Assembly: GCA_965116025.1 (NCBI GenBank)
Contig: OZ220480.1
Location: forward strand, 1,088,001 to 1,152,000
Direction of reading: 5' to 3'
Length of the DNA stretch: 64,000 nucleotides
Origin: an uncultured candidatus Porisulfidus sp.
GTDB lineage: Bacteria > Pseudomonadota > Gammaproteobacteria > Poriferisulfidales > Poriferisulfidaceae
A program made the translations under genes and the position numbers. A model generated the notes under the pieces. The model ran no database searches. It was not told the DNA's origin and saw nothing but the letters and a program-made list of their open reading frames with translations. Positions 1 through 64,000 of this stretch are shown here, one piece after another. The number at the start of each line of letters is the position of its first letter. Positions within the stretch are counted from its first letter, which is position 1.

Positions 1-509
1 TCCGTGACGACGACCGAGAGCGTCGGCCTGTCCGGGCCAACGGCAAGTCCGAGGCTCTTGAGCGCGGCGCCGAGCCGCCCGTCGTCACCGGGCGCCGCGA
101 TTCGGGCGGCGCCAAGACGTCGTTCCGCCCATCTTGGCGTGGCTCCCTGCGCGCACCAGAACGCGGCCGACGCCCGGCCCATGGCGAAGTCGGCCGAGAC
201 GACGCAACCTTTGGCCGCGAGGGAAACGATGGCGGTCTGAACGCTTAGAGCCGAATGTCGCCCCGAAAGCTCAGTGATGATCTCGTGCCGGGTGAGGTTT
301 CCCTCAAGCAAGGGCGCGAGGTCGCGATACAACTCTCCGATCAGAAGAACGCTGGCGGTCTCGGACGCCAGCAACAAGGATCCGTCTTCCGCAATGCGAG
401 AAGTAAGATGAGGAGCCAGCAGTGGTCTTTCGACTATGCCTCGGTCGAATTCGGTGAACCGGCGCGGCGGCGCGAACGCCAGCTTCCATCCCGCTTGATC
501 GACAGACAC
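1..509 (-). CDS. TOMM/cyanobactin-type (PatD/LynD-like) cyclodehydratase, N-terminal RRE/E1-like part; partial, runs off the left edge
   Basis: Manual translation from GTG at 509 is open to base 1: ...RPLLAPHLTSRIAEDGSLLLASETASVLLIGELYRDLAPLLEGNLTRHEIITELSG...VSLAAKGCVVS...AAFWCAQG...LSVVVT(D/E). This follows the PH..LL.E...L.G.LY...PLL.G..T..I / LA.KG / AAFW / VVLTDDY pattern of PatD/LynD N-termini. The YcaO domain itself is not visible. Confidence 0.85.
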   Translation of the reverse strand, partial: MSVDQAGWKLAFAPPRRFTEFDRGIVERPLLAPHLTSRIAEDGSLLLASETASVLLIGELYRDLAPLLEGNLTRHEIITELSGRHSALSVQTAIVSLAAKGCVVSADFAMGRASAAFWCAQGATPRWAERRLGAARIAAPGDDGRLGAALKSLGLAVGPDRPTLSVVVT

Positions 510-579
510 TATGACAGCGCTCCCATGACCGAGCCCCGCGCGAGAGCGCGCGGGGAGACAGGAAGGCGATTCGGCCTCC

Positions 580-873
580 TTACTCGCTTTCTTTGTCCGT
601 CGTCGCGGCGTCCCGATAGGTGGAAGGCGCTGGCAAAAGAATATGGACGAGGTCACTGGTGTTGAAGACGAGTTTCACCTTGGCCCCTTCCGGGAAATCG
701 AAGCCCTCGGCCTTAAGAACGGCAGTCGGGTCGGCATCCATCTTCGCCTTGAAGTCGGGGTCGCCATAGTATTTCGCCACCACGTCCGCATAGAGTTGCT
801 GGCGCTCCTTCAGATCTCCCGATGTAAGAAGATCGGTGACCAAGGCATCAATCTTCTCATTAGGCTTATTCAT
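580..873 (-). CDS. NHLP (nitrile hydratase-like leader) protein without a core peptide
   Basis: DPDFKAKMDADPTAVLKAEG..P.G.KVKLVFNTSDLVHILLP matches the NHLP leader pattern. There is no L..V.GG cleavage motif and no core. An AGGAG RBS lies upstream. Confidence 0.8.
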   Translation of the reverse strand: MNKPNEKIDALVTDLLTSGDLKERQQLYADVVAKYYGDPDFKAKMDADPTAVLKAEGFDFPEGAKVKLVFNTSDLVHILLPAPSTYRDAATTDKESE

Positions 874-909
874 GTTAGTCTCCTTTATTCTCTGTTAATT
901 GTGAAAGTT

Positions 910-937
910 CCGCGCTCCCGGTCTCCCGGGAGCGCGG
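910..937. terminator. 12-bp GC stem-loop downstream of precursor 1 (partial terminator or mRNA stabiliser)
   Basis: CCGCGCTCCCGG-TCTC-CCGGGAGCGCGG, directly after the precursor stop codons. Confidence 0.6.
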
Positions 938-947
938 CGATGCCTTA

Positions 948-1364
948 CTAGCTGGCGCTACCCGCGGTGCCGGCGGTGCCGGCCGTGGAGAATGAGCTGA
1001 AAAACGTGCTGGTCTGGAAGGTGCTGGCCGAGCTGACGCTCCCCGCGCTGCCAGCCGTGGCGCCTCCTGACACCGCGCTCAAGCTCTCGTCCGCCAAGCC
1101 CGTATTCGGGTCGGGCGGCAAGATGAAATGCACGACTTCATCCGTGTTCGCGACCACATCGACTTGCATGCCGGTTACGGGAACATCGAACCCGAATGCC
1201 GCGTACACCTCGCTGCCGCTGGCCTTATCGATCTCGACGCGGAAATCCTCGTCGCTCCGATAACGGTCAGCCGCCTCGAGGAATCGCTCGTAGCTTTTCG
1301 TGTATGTTCCCATCGCCGTTGGCGACATATCGATATTTTCAAAAAAATTTCCTGCGGCGTTCAT
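948..1364 (-). CDS. NHLP-leader RiPP precursor 1
   Basis: Leader ends VHFILPPDPNTGLADESLSAVSGG. Core is ATAGSAGSVSSASTFQTSTFFSSFSTAGTAGTAGSAS. Start placed at ATG 1364 behind an AGGAG RBS. Confidence 0.9.
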   Translation of the reverse strand: MNAAGNFFENIDMSPTAMGTYTKSYERFLEAADRYRSDEDFRVEIDKASGSEVYAAFGFDVPVTGMQVDVVANTDEVVHFILPPDPNTGLADESLSAVSGGATAGSAGSVSSASTFQTSTFFSSFSTAGTAGTAGSAS

Positions 1365-1433
1365 AATTTTTTTCTCCTGGAGTTTTTGTCCGAAAGGATA
1401 GTTACTGGACATCCGATGACGTCGCGCGACGCG

Positions 1434-1823
1434 TCAGCCGGCTGATCCTGCCGATCCAACGGTGGACGCGCTGCCAAGACTGGAAAAGGAAGTGAAAGTG
1501 AGGAAGGTGCTCGCCGACCCGACAGTGCCGGCCGTGCTGGCCGTGCTGCCGCCGGAAATCTGGCTCAACTGCTCGTCCGCCAGATCACTGTTCGGATCGG
1601 GCGGCATGACGAAGTGCACCAGCTCATCGGAATCCATCAGAAACTGACAATCGATTCCTTCCAAGCGCGTCATTCCGAACTCGTCGAAGACATCGCTATT
1701 GTCGCCACGGTCAATCCGGTCACGGAAAGCCGCGTCGTTGCGGTAGCGGTCAGAAATGGCGACGATGAGCTCACGACGCTCGTCGTTCAATGTCATTTCC
1801 TGCATGAATTGTTCGCTTTTCAT
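1434..1823 (-). CDS. NHLP-leader RiPP precursor 2
   Basis: Leader ends VHFVMPPDPNSDLADEQLSQISGG. Core is STASTAGTVGSASTFLTFTSFSSLGSASTVGSAGSAG. Confidence 0.9.
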   Translation of the reverse strand: MKSEQFMQEMTLNDERRELIVAISDRYRNDAAFRDRIDRGDNSDVFDEFGMTRLEGIDCQFLMDSDELVHFVMPPDPNSDLADEQLSQISGGSTASTAGTVGSASTFLTFTSFSSLGSASTVGSAGSAG

Positions 1824-2167
1824 TAGCTTGCTCCATGTCGATTATGGACTCCCATTCTATACCATGTTCCCATGCGCATGCGAGAGGGCATTGGGACTAA
1901 ATGCAGGATGGCGCGTCACTCCGCTGGTGGCGACTGATAGAGACGATCCGGGGCGGGGGTGGGTTCTCGGATCATAGAGTTTCGGCTTTATCGAGCTCGT
2001 TGCGCGTCGGGCCTCGCTCACCGCGCCAACGGATTGATAGGGTCCGGCCTTCGGCCCTTCTGACCTTGTGGAGACGTGGGGGCGCGACGGGCGATTCTGA
2101 TCTGAGCGAATCTGTTCTGTGAGGAACCGGAGGCCGCGCGCAGGCAGGTTCGGATAGGCGAGGCCGT

Positions 2168-4681
2168 TCATGCTGGGTGGACGCTCGCCAGACGCGCGAA
2201 GGCGACGGCAAGCGCGGGAGTTCCGTCTATCCCCGAAAGATCGTGCCGATCATCGATCCATCTCTCGGCGAACCAGCTTTCCAGTTGATCGCGGTCTCGC
2301 CTCATGCGCGTCGCTGCCCGCCGGTCGGCGCAGACCGGCTCCGCATGGTTGGGGTCCAACCAAGGAGCGAGGCGGGGCAGGGCCGAAGGCGCATAAGGTC
2401 GTTGCGGTCCATGCCTCTCTGGAACCGTGCCGCCGAGGGCCAGCGCCGCGTCCTTCCAGCCAGCGAGGCCGGACACGAAATCGCTCCCGGACCGCATCCA
2501 CGCTTCTTTTTCCAAAGCACTTCGGTACACCATTCGCGCGTCCTCCCGCAGACAGGGCTCGCGCGCCAGCACTTGCAGGAGTCCGCCAACGCCGACCGCG
2601 TATCCGACTCCCATGTCTTGGCTGAAGTTCATGGATTCGGCATAATCGCGCGCCGCTCCCCTCAGTGTTTCGCGCGCGATAGCCGCCAAGTCCGTGCGGC
2701 CGAGCCTTTCGCCCAGCTCCAGCAGCGCCCGAGCGATTCCCGCGCGGCCCGAGAGAATATCGATGGAGAGTGGTGCCAGAAAACGCCTTCCGAAGTGAAC
2801 ATCATGCATCATGCCGATCCAGGTCGGGTACCCGCAATCGTTCGTCACGGCCAAATCCTGAACTTCGGTAGCGATCTGGTCCGCCCAAGCCAGAAGATCC
2901 CCCGGTTCCGCGGGAGCCGCCTGGCCACGAACCGGGGTTCGCCGTGGCGGATTGGCGGCGCGCGCGGAGAACGATGAGCGCAACCACGCCAGCCGCTCTC
3001 GGTCGGTCGCCTCGGTCATGGTTCCGAACGCGGCGCGCATGGTGGCTATCGCGTCTTCCTCGAAAGCGTCCCGCCGCGCCTCGCCCTCCACTCCCAGAAG
3101 GTCTCGAGAGGCCGGAGCGGTCAGGAACAGTGGAATGTCGAGACGGCGCATGTCGCGCACTGCCGCCTCGCGGAGCGCGCCGGACAACCCGGCATAGCGA
3201 GGCAACATCTTGTGCAAGGCGATCTCGCGCCATACGCCATCCGACAGGGTGCTGGGAAGGAGGGATTCCTGAACGATCCGGTAACAGGTCCACGTGTCAA
3301 TGAGGAGGAAGCGAAGCTGCGCGTCCGGCACGCTCTCGAGAGCCGCCAGGATCCGATCTTGCGTCGCCACCGAGCCCAACTCCCGGGAGACTCGGAGATA
3401 GCCGTCCTCAAGAGCGTCGAAATGCGCCGCGCTGTCCGCGAAATCGCCGGACTCGTAACGCGGGGCATATCGGTCTTCTTTCCAGACGAACAGGCCGTCT
3501 TGCTCTACGGCCTTCATCGGCGTGCGGTGTTCCCCTGGTTGGCAGAGGCAACCCAGATCGGTTGGCTCCAGACCTTCCCTGGTCGACATTTGGAGTGGCA
3601 ATATGCCAACGTTGGCGACTCTCATGCTGAAGCTGATTGCGTCCTCGTCAACCAAGCGTCGTATTTGTGGCGGCCACGGCGAGGTCGGCTGTAAAACCGT
3701 TTCGAAATCAACGAACCGCGGCGTGGGGCCGTCGGCGATCAGGTTGTCGAACCAGAAATCGGTCGCGTTCATGGTCTGGAGCAACGCTAGCCACCCGCCG
3801 AGCGCCTGGTAGAACCGGTCGGCGTCTCCGGTGTCGGTGACGGGTCGTGGCGCGTATTCCGTTTCCCAGGCATAGCCCGCGCGCGGTACCGTGGAAGGCG
3901 GCGAGAGATCGACGCTGGAAATCAAGCCGACGATTTCCTGCATCACGCCCGCGATTCGCAGATCCTTAGGTTTGAACACGACCGAGCCATTGGCGAAACG
4001 CAGGATCGCGACCGACCGCCCTCCGGCGTGCGGGTCGCCAAGTCCGTGCTCAATGCTGATCAGCAATCCGGGATCCCCGCCGCCGAAGAAGCGGCTGGAC
4101 AGTTCAGCCCGGTCGTTAGCCGCATGGCGCAGCATCCGAACAAGATCCGAACGCCAGTCGACCATCGCGCGGCCGAGCGCGTAGGCCAGCGCTGGGCTGC
4201 GGGCTAACCTCGCCTCCCAAGTCGATTTCGACACGCCCAGTCTGGCTTCATACCGCATGGTCTGCGTCAGGATCGAGCGGAAGCGCCATTCGAGATGCGA
4301 AATGGCTCCATCCAGCGCGTTGGCGCCGCGCGGCAGACCGTCGGGCCATTCCGCCTCAGCGCAACTCCGCGCCCATGAATAGACATCTGAAAAGGGCGCT
4401 TCGGTATCAGCCAGCCGGCTAAAGATTTCTCGAAAGGCGCGACCCCAGTCCGGCGTGGGGCCCTCAAGGCGGACATCGCCGAATCTCGCCAGATAAGCGT
4501 CCAAAGACAGCCCTAGGGTCTCGGCATGCGAGCCCAGCGCGCGCCGTGATCCGAATGCCTTGAGAAGCCTGTCCTCGCGGCGAGCCCAGGAGTCGGGGTC
4601 AGTGGGGGTCGAGATGAACGGCCCGTCGCCACCGCGCTCTGGTGGCGGCGACGCCCGAGCGATGAGAATATCGAGATCCAT
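2168..4681 (-). CDS. LanM-like (DUF4135) dehydratase with a truncated/degenerate LanC-like domain
   Basis: GDPHAGGRSV..VFKPKD, TDFWFDNLIA...VDFETVL, RFLLIDT and RLDIPLF motifs of class II dehydratases. The short C-terminal domain lacks the GxAHG/WCxG/CHG motifs. Confidence 0.85.
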   Translation of the reverse strand: MDLDILIARASPPPERGGDGPFISTPTDPDSWARREDRLLKAFGSRRALGSHAETLGLSLDAYLARFGDVRLEGPTPDWGRAFREIFSRLADTEAPFSDVYSWARSCAEAEWPDGLPRGANALDGAISHLEWRFRSILTQTMRYEARLGVSKSTWEARLARSPALAYALGRAMVDWRSDLVRMLRHAANDRAELSSRFFGGGDPGLLISIEHGLGDPHAGGRSVAILRFANGSVVFKPKDLRIAGVMQEIVGLISSVDLSPPSTVPRAGYAWETEYAPRPVTDTGDADRFYQALGGWLALLQTMNATDFWFDNLIADGPTPRFVDFETVLQPTSPWPPQIRRLVDEDAISFSMRVANVGILPLQMSTREGLEPTDLGCLCQPGEHRTPMKAVEQDGLFVWKEDRYAPRYESGDFADSAAHFDALEDGYLRVSRELGSVATQDRILAALESVPDAQLRFLLIDTWTCYRIVQESLLPSTLSDGVWREIALHKMLPRYAGLSGALREAAVRDMRRLDIPLFLTAPASRDLLGVEGEARRDAFEEDAIATMRAAFGTMTEATDRERLAWLRSSFSARAANPPRRTPVRGQAAPAEPGDLLAWADQIATEVQDLAVTNDCGYPTWIGMMHDVHFGRRFLAPLSIDILSGRAGIARALLELGERLGRTDLAAIARETLRGAARDYAESMNFSQDMGVGYAVGVGGLLQVLAREPCLREDARMVYRSALEKEAWMRSGSDFVSGLAGWKDAALALGGTVPERHGPQRPYAPSALPRLAPWLDPNHAEPVCADRRAATRMRRDRDQLESWFAERWIDDRHDLSGIDGTPALAVAFARLASVHPA

Positions 4682-5311
4682 GGTCTGCTCGCGCGAAGAT
4701 CCTAGTTCGGGTCAGTCATCGAACGGGACGTGGTGAATGCTATTATCCGGCGGTTCGAGAGGTCGGGCAGCGTTTGGGGAACGATGGAGGCGCGTGCGAT
4801 GCGCCGACCCCTGGCCCCATCCGTCGCGAGATTCGCCTAAGGTCACCATGATAGCGTCATCAATTTTGCGCGGACACTTCGCGCGCGCGGGCCTTGATCT
4901 CCGAATCTTAAAGGGAGGGAGGTCGTCCCGGCCGGCACCGATTCCACCAAGGGAATCCGGTGGAATGGATGTGTGAAAGATTACATCCATCGCATTGGGT
5001 GAAGCGAAAAACCACCAACCGAGAGTTCCATCATTATATGCCGAGCTCCGCCTCCCGGTATCGTCATCACCGACGACGAGAAGATGAGCCGCGTCAGCCT
5101 TGATGTCTTGTTGCGGAACCTGCTGGGCTGGACGCGGGTTCCGCGCGACCTTCCGCGCGCCTTGTCGGAGCCGTCGTGGAGCTGGACCAGCGGCGGGTGT
5201 TGTCGACCCCGCTGTCGCGCAACCAACTGGATAGCCGAACGCGGCTCGAACAGGGACGATCTGTGAGGAGAACGAGGGCCTGCGCGAGCTGGTGTGCCGA
5301 AGTTGATTTGG

Positions 5312-6691
5312 TCACGTTTTCCCGCGTTGTCGGATGAAATCCAGAAAATACCGGATCCACGGGAATCGATCCGTATGACGAAGATGGCTATAGCTCGCGA
5401 GCAGATTGCCCAGAACCAGTCCGTCCACTCCTTCAGTGGTGCCGCTCCCCCGGCGGACCTTCCATCCCCACGCGATGCCATCGCCCAGATTCTCTAGGCG
5501 CGAATGGTGAAATTCGTGCGCGGGCGCCTGCAGCCCTGATGGGATATTGGGCCACGGGATATCGGCGGTGGCTTCCAGCTCTACCAGTCCCCGTCCCTGC
5601 GGGCGTGAATCCATGACGCAGTCGCCCGGGATGATTCCCGCCATTCTGTGGGTCTGGCCGTCATGGGAGATTCCTCGGGACAGATACATCAGTCCGCCGC
5701 ATTCGGCGTAGACTGGCAGTTCGGCCGCGACGCGCTCGCGCAAGGACTCGAGCATCGACGCGTTGGCCGCTAGGGCCTCGGCCTGGGTTTCTGGAAACCC
5801 GCCGCCAATCCACAGGCCGTCCACCTCGGGGAGGCTGGCGTCGCGCAGCGTGTCGAACGGGACGAGTTCCGCGCCCAGCAGGGCGAATCGCTCCAGATCG
5901 TCCGCGTAATAGAATCCGAACGCGGCGTCTCGAGCGTAGCCGACGCGCAGGTCTGGCGCTGGCGTGGACGCCGAGGGCCGCTTCGCTTTCGCGCCTTCCT
6001 CTGGGTCGCCCGCCAATCTGAGCAATTTCTCGACATCGACGCTCTGGGCGATGACTTGGCCCATTCTCTCGATTCTTTGGTCCGCGTCGGCTTGCTCCGC
6101 GCGAGCGACAAGCCCGAGGTGGCGCTCCGCGAGATGCATGTCCGGGGATCTTCCGATGGCGCCCAGGACCGGCAGGTCGGTATGCTGCTCCAAGGCATGG
6201 ACGAGCTTGGATTCGTGGCGGCTGCCGCCGGTTCGGTTCAGCAGGATGCCGGCCCATGGCAGGTCAGGGTCGAAGCGCTGGTAGCCGAGGACCAATGGCG
6301 CGACGCCGCGGGCCATTCCCTCGCAGTTCAGCGCGAGCGCGACGGGCGCCCGCAGAAGTTTGGCGAGGGCGGCGTTGCTGTCGGACCCATCCTCCGCCAT
6401 GCCGTCGAACAGTCCGTGGTTGCCCTCGATCAGAGCGTAGTCCGCGGTGAAGCGCCGGGCGGCGGTTTCCAGTATCTCCCGGCTCGTTTGCGTGTTGTAG
6501 TCTAGGTTGTAGCAAGGAAGTCGGGCGGCGCGGGATAGCCACATTGGATCAATGTAGTCTGGTCCTTTCTTGAAAGGCTGGACGGTTTCGCCGGCCCGGG
6601 CGAGCTCATGCAGCAGGCCGATGGCGAGACAGGTCTTGCCGCTGGATTTTCGGATCGCTGACAGGTAGATCCGGCGATTCTGGCCGGTCAT
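5312..6691 (-). CDS. dsrN: Siroheme amidase DsrN (cobyrinate a,c-diamide synthase family)
   Basis: SSGKT, FKKGPDYIDP, IEGNHGLFDG, AECGGLMYL and HEFH motifs; position at the end of the dsr operon. Confidence 0.9.
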   Translation of the reverse strand: MTGQNRRIYLSAIRKSSGKTCLAIGLLHELARAGETVQPFKKGPDYIDPMWLSRAARLPCYNLDYNTQTSREILETAARRFTADYALIEGNHGLFDGMAEDGSDSNAALAKLLRAPVALALNCEGMARGVAPLVLGYQRFDPDLPWAGILLNRTGGSRHESKLVHALEQHTDLPVLGAIGRSPDMHLAERHLGLVARAEQADADQRIERMGQVIAQSVDVEKLLRLAGDPEEGAKAKRPSASTPAPDLRVGYARDAAFGFYYADDLERFALLGAELVPFDTLRDASLPEVDGLWIGGGFPETQAEALAANASMLESLRERVAAELPVYAECGGLMYLSRGISHDGQTHRMAGIIPGDCVMDSRPQGRGLVELEATADIPWPNIPSGLQAPAHEFHHSRLENLGDGIAWGWKVRRGSGTTEGVDGLVLGNLLASYSHLRHTDRFPWIRYFLDFIRQRGKT

Positions 6692-6754
6692 GGTTCGGCT
6701 TAGCTGGCCGGCTTGGGGTCCGATGGGTTCTTGGGGAGAACGTCCCGCGCGCCG
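6673..6754. repeat. Diverged direct repeat, copy A (dsrP 3' end plus dsrN start)
   Basis: About 85% identical by eye to 7460-7542 (11 mismatches, 1 gap). Confidence 0.9.
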
Positions 6755-6974
6755 GGCCAGGCGAGGCGGGAACGAGCGTCGCGAGGTCGGGATCGCGTTT
6801 TCCTCGCGCAGGGGTTCGCCCGGGGCGTCCCCGGTCGGTCGGATGACGGCGTCTCCCTCGCGTCGCGCGCCTTCCGGCTCGGTTCGTTTTCCGCCATTGC
6901 CGATGGCCCTTTTATGCTCCGCTCAACGTGAAAGGTTCGCGCTCTCGGTCTCCTAGGAGCGCGGCGATACCTTA

Positions 6975-7375
6975 CTAGCAGGCGCTGCCCGCGGCGCTGG
7001 CCGTGATGCCCACGGCGTGGCGGAGGATCTCGCGCCTAGGCCTAGTACGTGCTGAGGCTACCTGTGGCGACCGTGCCGAACGAGCTACCGCCGGAAATCT
7101 GGCTCAACTGCTCGTCCTCCAGATCGCTGTTCGGATCGGGCGGCATGACGAAGTGCACCATTTGATCGGAATCCACAAGAAACCGATAATCGATTCCTTA
7201 CCAAGCGCGTTATTCCGAATTCGTCGAAGACATCGTCGCTGTCGCCACGGTCAATCCGATCACGGAAAGCCGCGTCATTGTGGTAGCGGTCAGACATGGC
7301 GACGATGAGCTTATAGCGTTCGTCGTTCAACGTCATTTCCTGCGTGAATTGATCGTTGTTCATCAGCTGCTCCAT
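6975..7375 (-). pseudogene. Decayed NHLP precursor copy
   Basis: The leader is a close paralogue of precursor 2 with an extra A at 7200. The corrected frame reads ...DPNSDLEDEQLSQISGG-SSFGTVATGSLSTY*. An out-of-frame tail ITASAAGSAC** and the downstream DNA resemble the 3' end and hairpin of precursor 1. Confidence 0.85.
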
Positions 7376-7459
7376 GGTGGCTATGGGCTAGCATGGTATC
7401 ACTTCTTTCATGCGCCCGCAAGGAAGGATTCGGACTCGATCTCCGAGCTGATCGATTCT

Positions 7460-7542
7460 GGCGATTCGGGCCAGCCATGGCTCAGGCCTAGCCGGCCGGC
7501 TTGGGGTCCGACAGGTCCTCGGGGAGAACGTCCAGCGCGCCG
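7460..7542. repeat. Diverged direct repeat, copy B (functional dsrP end plus dead dsrN start)
   Basis: Aligns with 6673-6754. Confidence 0.9.
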
Positions 7543-8687
7543 AGTCCGGCGACGGTGATGATCAAGGCGATTCCGATCCCGGTGACGCCGAGCAGGAACT
7601 CCCAGACGCTTGGAGCGTAGGACGCGACCACGCCGTCAAAGAACGAGCTGCTCTCTTCCATGCCGGGAAACAGGACCAGGGGATAGGCTTGTCCGCCGAT
7701 GATGATGACGTATAGCTGGATCAAGCCGCCGGTGACGACGAGGCCGGCTCCGACCAGCGCGCTGACGCGGCATCGTCGGGTCTTTGGGGAGTAGAACAGG
7801 GCGAGCGGCGCGATGGAGCCGAGGCCGATCTGGCCGATCCAGAAGAGTTTCGAGTACAGGCTCTCGAAGTTCAGGATGAACGCCTCGAAGCCATGGTGCT
7901 CGGTGGCGTAGAGATTGGTCAGATGGTAGGCCAGAACGAAATACAACACCGCGGAGACGAACAGGGCGAGCAGGTTCTTCAGGCGGAACAGCAGAGAGTC
8001 GCCAAGGGTCCGTCCCGAGCCGCGACAGACCGCGGCCAGGACCAGCAAGAACGTGGCGGCGCCGAACGAGAACGACATGATGATGAACAAGGGGGCCATG
8101 ATAGCCGCGTCGTATCCTTGGCGGGCGACCAGAAAGCCGAAGATGGCCCCGGTGCCGGTAGTCAGGATGAGGCGCCACAGCAAGGCGAGCGTGCCGGCGG
8201 CCCGGGTCCAGCGGGAGAGAGCGGGCTGGAACAGCACGGACAGGTAGAGGGCGATCACGGCGAGCAAGCCGGTGTACAGGAAGATGTTCCAGGCGAAAAT
8301 CGACTTGAAGTTGTAGTAGGTCATGGCCACGATCAGCCGATCCGGGCGGCCGAGATCCAGCACCAGAATGGCGAGGCCACCGATCAGCAGTCCCGCGGCC
8401 AGGAGCCCGGACAGGCGGGCCAGCGGCTTGTAGGCCGGCTGGCCGAACACGGAGGCGATGGAGGCGACGTTCAGCGCGCCGGAGGCGGCGACGATCAGGA
8501 ACACGGCGAAGACGTGCGGGATTCCCCATACGACCTGATTGTTCATGCCGGTGATCCAGTGGCCTTCGCGCTCCAGATGGAGGAATCCGGCCAGTCCGGC
8601 CAGAACGGTCGCGGCCAGGATCGCGAGCAGACCCCAGTAGCCGCGGTCGGCGTTCAGCGCGGCGTAGCGGGTGGTGGCCAAGCTCAT
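7488..8687 (-). CDS. dsrP: DsrP, NrfD/PsrC-type membrane subunit
   Basis: TGMNNQVVWGIPHVFAVFLIVAASGALN and LDLGRPDRL motifs; multiple TM segments; ATGA overlap with dsrO. Confidence 0.93.
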   Translation of the reverse strand: MSLATTRYAALNADRGYWGLLAILAATVLAGLAGFLHLEREGHWITGMNNQVVWGIPHVFAVFLIVAASGALNVASIASVFGQPAYKPLARLSGLLAAGLLIGGLAILVLDLGRPDRLIVAMTYYNFKSIFAWNIFLYTGLLAVIALYLSVLFQPALSRWTRAAGTLALLWRLILTTGTGAIFGFLVARQGYDAAIMAPLFIIMSFSFGAATFLLVLAAVCRGSGRTLGDSLLFRLKNLLALFVSAVLYFVLAYHLTNLYATEHHGFEAFILNFESLYSKLFWIGQIGLGSIAPLALFYSPKTRRCRVSALVGAGLVVTGGLIQLYVIIIGGQAYPLVLFPGMEESSSFFDGVVASYAPSVWEFLLGVTGIGIALIITVAGLGALDVLPEDLSDPKPAG

Positions 8688-9406
8688 AGATTCTGGTAGC
8701 GCACGCCGGTGTTGAGCCCGAGGTCGGCCCGAATCTGGGTCGCGCCGAACTGACGGATTCGTTTCGAGATCTCGCTGTCCGGATCGTTCAGGTCGCCGAA
8801 CAGGATGGCTTGGTGTCCGTCCTTGTGGCAGGCTTCCGCGCAAGCGGTCGTGTTCTCTCCGGCATCGACCTTATGCGCGCACATGGTGCAGCTCTCGACG
8901 CAACCTTTGCCGCGCGGCGCGTGGGGCAGCTGCTCGGTCAGGTTCTCATGGATGAACGAGCGCGCCTTGTAGGGGCAGGCCATCATGCAGTAGCGACAGC
9001 CTATGCATGTGTGCTTGTCGACCAGAACGATTCCGTCCTCACGCCGGAATGAGGCGCCCGTCGGGCAGACGTCGACGCAGGGGGGGCGCTCGCAGTGCTG
9101 GCACATCATGGGCAGCGACACGGTCCTTCCGCTGAGCGGGTCGCGCGCGGAAAGCTTGCGGATCCATTGCGCGTCGGTTTCGGGGCGGCCTAGATCCTGC
9201 AGGTTGTGCTCCGTGTCGCAGGCGTCCACGCAGGCGTCGCAGTCTTCTTGGCACAGACGGGCGTCCACCAGCAGTCCCCAGCGGACGGCGTCGGTCACCG
9301 GGGTCGCTGGATTCTTGGCGTATAGGAACACGCCGGGCGCGAGGGTCAAAGCTCCGGCCGCGCCGGCCCCGCGCAGAAATTCGCGGCGGGTCAGATCCGG
9401 GATCAT
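8684..9406 (-). CDS. dsrO: DsrO, periplasmic 4Fe-4S protein
   Basis: Tat motif TRREFL; CQHCERPPCVDVCP and CIGCRYCMMACP clusters. Confidence 0.95.
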   Translation of the reverse strand: MIPDLTRREFLRGAGAAGALTLAPGVFLYAKNPATPVTDAVRWGLLVDARLCQEDCDACVDACDTEHNLQDLGRPETDAQWIRKLSARDPLSGRTVSLPMMCQHCERPPCVDVCPTGASFRREDGIVLVDKHTCIGCRYCMMACPYKARSFIHENLTEQLPHAPRGKGCVESCTMCAHKVDAGENTTACAEACHKDGHQAILFGDLNDPDSEISKRIRQFGATQIRADLGLNTGVRYQNL

Positions 9407-9831
9407 TTATCGGGTCGCTCCCGGACCATGTCGTCCGGGCGTAGCCGGGAATGACGGGGAATCGCGCCATAGGCGTCCCGCGGGCGGTCGGCGTGGCATT
9501 CGAAGCAGTCGATTCGCACGCTGGCGAAGACGTGGCAGCTAGAGCAGAAATGGCTCGAATCGGAGGCCCGAGGGTATTCCCCTCGCTCGTTCGGCAAAAC
9601 GTGGCACTCCAGGCAGTTCTTCAGGGAATGGCGAATGGTGCGGACGCCCTTATGCACGGTCTCGTCGCGGTGATGCAGGAGAAACTCCCAGTGCCGCTCG
9701 CGCATCACCTGGGTGGGCTCCACGCATCGCTCGCCCTTGGCCTTCGGAAGCGACGGCCCCAGCCCCTCGGCCGAAGCGCTCCATGGCATCGTCAGCATGA
9801 TGGCCGACAGCATGAGAGGGATAGCCCGCAT
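9403..9831 (-). CDS. dsrJ: DsrJ, triheme cytochrome c
   Basis: Signal peptide and three CxxCH motifs (CLECH, CSSCH, CFECH). Confidence 0.93.
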   Translation of the reverse strand: MRAIPLMLSAIMLTMPWSASAEGLGPSLPKAKGERCVEPTQVMRERHWEFLLHHRDETVHKGVRTIRHSLKNCLECHVLPNERGEYPRASDSSHFCSSCHVFASVRIDCFECHADRPRDAYGAIPRHSRLRPDDMVRERPDK

Positions 9832-9852
9832 GACGCGCCGACCCCTTCGGAA

Positions 9853-11811
9853 TCAATGATCCCCCAGCGCCATGTCGATGTAGCCGGTGGGGCAGACGTC
9901 GGCGCAGATATGGCACCCGATGCACCGATCATAGTCGGTATCGACATAGCGCCCGGTGGTGCGCGCGTCCTTCTTGACCCGGAACACGGCGTCCTGCGGG
10001 CAGAACACGACGCAGTTGTCGCACTCGAAGCACATGCCGCAGCTCATGCAGCGGCCGGCCTCGGCGACGGCTTGCTCCTCGCTCAGCCCCACGACGCGCT
10101 CCTCGAAGTGTCCCAGCACCGCCTCGCTGTCCGGCCCGGACTCGCCGCGCAGGACGCGGGCCTGATAGGGGAAGTGCGCGAGGAACAGCTTCTCGTGGGT
10201 GATGATCTCTTGGCTGGAGCGGTCCTCGTAGTTGTGGACCGAGAAATCGCTGTCGCAGGTTCCCCGGATCTCGCCGACCTCGTAGGGCTTTGGGTCGAGT
10301 CCCGCCTCGCTCAGTTTCGCCAGCAGGTCGAAGTGGTGCACGTCCACTTTCGGGCGCTTGCGCAGTTCCGAGTTTTTCAGGTACTGGTCGATTCCCTCGG
10401 CGGCGATGGACGCTTGCCCGATCGCGGTCGTGAGCAAGTGCGGACGAATGATGTCGCCCGCCACGAAGTGTCCGGGCCGGCCCTCGACCTCGAAGAACTT
10501 GCTGGCGCCGATCAGGCCACGGCCGGCGTCGAGCTCCTCCAGGCCGCCGCTCAGGTCGCCGCCCTGTCCGATCGCGGACACGATCAGGTCGGCCTCGACC
10601 TCGAATTCCGTGCCGTCCACGGGGGTGGGGCGGCCTTCCTCCATGACGCATTCCGCCATTTTCAGAGCGCGGGCGCGGCCCGCGTCATTAAGCAGCACCT
10701 CGACCGGCATGACGCCGTCGCGGATATCGACCCCCTCGCGCAAGGCGTCGTGCACCTCGTGCTCGGCGGCGGTCATCTCTTCTTTGGGGAACAGGGAGGT
10801 CAGCGTCACCTTCGCGCCTTCGCGGGCGGCGGCCATCGCGGCGTCGTGCGCCACGTAGCCACCGACGACGTGCTCGGGGCGCAGGGTCTCGTCCATGCTC
10901 GGGATCTTGCCAAGCCGCCGCGCGACGGAGACCACGTCGATGGACGTGTCGCCGCCGCCTACGCAGATCACCCGGTCGGCGGTCACCTGGAGGTGGCCCT
11001 TATTGAAAGCCTCGAGGAAGGCTACGCCGGAGACGCAGTTCGGCGCGTCGCTGTTGGGGACCGGCAGCTTGCGACCGGTTTGGCAGCCGACCGCCCAGAG
11101 TATGGCGTCGAATTCCTCTTCCAGCTCCTTGATGGTGACGTCGCTCCCGACCTTGGTGTTGTTGCGCACCTCGATGTCGCCCATCTCCAGGATTCGCTCG
11201 ATCTCGCGGTCCAGGTAGGCGCGTGGCGTGCGGTAGCCGGGGATTCCGTAGCGCATCATGCCGCCGAGCTCTTCCTGGCTTTCGAAGAGGACGCTCGCAT
11301 GTCCACGGCGGCGCAGTTGGTAGGCGCCCGCCAGTCCCGCGGGGCCGCCGCCGATGATGGCGACCCGCTTGCCGCTGGTCCGTTCCGAGCGCTCGAACCG
11401 GAAGCCTTCGTCGTAGGCGATGTCGCCGATGTATTGCTCGACCGCGTTGATGCCGACGAAGTCCTCGACATGGTTGCGGTTGCAACCGTCCTGGCACGGG
11501 GCCGGACACACCCGGCCCATCATGGACGGGAACGGGTTGGCGTCGGTCGAGCGGCGGAACGCGTATTCCTGCATGCTCATGCCTTCCGGCGGAGTCTCGA
11601 TGCCGCGCACGATGTCCAGCCAGCCGCGGATGTCCTCGCCGGACGGGCAGCTACCTTGGCAGGGCGGGGTGCGATGCACGTAGGTCGGGCATTTGTGCGA
11701 ATGATCCGCCTCGAAGATCTGGTCTCCGGGCCGACCCCACTGGTGGTCGTCGTCCTGGAAGCGGCGGAAGGTGAGTTTCCGCTCTATCGGGGATTCGTTC
11801 GGGGTGCTCAT
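9853..11811 (-). CDS. dsrL: DsrL, iron-sulfur flavoprotein NAD(P)H oxidoreductase
   Basis: GltD-like core (GGGPAG, GGGDTSIDV) with a C-terminal ferredoxin; located between dsrK and dsrJ. Confidence 0.95.
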   Translation of the reverse strand: MSTPNESPIERKLTFRRFQDDDHQWGRPGDQIFEADHSHKCPTYVHRTPPCQGSCPSGEDIRGWLDIVRGIETPPEGMSMQEYAFRRSTDANPFPSMMGRVCPAPCQDGCNRNHVEDFVGINAVEQYIGDIAYDEGFRFERSERTSGKRVAIIGGGPAGLAGAYQLRRRGHASVLFESQEELGGMMRYGIPGYRTPRAYLDREIERILEMGDIEVRNNTKVGSDVTIKELEEEFDAILWAVGCQTGRKLPVPNSDAPNCVSGVAFLEAFNKGHLQVTADRVICVGGGDTSIDVVSVARRLGKIPSMDETLRPEHVVGGYVAHDAAMAAAREGAKVTLTSLFPKEEMTAAEHEVHDALREGVDIRDGVMPVEVLLNDAGRARALKMAECVMEEGRPTPVDGTEFEVEADLIVSAIGQGGDLSGGLEELDAGRGLIGASKFFEVEGRPGHFVAGDIIRPHLLTTAIGQASIAAEGIDQYLKNSELRKRPKVDVHHFDLLAKLSEAGLDPKPYEVGEIRGTCDSDFSVHNYEDRSSQEIITHEKLFLAHFPYQARVLRGESGPDSEAVLGHFEERVVGLSEEQAVAEAGRCMSCGMCFECDNCVVFCPQDAVFRVKKDARTTGRYVDTDYDRCIGCHICADVCPTGYIDMALGDH

Positions 11812-11832
11812 TGGGTTCTCCTAGGAGTGGTT

Positions 11833-13365
11833 TCAGGCGGCCTCGCTCAGTTCCGCCTCTTTCTCTTGCTCGCTTCCGGCGAGGATGATCGCGTTGCTCA
11901 CCAGCTGGTGAACGCTGACGATCTGGTCCATGCGGAATCCGTAGTAGGTCAGGACCTTGGCGAACTGGCTTTTGCAGATCGCGCAGATGGCGGCCATGTG
12001 GGTGACGCCATGGTCCTCCACGACTCGCTTGAGCGCCTCCATGCGAGGCAGCGCCCCCTTGACGCGCAGCTCGATCAGGTCGTCGGTCAGCAGCCCGCCG
12101 CCGCCGCCGCAACAGAACGTCGCCTCGCGCACGGTGTCGGCCGGCATGTCGTGGAAATGGTCGCAACTGGCCCGAATGATGGCGCGCGGGATCTCGAACT
12201 GCCCGCCGGGCGCGTCGCCCATGCGCGAGGCGCGGGCCACGTTGCAGGAATCGTGGTAGGTCAGCACCATGTCGTCGTTGCGCGACTTGTCCAGCCGGAG
12301 CTTTCCCTCCTGGATCAGGCCGTGGGTGACCTCGCAGATATGCTGGGGAACGGGGTAGTTCGGATCCAGGAAGTCGAAAGGACCCGCCAGCGTGTTGAGA
12401 AAGCTGTAGGCGACGCGCCAGGCGTGGCCGCACTCGCCGAACACGATGCGCTTCACGCCAAGCTTCAGCGCGGCCTCTCGCACGCGCAGCGCGACCTTGC
12501 GCATGTTCTCGTAGCTGCCGATGAACATCCCGAAGTTCGCCGCCTCGGAGGCATGCGAGCTCAGGGTCCAGGATAGCCCCGCCTCATGCAGGACCTTGGC
12601 GTACCCGATCAGGCCGTCGACGTGGGGCTCGGCGAAAAAGTCGGCGGACGGGGTGACCAGCAGGATGTCCGCGCCTTTCTGGTCCAGCGGAAACTTGACC
12701 GAGACTCCGGTATCCTCCTCGACCTCTTCCTCCAGGCTTTCCAGGGTGTCCAGAAGGGCGGGCTGCGGCAGGCCCAGGTTGTTGCCGATGGTGTGCACCT
12801 TGCCGATGATCTCGTTGCAGTATTTCTGCCCTTTCCCGATCGAGTCCATGACCTCGCGCGCCGCCATCGAGATTTCCGCGGTGTCGATGCCATACGGGCA
12901 GTAGACCGAGCATCGACGGCATTGCGAGCACTGGTGAAAGTACTTGTACCAGTCGTCGAGCACTTCTTCGGTCAGGTCCTCGGCGCCAACCAGCCATGGG
13001 AGATACTTTCCGGCGAACGTGTAATGGCGCCGGTAGACCTTGCGGAACAGGTCCTGACGGGCGACCGGCATGTTCTTGGGATCGGTGGTGCCGAGGTAGT
13101 AGTGACACTTGTCGGTGCAGGCGCCGCATTTGACGCAGGAATCGAGGAAAACCCGCAGCGAGCGGTAGCGGTCCGTCAGCTCGCCCATCTTCTTGATCGC
13201 CACGTCATGCCAGTCGTCCACCAACTCGCCTGGAAAGCCCAGCGGCTCTTGGAAGTCCGGCTTGGCGACGAACGGTTGGCTGTGCGCCATCGCGTCCTCG
13301 ACCAGTTTCGGGATGACCGGATACGGCTTCAGATCCGGGATATCGAACGCGGGTCGCTCAGCCAT
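11833..13365 (-). CDS. dsrK: DsrK, HdrD-like (Fe-S plus CCG domain)
   Basis: CVKCGACTDKC, CSQCRRCSVYCP, GECGH and CCGGGGG motifs. Confidence 0.96.
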   Translation of the reverse strand: MAERPAFDIPDLKPYPVIPKLVEDAMAHSQPFVAKPDFQEPLGFPGELVDDWHDVAIKKMGELTDRYRSLRVFLDSCVKCGACTDKCHYYLGTTDPKNMPVARQDLFRKVYRRHYTFAGKYLPWLVGAEDLTEEVLDDWYKYFHQCSQCRRCSVYCPYGIDTAEISMAAREVMDSIGKGQKYCNEIIGKVHTIGNNLGLPQPALLDTLESLEEEVEEDTGVSVKFPLDQKGADILLVTPSADFFAEPHVDGLIGYAKVLHEAGLSWTLSSHASEAANFGMFIGSYENMRKVALRVREAALKLGVKRIVFGECGHAWRVAYSFLNTLAGPFDFLDPNYPVPQHICEVTHGLIQEGKLRLDKSRNDDMVLTYHDSCNVARASRMGDAPGGQFEIPRAIIRASCDHFHDMPADTVREATFCCGGGGGLLTDDLIELRVKGALPRMEALKRVVEDHGVTHMAAICAICKSQFAKVLTYYGFRMDQIVSVHQLVSNAIILAGSEQEKEAELSEAA

Positions 13366-14095
13366 TGCCTTTCTCGAGTTTCAAAGCCCAGGCGGAGACG
13401 TGGCGGCGCTCCCTCGGGTCGTCGGCCTGGTTGCGCGTGGGGCTGAAGAGCACGCCCGGGGCGTGCAGCAGCTTGCTGAACGGAAACACTAGCATCAACA
13501 GCGCGACGAGCGCCAGATGGAGGTACAGCAACGGATCGGGCGGCAACGGCTGCGGGTCGAACAGCATCAGTCCCAAGAAGAACGCCTTGACCGCCACCAC
13601 GTCGGTTCCGATGGCGAAGCTCATGGCGATTCCGGTGATGCCGATGGCGATCAGCAAGGCCAGCATGAGGTGGTCGGACGGCGCGGAGATGTAGCGCACC
13701 CGATCCACCGCCACGCGTCGCGCCCAGAGGCCGAGAAGCCCGGCCACCATCATCAGGGAAGCGTATTTTCCGTACGGTTGCAGAAACGCCACCCAGCCCC
13801 AGACGGGATCGGTGAAGTAGCGCAGGTGGCGCAGCAGCACCAGCAGCAGGCCGAAGTGGAACATCCAGCCGAACAGCCAGGTCCACTTGCTCGATTTGAA
13901 CAGGCTCTCGAAAAGGGTCAGCTCCCGGATCATGCGCAGGACGACGCCGGATCGACTAGTCGGGGCGGGCGTGGTCGGGATCTTGAGCGGGGCCGGGACT
14001 CTGGCGTACCGGAGGACGCGCAGGGCGATTCCGAGCGTCAGCACCAAGGTGGCGCCGTAATAGAGGAAGGCCAGAATCAGGCTCGAGGCGTCCAT
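13358..14095 (-). CDS. dsrM: DsrM, NarI-like membrane cytochrome b
   Basis: FHFGLLLVLLRHLRYF and FPFSKLLHAPG motifs. Confidence 0.95.
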   Translation of the reverse strand: MDASSLILAFLYYGATLVLTLGIALRVLRYARVPAPLKIPTTPAPTSRSGVVLRMIRELTLFESLFKSSKWTWLFGWMFHFGLLLVLLRHLRYFTDPVWGWVAFLQPYGKYASLMMVAGLLGLWARRVAVDRVRYISAPSDHLMLALLIAIGITGIAMSFAIGTDVVAVKAFFLGLMLFDPQPLPPDPLLYLHLALVALLMLVFPFSKLLHAPGVLFSPTRNQADDPRERRHVSAWALKLEKGNG

Positions 14096-14132
14096 GTCGG
14101 CATGCGCGGTCGCCGCGCGGCGACCGCTCGAA

Positions 14133-14465
14133 TTAAACGCAGCCGGTCGGTTTCGGCAGTCCCGCGTATTTGCAGGCTTGCTTGGCCGGGCCGTAGGGGA
14201 ACAGCTCGTACAGGTATTTGCTATTGCCCTTGTCCTTGCCCAGCTTCTTGCCGATCGCCTTGGTCAGGACGCGAACCGCCGGAGCGATCTGGTACTCCTC
14301 GTAGTACTCGCGAAGAAAGTTGATGACCTCCCAGTGGTTATCGTCCAAAGACGTGCCGTCCACCTCGGCCATGGCGTCCGCGAGGGCGGGCTCCCATTCG
14401 CTGATATTGGCCAGATAGCCTTCTTCGTCGGTCTCGTAGCTTTTGCCGTTGACTTCAAGGGGCAT
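14133..14465 (-). CDS. dsrC: DsrC sulfur carrier
   Basis: Two-Cys C-terminal arm ACKYAGLPKPTGCV. Confidence 0.97.
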   Translation of the reverse strand: MPLEVNGKSYETDEEGYLANISEWEPALADAMAEVDGTSLDDNHWEVINFLREYYEEYQIAPAVRVLTKAIGKKLGKDKGNSKYLYELFPYGPAKQACKYAGLPKPTGCV

Positions 14466-14499
14466 GGTTGTGACTCCTGTCTCGTTGAGACGGTTTGGT

Positions 14500-14808
14500 T
14501 TATAGCCAGGATTGGACGCTGTCGCGCTCGCGCGCGAGCTCCACGAAACGGTCGTAGCCGACGATCTCGATCCCGTCGATGACGCGGTCTCTGGGCAACC
14601 CGCGCGCGTCCAGGTCGGGACCCAGAACGTACATGGACAGTCGCTTCGCCGAATTCTTGAGGGTCTCGGCGCATTCGGTCCCGTCCAGAGCCGCGACCAC
14701 GGCGTCCTCGATCAGCAGGACCGCGTGGCCGTCCTTGGCCAGCCGCAGGCAGGAGCGCAGGGAGTCGCGCTCGAACGGAGACTTGTTGACGGTGTGCAGC
14801 AGGCTCAT
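14500..14808 (-). CDS. dsrH: DsrH/TusB
   Basis: MSLLHTVNKSPF...LLIEDAV...QSWL. Confidence 0.95.
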   Translation of the reverse strand: MSLLHTVNKSPFERDSLRSCLRLAKDGHAVLLIEDAVVAALDGTECAETLKNSAKRLSMYVLGPDLDARGLPRDRVIDGIEIVGYDRFVELARERDSVQSWL

Positions 14809-14810
14809 GG

Positions 14811-15227
14811 TCAGAAGCTCAGAATCACGTCCTGCTCGTCCATCAGCGCGGCCAGCTCTTCGCTGCCCACGACCCGAAGAGACTCCTTTTCCGCCCAATC
14901 GTCGTCCTCGTCCTCATAGGTGAGCGGCATCAGGTCCTCGACGCTCAGCCCGCGCGCCTCCAGCGATTCGCGTTCCACGTAGATGTGGCGGACGTCGTAG
15001 TCTCCGAGCGCCGCGTAGGTGGGCGAGAAGTTCTTCATGCCGATGCCGTCGGTATTCTGGTTCCGGGTCAGCTGGTACACGCCGTCGTCGAGGAAGGCCA
15101 GGCTGACCTGCTGGTCGAACGCCGCCCCGATCAGGACCACCTCCAGCGATTCCAGCGCGTAGACGGTGCCGTACGGAGCCTTTCGGTTGACGTACATGAG
15201 TTTCTTCACGACGCTTTCCTCGCTCAC
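14811..15227 (-). CDS. dsrF: DsrF/TusC
   Basis: GTG start; KKLMYVNRKAPYGTVYALESLE...FLDDGVYQL. Confidence 0.95.
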   Translation of the reverse strand: MSEESVVKKLMYVNRKAPYGTVYALESLEVVLIGAAFDQQVSLAFLDDGVYQLTRNQNTDGIGMKNFSPTYAALGDYDVRHIYVERESLEARGLSVEDLMPLTYEDEDDDWAEKESLRVVGSEELAALMDEQDVILSF

Positions 15228-15229
15228 TT

Positions 15230-15622
15230 TCAATCTCCGAAGGTCACCAGCCGGTCCGCCTGGGTGGCGGCCTCGATCAGCTGTCCCAGTCCGGAGATGC
15301 GAAATCCCGGCGCGATATTGTCGGCGTCCTTGCCATGGCGCTGGGCTTCGTCCGGGTCCAGAATCCCGCGTCGCTGCGCCGCGGCCACGCACAGGACCAA
15401 GTCCAGGTCGTGCTCCCGGGCCAACTCCGACCAGCGGTCCACGATGTTGCGGTCGTCTTGCGGCGGGACGGTCAGCCGGGTGCCGTTGTTGACCCCGTCG
15501 TGGTAGAAGAACACCCGGAAGATCTCATGCCCGCCGTCCAGCGCCGCGCGGACGAACTGGTAGGCGCTGTCGGAGGCTTGATGCTGGTAAGGACCCTCGT
15601 TGACCAGGATTCCGAACTTCAC
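15230..15622 (-). CDS. dsrE: DsrE/TusD
   Basis: GTG start; KFGILVNEGPY...FFYHDGV...LCVAAAQRRG (active-site Cys). Confidence 0.95.
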   Translation of the reverse strand: MKFGILVNEGPYQHQASDSAYQFVRAALDGGHEIFRVFFYHDGVNNGTRLTVPPQDDRNIVDRWSELAREHDLDLVLCVAAAQRRGILDPDEAQRHGKDADNIAPGFRISGLGQLIEAATQADRLVTFGD

Positions 15623-15650
15623 GACGGCGCTTCCCTTTGAGAACCTGGGG

Positions 15651-16724
15651 TCAGAAGCGAATGTGCGCCGAGGCGTTGAGGCTGGATCGGGAGCCGCGCC
15701 AGTTGTTGATGTGGAACTTGGTGAACGGCAGTCCGGCCCGCTCGAAGAACTGAGGCCATCCAATTCGCTCGATCCAGTCGTTGATCCGCTCCCAGTCCCG
15801 AGCGTCGTCGCGGTAGGCGCGCAGGATGCGCTTGACCACGGCGGTGGCTTCCGGCCATCGCGGCGGATTGTTCGGTATGCCAGCCGCTACCAGCTTCTGG
15901 AACGTCGGCTTTCCACGGGCGTTGGAGTGGTTGCCGCCGACCCAGATCGCGAGCTTGGTGTGCTCCGGGTCGTTGATCTGCATGGGCGGGCAGGGCGGGT
16001 AGCAGGCCCCGCAGCAGATGCACTTCTTCTCGTCGACCTCGAGCGAGGGCTTGTTGTTCACCAAGGCCGGGCGGATCGCGGCGACCGGGCAACGGGCCAC
16101 CACCGAGGGCCGCTCGCAGACGTTGGAGACCAGGTCGTGGTTGATCTTGGGAGGTTTGGTGTGCTGGACGTTGATCGCGATATCGCCTTGGCCGCCGCAG
16201 TTGATCTGGCAACAGGACGTGGTGATGTGCACCCGGTTGGGCATGTTCCAGCCGCGGAACTCGTCGATCAGCTCGTCCATCATCGCCTTGACCACGCCGG
16301 AGGCGTCGGTGCCGGGGATGTCGCAGTGCAACCAGCCTTGCGTGTGCGAGATCATCGCCACCGAGTTCTTGGTTCCGCCGACCACGAAGCCGGAGTCTTC
16401 CAACGCCTCGATAAGCGGCTCGACCTTGCTTCCGTCGTCCACCATGTATTCGATGTTGCTGCGGATGGTGAAGCGGACGTAGCCGTCGCCGAACTGATCC
16501 CCGATGTCGCACAGCTTGCGCAGGGTGAACACGTCCAGGATGCGCTGGGTGCCCGCGCGCACGGTCCATATGGATTCCCCGTTGCGCGCGACATGGCGCA
16601 ACACGCCAGGGCGGGGATCCTCGTGGTAGGCCCAGTTCCCGTAATGCTTGCGCATCAGCGGGTGCAGGTACTGGAAGCCGTCCGGGCAACCGGATTCGAC
16701 GGGAGAGCGGTGTTCCGTAGCCAT
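15651..16724 (-). CDS. dsrB: Reverse dissimilatory sulfite reductase beta subunit
   Basis: HTQGWLHCDIP, SCCQINCGG and CICCGACYPPC motifs. Confidence 0.97.
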   Translation of the reverse strand: MATEHRSPVESGCPDGFQYLHPLMRKHYGNWAYHEDPRPGVLRHVARNGESIWTVRAGTQRILDVFTLRKLCDIGDQFGDGYVRFTIRSNIEYMVDDGSKVEPLIEALEDSGFVVGGTKNSVAMISHTQGWLHCDIPGTDASGVVKAMMDELIDEFRGWNMPNRVHITTSCCQINCGGQGDIAINVQHTKPPKINHDLVSNVCERPSVVARCPVAAIRPALVNNKPSLEVDEKKCICCGACYPPCPPMQINDPEHTKLAIWVGGNHSNARGKPTFQKLVAAGIPNNPPRWPEATAVVKRILRAYRDDARDWERINDWIERIGWPQFFERAGLPFTKFHINNWRGSRSSLNASAHIRF

Positions 16725-16744
16725 AAGTCAACGCCTCCGCGATC

Positions 16745-18010
16745 TCAGGCCGCCGCCTGGGCGGGTCGCTCGGATTTGCGCCGAAACCACTTCTCGGCCT
16801 CCTCCTCCCAGTCGTCCATGCGGACGTAGGAGCTGGTGCGCGGCTCGTTGATCATGTTGGGATCCACCTCCACGCCGATGCCTTCCAGAAAGTTGACCAG
16901 GCCGATGCGCTCGATCATCTCGCCACAACGCTCGTGCTCCAAGCCGTTCTCGGCCCAGAAGTCGATGGTCTCCTCGGCGAGCTCGATCAGCCGCTCGTAG
17001 TCCTCCTCGGTCTCGAGCTTCATGAACGGCACGATCATGGTGCCCATCAGGTCGCCGATCTTCAACGTGCGCTTGCCGCCGATCAGGATCGAGACGCCCT
17101 TGTCGTCTCCTGGAGACAGGGCCTTGGGCAGCACGTTCAGGCAATGCATGCAGCGCACGCAGTTTCGGTTGTCGACTTGAAGCTGGTCGTCGTCCGACAG
17201 GGACAGGGCGTTCGTCGGGCAACGCGTGATCACGTTGTCGATCAGGTACTGGCGGCCCTTGGTCTCGAGGTAGCCGGCGATGGCGTCTTGGTCCACCTTC
17301 ATGTCGTCCCGCCACGTGCCGATGATGGAGAAGTCGGAGCGCTCGATCGAGTTCATGCAGTCGTTGCCGCACCCGGACACCTTGAACTTGAACTTGTAGG
17401 GCAGGGCCGGGCGATGCACGTCGTCGGTGAAGTTGTTGAGCAACGCCCGATGGATGCGCATCTCGTCGGCGTTCGATTGCTCGCAACGGGCCGCGCCGAC
17501 GCAGGACATGCCGGTGCGGACGCAGGGGCCGGCGCCGCCGAGGTCGAAGCCGTAGTCGTTGATCTCGTCGAAGAAGTGCTGGGTGTTCTCCGTGCTGGCG
17601 CCGATGAACATGATGTTCCCGGTTTGGCCGTGGAAGGTCACGAGCCCCGAGCCCCAGCGCTCCCAGCTGTCGCCAAGCTGACGCAGAACGTCCGTGGTGT
17701 AGTAGTTGCCCGCGGGCGGTTGCACGCGCAGGGTGTGGAATTCCTTGGAGGCGGGGAAGGACGCGCCGACTTCCGAGAACCGGGGGATGATGCCGCTGCC
17801 GTATCCGTAGACGCTTACCGTCCCTCCTTTCCAGTAGCCCTTGCGGGTTTCGTAAGAGTGCTCGAGCTGTCCGAGCAGGTCGTTCGCGACGCCGTTGACC
17901 CGTTGGTCAGGGTGCTGGTCGCGGAGCCGCTTGATGCCGGAAATGAAGCTCGGCCAAGGGCCTTGCTCCAGCTCGTCCAGCATCGGCGTTTTGTGCTGTT
18001 CGTCGGTCAT
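16745..18010 (-). CDS. dsrA: Reverse dissimilatory sulfite reductase alpha subunit
   Basis: TPMLDELEQGPWPSF, GYWKGG, CVGAARCE and YKFKFKVSGCGNDC motifs. Presence of dsrEFH and dsrL indicates the oxidative type. Confidence 0.97.
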   Translation of the reverse strand: MTDEQHKTPMLDELEQGPWPSFISGIKRLRDQHPDQRVNGVANDLLGQLEHSYETRKGYWKGGTVSVYGYGSGIIPRFSEVGASFPASKEFHTLRVQPPAGNYYTTDVLRQLGDSWERWGSGLVTFHGQTGNIMFIGASTENTQHFFDEINDYGFDLGGAGPCVRTGMSCVGAARCEQSNADEMRIHRALLNNFTDDVHRPALPYKFKFKVSGCGNDCMNSIERSDFSIIGTWRDDMKVDQDAIAGYLETKGRQYLIDNVITRCPTNALSLSDDDQLQVDNRNCVRCMHCLNVLPKALSPGDDKGVSILIGGKRTLKIGDLMGTMIVPFMKLETEEDYERLIELAEETIDFWAENGLEHERCGEMIERIGLVNFLEGIGVEVDPNMINEPRTSSYVRMDDWEEEAEKWFRRKSERPAQAAA

Positions 18011-18715
18011 GGTTCACGTCCTCCTGTCGACACGCTTGCCAGCGCGTAGGATAAATGATTTCGGGGCAGATATGAATTTCACTAAGGGGTGAGCCTGTGA
18101 TCGCCCCATTATATTCCTTAATGAGTAGGCTCCGGCTTTCGCCCCGAACCCCGCCCGCTCGCGACCTCCTCCATGCAATTCCCCAAGCCTGCCGATTCGT
18201 CCGCGAGAGCCGGCCATCTCATGGCGCGGCGCGGCGATGTCCCGGCGGGGATTCTACAGGAGCCGATAATCAAGGGTGGCCGATCTGGCTGGAAGAACTT
18301 CTCGCGATTCGAGCGCCGCGCTTGGCGCTCGGATCCGTATTCGCGGCGCGACTCCAGATTCCTGGGCGGGGAGCGACGGGAGGGTGGCGTCTTGGATTCT
18401 GGCGCGAACCCCCGGCCCAGTGCCGCGCGCAAGTCTATGATTTCACAGACGATCATTCGTCCTATAACAGGCGGGGCGGAAAGTCAAGCGAAAACGGTCA
18501 CGAGAAAGTGACCATTTACGCTTGCGTTTTCCCGCGCTTTGGGGCATGGTCGGAGGCTCGCCGGATGGAGGCCGAGACCCGCGCGCTCCGTCCTCGCCCT
18601 TTGACCTGGATCAGGAGATCTCTCATGGAACATCATCAGCAACGAATTCCCGCCGAATCGGCTTCCGAGCGTCCGGCCCCACGGCCGCCAGCGTTTGATA
18701 TATATGGTTCGCCCC

Positions 18716-18964
18716 CTCCCTGCAAGTCGGAAGCTGAAGCGACGGTCGATCGGCTGCGCACATATATCCGGCCTCTTGATGGGAGGACGTCGCCTCCCGG
18801 GCCCCGATGGGTTTCGCACGCTCCGTCCTTATCACGATAACGGCCTCGAAGGCCTGTATCAAATCCAGGGTCTCGGAGCGTCGGTCCGACCTGTTCCGCC
18901 ATCTTTTCGCTTCTTCCCCGCAACCGATCGGCGGGCAGAGCCCGCCGGGATACGGAGGGAAGCC
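18716..18964 (-). ncRNA. Putative bridge/seek RNA in the long non-coding end; exact RNA ends unknown
   Basis: Contains TTTGATACA and TTATCGT matching the target, CCCATCA and ATATATG matching the donor circle junction, and several hairpins. Confidence 0.75.
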
Positions 18965-20011
18965 TCATGTCATGCGGGCTTCCTCCCGATAGGTTCCGCC
19001 GCGCCGGAGCAGCGCCCAGGCGACGCGGACGTTCTTGTTCGCCAACGCGACCGCCGCCACGTTGTCGTGGTGGCGCTCCCGCAGGCCGCGAAGCCAAGCG
19101 CCGAGCGCGTCCTCGCGCTGGTCCGAGACGCGCAATACCGCTTTCGCGCCCAAGATCAGCAGGCCGCGCAAGGCGCGGTCCCCCCGCTTGCTGATCCCTC
19201 CGAGCTTCGGCTTTCCGCCGGTGGAGTATTGCCGCGGCACCAGGCCGAGGTAGGCGGCCGCCTCCCGCCCATTGCGGAACTCGCCGCCGTCGCCCAGCTT
19301 CGCGACCAGGGCGCTGGCCGTCAGCGCGCCTATGCCCGGGATCGTCATCAGCCGCCGGCAGCCCGGATCGGCCTCGGCATGCGCCTGGATCCGCGCCCGG
19401 CAATCCCCCTCCCGCCGATCCAGCGCCCGCACCTCCTCGTAGCCTTCCGCCAGCGCCTCGCGGACTTCCGGAAGCAGGCCGTTCTCGCCGTCCTCCAGGA
19501 TCTCCGGCAGCCGCGCGCGAAAGACCCCGATCCCTTTCGGCATGACGATCCCGTACTCCTGCAGGAACGCGCGCGACTGGTTGACCAGCCGGGTGCGGCT
19601 CCGCACCAGCCGCTCCCGCGTCCGATGGCATTGCTGGATCGCTTGCTCGGCCTCCGACCGTGCCGGCGCGAAGCGCATGCTCGGACGGCTCCGCGCTTCG
19701 CAAATCGCCTCCGCGTCGCGCGCGTCGTTCTTGTTCGACTTCACGAACGGCTTCACGAAGGACGGCGCCATCAGCCGCGCGTCGTGCCCATGACGACGGA
19801 ACAGCCGCGCCCAATGGTGCGCGCCGCCGCAGGCCTCCAGCCCGACCCGGCATGGCGGCAGCTCCTCCGCGAAGCGTTCCAGCTGAGCCCGCGTGAAGCG
19901 CCTCTCCAGCGCGATCTTGCCGGCGCGCGTCATGCCGCAGGCGTGAAACGCCTGCTTGCCCAGGTCCACGCCCAGATGGGCGATGGCGAGTTGATGTAGA
20001 GTCTGCTTCAT
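18965..20011 (-). CDS. IS110 family recombinase/transposase
   Basis: GVDLGK, GLEACG and KNDARDA (DEDD RuvC) motifs; IPGIG and YLGLVPRQYSTGG (catalytic Ser). Confidence 0.96.
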   Translation of the reverse strand: MKQTLHQLAIAHLGVDLGKQAFHACGMTRAGKIALERRFTRAQLERFAEELPPCRVGLEACGGAHHWARLFRRHGHDARLMAPSFVKPFVKSNKNDARDAEAICEARSRPSMRFAPARSEAEQAIQQCHRTRERLVRSRTRLVNQSRAFLQEYGIVMPKGIGVFRARLPEILEDGENGLLPEVREALAEGYEEVRALDRREGDCRARIQAHAEADPGCRRLMTIPGIGALTASALVAKLGDGGEFRNGREAAAYLGLVPRQYSTGGKPKLGGISKRGDRALRGLLILGAKAVLRVSDQREDALGAWLRGLRERHHDNVAAVALANKNVRVAWALLRRGGTYREEARMT

Positions 20012-20738
20012 AAGGGTCGTCCTGCTTTCGCTATGGGTTGTGATACTCTAATTGTGCCCGCTCAAGGCCAAGCAGGGAAGCGGGGCGAACCATCCCATCA
20101 CAATAAAATCGCAGAAGAAACTGACGAACGGAGGCTTCCAGGAGCGACAAGCCATGGCTATCGTCGAGACCATTCGAGACTCCCAGGCGGAACTCGCCAC
20201 GAGAGAGGACTTGCTCGCGACGCGGAGAGAGCTGAAGGCCGAGATCGTGAAGCAGGGGCTTGAGCTTCGCAACGAGTTCCACACCGCGATCAGCGCTTTG
20301 CGCGACGAGTTCCGAGGCGAGCTGCATAGCGAGATTGGTGGTCTGCGCAAGGAAATGCAGGAGCAACTCTCCACTTTGCTCTGGCGCATCCTGCTTGGCG
20401 TTGGGGTGATCGTCAGCGTTGTCGGAGGCATTGTCGGAATCGTCTTTACGCTAGTTGGCGGAAAGTAGATTCTGGAGCCCGTGGTTCTCATCCGGCTTTA
20501 CCGTCGTTGATGATGGACCCCGAATGAGGTCAGGCGCGGAGATCCTCCAGACGGCTCGTCCGGCTCCAGATGGGCGCGCGGGTCCGTTTGGGCTCGTGTC
20601 GAACATTCAGCTGTAGCGCGCGTCCTGTTCGATCAGGAAGCTGTCGCCGATGTCTCGATACGTGAACATGGGTCAGGGAAGGCCTTTGACTCGCGTCGTC
20701 GCCCGCGAAACCTTGGGTCGTTCATTCAGGCGCGCGAG

Positions 20739-22274
20739 ATGGATCCCGTAGAGCTCGCCGTGTTCTCCAGCCGCGTGGAGGCGCTGTGCGAGGAGATGGG
20801 CGCGTTGCTGCGCCGCTCGGCGTTCTCGCCCAACATTCGGGACCGCCTGGATTTCTCTTGCGCGATCTTTGATCGAGACGGCCGGCTGGTCGCGCAGGCG
20901 GCGCACATTCCGGTGCATCTGGGGAGCATGGCCTACGCCATGCGGGATTTGGTGGGCCGGTTCGACTGGAACGACGGCGACGCCGTTTTGCTCAACGATC
21001 CGTTCTTGGGAGGAACGCACTTGCCCGACATCACGGTCGTCACTCCGTGCTTTTTGGACGGCAGGCTTCAGGGCTTCGCGGTAAACCGCGCTCACCACGC
21101 GGACATCGGGGCCGAAGCGCCGGGGTCCATGCCGATGTCGCGGCGGTTGGAGGAGGAGGGGCTGATCTTGCCGCCCCGACGAATCCGGCGGGGAGGCAAG
21201 CTGGACGAGACGAGGCTCGACGCCATCGTGAGCGCGAGTCGGGCGCCGCGGGACATGCGCGGAGACCTTCTCGCGCAGACGCACGTCAACGAGCGGGGCG
21301 GCTCTCGCTTGCGGGGGCTGATTGAGGGTATGGGGGAGAGCGCGTACGCTTCGGCGCTGAGCGAGTTGAACGAATATGGTCGCATGATCGCCAGCGACGC
21401 CTTGGGGCGGATCCCGGACGGGACGTACCAGGCGGTCGAGTTTCTGGAGGATGATGGCTTGGGGCACGAGGATATTCGCCTGCGGGTTCGCGTCCAGATC
21501 AAGGGAGAAAGGGCGCGGGTCGATTTCGAGGGCACCGACGCGCAGGCGGAGGGCCCGGTCAACTGTCCGCTCTCGGTGACGGCCGCAGGAGTCTATTACG
21601 CGTTTCGTTGCCTGATGCCGTCCTACGCGCCGGCCTGCGCTGGGTGTTTCGACGCCATTGAGTTGCGCGCTCCCGAGGGTTGCCTGCTCAACGCGCGTCC
21701 GCCCGCGGCGGTGGCGGCGGGGAACGTCGAGACCTCCATGCGCGTGGTGGACCTGATCCTCGCGGCGTTGCGGAAGGCTCTTCCTAAGCGCGTTCCGGCG
21801 GCGAGCCAAGGCACCATGAACAACTTCGCGGCGGGCCAGGATGGGGAGACTTCCTGGGCCTATTACGAGACCTTGGCGGGAGGGATGGGCGCCCATGCGG
21901 GAGGCCCAGGCCTGTCGGCGCGGCACTCGCATATGACGAACACCCTGAACACTCCGGTAGAGGTGTTGGAGCGGGTTTATCCGTTGCGCGCGCTCCGATA
22001 CGCGCTGCGGCGCGGTTCTGGAGGGAAAGGGCGGCATCGAGGCGGCGATGGAGTGATCCGCGAATACGAATTTTTGGAACCGGCTCGTTTCAGCCTGCTG
22101 ACGGAACGCCGCCGCCGCGCGCCGTCGGGCGCCGCCGGTGGCGCGGATGGCCAGCCGGGACGAAACCGGCTCAACGGTGAGGATCTGCCCGGAAAATGCC
22201 AACGCTCGGTCGTCGCCGGAGACCGGCTGACCATCGAGACGCCGGGAGCGGGCGGCTGGGGGGCGGAGGCATGA
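20739..22274 (+). CDS. Hydantoinase B / oxoprolinase family protein
   Basis: [41 protein letters not shown] and TPGAGGWG motifs. Confidence 0.92.
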
Positions 22275-23770
22275 TTCGAGGGTTGTATACCGCCGAGCGG
22301 ACTCGCGCCATCGATCGGCGCGCGATCCGGCGCGAGGGCGTCTCCGGGCTGGAATTGATGGCGCGCGCGGCCGACGCGGTCTGTCGGCTGATCCAGGAGA
22401 AATATCCAGAGGCCCAGCGGATCGCGGTCTACGCCGGAGTTGGCAACAACGCCGGCGACGGCTATCTCGTGGCGCGCCGCATGAAGGAACTCGGGAAATC
22501 CGTTCTCGTCACGCGGCTGGCTCCAGCGGAAGCGTTGCGAGGCGACGCCAAGGCCGCCTTCGAGGAGGCGGCCCGCGCCGAAGTTCCCATGCGGGAGTTC
22601 TCGGCGGAGAATTCATTAGATGCCGATCTGATCGTCGACGCGTTGCTGGGAACGGGTCTGTCTCGCTCGGTCGAGGGGGATTGGGCGAAAGCCATAGATC
22701 GCGTCAACGCTTCGGGCGCGGACGTCATCTCCGTGGACGTCCCGTCCGGCCTGAACGCGGACACGGGAGTGGCGGATCCGCACACCGCGCTCGCGGATCG
22801 CACGGTGACCCTGATCGCGCGCAAGCGCGGGTTGTATACCGCGGATGGGCCAGACTTCGCGGGGCGAGTGGAGTTCGACGATCTGGGAATTCGGATCGAC
22901 GATCCTCCGACGGTGGCGTTGCGCGATTGGACCGAAGTTCGTTGGTCCAGCGTTCGCGCTCCCCAAAGAATAAAAAACTCGCACAAGGGCGACTACGGGC
23001 ATGTGCTGGTGATCGGAGGGAGCGCCGGCTATCAGGGCGCGGCTGAGCTGTGCGGCGCCGCCGCCCTACGGTGCGGGAGCGGCTTGGTCAGTCTGGTCCA
23101 GCCTCCGGATGCCGTGAGGGGGAGCTCCTCGGCCCCGGAACTGATGCGCCATGAAGCGTCGGATTCGCGAGGAGCGCGGGAATTGGCGGAGCGGGCTTCC
23201 GTGATCGCCATCGGGCCTGGGCTCGGGCGAGACGCTTGGGCGCGGGACATGCTTGGGACGGTTTTGGAATCGCGTTGTCCGATGGTGCTGGACGCGGACG
23301 CCCTTCGCCTGCTGGCCGCGGACCCTTGGGAGAGCTCGCCCGGCAACCGGGTGCTGACCCCGCATCCAGGAGAGGCGGCGGCCTTGCTGGGAGGGACGAT
23401 CGCGGAGATCCAAGAGGACCGGTTCTCGGCGGTCCGGCGCGTCCAGGAGACCTATGGAGGAGTCGTCGTTCTCAAGGGATGCGGCACGCTCGTGGCGGAC
23501 GCTAGAGGGGAGATTGGAGTCTGCGCTGGCGGCAACCCCGGCATGGCGACCGCTGGGATGGGCGACGTGTTGACCGGCGTCATCGCGTCCCTGATCGGGC
23601 AGGCGCCGCCGGATATCGATCAGGCGGATCTTGGTCAGGCGGCGCTCGCTGGGGTTTGCATGCATGCGGAGGCGGGCGACCGGGCGCGCGAACGGGGAAT
23701 GCGCGGCATGATCGCCAGCGATCTGCTACCTTTTCTGCGAGAGCTGGCGGATGAGCCGAAATTCGATTGA
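22271..23770 (+). CDS. nnr: Bifunctional NAD(P)H-hydrate epimerase/dehydratase
   Basis: GNNAGDG, VDALLGTG, DVPSG, TPHPGEA and GMGDVLTG motifs; upstream of tsaE. Confidence 0.93.
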   Translation: MIRGLYTAERTRAIDRRAIRREGVSGLELMARAADAVCRLIQEKYPEAQRIAVYAGVGNNAGDGYLVARRMKELGKSVLVTRLAPAEALRGDAKAAFEEAARAEVPMREFSAENSLDADLIVDALLGTGLSRSVEGDWAKAIDRVNASGADVISVDVPSGLNADTGVADPHTALADRTVTLIARKRGLYTADGPDFAGRVEFDDLGIRIDDPPTVALRDWTEVRWSSVRAPQRIKNSHKGDYGHVLVIGGSAGYQGAAELCGAAALRCGSGLVSLVQPPDAVRGSSSAPELMRHEASDSRGARELAERASVIAIGPGLGRDAWARDMLGTVLESRCPMVLDADALRLLAADPWESSPGNRVLTPHPGEAAALLGGTIAEIQEDRFSAVRRVQETYGGVVVLKGCGTLVADARGEIGVCAGGNPGMATAGMGDVLTGVIASLIGQAPPDIDQADLGQAALAGVCMHAEAGDRARERGMRGMIASDLLPFLRELADEPKFD

Positions 23771-24251
23771 TCTCGAAACGCTGGATCAGACCGAGGCGCA
23801 TGCTGGCGCGTTGGCCCGGGCGCTCGACTCGCCTTGCTCGTTCGCCCTTCGGGGTTCGCTGGGGGCGGGCAAGACGACTTGGGTCCGGGCGTTCCTGCGG
23901 GCCCTTGGCCATGGCGGAGTCGTGCCGAGTCCCACCTATACCTTGGTGGAGCCTTACGAGGCGCGTGGCATGAAAATCTGGCACGTGGATCTGTATCGCT
24001 TGCGGGATCCTTGCGAACTGGAGGCCTTGGGGGTCCGGGAACTTTTGGATGGCGAGTCGGTCATGCTGGTGGAATGGCCGGAGCGATGGCCTGAGATTGA
24101 CGCGCGCGCGGATCTGCGGCTCCATTTCTGGCACGGGCTCTCGGAGTCGGCGCGGCGGCTCGAGGTGGAGGCGGCGAGCGAGCGCGGCGAGGGTTTGCTC
24201 GCGCGCGCGATGGAGAGCTCGACGAGAAGCTCGGCGCGAAACGTAAAATAA
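23751..24251 (+). CDS. tsaE: tRNA threonylcarbamoyladenosine ATPase TsaE
   Basis: GSLGAGKTT, SPTYTLVEPY, HVDLYRL and VEWPE motifs. Confidence 0.95.
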   Translation: MSRNSIDLETLDQTEAHAGALARALDSPCSFALRGSLGAGKTTWVRAFLRALGHGGVVPSPTYTLVEPYEARGMKIWHVDLYRLRDPCELEALGVRELLDGESVMLVEWPERWPEIDARADLRLHFWHGLSESARRLEVEAASERGEGLLARAMESSTRSSARNVK

Positions 24252-24255
24252 GGTC

Positions 24256-25446
24256 ATGCTAGATCGCCGAAAATTCCTGAGTCTTCTGGCGGCGTTGCCA
24301 ATAGGGTTCTCGACCTCCGCGTTGGCGGCGACGCGGCTGGTGGCCTTGCGCCAGAGCGTGAGCGAGGAGCGCAACCGCATCGTGTTCGAGTTCGATGGGA
24401 AAGTCGAGCTCGTCCAGAGGTTCGCGCTCAAGAATCCGCCGCGCTACGTCCTGGACATTAGGCGGGCCGGAGTATCGAGCTCGGTTCCCGCTTCGCCGCG
24501 TTTCGCCAGCAATGGCGTCATCCGCGACATGCGCTCCGACGTGAAGGACGACGGGAGCCTTCGGCTGGCTTTGGACCTAAAGCGGCTGATGCCCGTGGAA
24601 GTCCGGAAATGGCCGACGCCCGACGGAAAGCGAGACCGGATCGTGGTCGACTTCCTGGGTTCGTTCGTCGTCTCGAAGTCATCTCGGAAATCTTCCGCCC
24701 CCGCGCGGAAACCGGCGGCCCGCGCTCCCGCGCGGCCCGCCTCGAGCCGAAGTCGGCCCTTGGTGGTGGTGATCGACCCAGGCCATGGCGGCAAGGACCC
24801 CGGCGCGGTCGGCAAGGGCAAGACTCGGGAGAAGGACGTGGTTCTCTCGATCTCGAAGAAACTGCACAAGTCGCTCAAGGCGGACTCCCGAATCAGGCCG
24901 TATCTGACGCGTGACCGGGACGTTTTTCTGCGCCTGCACCACCGCACCCGGATCGCCCGCGGCAAGGGGGCCGACCTTTTCGTCTCGGTGCACGCGGACG
25001 CGGCTCGGCGAAGGAGCGCGCGCGGCGCGTCCGTCTACGCCGTCTCCATGAAAGGATCGAGCAGTTCCCACGCGCGTTGGCTCGCGGACCGGGAGAACGC
25101 CGCGGATCTGAAGGGCGGCCTCGAGATATCGGGCCGAGACCCAAGAGTGCAGGACACGATGCTGTCCATGTCCCGAGGCGCCGTGCGGGAATATAGCGAA
25201 TACGCCGGGAAGTTCATGGTGGGCTCGCTCGGGAGGATCGGAAAGATGCATAGCTCACGGGTCGAGCGCGCGGGGTTCGCGGTGCTGAAATCTCCCGACA
25301 TTCCCTCCATCCTGGTAGAGACGGGATTCATATCGAACGCCCACGAGGAGAGGCTGTTGCGCTCCTCGAAGCATCAGAGACGGATCGCTCTTGCCCTGCG
25401 CTCTGGAATCCGGACGTTTTTCGCCAAAGTGCCGGAATACAGCTGA
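24256..25446 (+). CDS. N-acetylmuramoyl-L-alanine amidase (AMIN plus Amidase_3; AmiB/AmiC-like)
   Basis: Tat-like RRKFL signal; IDPGHGGKDPGA, SVHAD and LVETGFISN motifs; nnr-tsaE-ami synteny. Confidence 0.92.
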   Translation: MLDRRKFLSLLAALPIGFSTSALAATRLVALRQSVSEERNRIVFEFDGKVELVQRFALKNPPRYVLDIRRAGVSSSVPASPRFASNGVIRDMRSDVKDDGSLRLALDLKRLMPVEVRKWPTPDGKRDRIVVDFLGSFVVSKSSRKSSAPARKPAARAPARPASSRSRPLVVVIDPGHGGKDPGAVGKGKTREKDVVLSISKKLHKSLKADSRIRPYLTRDRDVFLRLHHRTRIARGKGADLFVSVHADAARRRSARGASVYAVSMKGSSSSHARWLADRENAADLKGGLEISGRDPRVQDTMLSMSRGAVREYSEYAGKFMVGSLGRIGKMHSSRVERAGFAVLKSPDIPSILVETGFISNAHEERLLRSSKHQRRIALALRSGIRTFFAKVPEYS

Positions 25447-25467
25447 CGGAAGCCCATCGGGCTTCCG

Positions 25468-26292
25468 TCACGCGTCGAAGCAACCGAACCAGAATCCGGG
25501 GAGATCGCCCTCGGCTTCCGCTTGGAACAGTTCCACTAGATTAAGAGACGGAGCCCGCGCGGCGGGCAGGAACGATCCGGCCGTCAACGCGGGACGCCCA
25601 CCCTGCAGTCGATGCAGCCAGGTCAGGTACAGGCGCCGGACATGACCGGAGCGCATCAGGATTCCGTTCATCCGCGGCCCGCAGAAAAGATACGCCGTTC
25701 GCGCGCTCATCTCCTTCAGGTTGGCGACCACGTCCTCGGCGCCGACCTCTCCGGAGTCCTTGGCGAGAGCCACGTCGACTCCTCGCTCGCGCAACGCGTC
25801 CACTCGTCGTCTCGGCGCGTCCGCGGGGGCCAGCACCCGCAGCGTCTGGCGGTGGTCGGCGAGCGATGACGGGATTGGGAAGTCCAGGCTTTTGCTGACC
25901 GCTAGCACGGACGGGAAGGAAGCGCCATGGTGGCGCGCGCGGTAGTCGCGCAGGTACTGGAGCTCGGGCGTTTTCGGTAATTGCAGGAGGTTGCCGAGGT
26001 TGCCGCGGCGCAGGTCGCGCAGATAGCCGGCGCTGGTGATCAGGCAGTCGGCTTGGGCCATGAGCTCGTATAGCAGTCTCAGGTCGCGCGGATCGGTCAG
26101 GGTCGCGGGGTGCGTCCAGCCGCCATGGCCATCGTCGACCGCGATGGCGCCGTCCAGACTCATGATGAAGCTGCTGTAGATGTAGGGCTGGCCCACCTTG
26201 GCTCGCTCGACGAGACGGTGCCCGATGCACAGCCCGGACAGCGGATGTCGAGCGGTATCCGGAGGATGCAGGCGGACGAGGGATGTGGGCAT
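25468..26292 (-). CDS. RibD C-terminal/dihydrofolate reductase-like protein
   Basis: YSSFIMSLDGAIA...D.RL..EL..QAD pattern. Confidence 0.75.
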   Translation of the reverse strand: MPTSLVRLHPPDTARHPLSGLCIGHRLVERAKVGQPYIYSSFIMSLDGAIAVDDGHGGWTHPATLTDPRDLRLLYELMAQADCLITSAGYLRDLRRGNLGNLLQLPKTPELQYLRDYRARHHGASFPSVLAVSKSLDFPIPSSLADHRQTLRVLAPADAPRRRVDALRERGVDVALAKDSGEVGAEDVVANLKEMSARTAYLFCGPRMNGILMRSGHVRRLYLTWLHRLQGGRPALTAGSFLPAARAPSLNLVELFQAEAEGDLPGFWFGCFDA

Positions 26293-26346
26293 GGCGGCGC
26301 GCGCCCGTACAATATAGCAAGAGGCCCCGCCGCCCGGACAAAAACC

Positions 26347-27648
26347 TTGGAAACGTTCGATCTGAGAGGATTCCGCGAGATCGCGCCCTACGCGCGCGCC
26401 CACCGGGACCAGACTTTCGTCTTGTGTTTGGACAGCGCGATTCTGGAGAGGCCCGGAAGGGACGCGCTGCTGCAGGATGTCGCGCAACTGCAGGCGCTTG
26501 GGATCCGGCTCGTCGTGGTGTTCGGCGCGCGCGCGCGAATTGATCGCAAGCTTCCTGATTCGGGGTTTCACTCGGGCTGGCGGATTACCCGCGCCGCTGA
26601 CATGCCGGCCGTGCTGGAAGCCGTGGGCTCCCTGCAGTGCGAGATTCAGGCGCGACTGTCCCGGGGGCTAATGAACACGCCGATGGCGGGCATGCGGTTG
26701 CGCGTGCTGACTGGCAACCTCGTCGCCGCCCGGCCCAGAGGGGTGCGCGACGGGGTGGATTTCGAGCGTACCGGCGAGGCGCGCAGGGTGGCGGCCGCTA
26801 CGGTGGACAGCCTGTTGCGGCAGGACGCGATCGTCCTGATTCCGCCGCTCGGCTATTCGGCGACCGGCGAGACCTTCAATCTCGACGCCGCGTCCCTGGC
26901 CTGCACGGTAGCCCAGTCCGTTTCCGCGGACAAACTGATCTATTTGCATGCGGAAGCGTCGCCGCGCTCCCGTGGCGGGCCGATCCGGCAGCTGACCTCG
27001 GGCGAGGCGCTGACGTTGATTCGCCGGCGGAAGCTCAGCCCGATCCTTCGTCCGATGCTGCAGGGCGCCGTGGACGCGAGCTTGTCCGCGGTGGGCCGCG
27101 TCCACCTCCTCGACGCGCGGCGCGATGGCGCGTTGCTGCAGGAGTTGTTCACCCGGACGGGGGTCGGGCTCATGGTCACGCGCGCCGATACCTGCGCGCC
27201 CCGACAGGCGGAGATCACGGACATAGGGGGCATCATGGGTTTGCTGTCGCCGCTGATCGAGCGCGGGGTTCTGGCGGAGCGGACTCGGGAAGAGCTGGAG
27301 CCGCGCATCCACAACTTCCGCGTGATCGAGTTGGACGGGCTGATCGCGGGTTGCGTCTGTCTGCGCCCACTCAGCGAGACCCACGCGGAGCTGATTTGCT
27401 TGGCGGTCCACCCGGACTACCAGCGCCAGGGGTTCGGTCACGCCCTGTTGGAAGACGCGGAGGCCCACGCGATCCAGAGCGGGCTACGGCAGATCTGCGT
27501 CCTCACCACGCGGGCCATGCACTGGTTCTGGGAACAAGGGTTCCGGTCTTCCTCGCCTCGCTCCTTGCCGGTCGCGCGGCGGAAGTTCTACAACGACCGG
27601 CGCAACGCCAAAGTGTTGATCAAGGCCTTGGGTGACCGGCATGGGTGA
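26347..27648 (+). CDS. argA: Amino-acid N-acetyltransferase
   Basis: FREIAPYARAHRDQTFV, ELFTRTGVG and C-terminal GNAT LTTRAMHWFWEQGF; start approximate. Confidence 0.92.
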   Translation: METFDLRGFREIAPYARAHRDQTFVLCLDSAILERPGRDALLQDVAQLQALGIRLVVVFGARARIDRKLPDSGFHSGWRITRAADMPAVLEAVGSLQCEIQARLSRGLMNTPMAGMRLRVLTGNLVAARPRGVRDGVDFERTGEARRVAAATVDSLLRQDAIVLIPPLGYSATGETFNLDAASLACTVAQSVSADKLIYLHAEASPRSRGGPIRQLTSGEALTLIRRRKLSPILRPMLQGAVDASLSAVGRVHLLDARRDGALLQELFTRTGVGLMVTRADTCAPRQAEITDIGGIMGLLSPLIERGVLAERTREELEPRIHNFRVIELDGLIAGCVCLRPLSETHAELICLAVHPDYQRQGFGHALLEDAEAHAIQSGLRQICVLTTRAMHWFWEQGFRSSSPRSLPVARRKFYNDRRNAKVLIKALGDRHG

Positions 27649-29071
27649 CGAGATCCGGACGGATCAGTTCAGCGAGGCTGACGCAAGAAACTTCCATCAG
27701 GCGCTGGAGCGCGAGACGGAGTTGCTGGGACGCTGGTTTCGGGAGCGGCGCTTCGACGATCACGACTATCAGGTCGGATTCGAGCTAGAGGCTTGGCTGG
27801 TCGACCTGGATTGCCATCCGCTGCCGCACAACGACGCCTATTTGGATCGGCACGACAATCCCCTGTGCTTGCCGGAACTGTCGCGGTTCAACATCGAGTT
27901 CAACACGCCGCACGCCCGGGTGGGGCCCGGCATGCTCTCCCGCCTCCACCGGCAACTGGACGAATCCTGGAAGCGGGCGACCGAGGTCGCGGAATCCATG
28001 GATATGCGGCTCGGCATGATCGGCATTCTTCCAACCGTGCAGGAAAGCGATTTGACGGTGGACAGCATGAGCCGGTTGAAACGCTACCGAGCCCTCAACG
28101 AGCGGGTCATGGAGTTGCGCAAGAATCGTCCGTTGCAGATCGATATTCGTGGGCGCGACCACCTGTGCAGCCTGCACGAGGACGTGATGCTGGAGTCCGC
28201 CTGCACCTCGTTCCAGGTCCATCTTCAGGTGCCGCAGTCGCGTACGACCCTCGCCTACAACGCGTCGCTGGCCCTGTCCGCGGCCACGGCCGCGATATCC
28301 TGCAACGCGCCGTTCCTGTTCGGTATGGATCTGTGGGACGAGACGCGGGTGCCCCTGTTCGAGCAGGCGGTCAGCTTGTCCACCTTCGCTGGCCAGGCCC
28401 AGCAACGCCTCGGCCGAGTCGGTTGCGGTAGCGGTTACGCGCGCGAATCCCTGCTGGAGTTCTTCGAGGAGAACCTGAACGTCTTTCCAGTCATTCTCCC
28501 GCAACCCTTCCAGGTGGAAGACGAGCGGTTCCTGCACCTGAAACTGCACAACGGCACGATCTGGCGCTGGACCCGCCCGCTGATCGGTAGCGAGAGCGGC
28601 GTGCCGCACCTGCGCATCGAGCATCGGGTCATGCCCTCGGGTCCGACCGGGATCGACATGATCGCGAACCTGGCGTTCTGGGTCGGGGCGATGATGGCGG
28701 TCCTGGAGGGGGGAGAGGAATCCGCCCTGAATATCCCCTTCGCGGTGGCGCGGGAGAATTTCTATCGCTCGGCCTGTTCTGGACTGGACGCGAAACTCGT
28801 CTGGATCGACGGCGCCGAGCGCCCGGTCGCCGATCTAATCTTGGAGACTCTGCTGCCAATGGCGCGCCGGGGCCTGAAGGTGAGCGGTTTGAACGAGCCG
28901 GAGGTCGGACGCTATCTCGACATCATCAAGGCCCGCGTCGAGAAACGGCGCACCGGGGCGCGCTGGATGCGCGCCTGGCGCTACGCGCACGACGGGAACA
29001 TGGGAACCATGGTCGGGGCCTATCTGGCGCGCCAGCAGAGCGCGCTGCCGGTGCATGAGTGGTCGCTGTGA
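27641..29071 (+). CDS. Glutamate-cysteine ligase family 2 (GCS2)-like ligase
   Basis: GFELEAWLVD, ELSRFNIE, TSFQVHLQV, NGTIWRW and RIEHRV motifs. Confidence 0.82.
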   Translation: MGDEIRTDQFSEADARNFHQALERETELLGRWFRERRFDDHDYQVGFELEAWLVDLDCHPLPHNDAYLDRHDNPLCLPELSRFNIEFNTPHARVGPGMLSRLHRQLDESWKRATEVAESMDMRLGMIGILPTVQESDLTVDSMSRLKRYRALNERVMELRKNRPLQIDIRGRDHLCSLHEDVMLESACTSFQVHLQVPQSRTTLAYNASLALSAATAAISCNAPFLFGMDLWDETRVPLFEQAVSLSTFAGQAQQRLGRVGCGSGYARESLLEFFEENLNVFPVILPQPFQVEDERFLHLKLHNGTIWRWTRPLIGSESGVPHLRIEHRVMPSGPTGIDMIANLAFWVGAMMAVLEGGEESALNIPFAVARENFYRSACSGLDAKLVWIDGAERPVADLILETLLPMARRGLKVSGLNEPEVGRYLDIIKARVEKRRTGARWMRAWRYAHDGNMGTMVGAYLARQQSALPVHEWSL

Positions 29072-29075
29072 GCGA

Positions 29076-30080
29076 ATGGAACTGCTGAGGATTTTGGACC
29101 ACTTGCCGCCTGGCTTGGCGGACTGCCCGGCTGATGGGCTGGAAGAGGTTCTTGGCGGGCCGACTCTGCTACACCTGTCAGGAGAGCGGCCCGACCCGTT
29201 GTTCCTGTCGGTCCTACTGCACGGAAACGAGATCGCCGGGTGGGAGGCGACGCGCGGGATCCTGCGGGATTTCGCGGAGGCGCGTCTGCCGCGCTCTCTG
29301 TCCATCCTGATCGGCAACGTCACGGCCGCCCGGGTTGGGGCGCGTCGGCTCGACGGCCAGCCGGACTACAATCGGATCTGGAACGGTGGCGACAGTCCAG
29401 AGCATCGCATGGCTCGTCAGGTGGTTGAGGATATGCGCCGCCGCGGCCCCGTCGCCAGCATCGACGTGCACAACACGACCGGGCCGAATCCGCACTACGC
29501 TTGCGTCAACTCGATGGACGGCCGCTTCCTGTATCTGGCGAAGCGATTCTCCCGGACCGCAGTGTATTTTCGGGCGCCGCTCGGGATGCAGTCCATGGCG
29601 TTCCGCGAGATCTGCCCGTCCGTGACCATCGAGTGCGGTTTGCCGGAGAGCCCGGAAGGCATCGTCCACGCCAAGGCGTATCTGGAGCAGCGCCTGTTCG
29701 AGGAATCGATACCGGACCGCGCGCCAAGCAGAGACGACCTGGAGCTGTTCCATACCCGGGCGCGGGTGAGAATCCCGGAAGGGACGCGATTCAGCTTTCG
29801 GGATCAGGCGGCCGATTTCTACATGCGGGGGGAGTTGGTGGAGCGAAACTTCAAGGAGTTGCCGGCGGAGACAGTTTTTGGGACGTGGGGAAAGGGAGTC
29901 GTTCCGCGTCTCCGGGTCGAGGATGAGGGCGGGAAAGACGTTTTCGATATGTATTTCGAGAATCGGGGACGGCGCCTGACGGTTCGGCAACCGTTCTTCC
30001 TGTCGATGCTGACCACGCGGGATAAGATCGTCGAGCAGGACTGTCTGTGTTATCTCATGGAGCGGATGATGGAGCGCTGA
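29076..30080 (+). CDS. M14 (succinylglutamate desuccinylase/aspartoacylase) family metallopeptidase
   Basis: LHGNE, DYNRIW, IDVHN and TIECG motifs. Confidence 0.82.
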   Translation: MELLRILDHLPPGLADCPADGLEEVLGGPTLLHLSGERPDPLFLSVLLHGNEIAGWEATRGILRDFAEARLPRSLSILIGNVTAARVGARRLDGQPDYNRIWNGGDSPEHRMARQVVEDMRRRGPVASIDVHNTTGPNPHYACVNSMDGRFLYLAKRFSRTAVYFRAPLGMQSMAFREICPSVTIECGLPESPEGIVHAKAYLEQRLFEESIPDRAPSRDDLELFHTRARVRIPEGTRFSFRDQAADFYMRGELVERNFKELPAETVFGTWGKGVVPRLRVEDEGGKDVFDMYFENRGRRLTVRQPFFLSMLTTRDKIVEQDCLCYLMERMMER

Positions 30081-30253
30081 GGGTGGCTTCGTTTCGCGTT
30101 CTCGACGATCAACACCACGGATTGGCAACGCTTCTCTATCTCATCGTGATTTAGAAGCGGTGCCGATGCTCAAGAGCGAATGCAGTAACTTCCAGCTCCG
30201 CGCCTCATATTACGCCAAACTGCTTGCGTTGGATTTTGGATTATGGACGAAAC

Positions 30254-32860
30254 CTAAAACCCACTGGGCATCGTTGGGTCCTCGCCTTCTCCGATCAAAT
30301 AAGGAGCAGTTCGATCAACCAAGTTTTTCTCAAAATGTTGGCCATATTTTTTTGCGGCCTTACAGAGATTTTCGCAAGCTGATTCCGCATCCTCGCCGGA
30401 GTGTAGGAACCAGTCTTGGTGGGAATAGCGTACCTGACAAAGCCCGCGATATCCCATCGTGATATACCGAAGCTCCAAGCTGCGCTGTGGCCGCACGCGC
30501 CGTGACCGACCTTTCGCTCTGGGGCGAGGGTCTGATTTCCCTTTCAGCAGGTTGTCCAATTGTTGCCGCAAAAAGTTCGCGACTCGGTCGAATCGATCCT
30601 TACTCTCGCCAAGAACTAATCGGGCGGAAACTCTTCGCGCCAATGGGTGCGTCACGGCAGCGAGCAGATACTTGTCTTGGGCTGTTCCCCCTTCACGCAC
30701 CCATTGTCCAAGCAGACCGTCGAACACTTGCCTTAGCGCGTCGTCTTCTCGTATAGCCCGGCCGATTCCTTGGTAGATTGCCCAAGCTGAGAATTCATTT
30801 TCGACATGCAGGGCCGTTCCTTCCGGGCCTTCGGGGCTTAGGGCCGCACGCAGCAATATTTCGACCGTTTTTGTTGGGCACCCGGTGAACAGCCATGTCA
30901 GAGGAAGGTGCAGGCGGTTGGCAATAGGAGGTTGCAGAATTGTTTGGGAGTTCACATGGTCTTCCAGATCATGAAGCAATATCTGGGTCGATTTCTCGAG
31001 CAACTCATAGGACTCTGATTTTGGTGGTCGACCATCGGAACCGAGAGGGAAAACGGCATCTCTCCAGTTTTTCTGCGTCGTCTTGTATATCTTGTCCCTA
31101 AGCTGAGCATTGCCATTCCCCAATCGCACCACTTGCTCCAGCAGGGAGCAAAGCTCAAGCCATGCTCTCTGATCAGGCTTGAAGATGTAGAGTTCCGGAA
31201 TGCCGCCCAGTTCTGGTGGTGGTTTCGTTTCCATTTCACTCCACCTAACATCAGTTAGTAACTGCTTTTCTTGTGACAGATGCTCGACGATCTCGATTCG
31301 AGCTTCTCCAGATAGCGGGCGCACTCTTGCCAAAGGTTCCACTACCCGCTTGTGGTCACTGGGATCAATATGGTGTCGGGTGTATCGTTCATTCCAATTT
31401 TTCCTGTCTCCGCGTCGAAGATGGAGAAGGACGTATTCGATGCCGGGCGCGAGCGTCACAGATCTACTAATATTGGGTCGTGTGCGATAGGGTTCCCCAG
31501 CGGGTATCGCCTGTTTCCTAGGGACTACGGCTTTCCACTCGATTTTTGCTCTGCTATTTTCGCTACTCGTTGATTCCGGGCGGACTTCCAATTCAATTGA
31601 TGGCACCTCGTCGAGCCAAGCCGGGACACTGCGGTCTCGACCAAGCTTCAAGGCTAAATCCAAAGCCGCCTTGGATGCGTCTTGGTTGGAAACTTTAACA
31701 ACGGGAATGTTGGGCGCGCGATTTTGGACGACGAGCGCGAGCTTCGTAGTCGTCTCGGTTCCAAACGGACTTTCAACGACGATCACTCGCGGATCCTTTT
31801 TGCTATCGATGAATGATTGGATCTTTTCCTCGAGTTGTGGTGGTAGCGCGGGTGACGGCCATCTTTTGGGTGCTGGCCTTTGATGCAGAACCTCCCAGTC
31901 TCCTTCAGGCGTGGGCCAGCACCAGTGTTCCAATGCCTCCATATCCATACCGATTTTCGCCAGTGACTTCGGACGCATGCCGGCGGATAGAAGCTCTATA
32001 GATCGCGTCCACTTCTTGATGGAATTTATATCTTGGTTGGACTTCGTGAGGATCGATTCAACAAGGCTCGCTCGTTGGGTCATCCATGCTTGATCTTCGG
32101 CGCATTCTTCCATAATGGCGCTACGGGCGATATGAATTAAACCTTTAGTCTTATTGCTGGGCGACCAGTGGCGTAGCTTTAGCGTTGTCCAGAACACTTT
32201 TCGGCTGAAGCTGATAACCAGAGCTGAGCCGGGCCTGTCCCCGAGATGTTCTCTACGCTTTTTCCTTGCGGAGTGGAGAGCGGCCACTGAACGCCAGATT
32301 AATTCCAAACGGCTTTGGCTAAGTTCGCGTGGACGCCTTCGCATGATGGTGTCGTAAAGAGTTTCCAACGTGGTTTGGCCTGTTTCATCATGGACTCTCG
32401 TCGACCCGAAATCCAGACCGTCCGCCACAATCATGGCGAGGTGAATCGGGCCATCAAACCTTTTCGATAGATCGAGCACTAGCCGCCATAATGCATCAGG
32501 CAAGGCATGGTGCCGTTCGGCCGAACACTCTTCGAGCCCTGCCGTATAGGCGAAGGCATCCGTCGCGTCGAGGAGAGGTTCCTGTGTTCGAGCGTCGCGC
32601 GCCGAGGCAAGCGCTTGCCCGCCGAGCAGCCAAACGTCTTGATGGCGATACAGACAAGAGCGGAATCCGAGAGTGGTGGTTCGCGCTATGCCACCCGCGT
32701 CAGTTTGTTGCCCAACCACGAGGTGATCAAGCCATCCATTCAGGTCGACGATGACGAAGCGGTCCACGTCAGGAAGCGATTTGGGCCGCCCATTCGCTAA
32801 GCCTCGCGTCCCATTCGTGCTCTGGAATCCAAGGCAGTTCTCCGACTGCGACATCCGCAT
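30254..32860 (-). CDS. Large defence-island protein, possibly Hsp70/actin-fold derived
   Basis: 868-aa ORF, last gene of the McrBC-like operon. IVDLNG and IWRSVAAL only loosely recall Hsp70 motifs. Confidence 0.5.
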   Translation of the reverse strand: MRMSQSENCLGFQSTNGTRGLANGRPKSLPDVDRFVIVDLNGWLDHLVVGQQTDAGGIARTTTLGFRSCLYRHQDVWLLGGQALASARDARTQEPLLDATDAFAYTAGLEECSAERHHALPDALWRLVLDLSKRFDGPIHLAMIVADGLDFGSTRVHDETGQTTLETLYDTIMRRRPRELSQSRLELIWRSVAALHSARKKRREHLGDRPGSALVISFSRKVFWTTLKLRHWSPSNKTKGLIHIARSAIMEECAEDQAWMTQRASLVESILTKSNQDINSIKKWTRSIELLSAGMRPKSLAKIGMDMEALEHWCWPTPEGDWEVLHQRPAPKRWPSPALPPQLEEKIQSFIDSKKDPRVIVVESPFGTETTTKLALVVQNRAPNIPVVKVSNQDASKAALDLALKLGRDRSVPAWLDEVPSIELEVRPESTSSENSRAKIEWKAVVPRKQAIPAGEPYRTRPNISRSVTLAPGIEYVLLHLRRGDRKNWNERYTRHHIDPSDHKRVVEPLARVRPLSGEARIEIVEHLSQEKQLLTDVRWSEMETKPPPELGGIPELYIFKPDQRAWLELCSLLEQVVRLGNGNAQLRDKIYKTTQKNWRDAVFPLGSDGRPPKSESYELLEKSTQILLHDLEDHVNSQTILQPPIANRLHLPLTWLFTGCPTKTVEILLRAALSPEGPEGTALHVENEFSAWAIYQGIGRAIREDDALRQVFDGLLGQWVREGGTAQDKYLLAAVTHPLARRVSARLVLGESKDRFDRVANFLRQQLDNLLKGKSDPRPRAKGRSRRVRPQRSLELRYITMGYRGLCQVRYSHQDWFLHSGEDAESACENLCKAAKKYGQHFEKNLVDRTAPYLIGEGEDPTMPSGF

Positions 32861-34250
32861 TCATGCGTTCCGAGGAATCAATCGCGTCCCACCATATTCC
32901 TGCCCCGGGCTCCATTTCGGCTATTGCGCCCAAACGGTTCTGGTTCCCATTGGACTCATATCTGAGGAACTTGGTGGAGTCAGAACCGGATTCCCCAAAA
33001 GTGCATTGAATGCCTCCGCGCAAATAACGCCCCTTCGAAGGGGCGTCCTTCTCTCGTAGCATCGGACTATGGGCGAGTATGTCAAAGCCCTTTTCGCGAA
33101 GTTTCATGGCCGCGCGCAGTCCTAACAGCTCCATGAACGTCCGATGTTGCCACATCCATTCAAGCTCGGTGGCCGCGCTCCTCGCTCGCAAGTCTTGCCA
33201 AGCGCGCCAAATGTTCCGATATCGTGGATCGAATCGAAGAGGAAAATTGGGTTTGACCGGTGCTATTGCCTTAGGAACCTTCCGCGCTCTAAGCGTGGCC
33301 TCAATCTGCCGAGCACGGAGTTGATGCGCTTGGATGATGGTGAAGTTGGGTTCACCTTTTTGGCGACTGACAAGCCAATTCTCCGCCTCACGTATCGTCA
33401 ATGCGGCGAATGCCCGCAAAACCTGATTTTCCAGCGTTGAGATCGTTTCATACCGTTTTGGGGCCTTAATGCGTTGCCGCCCCCCGGCGCGTTCGGCAGC
33501 ACTTTTTCCTGGTTGGGCGGAGAGCCAGCGTAGCGTCTTCGCGTCGATGCGACGAGCGTCCTGCAACTTTAACATTCGGTGTTCCGTGCTCAGCACCGAT
33601 CTGGGGCGGGCACCGAGGTCGTCCAGCGTACCCTTCAGCCTTTTAGCCTGCGTTACCAACAGTTCCCCAAGAGGGTCAGCATCTCCGTATCTTTGATCGC
33701 TCCAGATCTCCTCCAGTCGCTCATACGCGACTCCTATCGATGGCTGAGCGGAGAAAGCGTCCGGCACCATATCGAGAACGCATGCGGCGCGCCTTAATAT
33801 CCTCAATCGTCCAGCATTCGCGTTGTCGCATTCGTTAGATGAGCGTTCCGGCCAATCGGATACGTCGATTTTGAGCACCGTTTTCGGGTCTGGGCATATG
33901 GTGATGATTAAGATTCGGTCTGCTCCAGCGCGCCACGGCGCGAGCCACGCTTCCAACTCATCGCAACTACGCTCGTCGCCTTCGCTGATGCATCCAGCTG
34001 ACAAAGTGCCTCGGATCTTCCCTGGCGCTTGGGGAAGGGTTTGGCGAAACCGCCCCTCCAAAACCGGAAACTCTTTCGGTAGCGCGCCAAGGGTCGCTAC
34101 GATGACTGGCGGGCCGGATAACCGAAAAGATGCTGTTTCGCCTAACTTAATCTCCTTAATGCCCTCATATTTTTCGCCCATGGCTTCACGACTGAATGCC
34201 CGAAAAGAAGGGTAGATCCATATGCCGCTATTTTTCTGATCTTTCCTCAT
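32769..34250 (-). CDS. McrC-like DUF2357 protein (CnuC/D-like)
   Basis: YETISTLENQVL and PNFPLRFDPRYRNIW pattern typical of DUF2357; directly after the McrB-like gene; no clear PD-(D/E)xK motif seen. Confidence 0.75.
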   Translation of the reverse strand: MRKDQKNSGIWIYPSFRAFSREAMGEKYEGIKEIKLGETASFRLSGPPVIVATLGALPKEFPVLEGRFRQTLPQAPGKIRGTLSAGCISEGDERSCDELEAWLAPWRAGADRILIITICPDPKTVLKIDVSDWPERSSNECDNANAGRLRILRRAACVLDMVPDAFSAQPSIGVAYERLEEIWSDQRYGDADPLGELLVTQAKRLKGTLDDLGARPRSVLSTEHRMLKLQDARRIDAKTLRWLSAQPGKSAAERAGGRQRIKAPKRYETISTLENQVLRAFAALTIREAENWLVSRQKGEPNFTIIQAHQLRARQIEATLRARKVPKAIAPVKPNFPLRFDPRYRNIWRAWQDLRARSAATELEWMWQHRTFMELLGLRAAMKLREKGFDILAHSPMLREKDAPSKGRYLRGGIQCTFGESGSDSTKFLRYESNGNQNRLGAIAEMEPGAGIWWDAIDSSERMNADVAVGELPWIPEHEWDARLSEWAAQIAS

Positions 34251-36645
34251 AAGTGTAGCCTGGCCAATTGAATATCTGGGTCGTTTGGGAGCTTTTGAGT
34301 GCTTCCCTAAGCGTTTCCGCGAAAGATGAGTCGTCGAGGTCATCCTCCGTTAACGTTAAGAGACCCTCGATTTGTTCATTACAGTCATGCATTTCCGCGC
34401 CTGCCAGTTTTGGCAGAAGGCGCATGTTGATCTGATCGATCATTGGCTCCCGCCAATCTTTGCCGGGATATCGATCAATGTAAGCCTTGATGCTTTGGGC
34501 GATCCGGTAGCCAAATCCTCGTCCGGCATTCTGCATAAGATCAGCGAGTTGTTTCAGCGTCTCATCCACTTTATTGTCGCCCTTAGTTTTCGTGATATCA
34601 GACCAGCTGAGCCATCGCTCGTAAGGCAAATAACCTTCAGACGGGCGAAAGTCACGTTCCGGTGGCTTGCTATGCTTGCAAAGCGCGTCAGGCTTCGGTG
34701 GCGCGAAGCGGATAGAATTCGCTCGATCCAATACTTTGTCGGATAACGCTTGGGTGGTCTCATCTTCATTCAGCGTTCCCACCCACAAAACGTTGTGAGG
34801 AATATGCAGATGCTTTGGCTCTTCCTCCTCGGCGTAGGGCATATCGATCGCAATTCGTGAATCGTGATGGTTATCGCTTGAAGCATCGTCGTCCGAGATT
34901 TCGCGAGTTCCACGCATTTCTAACCGTGACAAAAACTCCGAAAAATAATATTCCGTTCGCGCCAAATTCATTTCATCCAACAGAATGATGAGCATCCGTT
35001 TGCGCCAGTCTCTATCGTTCTCGTTCTTGATCCCAATGTCTTCCATGAAATCCTTGTCGAAATGACCAAGAGCGCGGGCGCGGTCAGTTGGGCGGTAACG
35101 CTCCGCGACAAAGTCGTAGAAGCCTAAAAGGTCTTGCGGAGAGTCCCAGCCAGGCTCGACAGGAACATGCAGAAAGTGAATTCCGAAAAAGCGAGCATAA
35201 GCCCGTGGCAATTGGCTTTTTCCTGTGCCACTCAGGCCACTCAGTACGGTCAGTGGAGATAAGTCGTTCACTTTCAAGGCCGTGTGGAAAGCTCGAATGA
35301 TTCGCTTTGGATAGTACAGATTTTGCTTTTCTAGGCCCGACATGAATTCGCTGAGCATAGTGTCTTCCTTTTTCTCTTCGCTCGCTTCCTCGAATTGTTT
35401 CACAAGACAGTCTGGCGGAGACTTAAACATGCTGAGTTTGTCTTTCGGATCGGTTTTTCCGGGGACTTCCTTGACCGCGACATTGAGCGAATGATCCGGG
35501 AACTGAATTTCTGTCTTCTCGATGGTTCTTGTTACCGCTTCGATTGCCTCATGCTTCTGTTTCGTCTCGGCAAGACTTTTCTTCGCGCCACCAAGATCCT
35601 GTTTCGTTTTATCAAGGCTATGCTGAAGTCGATTTCGCTCCTCCTCCAATTCTTGAATCTCGCGGTAAAGCTGGTCCCGCCAAGACTTCTTTCCTTTCAC
35701 ATCTGTTTCCAGTTCATCGAATTCTTTCTTGCGCTTCTCGAGATATTCTTTCCAATCCGCTTCGGGCGCGGCGATTTCTGGCGGATACTTGCTACCCAAG
35801 ATGGATTGGATTTCATCCAGCCTGCGCGCGGCCTCTGCTCGCCTGACTTCTAATTCGGTGATTTTCTTCAACTCTTCCTTCTCGAACAGCTTCTTTTGGT
35901 CTTCCAGCCGTTCCATAGCGGTTTTCATCTCATCATGCTCTTGCTTGCGCCGCTCGAGATATCCCTTCCAATCTGCTTCGGGCGCAGCGATTTCTGGTGG
36001 ATATTTTCCCAAGGCTGATCGGATATCATCCAGCCTGTGCGCGGCTTCCGCGCGCTTGAGCTCTAACCCGTTGATTCGCTCAGACCACTCTTTCCCTATC
36101 TGTTCTCTTCGGGCCTTTAACTGCTCCATAGCAGTTCTCAACTCATCGTGTTCTTTCTTGCGTTTCTCGAGATATTCTTTCCAATCCTCTTTGGCCTCAA
36201 TAATTTCTGATGGGTACTGATCCAATGCGGATTGAATATCATCCAGTCTGCGGGCGGCCTCTTCGCGTTTAATTCCCAAATCGTCGATTCGCCTCGATTC
36301 TTCCCGCTCGAATTCTTCCAACTCTCTTTTCATTCGCTCTAGGTTCTGGTGGTCCTGTCTCACCGTTTCCCATCGTTCTATGGCTTCTCGGGCCCTGAGT
36401 TCTTTCTTCTGCAGGGTATCCAGATGTTCCATTTTTCCTTGCTCTTCCTCTTGGATAGATTTGCGCAGGCTTTCTAATCGAATGTGTTTTTCCTCAAGGA
36501 GTTTTTCCAACTCGTCGATTGATCTCTCTTTCGTCGTTATGCGTCGCCAGTAATCTGATCGGCCTATAACAAAAATAGCTGTCAGCACGGCTATGAGTGC
36601 CAGAATAAGCATAAGGAATAAACCGAAGAGCTCGTTATTAATCAT
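34228..36645 (-). CDS. McrB-like AAA+ GTPase with an N-terminal TM and long coiled coil (CnuB-like)
   Basis: GLSGTGKS, ILLDEMNLARTEYYFSEFLS and GTLNEDETT (NxD McrB signature), LSDKVLDRA. Confidence 0.88.
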   Translation of the reverse strand: MINNELFGLFLMLILALIAVLTAIFVIGRSDYWRRITTKERSIDELEKLLEEKHIRLESLRKSIQEEEQGKMEHLDTLQKKELRAREAIERWETVRQDHQNLERMKRELEEFEREESRRIDDLGIKREEAARRLDDIQSALDQYPSEIIEAKEDWKEYLEKRKKEHDELRTAMEQLKARREQIGKEWSERINGLELKRAEAAHRLDDIRSALGKYPPEIAAPEADWKGYLERRKQEHDEMKTAMERLEDQKKLFEKEELKKITELEVRRAEAARRLDEIQSILGSKYPPEIAAPEADWKEYLEKRKKEFDELETDVKGKKSWRDQLYREIQELEEERNRLQHSLDKTKQDLGGAKKSLAETKQKHEAIEAVTRTIEKTEIQFPDHSLNVAVKEVPGKTDPKDKLSMFKSPPDCLVKQFEEASEEKKEDTMLSEFMSGLEKQNLYYPKRIIRAFHTALKVNDLSPLTVLSGLSGTGKSQLPRAYARFFGIHFLHVPVEPGWDSPQDLLGFYDFVAERYRPTDRARALGHFDKDFMEDIGIKNENDRDWRKRMLIILLDEMNLARTEYYFSEFLSRLEMRGTREISDDDASSDNHHDSRIAIDMPYAEEEEPKHLHIPHNVLWVGTLNEDETTQALSDKVLDRANSIRFAPPKPDALCKHSKPPERDFRPSEGYLPYERWLSWSDITKTKGDNKVDETLKQLADLMQNAGRGFGYRIAQSIKAYIDRYPGKDWREPMIDQINMRLLPKLAGAEMHDCNEQIEGLLTLTEDDLDDSSFAETLREALKSSQTTQIFNWPGYTYEERSEK

Positions 36646-36710
36646 GGAATTGGCATAGTGCCTTCAGCACAAAAGTTCCGTGTGAATCAGGAGTAGGGAT
36701 ATCACGTTGA

Positions 36711-37553
36711 TCAGCTATTCTTATTTGGTCCATAAAGGGAATCAAGGGTTTCAATCAATCGTCGAATTTTCTCGCGAGCTCTTTTCTCGTCATTTGCCAA
36801 CATCTGCAGTTGATCAGACTCTATCTCGATTTTATTTTTCAATTTCCGCAATTGGTCGGACGCGGTTACCACGTCATTGATCAAGCTGTTCAGCTCGGTT
36901 CGTTTAGCGCGCAACCGACTATTGACGTCATCCAACTCAGATTCGACTTGTGCTAAATCATTTTTGGTAGCTGTGGTATCCTCTTTCACCTGAGCCAATT
37001 CGCGTTTCTTCGTGTTGATCAGACCGTGTATCTCATTCAGTTTCGTTCGGGAATCGTCCGCGCGATTCGAATAATTCTCTATCGCATTTCGGTATTCTGT
37101 GGTTTCCGCGTTTAGTTGGTCAACTTTGGTTTTCAGTGCCGACTTATCGGACATCAACTGGTCAACCTCTTTAACCAGCCGGTCCTTCTCTGCCCGAGTT
37201 CTCGATTCTTCAGCTTGCAAGCCTGGGAGCTTCTTGGCGAGACGGTCTGCTGCTTTCTCTTCCACACGGAGAGAGGATAGGTTTGATTGGATTTGTGCCA
37301 TCTCGCCGGTAAGCTGATCTCTCTCTGCTCTGAGCTCGGTCAGGTCGTTGGTAAGCTGGTCCCTCTCCGCTCTGAGCTCAATCAGGTTTTCGGCAATACG
37401 CTTGGCTTCTTTGCGGTCTTTAGGCAGAGTCACAACTTCCGCAGCGACTCCGACCCCGGCGATAATAAGCAATATCGCGGTCAGCAACAATAACGCCGTG
37501 CCAAACGTACGCAGACGGTCCGACTTGAGCGCATTAGATTTCGATTGGGTCAT
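36711..37553 (-). CDS. TM-anchored coiled-coil protein (CnuA-like)
   Basis: N-terminal hydrophobic helix followed by about 230 aa of heptad-type sequence, including LxELRAERDQLT twice. Confidence 0.75.
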   Translation of the reverse strand: MTQSKSNALKSDRLRTFGTALLLLTAILLIIAGVGVAAEVVTLPKDRKEAKRIAENLIELRAERDQLTNDLTELRAERDQLTGEMAQIQSNLSSLRVEEKAADRLAKKLPGLQAEESRTRAEKDRLVKEVDQLMSDKSALKTKVDQLNAETTEYRNAIENYSNRADDSRTKLNEIHGLINTKKRELAQVKEDTTATKNDLAQVESELDDVNSRLRAKRTELNSLINDVVTASDQLRKLKNKIEIESDQLQMLANDEKRAREKIRRLIETLDSLYGPNKNS

Positions 37554-38469
37554 CCTTCATCTCCCATGCTGAGGTTTTTCTTGTCCGTGGTTCTGGGGAA
37601 GCCATATCCGCAAGGACGCGCGTGAGACACGCATCTTGGTCTCTCTTGATTTCATCCGCCCAAAAGCGAACGGGGCGCCAGCCCAAGCGCCGGAGCGCCC
37701 GGTCTCTTTTTTCGTCCTGAGGCCGAAGATGCCCCGGTAATTCCTCATGCCAAAACCGCCCGTCGACTTCGACATCCAGCCTCACGGGGAGCCCGCCCGA
37801 CGTTCCAAGCACGGCGAAATCCAGATAGTAGCCCGCGACTGGCATTTGGGGAATCGGGTTGATCCCCGCGTCTTTCAGGCATTCGCCAAAATCTCGTTCT
37901 ATACGGGAAGTATGCGGTGCGGGCCCCAGCATGGGATCCCGCGAGAGTCTCCACCGTCTGCGAGCTTCCGCGAGAAACTTGTCGCCGTCGCCATGCCGCG
38001 TTCCGAACGCCGCGACGATGTGCACCGTTATCCCACGTTGCCGGGCCCCATGAATCATGCGAGCGAACGCGGGGCATTCGCCAGGCGCTTGGCTCCAGTC
38101 TCGTAGCGCGAATAGCAAATCCGACCGTTCCAGGCCGGCGTTGATACGGGTTGCCGTTTCTTCCGCGCGTCGCTCGTCGGTCATGGCTATGGATATGTCT
38201 CCCGCCTCGCGTCGCGCTACCGCGCGTTCCATTGATGCCGTATCGTTTGTCGATCCGGGCTCAGTGAATGTCCAATGCACTCCCGCCGTCCTGTTCTTCA
38301 GCAATTGCCATCGATTAAACGAGTTGACGACAAGTTCGCCACGAAGCATGGCTTTTCGGATGCGGTTCAGTCGCTCTGCCGGAGCGGCTCGAGATTGAGC
38401 AGGGCGATAGGTTCGCAATCTGCCGCCCAATGGCCGTCGCAAGTAGTGGTTTCCCGATATCCGATCCAC
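37534..38469 (-). CDS. DUF559/Vsr-like endonuclease with a degenerate N-terminus
   Basis: QMPVAGYYLDFAV..LDVEVDGRFWH..QDEKRDRALRRLGWRPVRFW. Confidence 0.8.
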   Translation of the reverse strand: MDRISGNHYLRRPLGGRLRTYRPAQSRAAPAERLNRIRKAMLRGELVVNSFNRWQLLKNRTAGVHWTFTEPGSTNDTASMERAVARREAGDISIAMTDERRAEETATRINAGLERSDLLFALRDWSQAPGECPAFARMIHGARQRGITVHIVAAFGTRHGDGDKFLAEARRRWRLSRDPMLGPAPHTSRIERDFGECLKDAGINPIPQMPVAGYYLDFAVLGTSGGLPVRLDVEVDGRFWHEELPGHLRPQDEKRDRALRRLGWRPVRFWADEIKRDQDACLTRVLADMASPEPRTRKTSAWEMKDDPIEI

Positions 38470-38539
38470 GTTTTCGCTCGCGCCGTTTCAATTCACAAGG
38501 GCGAGAGATTGTAAATCATCGGGTGAACGGCATTCGATT

Positions 38540-39838
38540 CTACTGATTCGTCACGAGCAACGTCTGGTTTCGCCCGCGAACGGCCGCGAGACGCTTCTCA
38601 ATCCGCTCGCGAATATCTTCTTGGACCTCCAGTTCTCGCGCGACCGTTGGCCATTGAGCCACCGCGTCCACGATCCGGTCGACTACGTCTTTCGCCTCTC
38701 TCCAGTTCTTGAAACCCGCGAGCCGGGCGAGCTGGCGCGCCGCTTCCAAAGGTGGGTTCTTTCCATGCCCCAAAAAAGCGGTCGCGTGCTCGCCATGGGG
38801 GTGCGGACTGAAAGTCGCGTCGTAGAACGGAGCGGGATTCCATTTTCCGTCGTCGTCCATGAGGAAGGACCAGTTCTTGCTATGGTCGTCTTGGTTGCAG
38901 GCGAACAGGTTGAACATGGCTCGCGCGAACTGGGCGCGCCCAGCGGCCGGACTTCGGCAAAGGGATAGGCTGGCCTTGATGACGGTCTCATAGTCGAGGG
39001 AGGGCTGTCTGAAGTCAGCGTCGAGAAGGCCGCATAGGGTTTGCATGTGGAGGCGACCGGTCTCGGGGCGAGTGGGATGGCAGTCGAAGCGGCGCAAGGC
39101 CAGCCAGGCGGGAGCCGGAAGATCCGCCGGGGGATCGATCAGGCGCCATTCGGGCGTTTGGATGCCGCAGTTTTCCGCGAGAGTCAGGTACGCGGCCTCG
39201 CATAGTCCTTCTTGGTGCCCCAGCGGCAGGTGTTGCGAAGTGAACTTCACGATCCATGGTTCCAGACCGGGCCGGGATTTCGTGGAAGCGTGAAGGGTTT
39301 CCTCTGGAGATAGATAGATTTGGGCTTTCGGCCGAGAACCGCCGGGACTGCCGCCATGGCGGGCGAGCGCATCTGTGACCGTCGCGGTCGATCCCTCGAA
39401 GAACTCCACGGCGCTCCTGCCGAGGTCCGCGACATCAATCGAGTCGTCCGGCGCGTCTGGCGAGATTTCCGAGACCGGATCGTACGCGAGGGCTCCAAGA
39501 CCATGCTCGCCGACGTACGCCAGTCGGTCCAGAGCCGAAACCTGATCTTGAGCCAATCCGTGGCGCGCGAAGACTCGATTCATCAACGACAAGCCCCAGC
39601 TATCCGGAAGCGAATCGGCGAACGCGCCGTGCAGTCCGCCGTGAGGGCTCGCGGGGGCCTGTCGCAACTCGGCGTTGAAGGGGAGGGTGAAAGGGGATAG
39701 GCTGGAGAAGCGATCGACGTAGTCCGGGCCATATTGAAAGAACGTCGCGTCGCGGTTCCGCGCGAGCTCGCCAACCTGAACTCTCCGACCGTCGCTCAGT
39801 CGGCTAAAGACCCGAAGTTTCTTGATGGGCCGGAACAT
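38540..39838 (-). CDS. hipA: HipA-family toxin kinase
   Basis: FADSLPDSWG, SPGGSRPKA, RRFD and NQDDHSKNWSF motifs. Confidence 0.92.
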   Translation of the reverse strand: MFRPIKKLRVFSRLSDGRRVQVGELARNRDATFFQYGPDYVDRFSSLSPFTLPFNAELRQAPASPHGGLHGAFADSLPDSWGLSLMNRVFARHGLAQDQVSALDRLAYVGEHGLGALAYDPVSEISPDAPDDSIDVADLGRSAVEFFEGSTATVTDALARHGGSPGGSRPKAQIYLSPEETLHASTKSRPGLEPWIVKFTSQHLPLGHQEGLCEAAYLTLAENCGIQTPEWRLIDPPADLPAPAWLALRRFDCHPTRPETGRLHMQTLCGLLDADFRQPSLDYETVIKASLSLCRSPAAGRAQFARAMFNLFACNQDDHSKNWSFLMDDDGKWNPAPFYDATFSPHPHGEHATAFLGHGKNPPLEAARQLARLAGFKNWREAKDVVDRIVDAVAQWPTVARELEVQEDIRERIEKRLAAVRGRNQTLLVTNQ

Positions 39839-40116
39839 CAGGATTCGACCACCTCGGAGATTTTTCGGGGTGCCGGCTTCGGAGGGTCCGCCAGGATGGC
39901 CAGAGCGTCCAGTCGGTCCACGCACTGCCAAAGCAGGAGGAACTGGCGTAGCGAAATCTCCCCGGTGGTTTCGAACCGCTTGATGGTGGGCGCGGGCACC
40001 GCGCTACGCTCGGCCAGAGCCTCGCGGGAGAGTTTCCTCCTCTTGCGTCGCGTTCGCGTGGCGCGGGCCAGTTTTTGCTGGACCTCGAAAGGGCTATGCA
40101 GGGAAATCAACGTCAT
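39838..40116 (-). CDS. XRE/HipB-like antitoxin
   Basis: LSREALAERSAVPAPTIKRFETTGEISL HTH; TGATG coupling to hipA. Confidence 0.88.
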   Translation of the reverse strand: MTLISLHSPFEVQQKLARATRTRRKRRKLSREALAERSAVPAPTIKRFETTGEISLRQFLLLWQCVDRLDALAILADPPKPAPRKISEVVES

Positions 40117-40130
40117 GGAATCCACCTAAA

Positions 40131-40148
40131 TAGATATTATTATATCTA
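40131..40148. promoter_or_regulatory. Palindromic operator upstream of hipBA
   Basis: TAGATAT-TATT-ATATCTA in an AT-rich patch. Confidence 0.6.
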
Positions 40149-40304
40149 AAAGTATTATATTTTTCTTATTGTAGATACCATAATACCCATAAAAATTCTA
40201 GAGCATTGAATTGTGAAGGCGGACAAAAAACTGCCCGTCTCGACCCGTGAAGAGCTCGCGGTGGCGTTTCCTGGAGTTGGCTCCGCTCTCGGCGAGCTCG
40301 CGGA

Positions 40305-40751
40305 CTACCGATCGTCGGAGTCTTTGGAGTCGCGCTCGACCTCTCCCTCAATGACGCGCCCGCGCGCTTTCGGATTGGAGCGTTTCTTCTGGGATCGCGG
40401 ACTGACCGCGCGCATCAGCCAGAGCAGAAGCGCATGCAGTTTTGGCAGGATCAGCAGGGCCGCGGCGATGCCGTCGGTTATGAATCCCGGGAGAATCAGG
40501 AGGATTCCGCTGATCGTGACGCGGGCGCTCGTGAGCAGGGCGAACCTCAGATTGACGGGAGCGCCTCCGGTCGCCTGTCGCAAGATCTCGCGCGTTTGTT
40601 CACGGTTGGCCTGGATCAACGCGATGCCGAGGAGCGCGGTCGCCACCTCGATCCAGAACACGCCCCAGCCCAAGCCGTTCTCGATGGCGATCATCACCAT
40701 CAGGAACAACTCCAGAAAAAAGAACAGGACGAAGAAGGCGAAAATTGGCAT
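40305..40751 (-). CDS. fxsA: FxsA family membrane protein
   Basis: GILLILPGFITD and C-terminal VIEGE motifs. Confidence 0.85.
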   Translation of the reverse strand: MPIFAFFVLFFFLELFLMVMIAIENGLGWGVFWIEVATALLGIALIQANREQTREILRQATGGAPVNLRFALLTSARVTISGILLILPGFITDGIAAALLILPKLHALLLWLMRAVSPRSQKKRSNPKARGRVIEGEVERDSKDSDDR

Positions 40752-40755
40752 GAGT

Positions 40756-41736
40756 CTAGGGAATGTGACGCTCGATCAGGCTCGCTAGGGCGCGTATGTG
40801 ATTGGGGCTATCGTTGAGAGCGGGAATATACCGAAACGTTCGTCCGCCCGCCTCAAGGAACACGTCCCGATTTTCTTGGGCGATCTCCTCCAGGGTCTCC
40901 AGACAGTCGGCGGAGAAGCCCGGGCAGAACACGTCGACCGAGCGCGCGCCGCCCGCGGCCAGTTCGCGCAACGTCTCGTCGGTGTAGGGATTCAGCCATT
41001 CTTTGGGGCCGAAGCGAGACTGGAAGGTCATGCGCCATTGGCTCTCCAGCAGGCCCAGCGCCTGAGAGATTCTATAGGCGGTATTGTGGCATTGCCGGGC
41101 ATAGGGGTCTCCCCGCTTGATCGATTCCTTCGGCAGTCCATGGAATGAGAGAACCAGCAACTCGCTGGGGCCGTTCCGCTCCCGGAAGTCTCGAATTTGG
41201 GAGACGCAGGAGCTCAGGTAGGCCGGATCGTCCGCGTAGTGGTCGATGAACCGGATTTCTGGAGCGTCGCCTTTCTGACTGAGCGCGTTGTCCAGAGCGT
41301 CGCGCGTGGAAACCGTCGTGGCGTTGGAGAATTGCGGATAGAGGGGCAGGACGATCAGGACGCGAGCTCCTTCCAGCTCCTTGATCGCCCGTGCGATGGA
41401 TGGCTGGCCGTAGCGCATTCCCAGCGCGACTCTCGTTGAGTGTCCGCGCCGACCGAGCTCCTCCCGTAACGCGTCGCGCTGGCGTTCGCTGTAGACGAGC
41501 AGAGGCGAGCCTTCCTCCATCCAGACTTTCTGGTACAGGCGGGCGCTACGCTGGGGACGGACGCGCAGAACGATGCCGTGCAGGATCGGTTGCCAGAGTA
41601 ACGGAGAAAGAGGAATCACGCGGCGGTCCGACAGGAATTCCGCGAGATAGCGGCGAACCGCTGGCGGGGTCGGCTCGTCAGGGGTCCCGAGGTTGGAAAT
41701 CAGGACCCCGACGCGGGACCCCGGCTCTTCCGTCAC
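40756..41736 (-). CDS. hemH: Ferrochelatase
   Basis: NLGTP, LPLYPQFS, SFHGLP, FQSRFG and DCLETLEEI motifs. Confidence 0.96.
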   Translation of the reverse strand: MTEEPGSRVGVLISNLGTPDEPTPPAVRRYLAEFLSDRRVIPLSPLLWQPILHGIVLRVRPQRSARLYQKVWMEEGSPLLVYSERQRDALREELGRRGHSTRVALGMRYGQPSIARAIKELEGARVLIVLPLYPQFSNATTVSTRDALDNALSQKGDAPEIRFIDHYADDPAYLSSCVSQIRDFRERNGPSELLVLSFHGLPKESIKRGDPYARQCHNTAYRISQALGLLESQWRMTFQSRFGPKEWLNPYTDETLRELAAGGARSVDVFCPGFSADCLETLEEIAQENRDVFLEAGGRTFRYIPALNDSPNHIRALASLIERHIP

Positions 41737-42320
41737 TTCTCGGTCCGCTCGCGCAAGGGGCTGGTGCGGGGGAAGTGGGCGCGCAGGAATTCCATCTGGT
41801 CCGCCAGCACCCGGCGGCCCTGCAGATAGATGTACTCGGCGTGGGTCGGCACGAAAGGAATCGCGAGCAGATGCATTCCGGCCTCCTCCGGAGTCCGGCC
41901 CGCTTTCTGGTTGTTGCAGCGCTTGCAGGCGGTCACCACGTTGTTCCACTCATCCGCGCCGCCCAGACTCAGGGGGTGGACGTGGTCGCGGGAAAGCTCC
42001 CGGCGCTCGAACGAGCCTCCGCAGTACAGGCACAGCCAAGCGTCGCGCTTGAACAGGGTTGGGTTGTTCAGCGGCGGCGTGTAGGTCTCCCGCAACGTAT
42101 GGTTGTTGCCATAGGTCGCGATGATGGAGTTGAGGGTGAGGATGGTGCGCCGTCCAGTGATGGCGTTATGCCCTCCTCGCGCGCGCAGAATGTCTTGGCC
42201 GCTAACATAGGCGACCTGTCCCGCGTAATGCAGGCGTACCGCCTCCTGGTAGCCGATCCACTCCAGAGGCATTCCAGAGATATCGGTGCGGAGGATTTGC
42301 TGCGTCAACACGTCCAACAT
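41733..42320 (-). CDS. HNH endonuclease family protein
   Basis: RDAWLCLYCG, DHVHPLSLGG and NVVTACKRCNNQK motifs. Confidence 0.88.
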   Translation of the reverse strand: MLDVLTQQILRTDISGMPLEWIGYQEAVRLHYAGQVAYVSGQDILRARGGHNAITGRRTILTLNSIIATYGNNHTLRETYTPPLNNPTLFKRDAWLCLYCGGSFERRELSRDHVHPLSLGGADEWNNVVTACKRCNNQKAGRTPEEAGMHLLAIPFVPTHAEYIYLQGRRVLADQMEFLRAHFPRTSPLRERTEK

Positions 42321-42340
42321 GACTGCGCTCGCTCCATTTT

Positions 42341-42382
42341 CGCGCCTCACTTTATACCGATTCGCCCGACTTTACAACTCGG
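42341..42382 (-). promoter_or_regulatory. Sigma70-like promoter, copy 1 of a 42-bp direct repeat
   Basis: Minus strand TTGTAA-N17-TAAAGT; 36/42 identical to 43693-43734. Confidence 0.6.
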
Positions 42383-42409
42383 AATCAACGAGAGAGTCGG
42401 GCTCCGAAC

Positions 42410-43564
42410 TCACGATAGCGCGATTTCAACCTCGCGGGCGTACTCTTGGAACGCATCGCCATACAGCCCGGTCAGGTCATAAGCTTCCTTGAAGCTGACG
42501 CGTCCCTCCTGGGCCGCTCGGGTCAGGTGAGAAGCGAACAGCCGACCAACACGATTATCCTGATTGTCGCGGAAGCTCCCACTTTGCCGTTCCGTTCGCT
42601 TTCGGCATTCTCTTCGCGTATAGCCGTGGTGGAAACGAAAAAAATCGTCACGCCCCATCAAGTCAAGATCCATCGCTCTTCGTCCAATCGCGACGGGGCT
42701 GACTTTGAAGCGCTCGGCCAGCTTTTCCAGAGACGTTGCATCGTTGGCGACCGAGCGCCAAGCGGCGCGCATCTCGGTGGAAGGGATGAGGAGTTCGGCT
42801 GCCGCATGATCGCAAAATCGCTCTATCTCTCCGTCGCCGGGCTGCAACCCTTGGAAGCCGGACAGGCCTTCACCCATATCGCCCAGCCACAAATGCGCGA
42901 ATTCGCGCGCGAGGGTAAACATTTGGGTGGATTTCGCGTCAGCCCCATTGATGAAAATCAATGGAGCATGGGGATCACTCAGGGCGAAGCCGCGAAATTC
43001 GTTCACATTCAGCTTGCGATAGTCGTCATTTCCGACGATGCCGTTGATAATCGCCATGACGCCAAGTCGCTCAATGGCTTCACGTAGTTCGCTCACGGCG
43101 ACGGTCCGGGTTCGCGCCAGCTTTGCCCAGCCATCAACTAGCCCAAGCGCTCGCTGCATTTCCTGACCGATAGATGCCGGGTTGTCCGAAAGCGAAGCGG
43201 TTCCGACGAAACCAACCGGTTCCGCGTCGGTTTCCATTCGCTCTTCCCGTAGCCATGCCTGCCGGCGCCGCATGAGGTGGACGGTATCCATCAGCTCCGG
43301 GCTTATGCTTGGAGGACGTTGACGTTTGATCGCGCGGAAGTCCGCGAGTGGAAAACGGATTACCGGTGGTTCTGGCAGGAAAAGAAATCCGTACGGCACC
43401 CGCATCGCTTTGGCGAAAGCTTGCAACTGTTTCATCGTGGGCTGGATGGATGCGCTTTCCCAGTCAGCCAACTTCGGGAACTTGTTTCTCAGGTCCGCCA
43501 ATTCGAATCCGGCGCGTTCCCGGGCCCAGCTAAGAACTTCTGGGCTGACCGCTACCCGGGTCAT
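42410..43564 (-). CDS. XRE-HTH plus ImmA/IrrE metallopeptidase with altered HExxH
   Basis: N-terminal HTH (LSWARERAG...PTMKQL), FRGFAL, IFING, and FTLAREFAHLW in place of HExxH. Confidence 0.85.
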   Translation of the reverse strand: MTRVAVSPEVLSWARERAGFELADLRNKFPKLADWESASIQPTMKQLQAFAKAMRVPYGFLFLPEPPVIRFPLADFRAIKRQRPPSISPELMDTVHLMRRRQAWLREERMETDAEPVGFVGTASLSDNPASIGQEMQRALGLVDGWAKLARTRTVAVSELREAIERLGVMAIINGIVGNDDYRKLNVNEFRGFALSDPHAPLIFINGADAKSTQMFTLAREFAHLWLGDMGEGLSGFQGLQPGDGEIERFCDHAAAELLIPSTEMRAAWRSVANDATSLEKLAERFKVSPVAIGRRAMDLDLMGRDDFFRFHHGYTRRECRKRTERQSGSFRDNQDNRVGRLFASHLTRAAQEGRVSFKEAYDLTGLYGDAFQEYAREVEIALS

Positions 43565-43692
43565 GTTGGAACTGCAGGCTTCTTGATTTCGCGCGTTGTT
43601 CCGGGACGCTACCGGGCCAACGACGCGCGCTTTTCAGGAATCATGCTTTCTTTGGAAGATATTCGTTCCAGTGGAGTTCCAGAGGAATCTTC

Positions 43693-43734
43693 CGCGCCTC
43701 ACTTTATACTGATTCGCATGGCTTCACAACTTGG
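43693..43734 (-). promoter_or_regulatory. Sigma70-like promoter, copy 2 of the 42-bp direct repeat
   Basis: Minus strand TTGTGA-N17-TAAAGT. Confidence 0.6.
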
Positions 43735-43844
43735 GCGCGACGGTCGACCGGGAGAATTACGGAGATGGCGATGGTGGGGGAGGGTGGCATGGTTCGGTTC
43801 GCGCGGAATCTCACTCCACGCTGAGGTTCATGGATATTCGACGG

Positions 43845-44047
43845 TTATCAACAATTCGTCATGCGAAGCCAGCCATTCGCATTCAACGAAGCGAGTGCGC
43901 CGGGATAATGGCGGAGAATAAACGCGAACGTTATGAAAGCTATTCACTTTTTCGGATCGTTACGGAGAGGGGAGGGAGTTCTTGGAAACGCCCTTATCCA
44001 AAGCTTATCCCTCTCGCTTCCCCTGGTTATCCCCAGAGTTGTCCACA
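43845..44047 (+). promoter_or_regulatory. Cluster of DnaA-box-like 9-mers
   Basis: TTATCAACA (43845), TTATCCAAA (43994), TTATCCCTC (44005), TTATCCCCA (44027), TTGTCCACA (44039). Confidence 0.55.
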
Positions 44048-44071
44048 TCCCGAATTTCTTCGCGTGATCCC

Positions 44072-46237
44072 GTGACCGAGCTCTGTCTGCACGTGGGCGT
44101 GGACGCCCCGATTCGCCATGGCTACGATTACCTGCCGCCGGCGCGCGGGCCCATGCCGCCGCCAGGCGCGCGGGTGCGAGTGCCTTTCGGTCCCCGCAAG
44201 CAGGTTGGCGTGGTCTTGGAGCTTCGTCCCCGGCCCTCTGGCGGGCCGGAACTCAAGCGGGTTAGCGGGGTGCTGGACGAGATTCCGGTGATCGATTCGG
44301 ACGTTCTGCGGTTGCTGATCTGGGCGGCGCGGTACTACCAGCACCCGATCGGGCAGGTCGTTCACGCGGCCTTGCCGAGACGCATGCGGAGGGGTGAGGA
44401 AGCTGAGCTTTCCGGGACGACCATATGGCGCTTGACGGCGGCTGGCCGGGAGGAAGACCCCGATGCCCATCGGCGCGCGCCGGTTCGGCGGACTCTTCTG
44501 CAGGCGTTTCAGAACCATAAGGAGGGTTTGGACCTGCGGCAACTACGAGATTTGTGCCGCGATCCCTCAGCGCCGCTCAAGGCTCTGGTCGGGCAGGGCT
44601 TGGTGGAAGCCGACTTTCGGTTGCCACCTCTTCCCGTTCCCGTCGTGCCCGAGGATGTGACGCACAACTCGCACCAGCGCGAGGTTGTGGAGGAGTTGCG
44701 AGAGAGGCTGGACTCGTTCCGTTGCACTTTGCTGCACGGCGTGACCGGCAGTGGCAAGACCGAGGTCTATCGGGCCGTGATCCGCTCAGTTCTGGATCGT
44801 GGCGGACAGGTTCTGGTGATCGTCCCGGAGATCGGTCTCGCGCCCCAGTTGCGCGATCGGCTGGCGCGAGACGCTCGAACCCGAATCGCGGTGTATCACT
44901 CCGAGCGCACGGAGCGCGAGCAATACTTGACTTGGCTTCTCGCGCGAAGCGGCAAGGCGGACATCGTGGTGGGCGCCCGCTCGGCGGTGTTCTTGCCGTT
45001 TCGGGACCTGCGGCTGATCGTGGTCGACGAGGAGCACGACCCTTCCTTCAAGCAGCAAGAAGGCTTTCGCTACCATGCCCGGGATGTCGCGGTCTATCGA
45101 GCGCATCACGCTGGAATTCCAATCATTTTGGGCACGGCGACTCCGTCGATTGAGACTTGGCGCAACGTGCGCGCGAAAAAATACCGGCGCCTGCGCTTGC
45201 CGACGCGCGCGGGCGCCTCGATCTTGCCGAACACGGAGCTGATCGACCTCAATCGCTACCTGGCGGAAGATGGGCTTTCGGAACCGCTTTTGGCAGCCTT
45301 GCGCGAGACGCTGGACCACGGAGACCAGGCTTTACTGTTCCTGAACCGGAGAGGCTTCGCCCCGGTGCTGTATTCGCCGCGGACGAAGGAGCCGATGGCG
45401 TGCCCGGACTGCCAGGTCAGCTTGACGTACCACCAGCCGCGTCAACTGCTTGTTTGCCATTATTGCGGCTTCCGTCAGTCCGCTGAGCGGGAGCTTGAGG
45501 GAGGGGCGGTTCCACTGGGCGCGGGGACGCAACGAATCGAGGAGCGCTTGCGCGCGGAGTTCCCGGATTGTCCGGTATTGCGCCTGGACCGGGACCGGAT
45601 CCGGGGCCGCGGGGAATTGGAGCGCAGCATAGAGAAAACCCGTCGGGGCGATTATCGGATCGTGGTCGGTACGCAGATGTTGTGCAAGGGGCACGATTTT
45701 CCCGAAGTCACGCTGGTCGGGGTCATCAATATTGATTCCCAACTGTTCAGCCCTCGCTTGAGAGCGCCGGAGCGAATGGCGCAGATGCTGGTCCAGGTAT
45801 CAGGCCGCGCCGGGCGCCGGGTCAAGCCGGGCAGAGTGCTGCTTCAGACCTGCTTGCCAAAGCATCCGGTGCTGCGACAGTTGTTGAGCGAGAGTTACGA
45901 GAGCTGGCTGGAACGCTTGTCAGACCGTCGGCGCGAGCTTGGCCTTCCGCCGTACAGTCATTGGGCGGTCTTGCGGGCCCAGCATAAGGATTACCGGCAA
46001 GCGGAGACTTTTCTGTTGGACGCGCGGAATCGGATGAGTGAGGCTGAAGGCGTTTCCGCGCGCGGGCCCGCTCCGGCCATGATGCCGAAGCTCGCGGGGG
46101 TCTGGCGCGCCCAGTTGCTACTGCAGGCGGTTTCCCGAAAAGCGTTGGAGCGTTGCCTGGATAACTGGCTCCAAGGCCTGGGGAAAAAGGGGCGGGTGAG
46201 CTGGACGCTGGACGTGGATCCGCTGGATATCGCGTGA
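44072..46237 (+). CDS. priA: Primosomal protein N' helicase
   Basis: GVTGSGKTEVY, VDEEHD, LNRRGFAP and QVSGRAGR motifs; ends WTLDVDP. Confidence 0.96.
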   Translation: MTELCLHVGVDAPIRHGYDYLPPARGPMPPPGARVRVPFGPRKQVGVVLELRPRPSGGPELKRVSGVLDEIPVIDSDVLRLLIWAARYYQHPIGQVVHAALPRRMRRGEEAELSGTTIWRLTAAGREEDPDAHRRAPVRRTLLQAFQNHKEGLDLRQLRDLCRDPSAPLKALVGQGLVEADFRLPPLPVPVVPEDVTHNSHQREVVEELRERLDSFRCTLLHGVTGSGKTEVYRAVIRSVLDRGGQVLVIVPEIGLAPQLRDRLARDARTRIAVYHSERTEREQYLTWLLARSGKADIVVGARSAVFLPFRDLRLIVVDEEHDPSFKQQEGFRYHARDVAVYRAHHAGIPIILGTATPSIETWRNVRAKKYRRLRLPTRAGASILPNTELIDLNRYLAEDGLSEPLLAALRETLDHGDQALLFLNRRGFAPVLYSPRTKEPMACPDCQVSLTYHQPRQLLVCHYCGFRQSAERELEGGAVPLGAGTQRIEERLRAEFPDCPVLRLDRDRIRGRGELERSIEKTRRGDYRIVVGTQMLCKGHDFPEVTLVGVINIDSQLFSPRLRAPERMAQMLVQVSGRAGRRVKPGRVLLQTCLPKHPVLRQLLSESYESWLERLSDRRRELGLPPYSHWAVLRAQHKDYRQAETFLLDARNRMSEAEGVSARGPAPAMMPKLAGVWRAQLLLQAVSRKALERCLDNWLQGLGKKGRVSWTLDVDPLDIA

Positions 46238-46348
46238 TCTGGTCGCGATCTATATCGGGCGGGGCCGGGCCGATCTCCGCTCCGTTTTTGAAAGGCGCGC
46301 GGAATGATGCCGATGATTTGGGCTTCAGGCTCGCGGGCGGTCGTCAGG

Positions 46349-47386
46349 TCAGTGAGCGGTGAACTCGATCATTCTTCGGGTTGAGCGCAAGGCGCGAAGA
46401 CGGATGTCCTCGTCGACGTGAATCTCGCCGCTTCCAGTCTCTAGGGCCTGGATGACCCTATTGAGGTCGTTCATGGCCATCCAGGGGCAATGCGCGCAAC
46501 TTTTGCAAGTGGCGCCCTCGCCACCGGTTGGGGCCTCGATGAACGTTCGGTCCGGTGCGGCCTGCCGCATCTTGTGAAATATCTGGCGGTCGGTCGCGAC
46601 GATGAAGGTCGGGTGGGGAAGCTCTTGGCAAGCTTGGATCAGGGCGGTCGTGGAGCCGACCACGTCGGCCATATCGATGACTTCCTCAGGAGATTCCGGG
46701 TGCACTAGCACGGCCGCCTCCGGATGCTCGGCGACCAGCTCGCCGAGCATCCGGGACTTGAATTCGTCGTGCACCACGCAGTGACCTTGCCATAGCGCCA
46801 TGTCGGCCCCGGTCACGCGTCGCAGGTAATGGCCGAGGTGACGATCTGGAGCCCACAGGATTTTCTCTCCCTGATCCATCAGGTGCGAGATGATTCGCGC
46901 CGCGCAGCTTGAGGTCACCACCCAGTCGGCGCGCGCCTTGACGGCCGCGGACGTGTTGGCGTACACCACGACGGTCCGGTCCGGGTGCTCGTCGCAGAAC
47001 GTGGAGAACGGCTCGACCGGACAGCCGAGATCCAGCGAGCATTCCGCGTCCAGCGAGGGCATCAGGACGCGTTTCTCTGGATTCAGGATTTTCGCGGTCT
47101 CACCCATGAAACGGACTCCGGCCACGACCAGAGTCCGCGCCGGCTGGGTCGTGCCAAAACGGGCCATTTCCAAAGAATCGGCGACCCGCCCGCCGCTGAG
47201 GTCCGCTAGCTCCTGCAGATCCGGGTGGGTGTAGTAGTGGGCCACCAGCGTCGCGTCCTCCCGGTCCAGAAGCTCGCGCGCCCGATCCATCAATCGCGCC
47301 CGTCCCTCCGGGCCATAGCCGCCCAGTCCCTCCTCGATGACCCGAGTTTCGGGGTAGTCGAAAGTGACCGCGAGTGCTCCCGCCAT
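46349..47386 (-). CDS. nadA: Quinolinate synthase
   Basis: [32 protein letters not shown] and CAHCPWM motifs. Confidence 0.96.
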
Positions 47387-47405
47387 CGCTATGGGCCTCG
47401 CCGCC

Positions 47406-47594
47406 TCATGGCCGGAAGATCGAGACGACGCTGAGCGCGATGCCGGCCGCTACCAGCGCCAGTCCCGTCCAGATCGCCCATCCCGCTCCAGACGTTACGC
47501 TACCGAGCAGCAACACCAGGAATCCGACCACGCCGAGCGTGATGGAGAGTTTTACGTCATTCATATCGAAAACAATCGCCCTTTCCGCTTCCAT
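47406..47594 (-). CDS. Small two-TM hypothetical protein
   Basis: Two hydrophobic helices; directly upstream of nadA on the same strand. Confidence 0.5.
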
Positions 47595-47956
47595 TATAAA
47601 ACTCGCCTCGCGCCCATTCGGTCTTTCAGGCGACGCGGTGATGTCGCTGGGAACGGAGGAGCGCGGCGAACGCCCGCGATGCCTATCACGCCTCCCGGGA
47701 CGTTCGCTTTATTCCAGCCTCGGGCCTCGAATTCTCGCGGGCGAAGAGCGATTTCTTCCAGTGGAATGTCACTTTCTCTCCGTTCGCTTGGTGAGGCCGC
47801 CGATGTCTGGATAACGGGGGGAAATCCTCGGCCCGGGAGATTTCTGGGCGTGGTTGAGTGGCTGGCGTTTCGCGAGGGAAAACGCTACCGGTCTCGCGAC
47901 CCGGCTGGACACCGGGAGGTTTGACGTGGCATCACTATAGTTTATATTTAAGCCGT

Positions 47957-47989
47957 AAATCTTAATAGCGGGGCGTGCTATTCAGATTT
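47957..47989. promoter_or_regulatory. 13-7-13 inverted repeat upstream of fic
   Basis: AAATCTTAATAGC-N7-GCTATTCAGATTT (1 mismatch). Confidence 0.55.
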
Positions 47990-48010
47990 TGATAACAGGG
48001 CATCCATACA

Positions 48011-49186
48011 ATGCGACGAGGCGAAACGGGCAGATACGAGGTTACGGCGGCCCACGGCGAGACCGTCCGGGCGTTCGTGCCCTTCAAATTGCCACCGGAT
48101 CCCTCCTTGCGCCTGTCGGCCCTGCAAGATCCTTTGGAGAAAGCGTTGCTCGCGCTGGGTCGCTTGGATAGTCTTTCGACCTTGCCCTTGCTTCCTGACC
48201 CTCATCTGTTCCTTTACCGATACATCAGAAAAGAGGCGGTTCTGTCGTCGCAAATCGAGGGCACGCAATCGTCGCTGTCGGATCTTCTGCTGTTCGAAAT
48301 GGATGAGGCGCCCGGCGTTCCTCTCGATGACGTGGTCGAAGTCTCTAACTACGTGATAGCTCTGGAGCATGGGTTGCGGAGGCTTCGGGATGGCTTTCCG
48401 CTCTGCAACCGCCTGATCCGTGAGGTGCATGCCAAACTGCTGAGCCGGGGTCGTGGTGGCGACAAGAAGCCAGGCGAGTTTCGGAGATCCCAGAATTGGA
48501 TTGGCGGCTCTCGTCCGGGAATCGCGAATTTCGTTCCGCCACCGGCCAGCGCGGTGTCCGACTGCATGTCCGATCTGGAAAAATTCTTCCACAGGCCGGA
48601 TTCTGGACTGCCCGCGCTCCTGCGGGCGGGGCTCGTTCACGCGCAATTCGAGACCATACATCCCTTCCTTGATGGCAATGGCCGGGTCGGTCGCTTGCTG
48701 ATCACGTTGATGCTATGTCACGACCGCGCGTTGCGGGAACCGTTGCTGTATCTGAGTCTCTACTTCAAGAGATATCGAAGCGATTACTACGAGTTGCTCA
48801 GCGAGGTGCGGAAGACAGGGGACTGGGAGGCGTGGCTCGCGTTCTTTCTCGATGGCGTGGCGAATACTTCCGAAGAGGCGGTTTCTACCGCGCGACGGCT
48901 TCAGTCGTTGTTCCAGAAGGACCGAGATCGAATCCAGAAGAAAGGCCGCGTGGCGGGATCGGCGTTACGCGTCCACCAAGCTCTGCAGGAGCGTCCGATC
49001 ATATCGCTTCCCAAGCTAGTCGATCATGCTGATCTTTCCTTTCCAGCGGCTTCCAGCGGCATGAGGATTCTCGAGGAGATGAACGTCGCGCGGGAATTGA
49101 CTGGACGGAAGCGAAACCGCCTGTTCGGTTATGACCGCTACCTTGCCATTCTCAACGAGGAAACCGAGCCATTAGGATCGACCTGA
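48011..49186 (+). CDS. Fic family protein
   Basis: EAVLSSQIEG inhibitory motif, HPFLDGNGRVGR and a C-terminal wHTH-like region. Confidence 0.92.
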   Translation: MRRGETGRYEVTAAHGETVRAFVPFKLPPDPSLRLSALQDPLEKALLALGRLDSLSTLPLLPDPHLFLYRYIRKEAVLSSQIEGTQSSLSDLLLFEMDEAPGVPLDDVVEVSNYVIALEHGLRRLRDGFPLCNRLIREVHAKLLSRGRGGDKKPGEFRRSQNWIGGSRPGIANFVPPPASAVSDCMSDLEKFFHRPDSGLPALLRAGLVHAQFETIHPFLDGNGRVGRLLITLMLCHDRALREPLLYLSLYFKRYRSDYYELLSEVRKTGDWEAWLAFFLDGVANTSEEAVSTARRLQSLFQKDRDRIQKKGRVAGSALRVHQALQERPIISLPKLVDHADLSFPAASSGMRILEEMNVARELTGRKRNRLFGYDRYLAILNEETEPLGST

Positions 49187-49364
49187 TTTCCGGGGATGCC
49201 ATGGGAGCGACCCGCCACGCCGCGGGTCGAACGGAGATCGACAGGATCCGCTCGGGATCGTGGTGGACCGGCGCTAATTTCCAGAAGCGCGCGAGCCATG
49301 CGAAGGAGGAAGCGTGGCGCGTGCCGCGGTGCCCTTCGCTTCTCGAGTGGCGTTTCTCGTTCCG

Positions 49365-49670
49365 TCAGGTCTTGAATTCTCGTGGACGCTGGGCACGGCC
49401 TTCCAGCAGACCCTCCACCCGCGCCATCCTTTGGCCAAGGGCCGCGATATCTCGGCTCGTCTCCTTGCGGTGGTCGGCCATATCCTCTCGGAGGCTGGCG
49501 ATATCCCGGCTCGTCTCCCTACGGTGGTCGGCCATGTCCTTGTGAAGTTCGGTCATATCCTTCCGGAGCTCGGTCATGTCCCGGTGAAGTTTGCCGGAGT
49601 CCCGATGCAGGCTCCAAAGAAATGCCAGAATGGCGGCTGTGGTGCCCAGTTGAATCGCGGTCTCGATCAT
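49365..49670 (-). CDS. Small TM plus coiled-coil repeat protein, copy 1
   Basis: MIETAIQLG..FLWSLHRD..(DMADHRRETSRDIASLRE)n..RMARVEGLLEG. Confidence 0.75.
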   Translation of the reverse strand: MIETAIQLGTTAAILAFLWSLHRDSGKLHRDMTELRKDMTELHKDMADHRRETSRDIASLREDMADHRKETSRDIAALGQRMARVEGLLEGRAQRPREFKT

Positions 49671-49831
49671 GATTTCGTTCCTTAGAGTTCTTGGCCGGAC
49701 CGTCTTAAATTCCAACCGTCGGTTAGTTCGGAATGCCCACTTGATGAACTCCGCTTGCCGAAGGCGTGTGGCGACACTCTAGCCGAACATATCCGGCATC
49801 GCCATGCGCGCCTGAACGCGCGCGTGGCCCG

Positions 49832-50173
49832 TCAATCTTGAAGCTCTGGAGGTTGGTGCGCGGCGATGCCTTCCAGCAGACCCTCCACCCGCGCCATCCG
49901 CTGGCCGAGGGCGGCGATATCCTGACTCGTTTCCTTGCGATGATCAGCGATATCCCGGCTCGTCTCCTTGCGGTGGTCGGCCATGTCCTCTCGGAGGCTG
50001 GCGATATCCCGGCTCGTCTCCCTACGGTGGTCGGCCATGTCCTTGTGAAGCTCGGTCATATCCTTCCGGAGCTCGGTCATGTCCCGGTGAAGCTTGCCGG
50101 AGTCCCGATGCAGGCTCCAAAGAAATGCCAGAATGGCGGCTGTGGTGCCCAGTTGAATCGCGGTCTCGATCAT
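49832..50173 (-). CDS. Small TM plus coiled-coil repeat protein, copy 2
   Basis: Near-identical to copy 1, with one extra 11-aa unit and a different tail. Confidence 0.75.
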   Translation of the reverse strand: MIETAIQLGTTAAILAFLWSLHRDSGKLHRDMTELRKDMTELHKDMADHRRETSRDIASLREDMADHRKETSRDIADHRKETSQDIAALGQRMARVEGLLEGIAAHQPPELQD

Positions 50174-50452
50174 GATTTCGTTCCTTAAGAGTTCTTGGCC
50201 GGACCGTCTTAAATTCCAACCGTCGGTTAGTTCGGAATGCCCTCTTGATCAACTCCGTTTGTCGAGGGCATGTGGCGACAGTCTAACATGGCCCGGACCA
50301 AGCCAGACGCCCGGATCGAATCTTGGCCTGAATTGAAGGGTGGCGCGGGGATCGGCTCCCGATCTTCCGCGAGATATTTTCGCTGACGATACTTGAAAAG
50401 TCTTGGCGGAAGCCGCAATTTAAGCGCTGTCGAAGCATTTTGGTGAGTTTTC

Positions 50453-52318
50453 GTGACCGAACTGGAGAAACAGCGTCACGCCTTTGAGGCGGAAGTCGAT
50501 CAGGTGCTGCATCTGGTGGCCCATTCCCTGTACTCGCACAAGGAGATTTTCCTGCGCGAGTTGATCTCCAACGCGGCGGACGCGCTGGACCGTCTCCGCT
50601 TCGAGGCGCTGTCGAACGATGGTTTGTACGATGGGGACAGCGAACTGGGAATTCGCATCGAGGTGGACGCGAAAGGCCGAACCCTGACTATTTCCGATAA
50701 TGGCATCGGCATGAGTCGCGAGGAGGTCGTCAGCAACATCGGCACCATCGCCCGCTCCGGCACGCGCGCGTTCTTGCAGTCGCTCGACAAGGAGAAGCGG
50801 GGCGAGATCAGCCAGATTGGGCAATTCGGGGTCGGCTTCTACTCGGCGTTCATCGTGGCCGACCAAGTGACCCTGCTCACTCGTCGCGCGGGCGAGGATC
50901 AGGGGACGCGTTGGGAGTCCGACGGAAAGGGTGGGTACGATCTCTCCCAAGCGGATTCGCTTCCACGCGGCACTTCGGTCGCCTTGCGTTTGAAAGAAGA
51001 CGAATCCGAGTTCTTGGAGGATTATCGGTTGCGCGAGGTGATCAAGCGGTACTCGGATCATTCCCCGTTCCCTATCCTCCTGCAGTCGCGCGACGATAAG
51101 GGAGAGCCCACGGGCGATTGGGACACGGTCAATCAGGCGAAGGCGCTGTGGACGCGCCCGAAGAAAGATTTGAGCGACGAGGATTACCGCGAATTCTACC
51201 CGCATGTCGCGCATGACTCGAACCCGCCGCTGGCTTGGACGCACCACCGGGTGGAAGGGCGGAACGAATACAGCTTGTTGCTGTATCTGCCGAGCAAGGC
51301 CCCGTTCGATCTGACGGATCCGAATCCGCGGCACGGCGTCAAACTGTACGTGCAGCGGGTCTTCATTCTGGACGATCCGGACAAGCTCATGCCGCGCTAC
51401 CTGCGGTTCGTGCGCGGGGTCGTCGATTCGAGCGATTTGCCGCTGAACATCTCCCGGGAGTTGTTGCAGAGCAACCGCGTGCTGGAAACCATCCGCAGCG
51501 CCTGCGCGCGGAGGGTTCTGGATCTACTAGAGGATCTGAGCGAGAACCGAAAGGAGGACTATGCTGAGTTTTGGGCGGAGTTCGGTGGCGCGCTGAAAGA
51601 AGGGGTTATCGAGGATGTCGGGAACCAAGCGCGAATCCTGAAACTATTGCGCTTCCACTCGACCCATGGCGATGACGGCGCGCCGGAAGTCGCCTTGGAC
51701 GACTACATCGGGCGCATGGGGAAGGGACAGGAGAAGATCTATTTTCTGACGAGCGACAGCTTGGTGGCCGCCCGGAACAGTCCACATCTGGAGGCGTTTC
51801 GGGAGCGGGGCGTCGAGGTGTTGCTTATGACGCATCCGGTCGATGAGTGGATGATGAGCTGGGTGCGGGAATATGAAGGAAAAACCTTTCGGTCTATCGC
51901 CGAAGGAGAGCTTGATCTGCCAGGGGCGAAGGAGGGGAAACCGGAGAAGGAATCCGCTGGCGACGATCCGTTGTGCGAGCGCATCAGGGAAGTTCTTGGC
52001 GACGAGGTGGAGGAAGTGCGCCGCTCTTCGCGGCTGACCGATTCTCCGTCCTGCCTGGTTCGTGGCGAGAACGAGATCTCACCGGCATTGTGGGATCTGA
52101 TGCGTCGGCAAGGGCAGACCTTACCGAAGCCGAAGCGGATTCTCGAGGTCAACCCGGAGCACGGTTTGCTACAGCGGATGCGAGACGACGAGGATCGGTT
52201 TTCGGACTGGTCGCGCTGGTTGCTGGATCAGGCGGTTCTGGCGGACGGCGGGACGCTTGAGGACCCCAGCGCGTTCGTGGGCCGGATGAACGCGTTACTG
52301 GCATCGGGGTCGGAGTGA
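50453..52318 (+). CDS. htpG: Chaperone HtpG (Hsp90)
   Basis: LYSHKEIFLRELISNA, DNGIGM and IGQFGVGFYS motifs. Confidence 0.97.
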   Translation: MTELEKQRHAFEAEVDQVLHLVAHSLYSHKEIFLRELISNAADALDRLRFEALSNDGLYDGDSELGIRIEVDAKGRTLTISDNGIGMSREEVVSNIGTIARSGTRAFLQSLDKEKRGEISQIGQFGVGFYSAFIVADQVTLLTRRAGEDQGTRWESDGKGGYDLSQADSLPRGTSVALRLKEDESEFLEDYRLREVIKRYSDHSPFPILLQSRDDKGEPTGDWDTVNQAKALWTRPKKDLSDEDYREFYPHVAHDSNPPLAWTHHRVEGRNEYSLLLYLPSKAPFDLTDPNPRHGVKLYVQRVFILDDPDKLMPRYLRFVRGVVDSSDLPLNISRELLQSNRVLETIRSACARRVLDLLEDLSENRKEDYAEFWAEFGGALKEGVIEDVGNQARILKLLRFHSTHGDDGAPEVALDDYIGRMGKGQEKIYFLTSDSLVAARNSPHLEAFRERGVEVLLMTHPVDEWMMSWVREYEGKTFRSIAEGELDLPGAKEGKPEKESAGDDPLCERIREVLGDEVEEVRRSSRLTDSPSCLVRGENEISPALWDLMRRQGQTLPKPKRILEVNPEHGLLQRMRDDEDRFSDWSRWLLDQAVLADGGTLEDPSAFVGRMNALLASGSE

Positions 52319-52450
52319 CGCGATAGTCGCTTCTGCCCGCGTCTCGGCCTGAAGCGAGGACTCTTGCCCCTCGGAGTCCATTCACTGGAATAATGTTTTC
52401 GCCGCGACGGCCGGGAAGGCGTCGTGAGGTCGCGGAAGGTCAGGGATAGA

Positions 52451-53518
52451 ATGAGCGGGCAGGCGCCCATCATGGAAAATCTGGAATTATTCGGAAATTC
52501 GCGCTCGCGAAAGAGCCCGAGAGTGGAGGTTTTGTGTGGCGACGCGCTGGACATGCTCAAAGAGATTCCCCCATCGTCGATCGATTGCCGCGTCACGTCT
52601 CCTCCCTACTGGGGGCAGCGAGAATACAGCAATGGTGGCGTCGGGCTGGAGTCCAAGCCTGATGACTACATCGACCGCATTTGCCGAATCGCTTCGGAGA
52701 TTCGGCGCGTCCTCACTCCGGCAGGATCGTTTTGGCTGAACATAGGTGACGCGTATCGGGATAAATCTCTCGTCGGGATACCTTGGCGCGTCGCGATAAA
52801 GCTTATGGACGAGCAAGGCTGGATATTGCGGAACGACGTTATTTGTCACAAAGTGAAGGGCGCGCCCGACAACTCCAGAGACAAGCTCAGGCACGTCTAC
52901 GAGGACATGTTCCATTTCGTGCTTAGTAAACAGTGTTACTACGACATAGACTCGATCCGCTCAAAGCCTCGCCGCACCACAATCAAGAATGGGGCGGTCA
53001 TTTCCGCGACCGGCGTGTCGGGAGTTCGGTATAAGAGACAAATCGAGTTGTCTACCGCTTTGACCGACGAGGAAAAGAAAAACGCGCTTTCGTCGCTTGA
53101 CGATATTTTGTCGGAGATGGCGGCGGGCCGCTTGTCGGATTTTCGCATGATAATTCGTGGCCAACAGCGGGCGACGCACTCGGACAGCGAACGATTGTCT
53201 GGACGAGCGAAAGAACTGCGGAAGAAAGGGTTTTATTTCCTGAAATATCATCCAGACGGAGCGAAGCCGCCAGATGTGTGGGACATCATTCCCGAAGATA
53301 CGCAGAAGAGAGCGAATCACTTCGCGCCATACCCGGAAGACCTGTGCCGAATACCCGTGATCTCTACGTGCCCGCCTGGCGGGGTCGTTCTTGATCCGTT
53401 CTGCGGCACGGGAACCACTCTCGCCGTGGCTATCAGGCTTGGAAGGGCTGGTATTGGCATCGACATTTCGCCAGAATACGTGGAGATGACTAAAGCCCGT
53501 ATCGCTTCGTTGCGATGA
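52451..53518 (+). CDS. N4/N6 DNA methyltransferase (beta class)
   Basis: TSPPY precedes HFAPYP and LDPFCGTGTT. Confidence 0.9.
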   Translation: MSGQAPIMENLELFGNSRSRKSPRVEVLCGDALDMLKEIPPSSIDCRVTSPPYWGQREYSNGGVGLESKPDDYIDRICRIASEIRRVLTPAGSFWLNIGDAYRDKSLVGIPWRVAIKLMDEQGWILRNDVICHKVKGAPDNSRDKLRHVYEDMFHFVLSKQCYYDIDSIRSKPRRTTIKNGAVISATGVSGVRYKRQIELSTALTDEEKKNALSSLDDILSEMAAGRLSDFRMIIRGQQRATHSDSERLSGRAKELRKKGFYFLKYHPDGAKPPDVWDIIPEDTQKRANHFAPYPEDLCRIPVISTCPPGGVVLDPFCGTGTTLAVAIRLGRAGIGIDISPEYVEMTKARIASLR

Positions 53519-54373
53519 GTAAAGTCGTGGACCTGTTCGGAGTAGATGTCGCCGCGAGTCGTGGCGTGGACTGGGAGCGGTTGCTTGCGGATCAGCAGTG
53601 CCCTTTCATAGAGAAGAAATGTCACAAGGTAAGGAAGTCCCAACCCGAAATCTCCATCGGAATATGCGCGGTAAGTCATGGGCGCGAATCCGTTCCAATC
53701 ATTATTTGTCCGAATCGCTTTCTTGAACGACGGCAGATTTTCGTTGATTGTCTACATCTATTGAAAGCCCATTCGCCGGGCCAAGAGTTGCACGTTGTGC
53801 CTGAGGTTGGCGTTCCAGGCGGCAGTGTGGATTTTCTTCTCGCTTCTACTCTGGATGGGCGCGTCAGGGATTTTGTCGGGATCGAAATTCAAGCGCTGGA
53901 TACTACCGGCACTGTATGGCCGGAGCGGCAACGTTTGCTTCGCGATTTGGGGTTCGACGTTGAAGATGCTGATATCCATTCAGACAAGCTTTATGGCATG
54001 AATTGGAAGATGACGGCCAAGACTCTACTGGTGCAACTTGCATCATAAGGCGCGTACCTTCGAGCATTTGAACAAGCATCTTGTGCTGGTGGTTCAGGAC
54101 CAGCTTCTGGGCTACATGAATCGAGAATTTAGATTTGAGCATCTGAATGCGGCCCGAGATGCTGATTCCAGGCACTTTCACTCCTACCGCTTGGCGGAAA
54201 ACCCAGGGGGACACCGGGTCGCTTTGTCAGAACGCTACAGCACAGATACCGAGGGAATCGCCGTTTGTTTAGATCTTCGGGCCGATGCGAGCGTAGACTT
54301 GGCGCATATCGTGGCAGGCGTCGAGTCGAAAATATCAGAGGATACTCTGCTCGATTTCGCTGGCGATGATTGA
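53515..54373 (+). pseudogene. NotI-like restriction endonuclease, frameshifted at about 54040
   Basis: CPF...CHK...GICAV...ICPNRF Cys cluster and VDF...GIEIQ nuclease motif. GTG CAA CTT G CAT CAT AAG has one extra base splitting VQL|HHK. Confidence 0.75.
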
Positions 54374-54522
54374 TGCGGGAATCCAGAGGCGAATATAGGG
54401 CGATTTTGAGAAGGCGCGGAGGCTGTAGAGCCAAAGCTGAAAAATCCGCCACTTCCAGATTAGCGCCATCCGCGATCAAACGAGATTGATTTCGAGCCGA
54501 GTCGTCGAGACCGGACTCTCGC

Positions 54523-54732
54523 TCACCTCAATCTATCGTAGCGATAGTTTCCCTTGATCGCGCTGTTGAAATATTTGCCCTTGGATTCCGCTTGCAGGAA
54601 ATCCTCGAAGACCGAAGAATCAACGTCGTAATAGACATAGACGCGACGGGACTCCAGAAAGCGCACGCAAAGTACCATGGAGGTGGGATCATAGCCGATC
54701 TCCTCGACGCTGGATGATGTCACGCGACGCAT
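54523..54732 (-). CDS. KTSC domain protein
   Basis: VTSSSVEEIGYD...L.VRF...YVYYDV...AESKGKYFNSAIKG. Confidence 0.88.
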   Translation of the reverse strand: MRRVTSSSVEEIGYDPTSMVLCVRFLESRRVYVYYDVDSSVFEDFLQAESKGKYFNSAIKGNYRYDRLR

Positions 54733-54781
54733 GGGCGGTATGGCTTTTCCCGATCTCAAAGGGCGGGTTATTCTAGGGCTT

Positions 54782-55144
54782 TTAGACGTCCAGCATCAGC
54801 TTGAGCGGTTTTCGCATCCCCGCGATCTTGCAGGCTTGCTGCCCATAACCGAACGGAAACAGACTGTACAGATACCGGCGGGAAGCTTTGTCTTCCTCTC
54901 CGTTCGCCCGTTCCTTCAGGTGCTTCAGGACGGCGCGGGCCTCCGGCACAACGTGCCGCTCCTCGTAGCGCTCCCGGACGAAGTCGATCACCACCCAGTG
55001 TTCCGGAGTGAGGAGGATTTTTTCCTCGGCCGCGATCTCCAGGGCGAGCTCGCGGCTCCACGCCGCCGGGTCAAGCAGGAAGCCCTCGTTATCCTTTTCC
55101 GGGATTTGAGAGCGAGACGGGTTGTTGGCTTTGGGATCGCTCAT
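54782..55144 (-). CDS. DsrC/TusE family homologue lacking the terminal Cys (RspA-type)
   Basis: DNEGFLLDP..W, LTPEHW.VI and YLYSLFP motifs; ends QACKIAGMRKPLKLMLDV. Confidence 0.85.
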   Translation of the reverse strand: MSDPKANNPSRSQIPEKDNEGFLLDPAAWSRELALEIAAEEKILLTPEHWVVIDFVRERYEERHVVPEARAVLKHLKERANGEEDKASRRYLYSLFPFGYGQQACKIAGMRKPLKLMLDV

Positions 55145-55147
55145 GGG

Positions 55148-55567
55148 CTATCCGACCAGTTTCAGCAAGGCCGCGCGAGGCGTCACGATATCGGCGATCG
55201 TGCGCTCGTCCAGCGCGGCCAGAAATTTGTCCGTCGCGTGATCGATCACTCCTCTCAAGGCGCAGACCGGAAGGATTGGGCAGGGCTTCGTATCGCAGTC
55301 GACGAGATTCAGGGTCGATTCCATGTCTCGAACCACCATGCCGACCGTGATGTCTTCTGCGGGTCGGGCTAGTTGGACCCCGCCGCCGCGCCCTTGGACC
55401 GAAAGGACGTAGCCAAGGGACGCCAGCCGGTTTACCACCTTCGTGAGCAGGTGGCGATTCATCCGGAATTTCTCCGCGATCTCATCGATCGTCGACGCGC
55501 TTTCCGGCCGAAGAGCCAGGCACATCAGGACGCGCAGGGCGTTGTCGGTGTATCGGGTCAGTCGCAT
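55148..55567 (-). CDS. nsrR: Rrf2-family NO-sensing repressor
   Basis: MRLTRYTDNALRVL, GRGGG and LVDC-x4-CPILPVC motifs. Confidence 0.85.
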   Translation of the reverse strand: MRLTRYTDNALRVLMCLALRPESASTIDEIAEKFRMNRHLLTKVVNRLASLGYVLSVQGRGGGVQLARPAEDITVGMVVRDMESTLNLVDCDTKPCPILPVCALRGVIDHATDKFLAALDERTIADIVTPRAALLKLVG

Positions 55568-55579
55568 GGCGCGCCAAGA

Positions 55580-56152
55580 TCAGGAATAATGGGCTCGTGG
55601 CCGCGCCAGCGATTGAACGTTCATGAACAGGGGCAAGGCCCAGATCATGCAGAGCGCCGCCGCGACGATCAGGAGCCCTTGGCCGAGCAGAATCTGGTCA
55701 TCCAGCAAATAACTGTTGCAGAGTCTGTCCGGGGAAATCAGGTAGATCCATCCCAGCCGGGCCAGCATGACGAGAAACTCGATTTTCAGCAGCGCGGCGA
55801 CGATGGGATGCAGGGCGGGCCAGCTCAGCGACAGAGGAAACCCGACCAGAAAGGCGAGGGAGAGGTATTTCAGCCAAGCCACGCTTTCGTATGCCAGCGA
55901 GTAGTCCAGCCATTTCGGGATCATCCAGAACGCCAGCGCGAAGCTCGCGATCAGGACTCCCGGCGCGCCGCCACGATTGAGAACGCGCAGCGCCTTGGAC
56001 CATCTTTCCCGAAAAGGATGGGCGATGAGGTAACCGGCCAAGGCGAGCAGGGGCAACTGGACCATGACGTGACTGGTCATGGCGCTCTCGAGGAATCCTC
56101 TCGCCGGCGTGGTCAGCGTCAGCGCGAGGATGGCGACTCCGGCCCACGCCAT
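55580..56152 (-). CDS. CtaG-like membrane protein (orf1 of norSY-senC-orf1-type clusters)
   Basis: LESAMTSHVMVQLPLL, FWMIP and RLCNSY; multiple TM segments. Confidence 0.65.
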   Translation of the reverse strand: MAWAGVAILALTLTTPARGFLESAMTSHVMVQLPLLALAGYLIAHPFRERWSKALRVLNRGGAPGVLIASFALAFWMIPKWLDYSLAYESVAWLKYLSLAFLVGFPLSLSWPALHPIVAALLKIEFLVMLARLGWIYLISPDRLCNSYLLDDQILLGQGLLIVAAALCMIWALPLFMNVQSLARPRAHYS

Positions 56153-56153
56153 T

Positions 56154-56774
56154 TCAGGAGCCTTTGGCGCGTTCCGAGATCTCGTCGACGATGGACCGGA
56201 CGTCCGCGTAATCGTAAACACCGATGAGCCGATTGGACTCGACCAGGTGGAACGCGGCGTTGTGGACGAATCCCCCATATCCGTCGGGGACGATCGTCAC
56301 GCCGAATTCCTTGAGGAGCCGTCGTTCCGGCTCGGGGTCGGAAAACCGCAGGGCCTGCCACAGATCCGTCTCGGCCGCGTGCCGATCCAGATAGGCCGCC
56401 AGGGTTCGCGGCGATTCGTTCCTCGAATCGAAACTCACGCTCAGTAGTTCCACGCGGTCCGACAGTTCCCGCTCTTTCAGGGCGGCCTGCAACTGGGCGA
56501 ATTCCCGCCCCATCGCCACGCATGTCGTTGGGCAGCGCGTGTAGATGAAGCCGACGACCTGGTGGCTTCGGCCAGGCCGGCCGAGCGCGCGCGGCGTTCC
56601 TTCGTGATTCTCTAGAAGGACGGGCGTCAGCTCTCGCGGCGTTTCTTGGAGCGCGACGCGCCTTTCGGTCTCGGTGGTGAACGCGCGTAAGCCGGACGTT
56701 CCGGCCCACAGCGCGCTTGAGCCGGCGAGGATGACCGCGCAGGAGGCCAGAATGGTGGGCAGGAGCGATTTCAT
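56154..56774 (-). CDS. senC: SCO1/SenC copper chaperone
   Basis: FIYTRCPTTC, SVSFD and FVHNA motifs; ATGA overlap with the subunit I gene. Confidence 0.88.
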   Translation of the reverse strand: MKSLLPTILASCAVILAGSSALWAGTSGLRAFTTETERRVALQETPRELTPVLLENHEGTPRALGRPGRSHQVVGFIYTRCPTTCVAMGREFAQLQAALKERELSDRVELLSVSFDSRNESPRTLAAYLDRHAAETDLWQALRFSDPEPERRLLKEFGVTIVPDGYGGFVHNAAFHLVESNRLIGVYDYADVRSIVDEISERAKGS

Positions 56775-58216
56775 TCCGGGTCGACTCTGCCAAGCCGGGC
56801 GATGAGCGAACTCAGGAAAACCACGATACCGGCCAGGACCGCGGCGCCGAACACGGAGGCGAGTTGGTCGTGCGGGAGCCATTCCGGGTAGTGGACGGCC
56901 CAGCGACGGGGGACGCTCGCGCTGCCGCTGACCAGAAACGTGAGGCAGAACCCGAAGCCCCCGCCCGCGAAGAGCCAGAAGCCGACGCCGTCCATTTTCG
57001 ACACGCGCGCGTCGGGATGGGCGCGGGTCGCGTAGTACATGAAGCCGAATAGCATGGCGACCAGCCCCAGGATCAGGTACATGTGAAAGTGGCCAGGCAC
57101 CCACATCGTGTTGTGCATCACGCTGTTGACCATGATGGTCCCGTCGATCACGGCCGGGATCACGCCCGCGGCCCAGCCGAACATGGACAGGAACAGAAGG
57201 CCCGACGCCATATCCCATCGGATGCCCGAGCGGTGGACGAGCATCATGGCTCCGTAGACCGTCACGACCAGCACCGGCAGGCCGCTCGCGTAAGAGATGA
57301 CCTGTCCCATAACCAGCATCCAGGTTGGCATGACGAAGTCCATCAAGAGATGGTGGGGATAGACGATCATGACCATCAGGGTCGACGCGGTCCAGGCGGC
57401 CAGGAAGACCCGGCTGACCTTCCAGGGACGTTTCGCGTATTCGGGAAGGATCTCGTAGACCGCGACCACGGCCTGATAGATGGTCGCGTTGATGAACACG
57501 TGCCCGAAGAAGTACGTCAGGTTCTTCGCGAGCAGCGGGTCGAGCTGAAACGCGGGGAGAAACAGGTTGAGCAGGATCAGCGCGAGGACGATGGCGCCGG
57601 CGGCGATGCCCGCGATGTTGACGATCAGCACCATGGTGGCCGCGACCACGGTGGCGGGCGGCGCTTCCTGATCGCTTCCCCGGAACAACTGTGGCCAACC
57701 CAAGCTTTTGCCAAAATTTCCATACTTGGCGAGAATGGCCCGAGCCACATCCAGATACAGTAGCAGGAATCCCGTTCCTATGGCTAGCAAGCCAGCGAGA
57801 TAGGAGGCGGCGCCGACGGGGCCCCACATCCCGAGCCCGTGGGAAGGCAAGGGAAACAGGAAGGTCCAGCCGCCACCGAATCCGCCGAGGAAGATCCCGC
57901 CCAGAACCAGGATCGCGCCGATCAGGAACAGCGCCAGATTGAGGAGAAGCACGGCGGCGCTCAGTGCCACGTACTTTCGCAGAAAGTACCACAGGACGGC
58001 GCTGGCCGCGAGCCCGACCGCGCCGACCAGCCCGGCGCCGTGGGCGGTCATCGCTTGGTAGAACAAATCGGGCGGCAGGCTCAACCATCGCGCTTGGGCC
58101 AGTCGCATGAGCACGCCGACCCCCATCATCAAAACGAAGATGGTGACGCTCACCGACAAGTAGGCGATCAGCGCGTTTTTGCTGACGCGGGTCAGGTTCC
58201 CGTGCGTTCTGAACAT
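56771..58216 (-). CDS. Heme-copper superfamily subunit I, sNOR-type NO reductase (NorY-like)
   Basis: Polytopic membrane protein; MTAHG, FFGHVFIN (Asn at His+4), YPHH and PGHFH ligands. Confidence 0.8.
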   Translation of the reverse strand: MFRTHGNLTRVSKNALIAYLSVSVTIFVLMMGVGVLMRLAQARWLSLPPDLFYQAMTAHGAGLVGAVGLAASAVLWYFLRKYVALSAAVLLLNLALFLIGAILVLGGIFLGGFGGGWTFLFPLPSHGLGMWGPVGAASYLAGLLAIGTGFLLLYLDVARAILAKYGNFGKSLGWPQLFRGSDQEAPPATVVAATMVLIVNIAGIAAGAIVLALILLNLFLPAFQLDPLLAKNLTYFFGHVFINATIYQAVVAVYEILPEYAKRPWKVSRVFLAAWTASTLMVMIVYPHHLLMDFVMPTWMLVMGQVISYASGLPVLVVTVYGAMMLVHRSGIRWDMASGLLFLSMFGWAAGVIPAVIDGTIMVNSVMHNTMWVPGHFHMYLILGLVAMLFGFMYYATRAHPDARVSKMDGVGFWLFAGGGFGFCLTFLVSGSASVPRRWAVHYPEWLPHDQLASVFGAAVLAGIVVFLSSLIARLGRVDPE

Positions 58217-58243
58217 GCTCTTTCCTCCAGCGCGTCGGCCGCT

Positions 58244-58774
58244 TTATCGAGCTTTCTCGATCACGGTGAGCTCGGCCACCATGGCGTGGTGGGCGAGGCC
58301 GCAAAGCTCGAGGCACAGGATCTGATAGACGCCCGGCTCCTCGAACGTGTATTCCAGCTGGTTCACGTAATTCGGCATGGCTTGGGTTTGCGCCACCAGG
58401 ATCAGGTCGTCGTCGTAGATTCCTAGGCCGTGGTTGACGTCGGCGCTAGTGACGTTGAAGACGACGGGTTCTCCCGCCGTGATATCGGTCTCGCTGAGGG
58501 TCCAATACCACTGGTGCCCAACCACGTCGATGGTGGTGGGAGTGGCGGCGCTGGCGTGGCCCGGATACGGAAGTCGTTGCAGGGTCGCGGTGGTGACGAC
58601 CACGCCGAGGGCCACCAGGATCCAAAACAGTTTCGCTCGAAAACCCAGGCCCCGCGCCTGTATGGACGCGTATTCCCGCGTTTTTCCAGATCCCGCGACG
58701 ACGTACGCGAACGCCAGAAGCAGGATCAGGATCAGCGCGACGGTGACCGACAGGGTCAGAGCGTGAAGCGTCAT
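58244..58774 (-). CDS. CuA-containing subunit II (NorS-like)
   Basis: GHQWYW, DVNHG and CLELCGLAHHAM motifs. Confidence 0.85.
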   Translation of the reverse strand: MTLHALTLSVTVALILILLLAFAYVVAGSGKTREYASIQARGLGFRAKLFWILVALGVVVTTATLQRLPYPGHASAATPTTIDVVGHQWYWTLSETDITAGEPVVFNVTSADVNHGLGIYDDDLILVAQTQAMPNYVNQLEYTFEEPGVYQILCLELCGLAHHAMVAELTVIEKAR

Positions 58775-58790
58775 TGGGCTACCCCTCCTC

Positions 58791-58815
58791 AAACATGCAT
58801 TTAAAATGCTTGTTT
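58791..58815. promoter_or_regulatory. NsrR operator
   Basis: AAACATGCATTT-A-AAATGCTTGTTT (12-1-12 IR, 1 mismatch), resembling the NsrR ATGyAT-N5-ATrCAT consensus and abutting the RBS of subunit II. Confidence 0.8.
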
Positions 58816-58985
58816 CATTGTACGCTCGCGGGCGGACGCGTCAAGTCTCGGCCTCCTAGGATTGAAACGACCGCCGCTCGGTTGCGGGACTCCGAAAACG
58901 GCCAAGGTGGCAGATTCCAAGGTCCGGAGCGTGATGCCATGCGCCGCATATGTTCGGGAAGGTCGGGAGCCGGGGCAGGTGGGAG

Positions 58986-60053
58986 TCAGTCTTCCTCGCG
59001 CGCGAGGCGCGCGACGAGGTCGTCCGCCATCCGGATCACCTCCTCCACGGTGATCAGGCCCATCACGTCCGGGTCGTGGATCTTGTGGCCCCAGCGCAGT
59101 TCGGAGACGCTTTTCCCAAGCCGGTACGCGGCCGCGTCCTCATAGCGATCCACGCACCACTCAAGGCTGCGATAAGGCCCCGTGCGGCGGGGGTTGGAGT
59201 TCGCGTACAGGCCGATCGCCGGAATGCCGGCGATCGCGGACATGTGGATCGGGCCGGAGTCCGGGCCGATCATGAATCTCGCGCGGCGCAATACCGCCAG
59301 CAATTGCCGCAGACTGGTGCGTCCCGCCAGATTGATCGGCGGCTCTCTCATCCGGTCGCATATCCTGTTGGTGAACTTGATCTGCTCCAGATCCCCGGAG
59401 CATGTGGTCACGATCCGCATTCCATGCGTTTTGACCAGATGGTCCGCGACCTCGGCGTACCGCGTCGCGCGCCAGTTTCGCTCTGGGTTTCCGGCGCAGG
59501 GGCTGATCACCACGATCGGAGGACCATCCGGGATTCGCTCTTCCATCCAAGCGCGCGCCAGCGGATCTTCAGGAACATTCCAGTGGTACCGAAACCGCTT
59601 GGGTGGAATGCCGCTGGCTTTCAGAAACCCCATGAAGCCGTCGAGGACGTGCGCTTGGGCATCTGGATCGATCCGATGGTTGACGAACAGGCCGTGACCA
59701 TCCCGGGCGCGAGCGGAATCAAAGCCGATCCGCACCTTGGAGCGCGCGCATAGGCTGGCCAAGCCGGCGCGCAACGCGACCTGCATCAGGAACAGGCCGT
59801 CAAACCGCCGATTTTTCAAGGTCCGGGACAGTTCCAGAAAGGCTCGCCCTCCAAGGCTTTTCCGGAAGACCACGAGCTCGATTCCCGGGAAGCGTTCCAC
59901 CAGCGGGGCCTCGGTTTCGCTAATGATCCAAGTCAGGCGCGTGTCTGGCCAGCAGTGACGCAGAGTGTGCGCTACCGGCAACATGTGACAGATGTCGCCG
60001 AGCGCCGACAGCCGTAGTAGGCAAAGAGTCTTCGGTGGGTAGGGCAGGGTCAT
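58986..60053 (-). CDS. Glycosyltransferase family 9 (heptosyltransferase-like)
   Basis: LRLSALGD, NLAGRTSL and GPDSGPIH motifs. Confidence 0.9.
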   Translation of the reverse strand: MTLPYPPKTLCLLRLSALGDICHMLPVAHTLRHCWPDTRLTWIISETEAPLVERFPGIELVVFRKSLGGRAFLELSRTLKNRRFDGLFLMQVALRAGLASLCARSKVRIGFDSARARDGHGLFVNHRIDPDAQAHVLDGFMGFLKASGIPPKRFRYHWNVPEDPLARAWMEERIPDGPPIVVISPCAGNPERNWRATRYAEVADHLVKTHGMRIVTTCSGDLEQIKFTNRICDRMREPPINLAGRTSLRQLLAVLRRARFMIGPDSGPIHMSAIAGIPAIGLYANSNPRRTGPYRSLEWCVDRYEDAAAYRLGKSVSELRWGHKIHDPDVMGLITVEEVIRMADDLVARLAREED

Positions 60054-60229
60054 GCGATACGTCGGGATTCAGGATCCTCAAAGGAACAGGTCTATCGCTA
60101 GAGCGGCCTTCCGTGGCGGGCGTCGCCGCGCACATGGTACCAATTCCAGCGGTATTGATATCGCCAACTTCCGTGTCTGTCGGGCTTTTGCAGGATCGTT
60201 AAGCGTCCGCGCGGTATGGGCGAATTCAA

Positions 60230-60440
60230 AGCGAAATGCGGGCGAGACGATTCTTGAGAAAATCCGGCGGCGCCTTCCCGAGCGCCCGATCCTGACGCTG
60301 GCGAACAAGCATGATTTGCTGCCTGACGGCGCCGCGGCGCCCGGACCGGAAGGCGCCATTCTCCCGTCCGCGAAGTTCGGAAACGGGATCGACGCGCTCA
60401 AGGAGCGGATCGTCGAGTCGCTGGAATTCGAGCGCGCGCG
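60230..60440 (+). pseudogene. Fragment of a TRAFAC GTPase (G4/G5 region; MnmE/HflX/Era-like)
   Basis: ILTLANKHDLL...SAKFGNGIDALKERIVESL with no G1 motif upstream in frame. Confidence 0.5.
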
Positions 60441-61033
60441 CCGGGTTCGGCCAGATACGAGCGCAACGCGGCCCGGGCGGCGTCCAGCCCCGCGCCCGTT
60501 CGGGCCGACGCCAGGCCGATCGGAAGGTCGTCGCCTCCCTCCAGCTCCCGCCGCGCGTCGGCGAGCGCGCGCAGTCCCCGGGAGCGCGACAGCTTGTCCG
60601 CCTTGCTCAGCAGAACATGCGCCGGCAGGCCGGCGGCGCCGCACCACTCTAGCAACCGCCGGTCGCCGTCCCGCAAGGGGTGGCGGACATCCATCACCAG
60701 CATCAGGCGGACCAGGCCGCGCCGACCCCGGAGATAGCCCTCCACCATGCGTCGCCAGTTGGCGCGCTCGGCCTTGGAGGCGCGCGCGAAGCCGTAGCCC
60801 GGCAGGTCCACCAGGCGGCGCGCGTCGTCCACGGCGAAAAAGTGCAGCAGGCGCGTCCGGCCCGGCGCCGCGCCGGTTCGCGCCAGCGCCCGCCGCTCGC
60901 ACAGGGCGTTGATCAGGCTGGACTTGCCGGCGTTGGAGCGCCCGGCGAACGCGACCTCCACCCCCCGGTCCGGCGGGCAGTCCTCCACACGGGGGTGGCC
61001 AGAGAGATAGACGGTCTGGCGCAAGTCCAACAT
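60398..61033 (-). CDS. engB: Ribosome biogenesis GTPase YihA/EngB
   Basis: EVAFAGRSNAGKSSLIN, LVDLPGYG and SKADKL motifs. Confidence 0.92.
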   Translation of the reverse strand: MLDLRQTVYLSGHPRVEDCPPDRGVEVAFAGRSNAGKSSLINALCERRALARTGAAPGRTRLLHFFAVDDARRLVDLPGYGFARASKAERANWRRMVEGYLRGRRGLVRLMLVMDVRHPLRDGDRRLLEWCGAAGLPAHVLLSKADKLSRSRGLRALADARRELEGGDDLPIGLASARTGAGLDAARAALRSYLAEPGARARIPATRRSAP

Positions 61034-61373
61034 CGATCCGGGGTCCCGCCCGGCGCCGGCCTTCCAAAAGCGGGCGGGCGGCGAGAGCTTCGCGTCGGGA
61101 GGGGATTGTACCGCCTGGACGATCGCGCGGCCAGATCGGTTTCCCAAGCGAGCCGCGTTGGCGAGACGGATGCCGAATCCAAGATCACGCCAGAAACCCT
61201 CGGCGCCGGCGAAGATCAGGCGGTCCGGCTTCTCGCCGACCCGCCGCGAGCCGCTCCGTCCAACGGTCTATGGATAGGTTTCGAGGCCCGCCCCCGCCCG
61301 CGCTCGGCGCGGGAGCCAGCCCCGCTCGCTCATCGTGGCGGCGCGTCCGTCCCGACGCCTTGGTCCACCACGC

Positions 61374-64000
61374 TCACCACCGGAGGGAGGCGCGCAAGGC
61401 GATCCGGCTCTCGTCGCCGGTCTCCGCCTCCAGCGCCAGCGCCAGCGTCTCGCCACGGCGGTAGCGCGTCCCCAATCGCAGCAGCGCCAACCCGGACTCC
61501 TCCACCGACAGCCCCGCGTACGGCGTCACCAGCGACGCCCACGGCCCCGACAGCCCCTGACCCACCTCCGCCTCCAGCCGCGTCCGAGCCTCCGCCTCCC
61601 CCAGCCTCGCCGACGACCCCTCCCGCGCGAACAGCCGCGCCAGCCCGCTCCCCGCGTCGCCCCGACCCAGCGACAGCCGCAGCGACGGACCCCGACCGCT
61701 CGCCTCCGGCGTCACCGACATCCGCGCGCTCGCGCTCCACTCGTCCCGATCCGCCTCGTGCGCCACCAGCGCCCGCGTCCGAAGCTCCACCGACATCCGA
61801 CCCGTCCCATCCAAGTACGACACGCTCGCCCCCAGCTCCGCCCCCGCCCCGTCCGTCGCGTCGCCCCCGTCGTAGCGCGCCCCCGCCTCCAGCGCCGGCG
61901 TCAGCCGGCCCCCGTCCTCCAAGACCCGCTCCCGCGACCCCTCCAGCGCCAGCCGAACACGGCTCGCGTCCACCGACAGCCCCTCCAGCCCGTCCTCCGC
62001 GTCCGTCCGCGCCCGCGCCAGCGAGCCCTCCCCCCGCAGCGCCAATCGCAGAACGTCTCCTCCCGCGCCCGAGCGCTCCGACAGCGTCCGCCAGCCCCCC
62101 GCCGACGCGCTCCGCGTCCGCAAGTCCGCCTCCCGCGTCGCCTGACCGTCCTCCCGCACCCGAACCTTCCCGCGCCCGTAGCTCGCGCTCGCCCACACGC
62201 TCGACCCGTCCTCCAAAAGCCACGCCACATACGGGCGCACCGACGCCAGCCGCGTCTCGTGCCGCCCCCGAACCCCGTCCGCCTCCGTGTCCAGATCGCC
62301 CTCCGCGTAGGACGCCGCCACCCCCGCCAGAACGTCCGGGCGCGCCCGGAAGTCCACCCCGGCGTGCGCCGACCACACCTCCCCGTCCCAGGACACCCCG
62401 TCCTCCGACCCGTCCAGCGACGACAGCGCCCCGCGAACCCACGCCGACGCCACCCGGCTCCCGTCCGCCCCGGTCAGCCCCGTCGCCAGCGCCATCCCGG
62501 ACAGCGCCGCCCGCCAGTCCAGCCCGGCCCCGTCCGCGCCCGCCCCCGACGCCAGCGCCGCGCCCAGGTCCAGCGCCTCCGGCTCCACCCCCGACGCCGC
62601 GAGCTCGATCCGCTGGGCGATCACCCCGGTCGCCTGCGCCACCGCCGCCGCCAGCGCCTGCGGCAGCGCCGCCGCGTTCACCCGGCTCGCCCGCGCCGCC
62701 GCCCCCAGCCGGTCGCTCACTATCCCGTCCGCCAGGGCGTCCGCCCCCACCGCGTAGCCCGTCCCCGCCAGCAGCTCGACCCGGTACGCCTCCTCCCCCT
62801 CCGACCCCTGATCTCCTGCCGTCGGGATCAGTACGATCCCCGTCATCCCCGCCTCCGCCCCGAAGTCCGCCTGGAAGTCCCGCGGGCCCAGCCCGCCCTC
62901 CACGTCCTCCGCGTCGAAGCCGCTCTCCTCCCGCGCCGACAGCCTCAGGCGAACCGTCAGCATGCCCGTCACCGCCTTGTCCGACGCCACCGTCAGCCGG
63001 ATCGCCTCCCCCTCCGCCGTCACCGACGGATCCATCGATAATTGCAGGATCGGGGTCGTCTCCGACACCGACACCGACACGGCCGACAGCGTCGCCGCGT
63101 CGTAGCCCCCGCCCGCGATCGCGTGCGTCAGCGTCACCGCCGCCTCCGCCTCCGCGTCCTCGTCCGGCGCCGCCGACACCGTCACCGTCCGCGCCGTCGA
63201 CCAGCTCGCCGCCGTGAACGTCAGGCTCGTCGGCGCCGCCGACACGTCCCCCGACGCCCCGCTCACCGACACCACCACGTCCCCCGCCTCCGGCGGCGGA
63301 ATGTGCAGAACCACCGTGTACGCCGCGCTCCCGCCCTCCACGACCGTCAGCTCCGTCGGCGCCACCGTCCCCCCGGGATCGTCCTCCGTCACCGACACCG
63401 ATACCGACCCGAACGCCACCGCGTCGTAGCCCCCGCCCGTCGCCGAGTGCGTCAGCCGCGTCGGCGGGTCCGGCATCGTGTCGTCGTCCTGCGCCGCCGA
63501 CACCGTCACCGCCTGCGCCGTCGACCAGCTCGCCGTCGTGAACGTCAGGCGCGTCGGCGTCGCCGACACGTCTCCCGACGCCCCGCCCACCGACACCGTC
63601 ACCGCCGCCGACGGCTCCGCCCCCAGAACCACCGTGTACGAGCCGCTCCCGCCCTCCGCCACCGTCAGCGCCGCCGTCGACACCGTCGCGCTCGCCGCGT
63701 CGTCGTCCTCCACCGTCACCGTCACGCTCCCCGCCGTCACGCTCCCGTAGCCCGACACCGCGTGGCTCACCGTCACCTCCTCGTCGCCCACGTCGTTGTC
63801 CTGAACACCGGACACCGACACCGTCTGGGCCATCGACCAGTTCGCCGTCGTGAACGCCAGCGACCCCGACGCCGTCGCCGCCCCCGGGTCCGAGCTCGAC
63901 GGCGCCACCGTCACGCCTCCCTCCGGCTTCGCGTTCAGCCGCACCGTGTAGGTCTTGGTTCCGTCCTCCGCCACCGTCAGCTCCGAGCGCGACAGGATCA
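61374..64000 (-). CDS. Autotransporter adhesin with ~100-aa Calx-beta/Ig-like repeats; 5' part lies outside the window
   Basis: Three LTV.EG....YTV.L...P...V.V...LTFT...WS..QTV.V repeats; beta-barrel ending in ALRASLRW. Confidence 0.85.
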   Translation of the reverse strand, partial: ILSRSELTVAEDGTKTYTVRLNAKPEGGVTVAPSSSDPGAATASGSLAFTTANWSMAQTVSVSGVQDNDVGDEEVTVSHAVSGYGSVTAGSVTVTVEDDDAASATVSTAALTVAEGGSGSYTVVLGAEPSAAVTVSVGGASGDVSATPTRLTFTTASWSTAQAVTVSAAQDDDTMPDPPTRLTHSATGGGYDAVAFGSVSVSVTEDDPGGTVAPTELTVVEGGSAAYTVVLHIPPPEAGDVVVSVSGASGDVSAAPTSLTFTAASWSTARTVTVSAAPDEDAEAEAAVTLTHAIAGGGYDAATLSAVSVSVSETTPILQLSMDPSVTAEGEAIRLTVASDKAVTGMLTVRLRLSAREESGFDAEDVEGGLGPRDFQADFGAEAGMTGIVLIPTAGDQGSEGEEAYRVELLAGTGYAVGADALADGIVSDRLGAAARASRVNAAALPQALAAAVAQATGVIAQRIELAASGVEPEALDLGAALASGAGADGAGLDWRAALSGMALATGLTGADGSRVASAWVRGALSSLDGSEDGVSWDGEVWSAHAGVDFRARPDVLAGVAASYAEGDLDTEADGVRGRHETRLASVRPYVAWLLEDGSSVWASASYGRGKVRVREDGQATREADLRTRSASAGGWRTLSERSGAGGDVLRLALRGEGSLARARTDAEDGLEGLSVDASRVRLALEGSRERVLEDGGRLTPALEAGARYDGGDATDGAGAELGASVSYLDGTGRMSVELRTRALVAHEADRDEWSASARMSVTPEASGRGPSLRLSLGRGDAGSGLARLFAREGSSARLGEAEARTRLEAEVGQGLSGPWASLVTPYAGLSVEESGLALLRLGTRYRRGETLALALEAETGDESRIALRASLRW

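Follow-up and report, generated by a model that had tools for sequence, protein, structure and literature searches.

The window analysed here, a 64,000-nucleotide stretch of DNA from an uncultured candidatus Porisulfidus sp., begins with a run of features that all lie on the minus strand: a gene for a LanM-like protein, two genes for NHLP-type precursors, a hairpin, a gene for a core-less NHLP protein and the first part of a cyclodehydratase gene (Table 1). Every feature of the preliminary description was found in its place and on that strand. The description had further predicted that the DNA to the left of the window would encode a YcaO domain, an FMN dehydrogenase and an NHLP-type C39 transporter, and all three are present. 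The gene families of this left flank are a LynD-type YcaO domain, a SagB/CyaGox-type dehydrogenase, a second fused YcaO, TolC, HlyD and an NHLP C39/ABC exporter, with YcaO, TIGR03604/TIGR03882, TIGR03605, ThcOx and TolC among the profile families; the export genes score above the cut-offs of TIGR03794 (254 bits), TIGR03796 (1025 bits) and TIGR03797 (798 bits). The cluster runs from a predicted LanMbC through precursor A, precursor B, the core-less NHLP protein, fused YcaO 1, the SagB dehydrogenase, fused YcaO 2, TolC, HlyD and the C39-ABC exporter to a second ABC exporter, and it combines the two marks of a proteusin cluster, an NHLP leader ending in Gly-Gly and an NHLP export system.

Table 1. 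Features of the locus, in window positions
Feature	Position	Strand	Description
Fused E1-like/YcaO cyclodehydratase 1, 5' part	1..656	-	820-aa ORF, 1806 bases of it beyond the window's left edge; ORF within the window 3..656
Core-less NHLP-domain protein, 97 aa	580..873	-	Ends just past a 'HILLPAP' stretch; TIGR03793 E 8e-10
Stem-loop separating precursor B from the leader-only gene	910..937	-	12-bp perfect stem, GAGA loop
Precursor B	ORF 948..1412, probable start ATG at 1364	-	NHLP leader, Gly-Gly site, 37-aa core
Precursor A, 129 aa	1434..1823	-	Core of 37 aa with 12 X-[S/T]-hydrophobic triplets, behind an NHLP leader and a Gly-Gly site
Predicted LanMbC-type dehydratase, 837 aa	2168..4681	-	DUF4135 kinase/eliminase domain and reduced LanC-like domain without zinc ligands
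Degenerate third precursor copy	6911..7436	-	Precursor A-like leader with one-base frameshift, joined to precursor B 3' end and hairpin

Azole-forming enzymes and precursor cores

The first cyclodehydratase probably starts near residue 49 of its open reading frame, since its orthologues begin later. Like the fused heterocyclases of the PatD/LynD type, it joins an E1-like/RRE part to a YcaO domain (Pfam YcaO, E 7e-97; TIGR03604, 262 bits, and TIGR03882, 120 bits, both over the cut-off), and it matches LynD (4v1t) over the full length, residues 80-816 against 9-771, with 568 bits and an E value of 3.6e-169; TruD and MusD are matched as well. The dehydrogenase matches CyaGox with 216 bits. Immediately downstream, a single SagB gene accompanies two fused YcaO genes, which places cyclodehydratases and an azoline dehydrogenase side by side.

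Against TIGR03793, precursor A gives an E value of 3.6e-7 (30 bits) and precursor B one of 7e-10, both below the cut-off of 50.9, and these low scores count against the dehydrazole-type reading proposed below. The internal ATG of precursor B is preceded by AGGAG. In each precursor the Gly-Gly site is followed by 37 residues, 18 of which are Ser or Thr (11 Ser and 7 Thr), and neither core contains Cys, Asp, Glu, Lys, Arg, His or Trp; the earlier account of cores rich in Ser/Thr and free of Cys and charge was correct for both. Ser/Thr occupy 12/12 in-phase positions of core A, a value reached by 0/500 shuffles, and 11/12 of core B (1/500 shuffles). The same rhythm is seen in 64 Ser/Thr/Gly/Ala-rich cores from related loci, which are not independent because paralogues and orthologues are among them: the Ser/Thr/Cys autocorrelation, 0.135-0.197 at other lags, rises to 0.33/0.32/0.32 at lags 3/6/9, the best-phase fraction averages 0.84 against 0.585 in shuffles, and in 39 of the 64 the observed phase value is reached by at most 5 of 500 shuffles. 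Many in-phase Ser/Thr have a Ser/Thr directly before them, as in nostatin A.

The absence of Cys, which the preliminary description took as characteristic of a class, holds for both window cores but not beyond them: 46 of the 64 related cores contain Cys, and the orthologues in loci L005 and L008 have Cys instead of the window's Thr at in-phase sites, with the Cys of the precursor A orthologues at in-phase positions 2 and 17. As Cys occurs at the window's Thr positions in orthologues, being Cys-free is a trait of the strain.

The LanM-like enzyme and its homologues

The 837-aa protein carries a DUF4135 domain (Pfam, E 6e-61), and its AF2 model (pLDDT 88.6) has its best fold matches in LicM2 and CylM. 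Identity as a LanM was nevertheless rejected. TIGR03897 (LanM) is the best NCBIfam match but scores 260.6 bits, under its cut-off of 304; LANC_like reaches 16.8 bits, under its cut-off of 23.2, its match being confined to positions 2-109 of a profile of 350; and across 22 aligned relatives the C-terminal domain has neither an invariant Cys nor a Cys-His pair, the Cys-Cys-His zinc site of LanM (CylM ligands according to PMC4550811) not being conserved. Three residues of this domain are nonetheless well kept (C784 in 19/22, H757 in 21/22 and H813 in 22/22), which counts against the dehydrazole-type reading. Invariant in all 22 are D216, H218, K239, D308, W310, N313, D325, R457 and T463. The first seven align with CylM D252, H254, K274, D347, H349 (here replaced by Trp), N352 and D364, while R457/T463 correspond to CylM R506/T512 only after a manual one-residue shift of a low-confidence alignment stretch; the roles of the CylM kinase and elimination residues are taken from PMC4550811. 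Judged by sequence, the protein would thus be a LanMbC, in which DUF4135 is fused to a cyclase-like domain without zinc ligands.

This enzyme aligns with a 1015-aa ORF of Chryseobacterium carnipullorum DSM 25581 (L044:9980-13027) at 25% identity over 826 columns (E 4e-56), with both N- and C-terminal ends matching and a DFW(L/F)DN motif common to the two. By length and locus this ORF is CcaM. The C. carnipullorum locus has the order YcaO-SagB-LanMbC, its YcaO and SagB being 39% and 33% identical to those of the window cluster, so that homology extends to CcaM, CcaB and CcaC. The window enzyme is 178 aa shorter than CcaM and lacks about 80 aa of the cyclase-like domain, a distance that also counts against a dehydrazole-type assignment. 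A further homologue, at 27% identity (E 6e-65), is found in Nostoc sp. KVJ20, a strain that is not the nostatin A producer. The compact enzyme forms a family of about 80 clusters at 45-86% identity in which linkage to YcaO and SagB is kept: both lie within 10 kb in 21/24 of its loci, and NHLP precursors are found in 20/24. This compact 837-aa LanMbC subfamily, occurring in MAGs of several phyla, is new.

A dehydrazole-type pathway and its alternatives

Dehydrazoles, with carnazolamide as the characterised member (Pei, Zhu, Nair, Nat Commun 2023; PMC10676384), are defined by an NHLP precursor, a YcaO, a dehydrogenase and a 'LanMbC' enzyme, whose DUF4135 part is joined to a cyclase-like domain lacking zinc. 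Nostatin A, a natural product of this kind reported in 2024, consists of Dha/Dhb-azole-X units and is made from an NHLP precursor by a YcaO, an oxidase and a LanM-like enzyme (PMC11583998). The cluster described here has corresponding genes, and its precursors are of the NHLP type with Ser/Thr/Cys-rich cores, albeit with NHLP scores under the curated cut-off. We therefore regard the locus as very probably part of a proteusin RiPP cluster of the dehydrazole type, 11 genes long, whose right-hand end it forms; the proposed pathway runs from azole formation through dehydration to export. It is a fresh example, from an uncultured bacterium, of a class already known, and not a new class, since the pathway type was first described in 2023.

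The order of the steps, the modified sites and the products we infer as follows. Both LynD-type cyclodehydratases would bind the NHLP leader and, with ATP, turn the middle Ser/Thr of each X-[S/T]-hydrophobic triplet into a (methyl)oxazoline, which the CyaGox-type flavoprotein would oxidise to a (methyl)oxazole, at up to 12 sites in A and 11 in B. LanMbC would then phosphorylate and eliminate Ser/Thr directly before an azole, giving Dha/Dhb at up to 6 sites in A and 4 in B. These predicted counts are upper limits because in carnazolamide only 8 of 20 Ser/Thr/Cys were cyclised and dehydration was shown for Ser and not for Thr (PMC10676384). That azoles form first is likely; the triplet pattern of the window's cores is compatible with it, and CcaM, according to that paper, dehydrates only Ser preceding an azole, and only after the action of YcaO and dehydrogenase. 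Lanthionine would not be formed, as Cys is absent from the cores and the enzyme lacks a recognisable zinc site. Finally, the C39 exporter would cleave after Gly-Gly, and an uncharged, sulfur-free peptide would leave via HlyD and TolC. The chemistry of the preliminary description, in which Ser/Thr give (methyl)oxazol(in)es and Dha/Dhb in hydrophobic, sulfur-free peptides without lanthionine, is plausible, and small ribosomal peptides bearing oxazole rings and dehydro-amino acids are the predicted products.

The preliminary description had gone further and seen in the locus a hybrid class of RiPPs not known before, whose NHLP precursors never carry Cys and have their Ser/Thr divided between a PatD-type cyclodehydratase and a cyclase-dead LanM, each working independently of the other. 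The locus has enzymes of both kinds, and 18 of the 64 related cores are Cys-free like those of the window, but the other cores have Cys at azole-type positions, the enzyme is homologous to CcaM, and the dehydratase of the characterised member depends on azoles (PMC10676384), which speaks against two independent enzymes dividing one Ser/Thr pool. Above all, dehydrazoles (PMC10676384) and nostatin A (PMC11583998) have the same architecture, and a characterised family of that kind was the finding named beforehand as decisive; the claim of novelty fails on it, and we consider this reading very improbable. Automated annotation might label the locus an ordinary class II lanthipeptide cluster, a reading that draws on DUF4135 and the TIGR03897 match and is less probable still, to the point of being negligible: that match is below its cut-off, the Cys-Cys-His site is missing, the operon-like run also contains a pair of YcaO genes and a dehydrogenase gene, and the cores offer no Cys for (methyl)lanthionine, on which ground the label was rejected for the substrate too.

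One may also ask whether the compact LanM-like protein has ceased to dehydrate, acting only as a kinase, as a scaffold or azole-binding chaperone, or persisting as a relic, so that plain linear (methyl)oxazole peptides result. Its C-terminal domain is reduced, and CcaM is active only with an intact, fused C-domain, whose removal abolished activity (PMC10676384); Trp moreover replaces the DxH histidine of canonical LanMs. Yet active CcaM has the same D-F-W motif, and the H349A mutant of CylM still functions, slowly (PMC4550811). The invariance of the elimination residues R457 and T463 and of the P-loop residues D216/H218, the conservation of the family and its maintained linkage to YcaO and SagB, and the nostatin A-like Ser/Thr before in-phase Ser/Thr also argue for an active dehydratase, which makes this possibility unlikely, though the least so of the three.

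Compared with the cca cluster, which it resembles in its NHLP precursor with a Ser/Thr/Cys-rich core and in the three homologous enzymes, the window cluster has a dehydratase with a shortened C-domain, two fused YcaO paralogues per one dehydrogenase, several precursors with Cys-free cores and an extra core-less NHLP gene; it lacks a radical-SAM epimerase, a methyltransferase and an S8 protease, with Gly-Gly cleavage instead predicted for a C39 ABC exporter, alongside HlyD and TolC. In Nostoc sp. CCALA 1144, the nst cluster shares the NHLP precursor, cyclodehydratase, oxidase, LanM-like enzyme and triplet periodicity (PMC11583998), but nostatin A further contains thiazoles, a sactionine bridge and an isobutyl-proline made via radical-SAM enzymes, genes absent from the window cluster. 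Goadsporin and thiopeptides likewise unite azoles and dehydro-amino acids in one peptide; they dehydrate by LanB-type glutamylation/elimination, whereas a LanM-type ATP-dependent kinase/eliminase is predicted here (PMC10676384). Cyanobactin LynD/TruD/PatD and CyaGox are similar to YcaO 1 and the dehydrogenase in sequence, but the window cluster has no PatA/PatG protease or macrocyclase, and its precursors are NHLP-type and not PatE-type. The srp proteusins of sponge microbiomes (SrpE/SrpC/SrpI) also pair NHLP precursors with YcaO and are spread across phyla, but their LCCCW core and brominase SrpI have no counterpart here: both cores lack Cys and Trp, and all 11 cluster genes fall in other families. 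Among LanM-type dehydratases, PoyF of polytheonamide and the NHLP-specific OspM and DprM likewise serve NHLP pathways; the latter two have a functional cyclase and act as leader-dependent lanthionine synthetases, whereas the window cluster has neither zinc site nor Cys substrate.

Core-less NHLP gene, hairpin and degenerate copy

The core-less NHLP protein lacks both the LxxxxL...Gly-Gly segment and a core. Its family comprises 87 clusters with lengths of 71-129 aa, and it occurs in 15/24 related loci at 57-88% identity; this conserved protein is, like the compact enzyme subfamily, new.

The hairpin of the earlier account is borne out by folding, at -30.3 kcal/mol against -14.1 +/- 2.6 in shuffled sequences (z -6.2), with 0/200 shuffles folding as well. 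A clear T-run is absent at 910-937 and a terminator scan gave no entry for it; probably it serves as a partial terminator or as a stabiliser holding precursor mRNA above enzyme mRNA. The degenerate third precursor copy is 83% identical in nucleotides to window 1525-1898 and 82% to 884-978, and at 6911-7005 it retains the hairpin at 82% identity.

Gene run at the left end of the window

The six-frame ORF listing and family scans of the window, which lies at G000:C1:1088001-1152000 in a host genome made of a single 2.02 Mb contig, bear out the minus-strand gene run of the preliminary description, from a LanM-like gene through two precursor genes and a leader-only (core-less) NHLP gene to a gene that leaves the window at its left edge. 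In the 14 kb of DNA examined to the left (locus L004) the run continues on the same strand, and the YcaO domain, FMN dehydrogenase and NHLP-type C39 transporter that had been predicted there are all present. The left-edge gene encodes a fused E1-like/YcaO protein (YcaO1) that matches LynD (4v1t) with 568 bits across residues 80-816, and TruD and MusD match it too. Its 820-aa ORF probably begins too early (window 510-656, L004 14510-14656), since both the orthologues and the alignment with LynD set in near residues 49-80; were the start placed further in, the 77-base overlap with the core-less NHLP gene would vanish.

Features of the gene run and its right flank, from right to left, with the continuation left of the window (L004)
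Feature	Position	Strand	Evidence or remark
DsrO	8684-9406	minus	304 bits
DsrP-like membrane protein	7488-8843	minus	
Degenerate third precursor copy	6911-7436	minus	nucleotide identity to precursors A and B
CobB (cobyrinic acid a,c-diamide synthase)	5312-6691	minus	399 bits
LanM-like protein, 837 aa	2168-4681	minus	DUF4135 E 6e-61; TIGR03897 260.6 bits (cut-off 304)
Precursor A (NHLP)	1434-1823	minus	ORF listing, family scan
Precursor B (NHLP)	948-1412, probable start 1364	minus	ORF listing, family scan
Core-less NHLP-like protein, 97 aa	580-873	minus	neither cleavage site nor core
YcaO1, fused E1-like/YcaO, 820 aa	left edge; N-terminal 218 residues inside window, runs off edge	minus	Pfam YcaO E 7e-97; TIGR03604 and TIGR03882 above cut-off
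SagB-type dehydrogenase	left of YcaO1 (L004)	minus	TIGR03605, ThcOx; CyaGox 216 bits
YcaO2, second fused YcaO, 767 aa	beyond SagB (L004)	minus	
TolC	beyond YcaO2 (L004)	minus	
NHLP HlyD protein	after TolC (L004)	minus	TIGR03794
NHLP C39/ABC exporter	after HlyD (L004)	minus	TIGR03796, 1025 bits
Second NHLP ABC protein	last of leftward run (L004)	minus	TIGR03797, 798 bits

Between precursor B and the core-less gene lies a hairpin (910-937) with a perfect 12-bp stem and a folding energy of -30.3 kcal/mol (z -6.2; 0/200 shuffles fold as well). A scan for promoters and terminators was uninformative: it listed 3 promoter-like sites where 1.3 were expected and 6 terminator-like sites where 5.3 were, and the hairpin is missing from the latter because it has no T-run. 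Situated 3' of the precursors, it probably keeps their transcripts in excess over those of the enzymes.

The CobB and Dsr genes on the right flank have no relation to the cluster; no homologue of CobB, DsrP or DsrO was found near the enzyme in 24 related loci, and the flanks are therefore not syntenic. The DsrP-like and DsrO genes indicate that the host has a DsrMKJOP-type sulfur metabolism. In the degenerate precursor copy, positions 7064-7436 share 83% identity with the leader of precursor A and its upstream DNA and are frameshifted by an additional base near 7200, and positions 6911-7005 share 82% identity with the hairpin and the 3' end of precursor B. As this copy lies beyond CobB, the LanM-like and CobB genes separate the live precursors from the remnant.

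Relation to the dehydrazoles

The cluster had been proposed as a new hybrid RiPP class, in which a cyclodehydratase and a LanM-type dehydratase divide the same Ser/Thr residues. Our analysis suggests that this chemistry is probably right in outline, but the class is not new, as the same architecture appears in PMC10676384 and PMC11583998. Dehydrazoles were defined by Pei, Zhu and Nair (Nat Commun 2023; PMC10676384) on the carnazolamide (cca) cluster of Chryseobacterium carnipullorum, with an NHLP precursor (CcaA), a YcaO (CcaB), a dehydrogenase (CcaC) and a LanMbC (CcaM), the last being a DUF4135 dehydratase fused to a zinc-less cyclase-like domain. In that account CcaM has no action on the unmodified peptide, acts without the leader and requires its fused C-domain; more than 50 related clusters are reported, one of them with two YcaOs, one LanMbC and several precursors. 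Nostatin A, isolated from Nostoc (Delawska et al., Org Biomol Chem 2024; PMC11583998), is described as a chain of Dha/Dhb-azole-X units, and its nst cluster as an NHLP precursor, a cyclodehydratase, an oxidase and a LanM-like enzyme. Since cca and nst already have the architecture proposed as new, and since the triplet grammar of nostatin A matches the cores in the window, the locus belongs to the dehydrazole class as a new member, within a compact subfamily, and opens no new RiPP class. An NHLP locus with a LanM-like gene and a docking protein had already been noted by Haft et al. 2010 (PMC2887384).

What the window adds to this two-year-old class is a distinct, compact enzyme subfamily of about 80 protein clusters. 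A database search with the 837-aa LanMbC of the window returned about 84 clusters at 45-86% identity (820-912 aa), all but one with DUF4135 only, beyond which identity falls sharply, to ~30% for true LanMs of ~1000 aa. Its LANC_like match amounts to 16.8 bits over profile positions 2-109 of 350. The AF2 model (pLDDT 88.6, pTM 0.89) is matched best by LicM2 (E 3e-27) and CylM (E 1e-22), and by LanCL1 over only ~200 columns. Across a 22-member alignment the C-terminal domain has no invariant Cys and no Cys-His pair, with C784 conserved in 19/22, H757 in 21/22 and H813 in 22/22 members. Invariant in the alignment are G215, D216, H218, K239, D308, F309, W310, F311, D312, N313, D325, R457 and T463, and alignment to CylM with position counting gives as their counterparts D252 and H254 (P-loop/elimination), Lys274, Asp347 and the metal ligands Asn352 and Asp364; the elimination residues Arg506/Thr512 are matched only after a one-residue shift of a low-confidence stretch. 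The single change relative to the catalytic residues of CylM, whose roles are described in PMC4550811, is His349 to Trp, and the H349A mutant of CylM is reported there to work still, slowly.

The canonical LanM DxH motif reads D-F-W across the whole LanMbC clade (residues 308-313 of the window's enzyme, about 3743-3760, minus strand). Since D-F-W also stands in the biochemically active CcaM, the exchange of His for Trp typifies this clade and is no defect. A genome scan with a profile of the next-nearest relatives (~1000 aa) and the pattern D[FMY]W[LF]DNL[IVL]A yielded 64 loci, among them C. carnipullorum DSM 25581 (L044), other Chryseobacterium, Tenacibaculum, Mesonia, Nostoc, Polyangium and Chloroflexota. 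About 26 long-form loci of the 64 have YcaO and SagB next door, and the order YcaO-SagB-LanMbC holds in the cca locus and in most other long-form loci. We took the 1015-aa ORF at L044:9980-13027 as CcaM, since its length is exactly that given in PMC10676384. The window's enzyme is 25% identical to it over 826 columns (E 4e-56), rising to 45% in the last 49 residues, and is 178 aa shorter, with about 80 residues absent between the aligned parts of the cyclase-like domain; a Nostoc homologue is 27% identical (E 6e-65), and the YcaO and SagB of the cca locus share 39% and 33% identity with their counterparts here. The scanned pattern could serve as a simple signature of azole-dependent dehydratases, and one may speculate that the Trp of D-F-W contacts the azole.

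Automated annotation would probably label the enzyme a 'type 2 lanthipeptide synthetase', as the sources name more distant relatives so; the next relatives (Thalassospira marina, Blastocatellia) are called 'LanM' only, and an ESM Atlas search gave generic DUF4135/LanM clusters only. A lanthionine or labionin product is ruled out by the cores, which have no Cys. The srp proteusins form a distinct NHLP/YcaO family, described with LCCCW cores and a brominase in the cluster, and a product of that type is ruled out as well, since the window's cluster has neither an LCCCW core nor a halogenase. The LanM of Cystobacter fuscus (P0091), a species with a cluster named in PMC10676384, was rejected as a link, because in its locus (L030) neither YcaO nor SagB lies within 10 kb, which makes the protein an ordinary LanM.

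Triplet cores and a proposed pathway

After Gly-Gly, cores A and B have 37 residues with 18 Ser/Thr, no Cys and no charged residue. Precursor A consists of 12 consecutive X-[S/T]-hydrophobic triplets, with in-phase Ser/Thr in 12/12, a value reached by 0/500 shuffles; precursor B has 11/12, reached by 1/500. The 24 related loci and the window yielded 91 precursor-like ORFs in which a cleavage site can be recognised (and 4 in which none can); in 64 of the 91 the core is rich in Ser/Thr/Gly/Ala and at least 27 residues long. In these 64 cores the autocorrelation of Ser/Thr/Cys is 0.33 at lag 3 and 0.32 at both lag 6 and lag 9, other lags giving 0.135-0.197; the best-phase fraction averages 0.84, compared with 0.585 for shuffled cores, and 39/64 cores are reached by at most 5/500 shuffles, these being trials on mutually related cores and so not independent.

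The absence of Cys, which had been put forward as a feature of the class, did not hold for the family: 18/64 cores are free of Cys and 46/64 contain it. Orthologues of precursor A have Cys at core positions 2 and 17 (L005) or 17 (L008), where the window has Thr, and the orthologue of precursor B in L005 has Cys at position 17. Freedom from Cys is thus a trait of this genome and of L007, and the Cys/Thr interchange marks those core positions as predicted azole sites. The natural Cys-free variants would give all-oxazole, sulfur-free dehydrazoles.

On the grounds of homology and core grammar we propose three steps. The YcaO enzymes and the flavoprotein would first convert the central residue of every triplet into a (methyl)oxazole; the LanMbC would then turn a first-residue Ser/Thr into Dha/Dhb where an azole follows, with candidate sites at 1, 4, 13, 19, 22 and 28 in A and 10, 13, 22 and 25 in B; and the C39 exporter would cut off the leader after Gly-Gly. 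The predicted numbers of modifications, 12 azoles and 6 dehydrations in A and 11 azoles and 4 dehydrations in B, are upper limits, because carnazolamide is described as cyclised at only 8/20 candidate residues (PMC10676384) and Thr dehydration is shown, among these sources, only for nostatin A (PMC11583998). The strict periodicity of the cores eases prediction of the products.

The compact subfamily and its core-less NHLP protein

The 24 related loci came from two scans of species-representative genomes, with neighbours mapped by tblastn within 10 kb of the enzyme, and lie in MAGs labelled Alpha- and Gammaproteobacteria, Vicinamibacteria/Vicinamibacterales, Binatia, Paracoccaceae, Ca. Marinacidobacterium and Ca. 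Porisulfidus; the compact subfamily occurs under the labels Alpha-/Gammaproteobacteria, Acidobacteriota and Binatia. YcaO and SagB are present in 21/24 loci, NHLP precursors in 20/24 and the core-less NHLP gene in 15/24, and two YcaO paralogues per single dehydrogenase are kept in the subfamily. Three loci depart from this: L006 has the enzyme alone, and L027 and L028, the latter a 32% relative, lie at contig edges. The subfamily may already be included in the data of PMC10676384, which has six SSN networks, for example as the Ca. Thioglobus cluster with two YcaOs.

The core-less NHLP proteins make up 87 clusters of 71-129 aa, all ending right after a conserved HI(V/L)LPAP stretch and thus without the LxxxxL...Gly-Gly segment that exporters and RRE domains are described to use (PMC10858898). 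Matches of at least 57% identity fall in the compact subfamily only, and a literature search on such proteins found no relevant paper. The predicted complex of the core-less protein with YcaO1 scored 0.43 against 0.00 for the best control, with three runs in agreement and a partner pLDDT of at least 70, on a scale whose mark is reached by 58/80 solved complexes and 2/110 mismatched pairs, only 7 of the 80, together with both mismatches, doing so at scores of 0.60 or less. As an NHLP leader-YcaO complex of like kind has been modelled in print (PMC12455567), this pass may reflect family likeness. A tentative and rather improbable reading, to which the predicted complex lends weak support, is that the core-less protein is a natural 'leader in trans', docking on the LynD-type cyclodehydratase and keeping it on, or tuning it, for full cyclisation of long triplet-repeat cores, and that it is the defining mark of a compact dehydrazole subfamily, with an 837-aa LanMbC, arrays of several precursors and some products whose rings are all oxazoles, which has spread to uncultured bacteria of several phyla. 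If this is true, the protein would mirror in nature the engineered heterocyclases that carry a fused leader. The accessory protein itself could serve to test in what way large structured leaders control YcaO enzymes.

The related loci vary in layout. In the three closest (L005, L007, L008) the LanMbC gene is divergent from the precursors; in the window they are co-directional (1434-4681). Enzymes with 83-86% identity are found in MAGs under both alphaproteobacterial and gammaproteobacterial labels, which suggests either horizontal transfer or loose labelling. In L006 (also L070) the LanMbC gene is by itself in 22.5 kb; the remaining cluster genes, including that of the core-less NHLP protein P0254, probably lie elsewhere in that genome.

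In the host genome itself, a third fused E1-like/YcaO gene is found at G000:C1:799652-800671 (L031 7368-9785; 805-aa ORF, Pfam YcaO 333 bits), with a transposase-like ORF and a gene for an NHLP-type ABC exporter next to it. Near it there is no SagB, LanM-like gene or precursor resembling precursor A, and L031 may be a second RiPP locus or the remnant of one. Two LanMbC genes with two YcaO/SagB sets stand side by side in L019 (also L067, Vicinamibacterales). Precursor arrays reach up to ~20 genes per locus, as in L023 (also L078, Ca. Porisulfidus), where ~20 precursor-like genes lie within 20 kb of one YcaO/SagB/LanMbC set.

Follow-up and report, generated by a model that had tools for sequence, protein, structure and literature searches.

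RNA-guided IS110/IS1111 recombinases are under development as genome-insertion tools, and mechanistic work has been done almost wholly on IS621 and ISCro4, which are members of the IS110 group. For the IS1111 group, the traits given by Siddiquee et al. (PMC11187229) are subterminal inverted repeats, a long non-coding end downstream of the gene, the protein length and the motif GL-P----S/TG. In the published order of the IS1111 seekRNAs, the match to the top strand of the target lies 5' of the match to the bottom strand, and the two matches overlap (PMC11187229). The element analysed here has the IS1111-group layout of PMC11187229 and PMC11208160. Judged from its sequence, the segment at 18701-20100 of the window (the whole 64-kb stretch of DNA that was analysed) is very probably an IS1111-type insertion sequence that is complete and belongs to the IS110 family, with a 264-nt 3' end that would encode a two-loop bridge RNA (seekRNA). 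It is a well-preserved and unusually readable example of an IS1111 seekRNA/bridge RNA, a kind first described in 2024. An earlier note on this DNA had proposed an IS110/IS1111 recombinase with decodable target and donor loops, and this proposal was supported by a full-length transposase, a covarying fold and guides that track their DNA partners. The words 'intact' and 'programmable', which the note also applied to the recombinase, would be appropriate going by its sequence and by the published relatives.

Limits, transposase and target gene of the element

Seven full-length copies, 90-100% identical, and additional fragments are present in the 2.02-Mb one-contig genome. In an alignment of the seven copies, divergence from the surroundings starts at the same two points, and the element was therefore set at 18701..20100 on the minus strand. 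Its length is 1400 nt, counting the shared T at 20100 with the left end and assigning the second T, at 18700, to the target. The low-coordinate flank (18691..18700, plus strand) is GCGTTTGATA, which in element sense is the right flank, T-ATCAAACGC; the high-coordinate flank (20101..20108, plus strand) is CAATAAAA, in element sense the left flank, TTTTATTG. Both flanks are matched by the uninterrupted paralogous site C1:1697474, in which they join at a single shared base, and the site was therefore read as TTTTATTG-T-ATCAAACGC in transposase sense, in agreement with the empty site given in the earlier note. No identical empty site was found in the element's own genome, the closest unoccupied paralogue (C1:254713) being TTATCG-T-ATCAAACGC in sense.

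In transposase sense, the element begins with TGATGGG and ends with CCATATA. The left end (20072..20100, minus strand) is composed of TGATGGGAT (20092-20100) followed by the subterminal inverted repeat GGTTCGCCCC-GC-TTCCCTGC, and the right end (18701..18726, minus strand) of CTTGCAG, the subterminal repeat GGGAGGGGGCGAACC and ATATA. GGTTCGCCCC, located 9 nt from the left end, pairs with GGGGCGAACC, located 5 nt from the right end, with 0 mismatches over 10 nt, and by eye the inverted repeat extends imperfectly to approximately 18 bp. A single T is all that the flanks have in common with the element ends, and the repeats lie subterminally rather than at the very termini. Site-specific insertion without multi-base target duplication or terminal inverted repeats is a trait of the IS110 family, and subterminal inverted repeats within 7-17 bp, as found here, are a trait of the IS1111 group. 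So is the placement of the longer non-coding stretch 3' of the transposase gene: 264 nt lie downstream of the gene (18701-18964) and 89 nt upstream (20012-20100).

The transposase gene (18965..20011, minus strand) encodes 348 aa, with a DEDD/RuvC-like N-terminal domain and a Transposase_20 C-terminal domain, matched in Pfam by PF01548 (DEDD_Tnp_IS110; 1.2e-19) and PF02371 (Transposase_20; 9.1e-25), respectively. The NCBIfam equivalog NF033542, 'IS110 family RNA-guided transposase', is matched over its full length by residues 13-338 (342.7 bits; cut-off 140). A length of 330-350 aa combined with the motif GL-P----S(t)G is a trait of IS1111-group transposases, and the motif here, GLVPRQYSTG, is the TG variant of GL-P----SG. 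Among solved structures, those of the IS621 (8wt6) and ISCro4 (9t56) recombinases come closest, and sequence similarity to them could be detected in the C-terminal domain only (E 1.2e-7). In the alignment with IS621 8wt6, T replaces Ser, giving ...YSTG... here against ...YESG... (...LTPRRYESG...). The transposase frame is open in five of the seven copies in the genome and broken in copies D and F.

The target is a coding sequence, as an open frame runs through the site in the uninterrupted paralogues C1:595864 and C1:254713. The codons TTT GAT ACA of the site specify FDT, the start of a CCDC90-like (formerly DUF1640) domain, which was matched by PF07798 at profile position 1 with 45.3 bits (cut-off 33.5). 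This family was assigned from the uninterrupted paralogue, Pfam matches to the insertion-truncated ORF being below threshold. Copies A and B interrupt two CCDC90-like paralogues and, by eye, copy C lies in a more distant one. Copies A and B also have identical bodies, an indicator of recent activity, as is the open transposase frame in five of the seven copies, and the element is a recent, probably active mutagen of this one host gene family. In contigs assembled from four DNA sequencing runs, breaks occur at the element ends. The contig joints that skip the element carry other letters (GTTTCGAT), which correspond to the paralogous empty site, and thus give no evidence of excision.

Consensus fold of the proposed guide RNA and reading of the target

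Relatives were collected by a protein scan of the genome collection, from which the best 80 of 518 were taken; together with the element's own copies these gave 79 segments, of which 65 were distinct. A covariance model (R1) of the guide RNA core, comprising the target loop and the donor loop, was built on the MAFFT alignment A1 and matches the window at 18744..18887 on the minus strand with 115.7 bits (E 5.9e-30), the window sequence being among its 65 training rows. For the consensus fold, 16 pairs (12 with compensatory changes) were obtained from RNAalifold and the outer stem of the first loop was added by hand, to give 25 pairs in five helices. Across the 65 distinct sequences, 88.9% of cells are paired, compared with 28-37% when the partners are slid, and two-sided changes are present in 21 of the 25 pairs; the observed values were reached in none of 500 shuffles. 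An additional 3-bp CCU/AGG helix is weakly supported because it is almost invariant. R1 has 92 matches in the collected loci and a separate one, of 53.2 bits, in an element of the IS110 family carried by an IncC plasmid of Citrobacter freundii. In the element's own genome there are 10, which comprise all seven full copies, a partial copy in tandem and two solo copies that are degenerate. A permissive Rfam search of 18400-20400 returned seven weak matches far below gathering score, none of them over the guide RNA core.

The fold consists of two internal loops in series, each with an outer stem and an inner stem-loop. On the donor side the loop is a plain internal loop, with an extra hairpin within the inner stem. 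The target loop (18827-18869, minus strand) is closed by helix 1, the outer stem, formed by a 5' arm, ACGCUCCG (18874..18881, minus strand), and a 3' arm, CGGAGCGU (18818..18825, minus strand), with two-sided changes in all nine pairs and 83.3% of cells paired. Helix 2 is the inner hairpin GGCC-UUCGA-GGCC (GGCCTTCGAGGCC; 18842..18854, minus strand), for which the corresponding values are four of four pairs and 90.4%; this is the hairpin that the earlier note had pointed out, now seen to covary. Folded as a single sequence, the window copy is no better in energy than shuffles (z -1.40; 17 of 200 shuffles equally stable), and in that fold both target guides are paired with each other. The guide-to-guide helix is at chance across the alignment (30.2% paired, 29.8% in shuffles), and the single-sequence fold was replaced by the consensus. 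Since this helix is unconserved, the target guides are taken to be loop strands. The earlier note had named folding with covariation as a check and pairing of the matching segments into stems as one refutation; in the covarying fold the target guides are loop strands. A further hairpin, GGCGGGC-UCU-GCCCGCC (18930..18946, minus strand), lies just 3' of the stop codon. Its stem is preserved, by eye, through a two-sided change in L013 and a G-U pair in L014, and the hairpin may belong to a long precursor RNA.

The 5' strand of the target loop is guide 1 and the 3' strand is guide 2. Guide 1 (18855..18865, minus strand; GGAUUUGAUACA region) reads as the reverse complement of TG-T-ATCAAA, a stretch made up of the two final left-flank bases, the crossover T and the right flank, and would accordingly pair with the top strand. 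The match in the window copy is contiguous over 9 of 9 positions, as the earlier note had observed for a junction-spanning 9-mer: TTTGATACA (18855-18863) occurs once in the 64-kb window, inside the non-coding end, against 0.07 occurrences expected from shuffles. Guide 2, UUAUCGU (18834..18840, minus strand), has the same sense as the left flank TTATTG plus the crossover T and would therefore pair with the bottom strand. In the window copy it matches its own TTATTG-T at six of seven positions, which agrees with the note's reading of TTATCGT, and the unoccupied paralogue C1:254713 at seven of seven. The two guide matches overlap within the target at TGT. The top-strand match thus lies 5' of an overlapping bottom-strand match, which is a trait of IS1111 seekRNAs. 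All five strings singled out in the note (TTTGATACA, GGCCTTCGAGGCC, TTATCGT, CCCATCA and ATATATG) were found on the minus strand where it had placed them.

By themselves 7-mers are unconvincing, and it is the family-wide tests that carry weight. For these, the ends of the relatives were placed by homology to conserved end blocks, independently of the guides and not by empty sites, and an exact match of at least 6 nt was counted as a guide match. The first test set comprised 89 elements in 41 guide clusters, with 81 distinct guide-site pairs (the duplicate locus L008 was dropped). The reverse complement of guide 1 matched the crossover base plus right flank in 44 of 81 cognate pairs, compared with 1.8% of non-cognate pairs, and guide 2 matched the left flank plus crossover base in 47 of 73, compared with 3.7%; neither value was reached in 2000 permutations. 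Wrong-strand and wrong-side controls gave 3/81, 0/73, 0/73 and 0/81. A held-out set of 80 metagenome loci was fetched after the hypothesis had been formed; 76 had R1 matches and 67 of them enough downstream sequence, and L141, L110 and L101 were excluded as the end block was not found. Here the right side matched in 37/61 cognate pairs (2.9% non-cognate) and the left side in 33/54 (2.5% non-cognate), each again with 0/2000 permutations, and the controls gave 1/61 and 2/54.

The crossover base, T in most clades and A or C in some, changes jointly in four places: at the left end, at the right junction, and in both target guide 2 and donor guide 2. In nine elements (seven in the first set and two held-out) a fixed guide-2 index reads C versus T; all nine have the guide GCTCACGCT, and these readings are probably a register shift.

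Within the genome, variable positions at the 3' end of the seven aligned copies cluster in two segments that flank the conserved GGCC-TTCGA-GGCC hairpin, and the surrounding stems and both element ends are constant. For guide 1, copies A, B, C and E share ATTTGATACA, D has ATGTTGATCTA, and F and G have GTGTTGACATA. Guide 2 reads TTATCGT in copies A and B and TTATTGT in E; copy C has TTCTAGT, copy D has TACGAAT, and copies F and G share TACAAAT. Differences at 18835-18864 in the contigs of the four sequencing runs are guide variants of other copies. The site of the window copy is matched best by the guides of copy E (7 and 7, compared with 7 and 4 for its own), the left flank of copy D fits the guide of copy E and not that of D itself, and copies C, D, F and G match their own flanks poorly. 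These mismatches would fit either drift after insertion or RNAs acting in trans, and the two fits to the guides of copy E are hints of the latter. It is conceivable, if rather doubtful, that the genome holds a small library of bridge-RNA alleles acting in trans, with one donor loop, identical ends and at least six target-loop versions. Three of the versions are in copies with an open transposase frame and the remainder in two broken-frame copies, one tandem partial copy and the one degenerate solo RNA gene that was read. Were the RNAs to work in this way, every copy could be directed by any active transposase to each encoded site, and the orphan RNA genes would be a heritable repertoire of target specificities.

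The donor loop and alternative readings of the matches

A second, donor-binding loop whose strands track the left and right element ends is a trait of bridge RNAs and is present here at 18756-18817 on the minus strand, with AACCCAU as its 5' strand and AUAUAU as its 3' strand. Three guide strands were found to vary together with their DNA partners in the conserved fold, as was the crossover base. Across the relatives, the two target guides and the right-end donor guide track their DNA partners.

The right-end donor guide, GGAUAUAUGU (18760..18769, minus strand), lies in the 3' strand of the loop, and its AUAUA-U is identical to the final five right-end bases followed by the crossover base. The 3' strand equals right end plus crossover base in 80 of 89 elements, in six classes (ATATAT, ATATAA, ATACAT, ATACAC, ATGTAC and ATAGAT), and again in the held-out set, in 63 of 64 elements, where the classes ATGTAT and ATATAC are added. 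The ATATATG (18761-18767) that the earlier note read as a match to the circle junction belongs to this strand. A hexamer shared by the non-coding end and the right end had first been sought by regular expression (75/87); this search was replaced by the alignment-defined comparison, and its count was used as a lead only, because the search itself required the match.

The left-end donor guide AACCCAU (18807..18813, minus strand) agrees at six of seven positions with the reverse complement of ATGGGAT, which occupies positions 3-9 of the left end. The dinucleotide immediately 5' of its invariant CAU covaries with left-end positions 6-7 in 82 first-set and 57 held-out elements, tallied with a corrected choice of CAT within CTCATCAT. 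Written as left end/RNA, with first-set and held-out counts in that order, the combinations are AG/CU (42 and 22), GG/CC (13 and 3), GA/UC (12 and 15), AA/UU (0 and 2), the G-U forms GG/UC (13 and 12) and GG/CU (1 and 3), and AG/AU with one mismatch (1 and 0). The first set holds 18 distinct types, and the observed covariation was equalled in 0 of 5000 permutations. The G-U pattern argues that the left-end guide is read as RNA.

Another complement of the left end had been proposed in the earlier note, CCCATCA (18777-18783), the complement of TGATGGG. Its position and complementarity were confirmed, CCCAUCA (18777..18783, minus strand) being complementary to left-end positions 1-7. It is probably not the conserved left-end guide, as it is AACCCAT (18807-18813) that covaries in all clades. 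CCCAUCA is confined to the element's own copies and to L013, L014 and L094. It is nevertheless conceivable, although unlikely, that in this clade CCCAUCA is the working left-end guide, instead of or besides AACCCAU, as it is complementary to seven left-end bases including the crossover T (eight with the preceding U), compared with six of seven for AACCCAU. Its first three bases, CCC, also form the end of the 3' arm of a covarying extension hairpin, GGGAGG/CCUCCC (helix 5; 18781-18786 with 18793-18798). The three closest relatives keep it: L013 and L014 have the related UCCCAUCC, and L094 has the same CAUCAAGA stretch, whereas copies D, F and G have CCCACCG in its place with the left end unchanged, so that the difference is uncompensated. 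In all other clades the homologous stretch (CACCAAAA, CACACACA, CUACACGA and others) lacks complementarity to the left end, and this includes L035, whose left end is the same. Among the collected sequences none varies in both CCCAUCA and the left end, and a metagenome scan for close relatives with which CCCATCA could be tested returned one only (L094, 67%), with both partners unchanged.

A more improbable reading is that the target loop alone guides, as in the short seekRNA of ISEc11, and that the donor-loop-like segments are kept for another reason, for example as a DNA motif recognised by the transposase at both the right end and the non-coding end, or as segments of a precursor RNA. The donor 3' strand is identical to the right end in both sequence and sense, and a DNA-level repeat would account for this as well; the donor 5' strand, however, is the reverse complement of the left end and not a repeat of it. 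Mismatches of that strand are almost all G-U (13/82 and 15/57), a pattern in keeping with pairing by RNA rather than with a repeated protein site, and both donor strands lie in one internal loop with covarying helices that is the mirror image of the target loop. From the literature, an 82-nt ISEc11 RNA carrying the target matches was sufficient for transposition, with a donor that needed target flanks (PMC11187229), so that the donor loop may be dispensable in IS1111-type elements; on the other hand, donor-binding nucleotides have been predicted in IS1111 bridge RNAs (Durrant et al., PMC11208160). By analogy with ISEc11, the donor loop, which we regard as a guide here, may matter for part of the cycle only.

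That the matches are a chance resemblance of a GC-rich non-coding end to short AT-rich flanks, as the shortness of 6-7-mers and the non-significant single-sequence fold might suggest, is vanishingly improbable and is refuted by the family-wide tests, the 9-mer being unique in 64 kb (0.07 expected), the same positions matching the flanks in most of 81 + 61 independent, differing sites, and the permutation and strand controls being null.

Proposed cycle and comparison with known systems

By analogy with ISEc11, ISPa11, ISKpn4 and IS621, the RNA would be made, bound by the protein and used to direct recombination, and a circle would be formed whose junction promoter drives the transposase and the RNA. 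The right-end TTGCAG (18720-18725) stops 19 nt before the element end, and abutting the ends places it, by distances only, 17 nt upstream of TA+TGAT (TATGAT). In relatives with the left end TAATGG, the joined ends give, by eye, TATAAT. On these distances, TTGCAG-17-TATGAT would be a candidate for a circle-junction promoter (Pjunc), which in IS110/IS1111 elements has its -35 box within the right end and a -10 box created where the ends are joined, at suitable spacing. The only match from the promoter scan, TTGATA-17-TATCGT, is composed of both target guides and variable between relatives, and was rejected as a promoter.

In the proposed cycle, the element would excise as a circle, the abutted ends creating the promoter TTGCAG-17-TATGAT, from which the transposase and the downstream RNA would be expressed. 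The target-loop 5' strand would pair with the top strand over the right target half and on across the crossover T into two left-half bases, and the target-loop 3' strand with the bottom strand over the left target half and the crossover T. The donor-loop 5' strand (AACCCAU) would pair with the top strand of the left end, and the donor-loop 3' strand (AUAUAU) with the right end's bottom strand and the crossover base, i.e. the junction of the excised circle. The transposase-RNA complex would then synapse the circle junction with TTATTG-T-ATCAAA, with strand exchange at the single shared T.

The known principle of RNA-guided IS110/IS1111 recombination is unchanged by these results. The approximately 150 relatives collected form an alignable IS1111-type RNA family, found in Gammaproteobacteria, Acidobacteriota and on an IncC plasmid, in which all four guide strands, as well as the crossover base, are legible in the sequence, and R1 is a covariance model for an RNA family that has no Rfam entry. 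The analysis also provides computational support for recognition of the donor as well as the target by IS1111-type RNAs, a point left open by the ISEc11 experiments.

The closest described elements are ISEc11, ISPa11, ISKpn4 and ISPst6 (PMC11187229), which in the passages of that report that describe them are alike in a DEDD transposase of 330-350 aa with GL-P----S/TG, in subterminal repeats, in a long non-coding region downstream of the gene, in two overlapping target matches on opposite strands with the top-strand match 5', and in natural retargeting between relatives by a change of loop alone. The plasmid-borne relatives found here have proteins approximately 45-50% identical to this transposase. 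The target here, the FDT codons of CCDC90-like genes, is different, and the likeness is drawn from their description (PMC11187229) and from the sequence of the element here. A donor loop that covaries with both element ends, as found here, is absent from the description in those passages of Siddiquee et al. (PMC11187229). ISPpu9 was considered as a close analogue and set aside, since it has been assigned to the IS110 group and since its Ssr9 RNA, in the part of its description concerned, is not the bridge RNA.

The bridge RNA of IS621/ISCro4, as described in the relevant passages of PMC11208160, is alike in that one RNA has target-binding and donor-binding internal loops, with one strand for each DNA half, on opposite DNA strands, and with the crossover base read in both loops. 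That RNA lies 5' of the gene, at the left end, whereas here it lies 3' of the gene, at the right end, as in the IS1111 group. The strand matches here come in the reverse order, and the subterminal repeats here are long. IS621 has a CT core dinucleotide, in contrast to the one shared crossover base here (T; A or C in other clades). The bridge RNAs predicted for the IS1111-group elements ISCARN28, ISAzs32 and ISPa11 (PMC11208160) are alike in their right-end location and in their target- and donor-complementary loops. In those predictions the donor-binding nucleotides are often located in a multi-loop, whereas here they are located in a plain internal loop.

Crossover base in the guide-RNA family

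The crossover base, the single base common to the element ends and the target, is T in the copy within the window and is A or C in the clades of loci L022, L024-L026, L033 and L117, and of L037, L052-L055, L143 and L165. In these clades the crossover base changes jointly at the left end, at the right junction and in the two RNA loops, which suggests that the crossover position is itself programmable in the guide-RNA family to which the element belongs.

The stretch that separates the guide RNA core from the transposase stop codon (window 18889-18964, minus strand) holds a strong hairpin at 18930-18946; this hairpin is preserved in relatives, through a two-sided change in L013 and a G-U pair in L014. 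The same stretch contains a GATGGC-N-AGGU motif, directly 5' of the first stem of the guide RNA, that is conserved family-wide. The hairpin and the motif may be parts of a longer precursor RNA. The element's sole sigma-70-like match, TTGATA-17-TATCGT (18834-18862, minus strand), is made up of both AT-rich target guides and probably reflects the sequence of the target rather than a promoter.

Insertion site and neighbouring genes

The insertion site, between window 18626-18700 and 20101-20468 (plus strand), consists of the FDT codons with which a CCDC90-like/DUF1640 (PF07798) gene begins. Several paralogues of this gene are present in the same genome; two are split by full-length copies A and B, and three are uninterrupted (C1:1697474, C1:595864 and C1:254713, C1 being the genome's single contig). 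C1:254713 carries no insertion despite matching target guide 2 of the window copy at 7/7 positions and guide 1 at 8/9. The element is closely adjoined by two adjacent genes for NIR_SIR-domain proteins of 357 and 421 aa (window 15651-18010, minus strand; PF01077 and PF03460), which resemble the subunit pair of a sulfite reductase of the dissimilatory type.

Partial and solo copies

At C1:1413615-1415668 (loci L005 and L008), the element's 3' part occurs a second time directly after full copy G; this additional part begins within the transposase gene and has its own predicted guide RNA. This arrangement could be explained by one copy inserting into another and a later deletion between the duplicated 5' parts. 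The guide-RNA model also gave two degenerate solo matches that lack a transposase gene, at C1:429136-429274 (48.1 bits) and C1:1475586-1475718 (27.5 bits), and the target-loop sequence pair of the former differs again from those of the other copies.

Relatives on plasmids

The guide-RNA model also matched the clinical-type, conjugative Citrobacter freundii plasmid pKHM-1 (IncC; L093:2026-2175, 53.2 bits), at the 3' end of a gene annotated as an IS110-family transposase. Transposase relatives at <60% identity are carried by thousands of enterobacterial plasmids.
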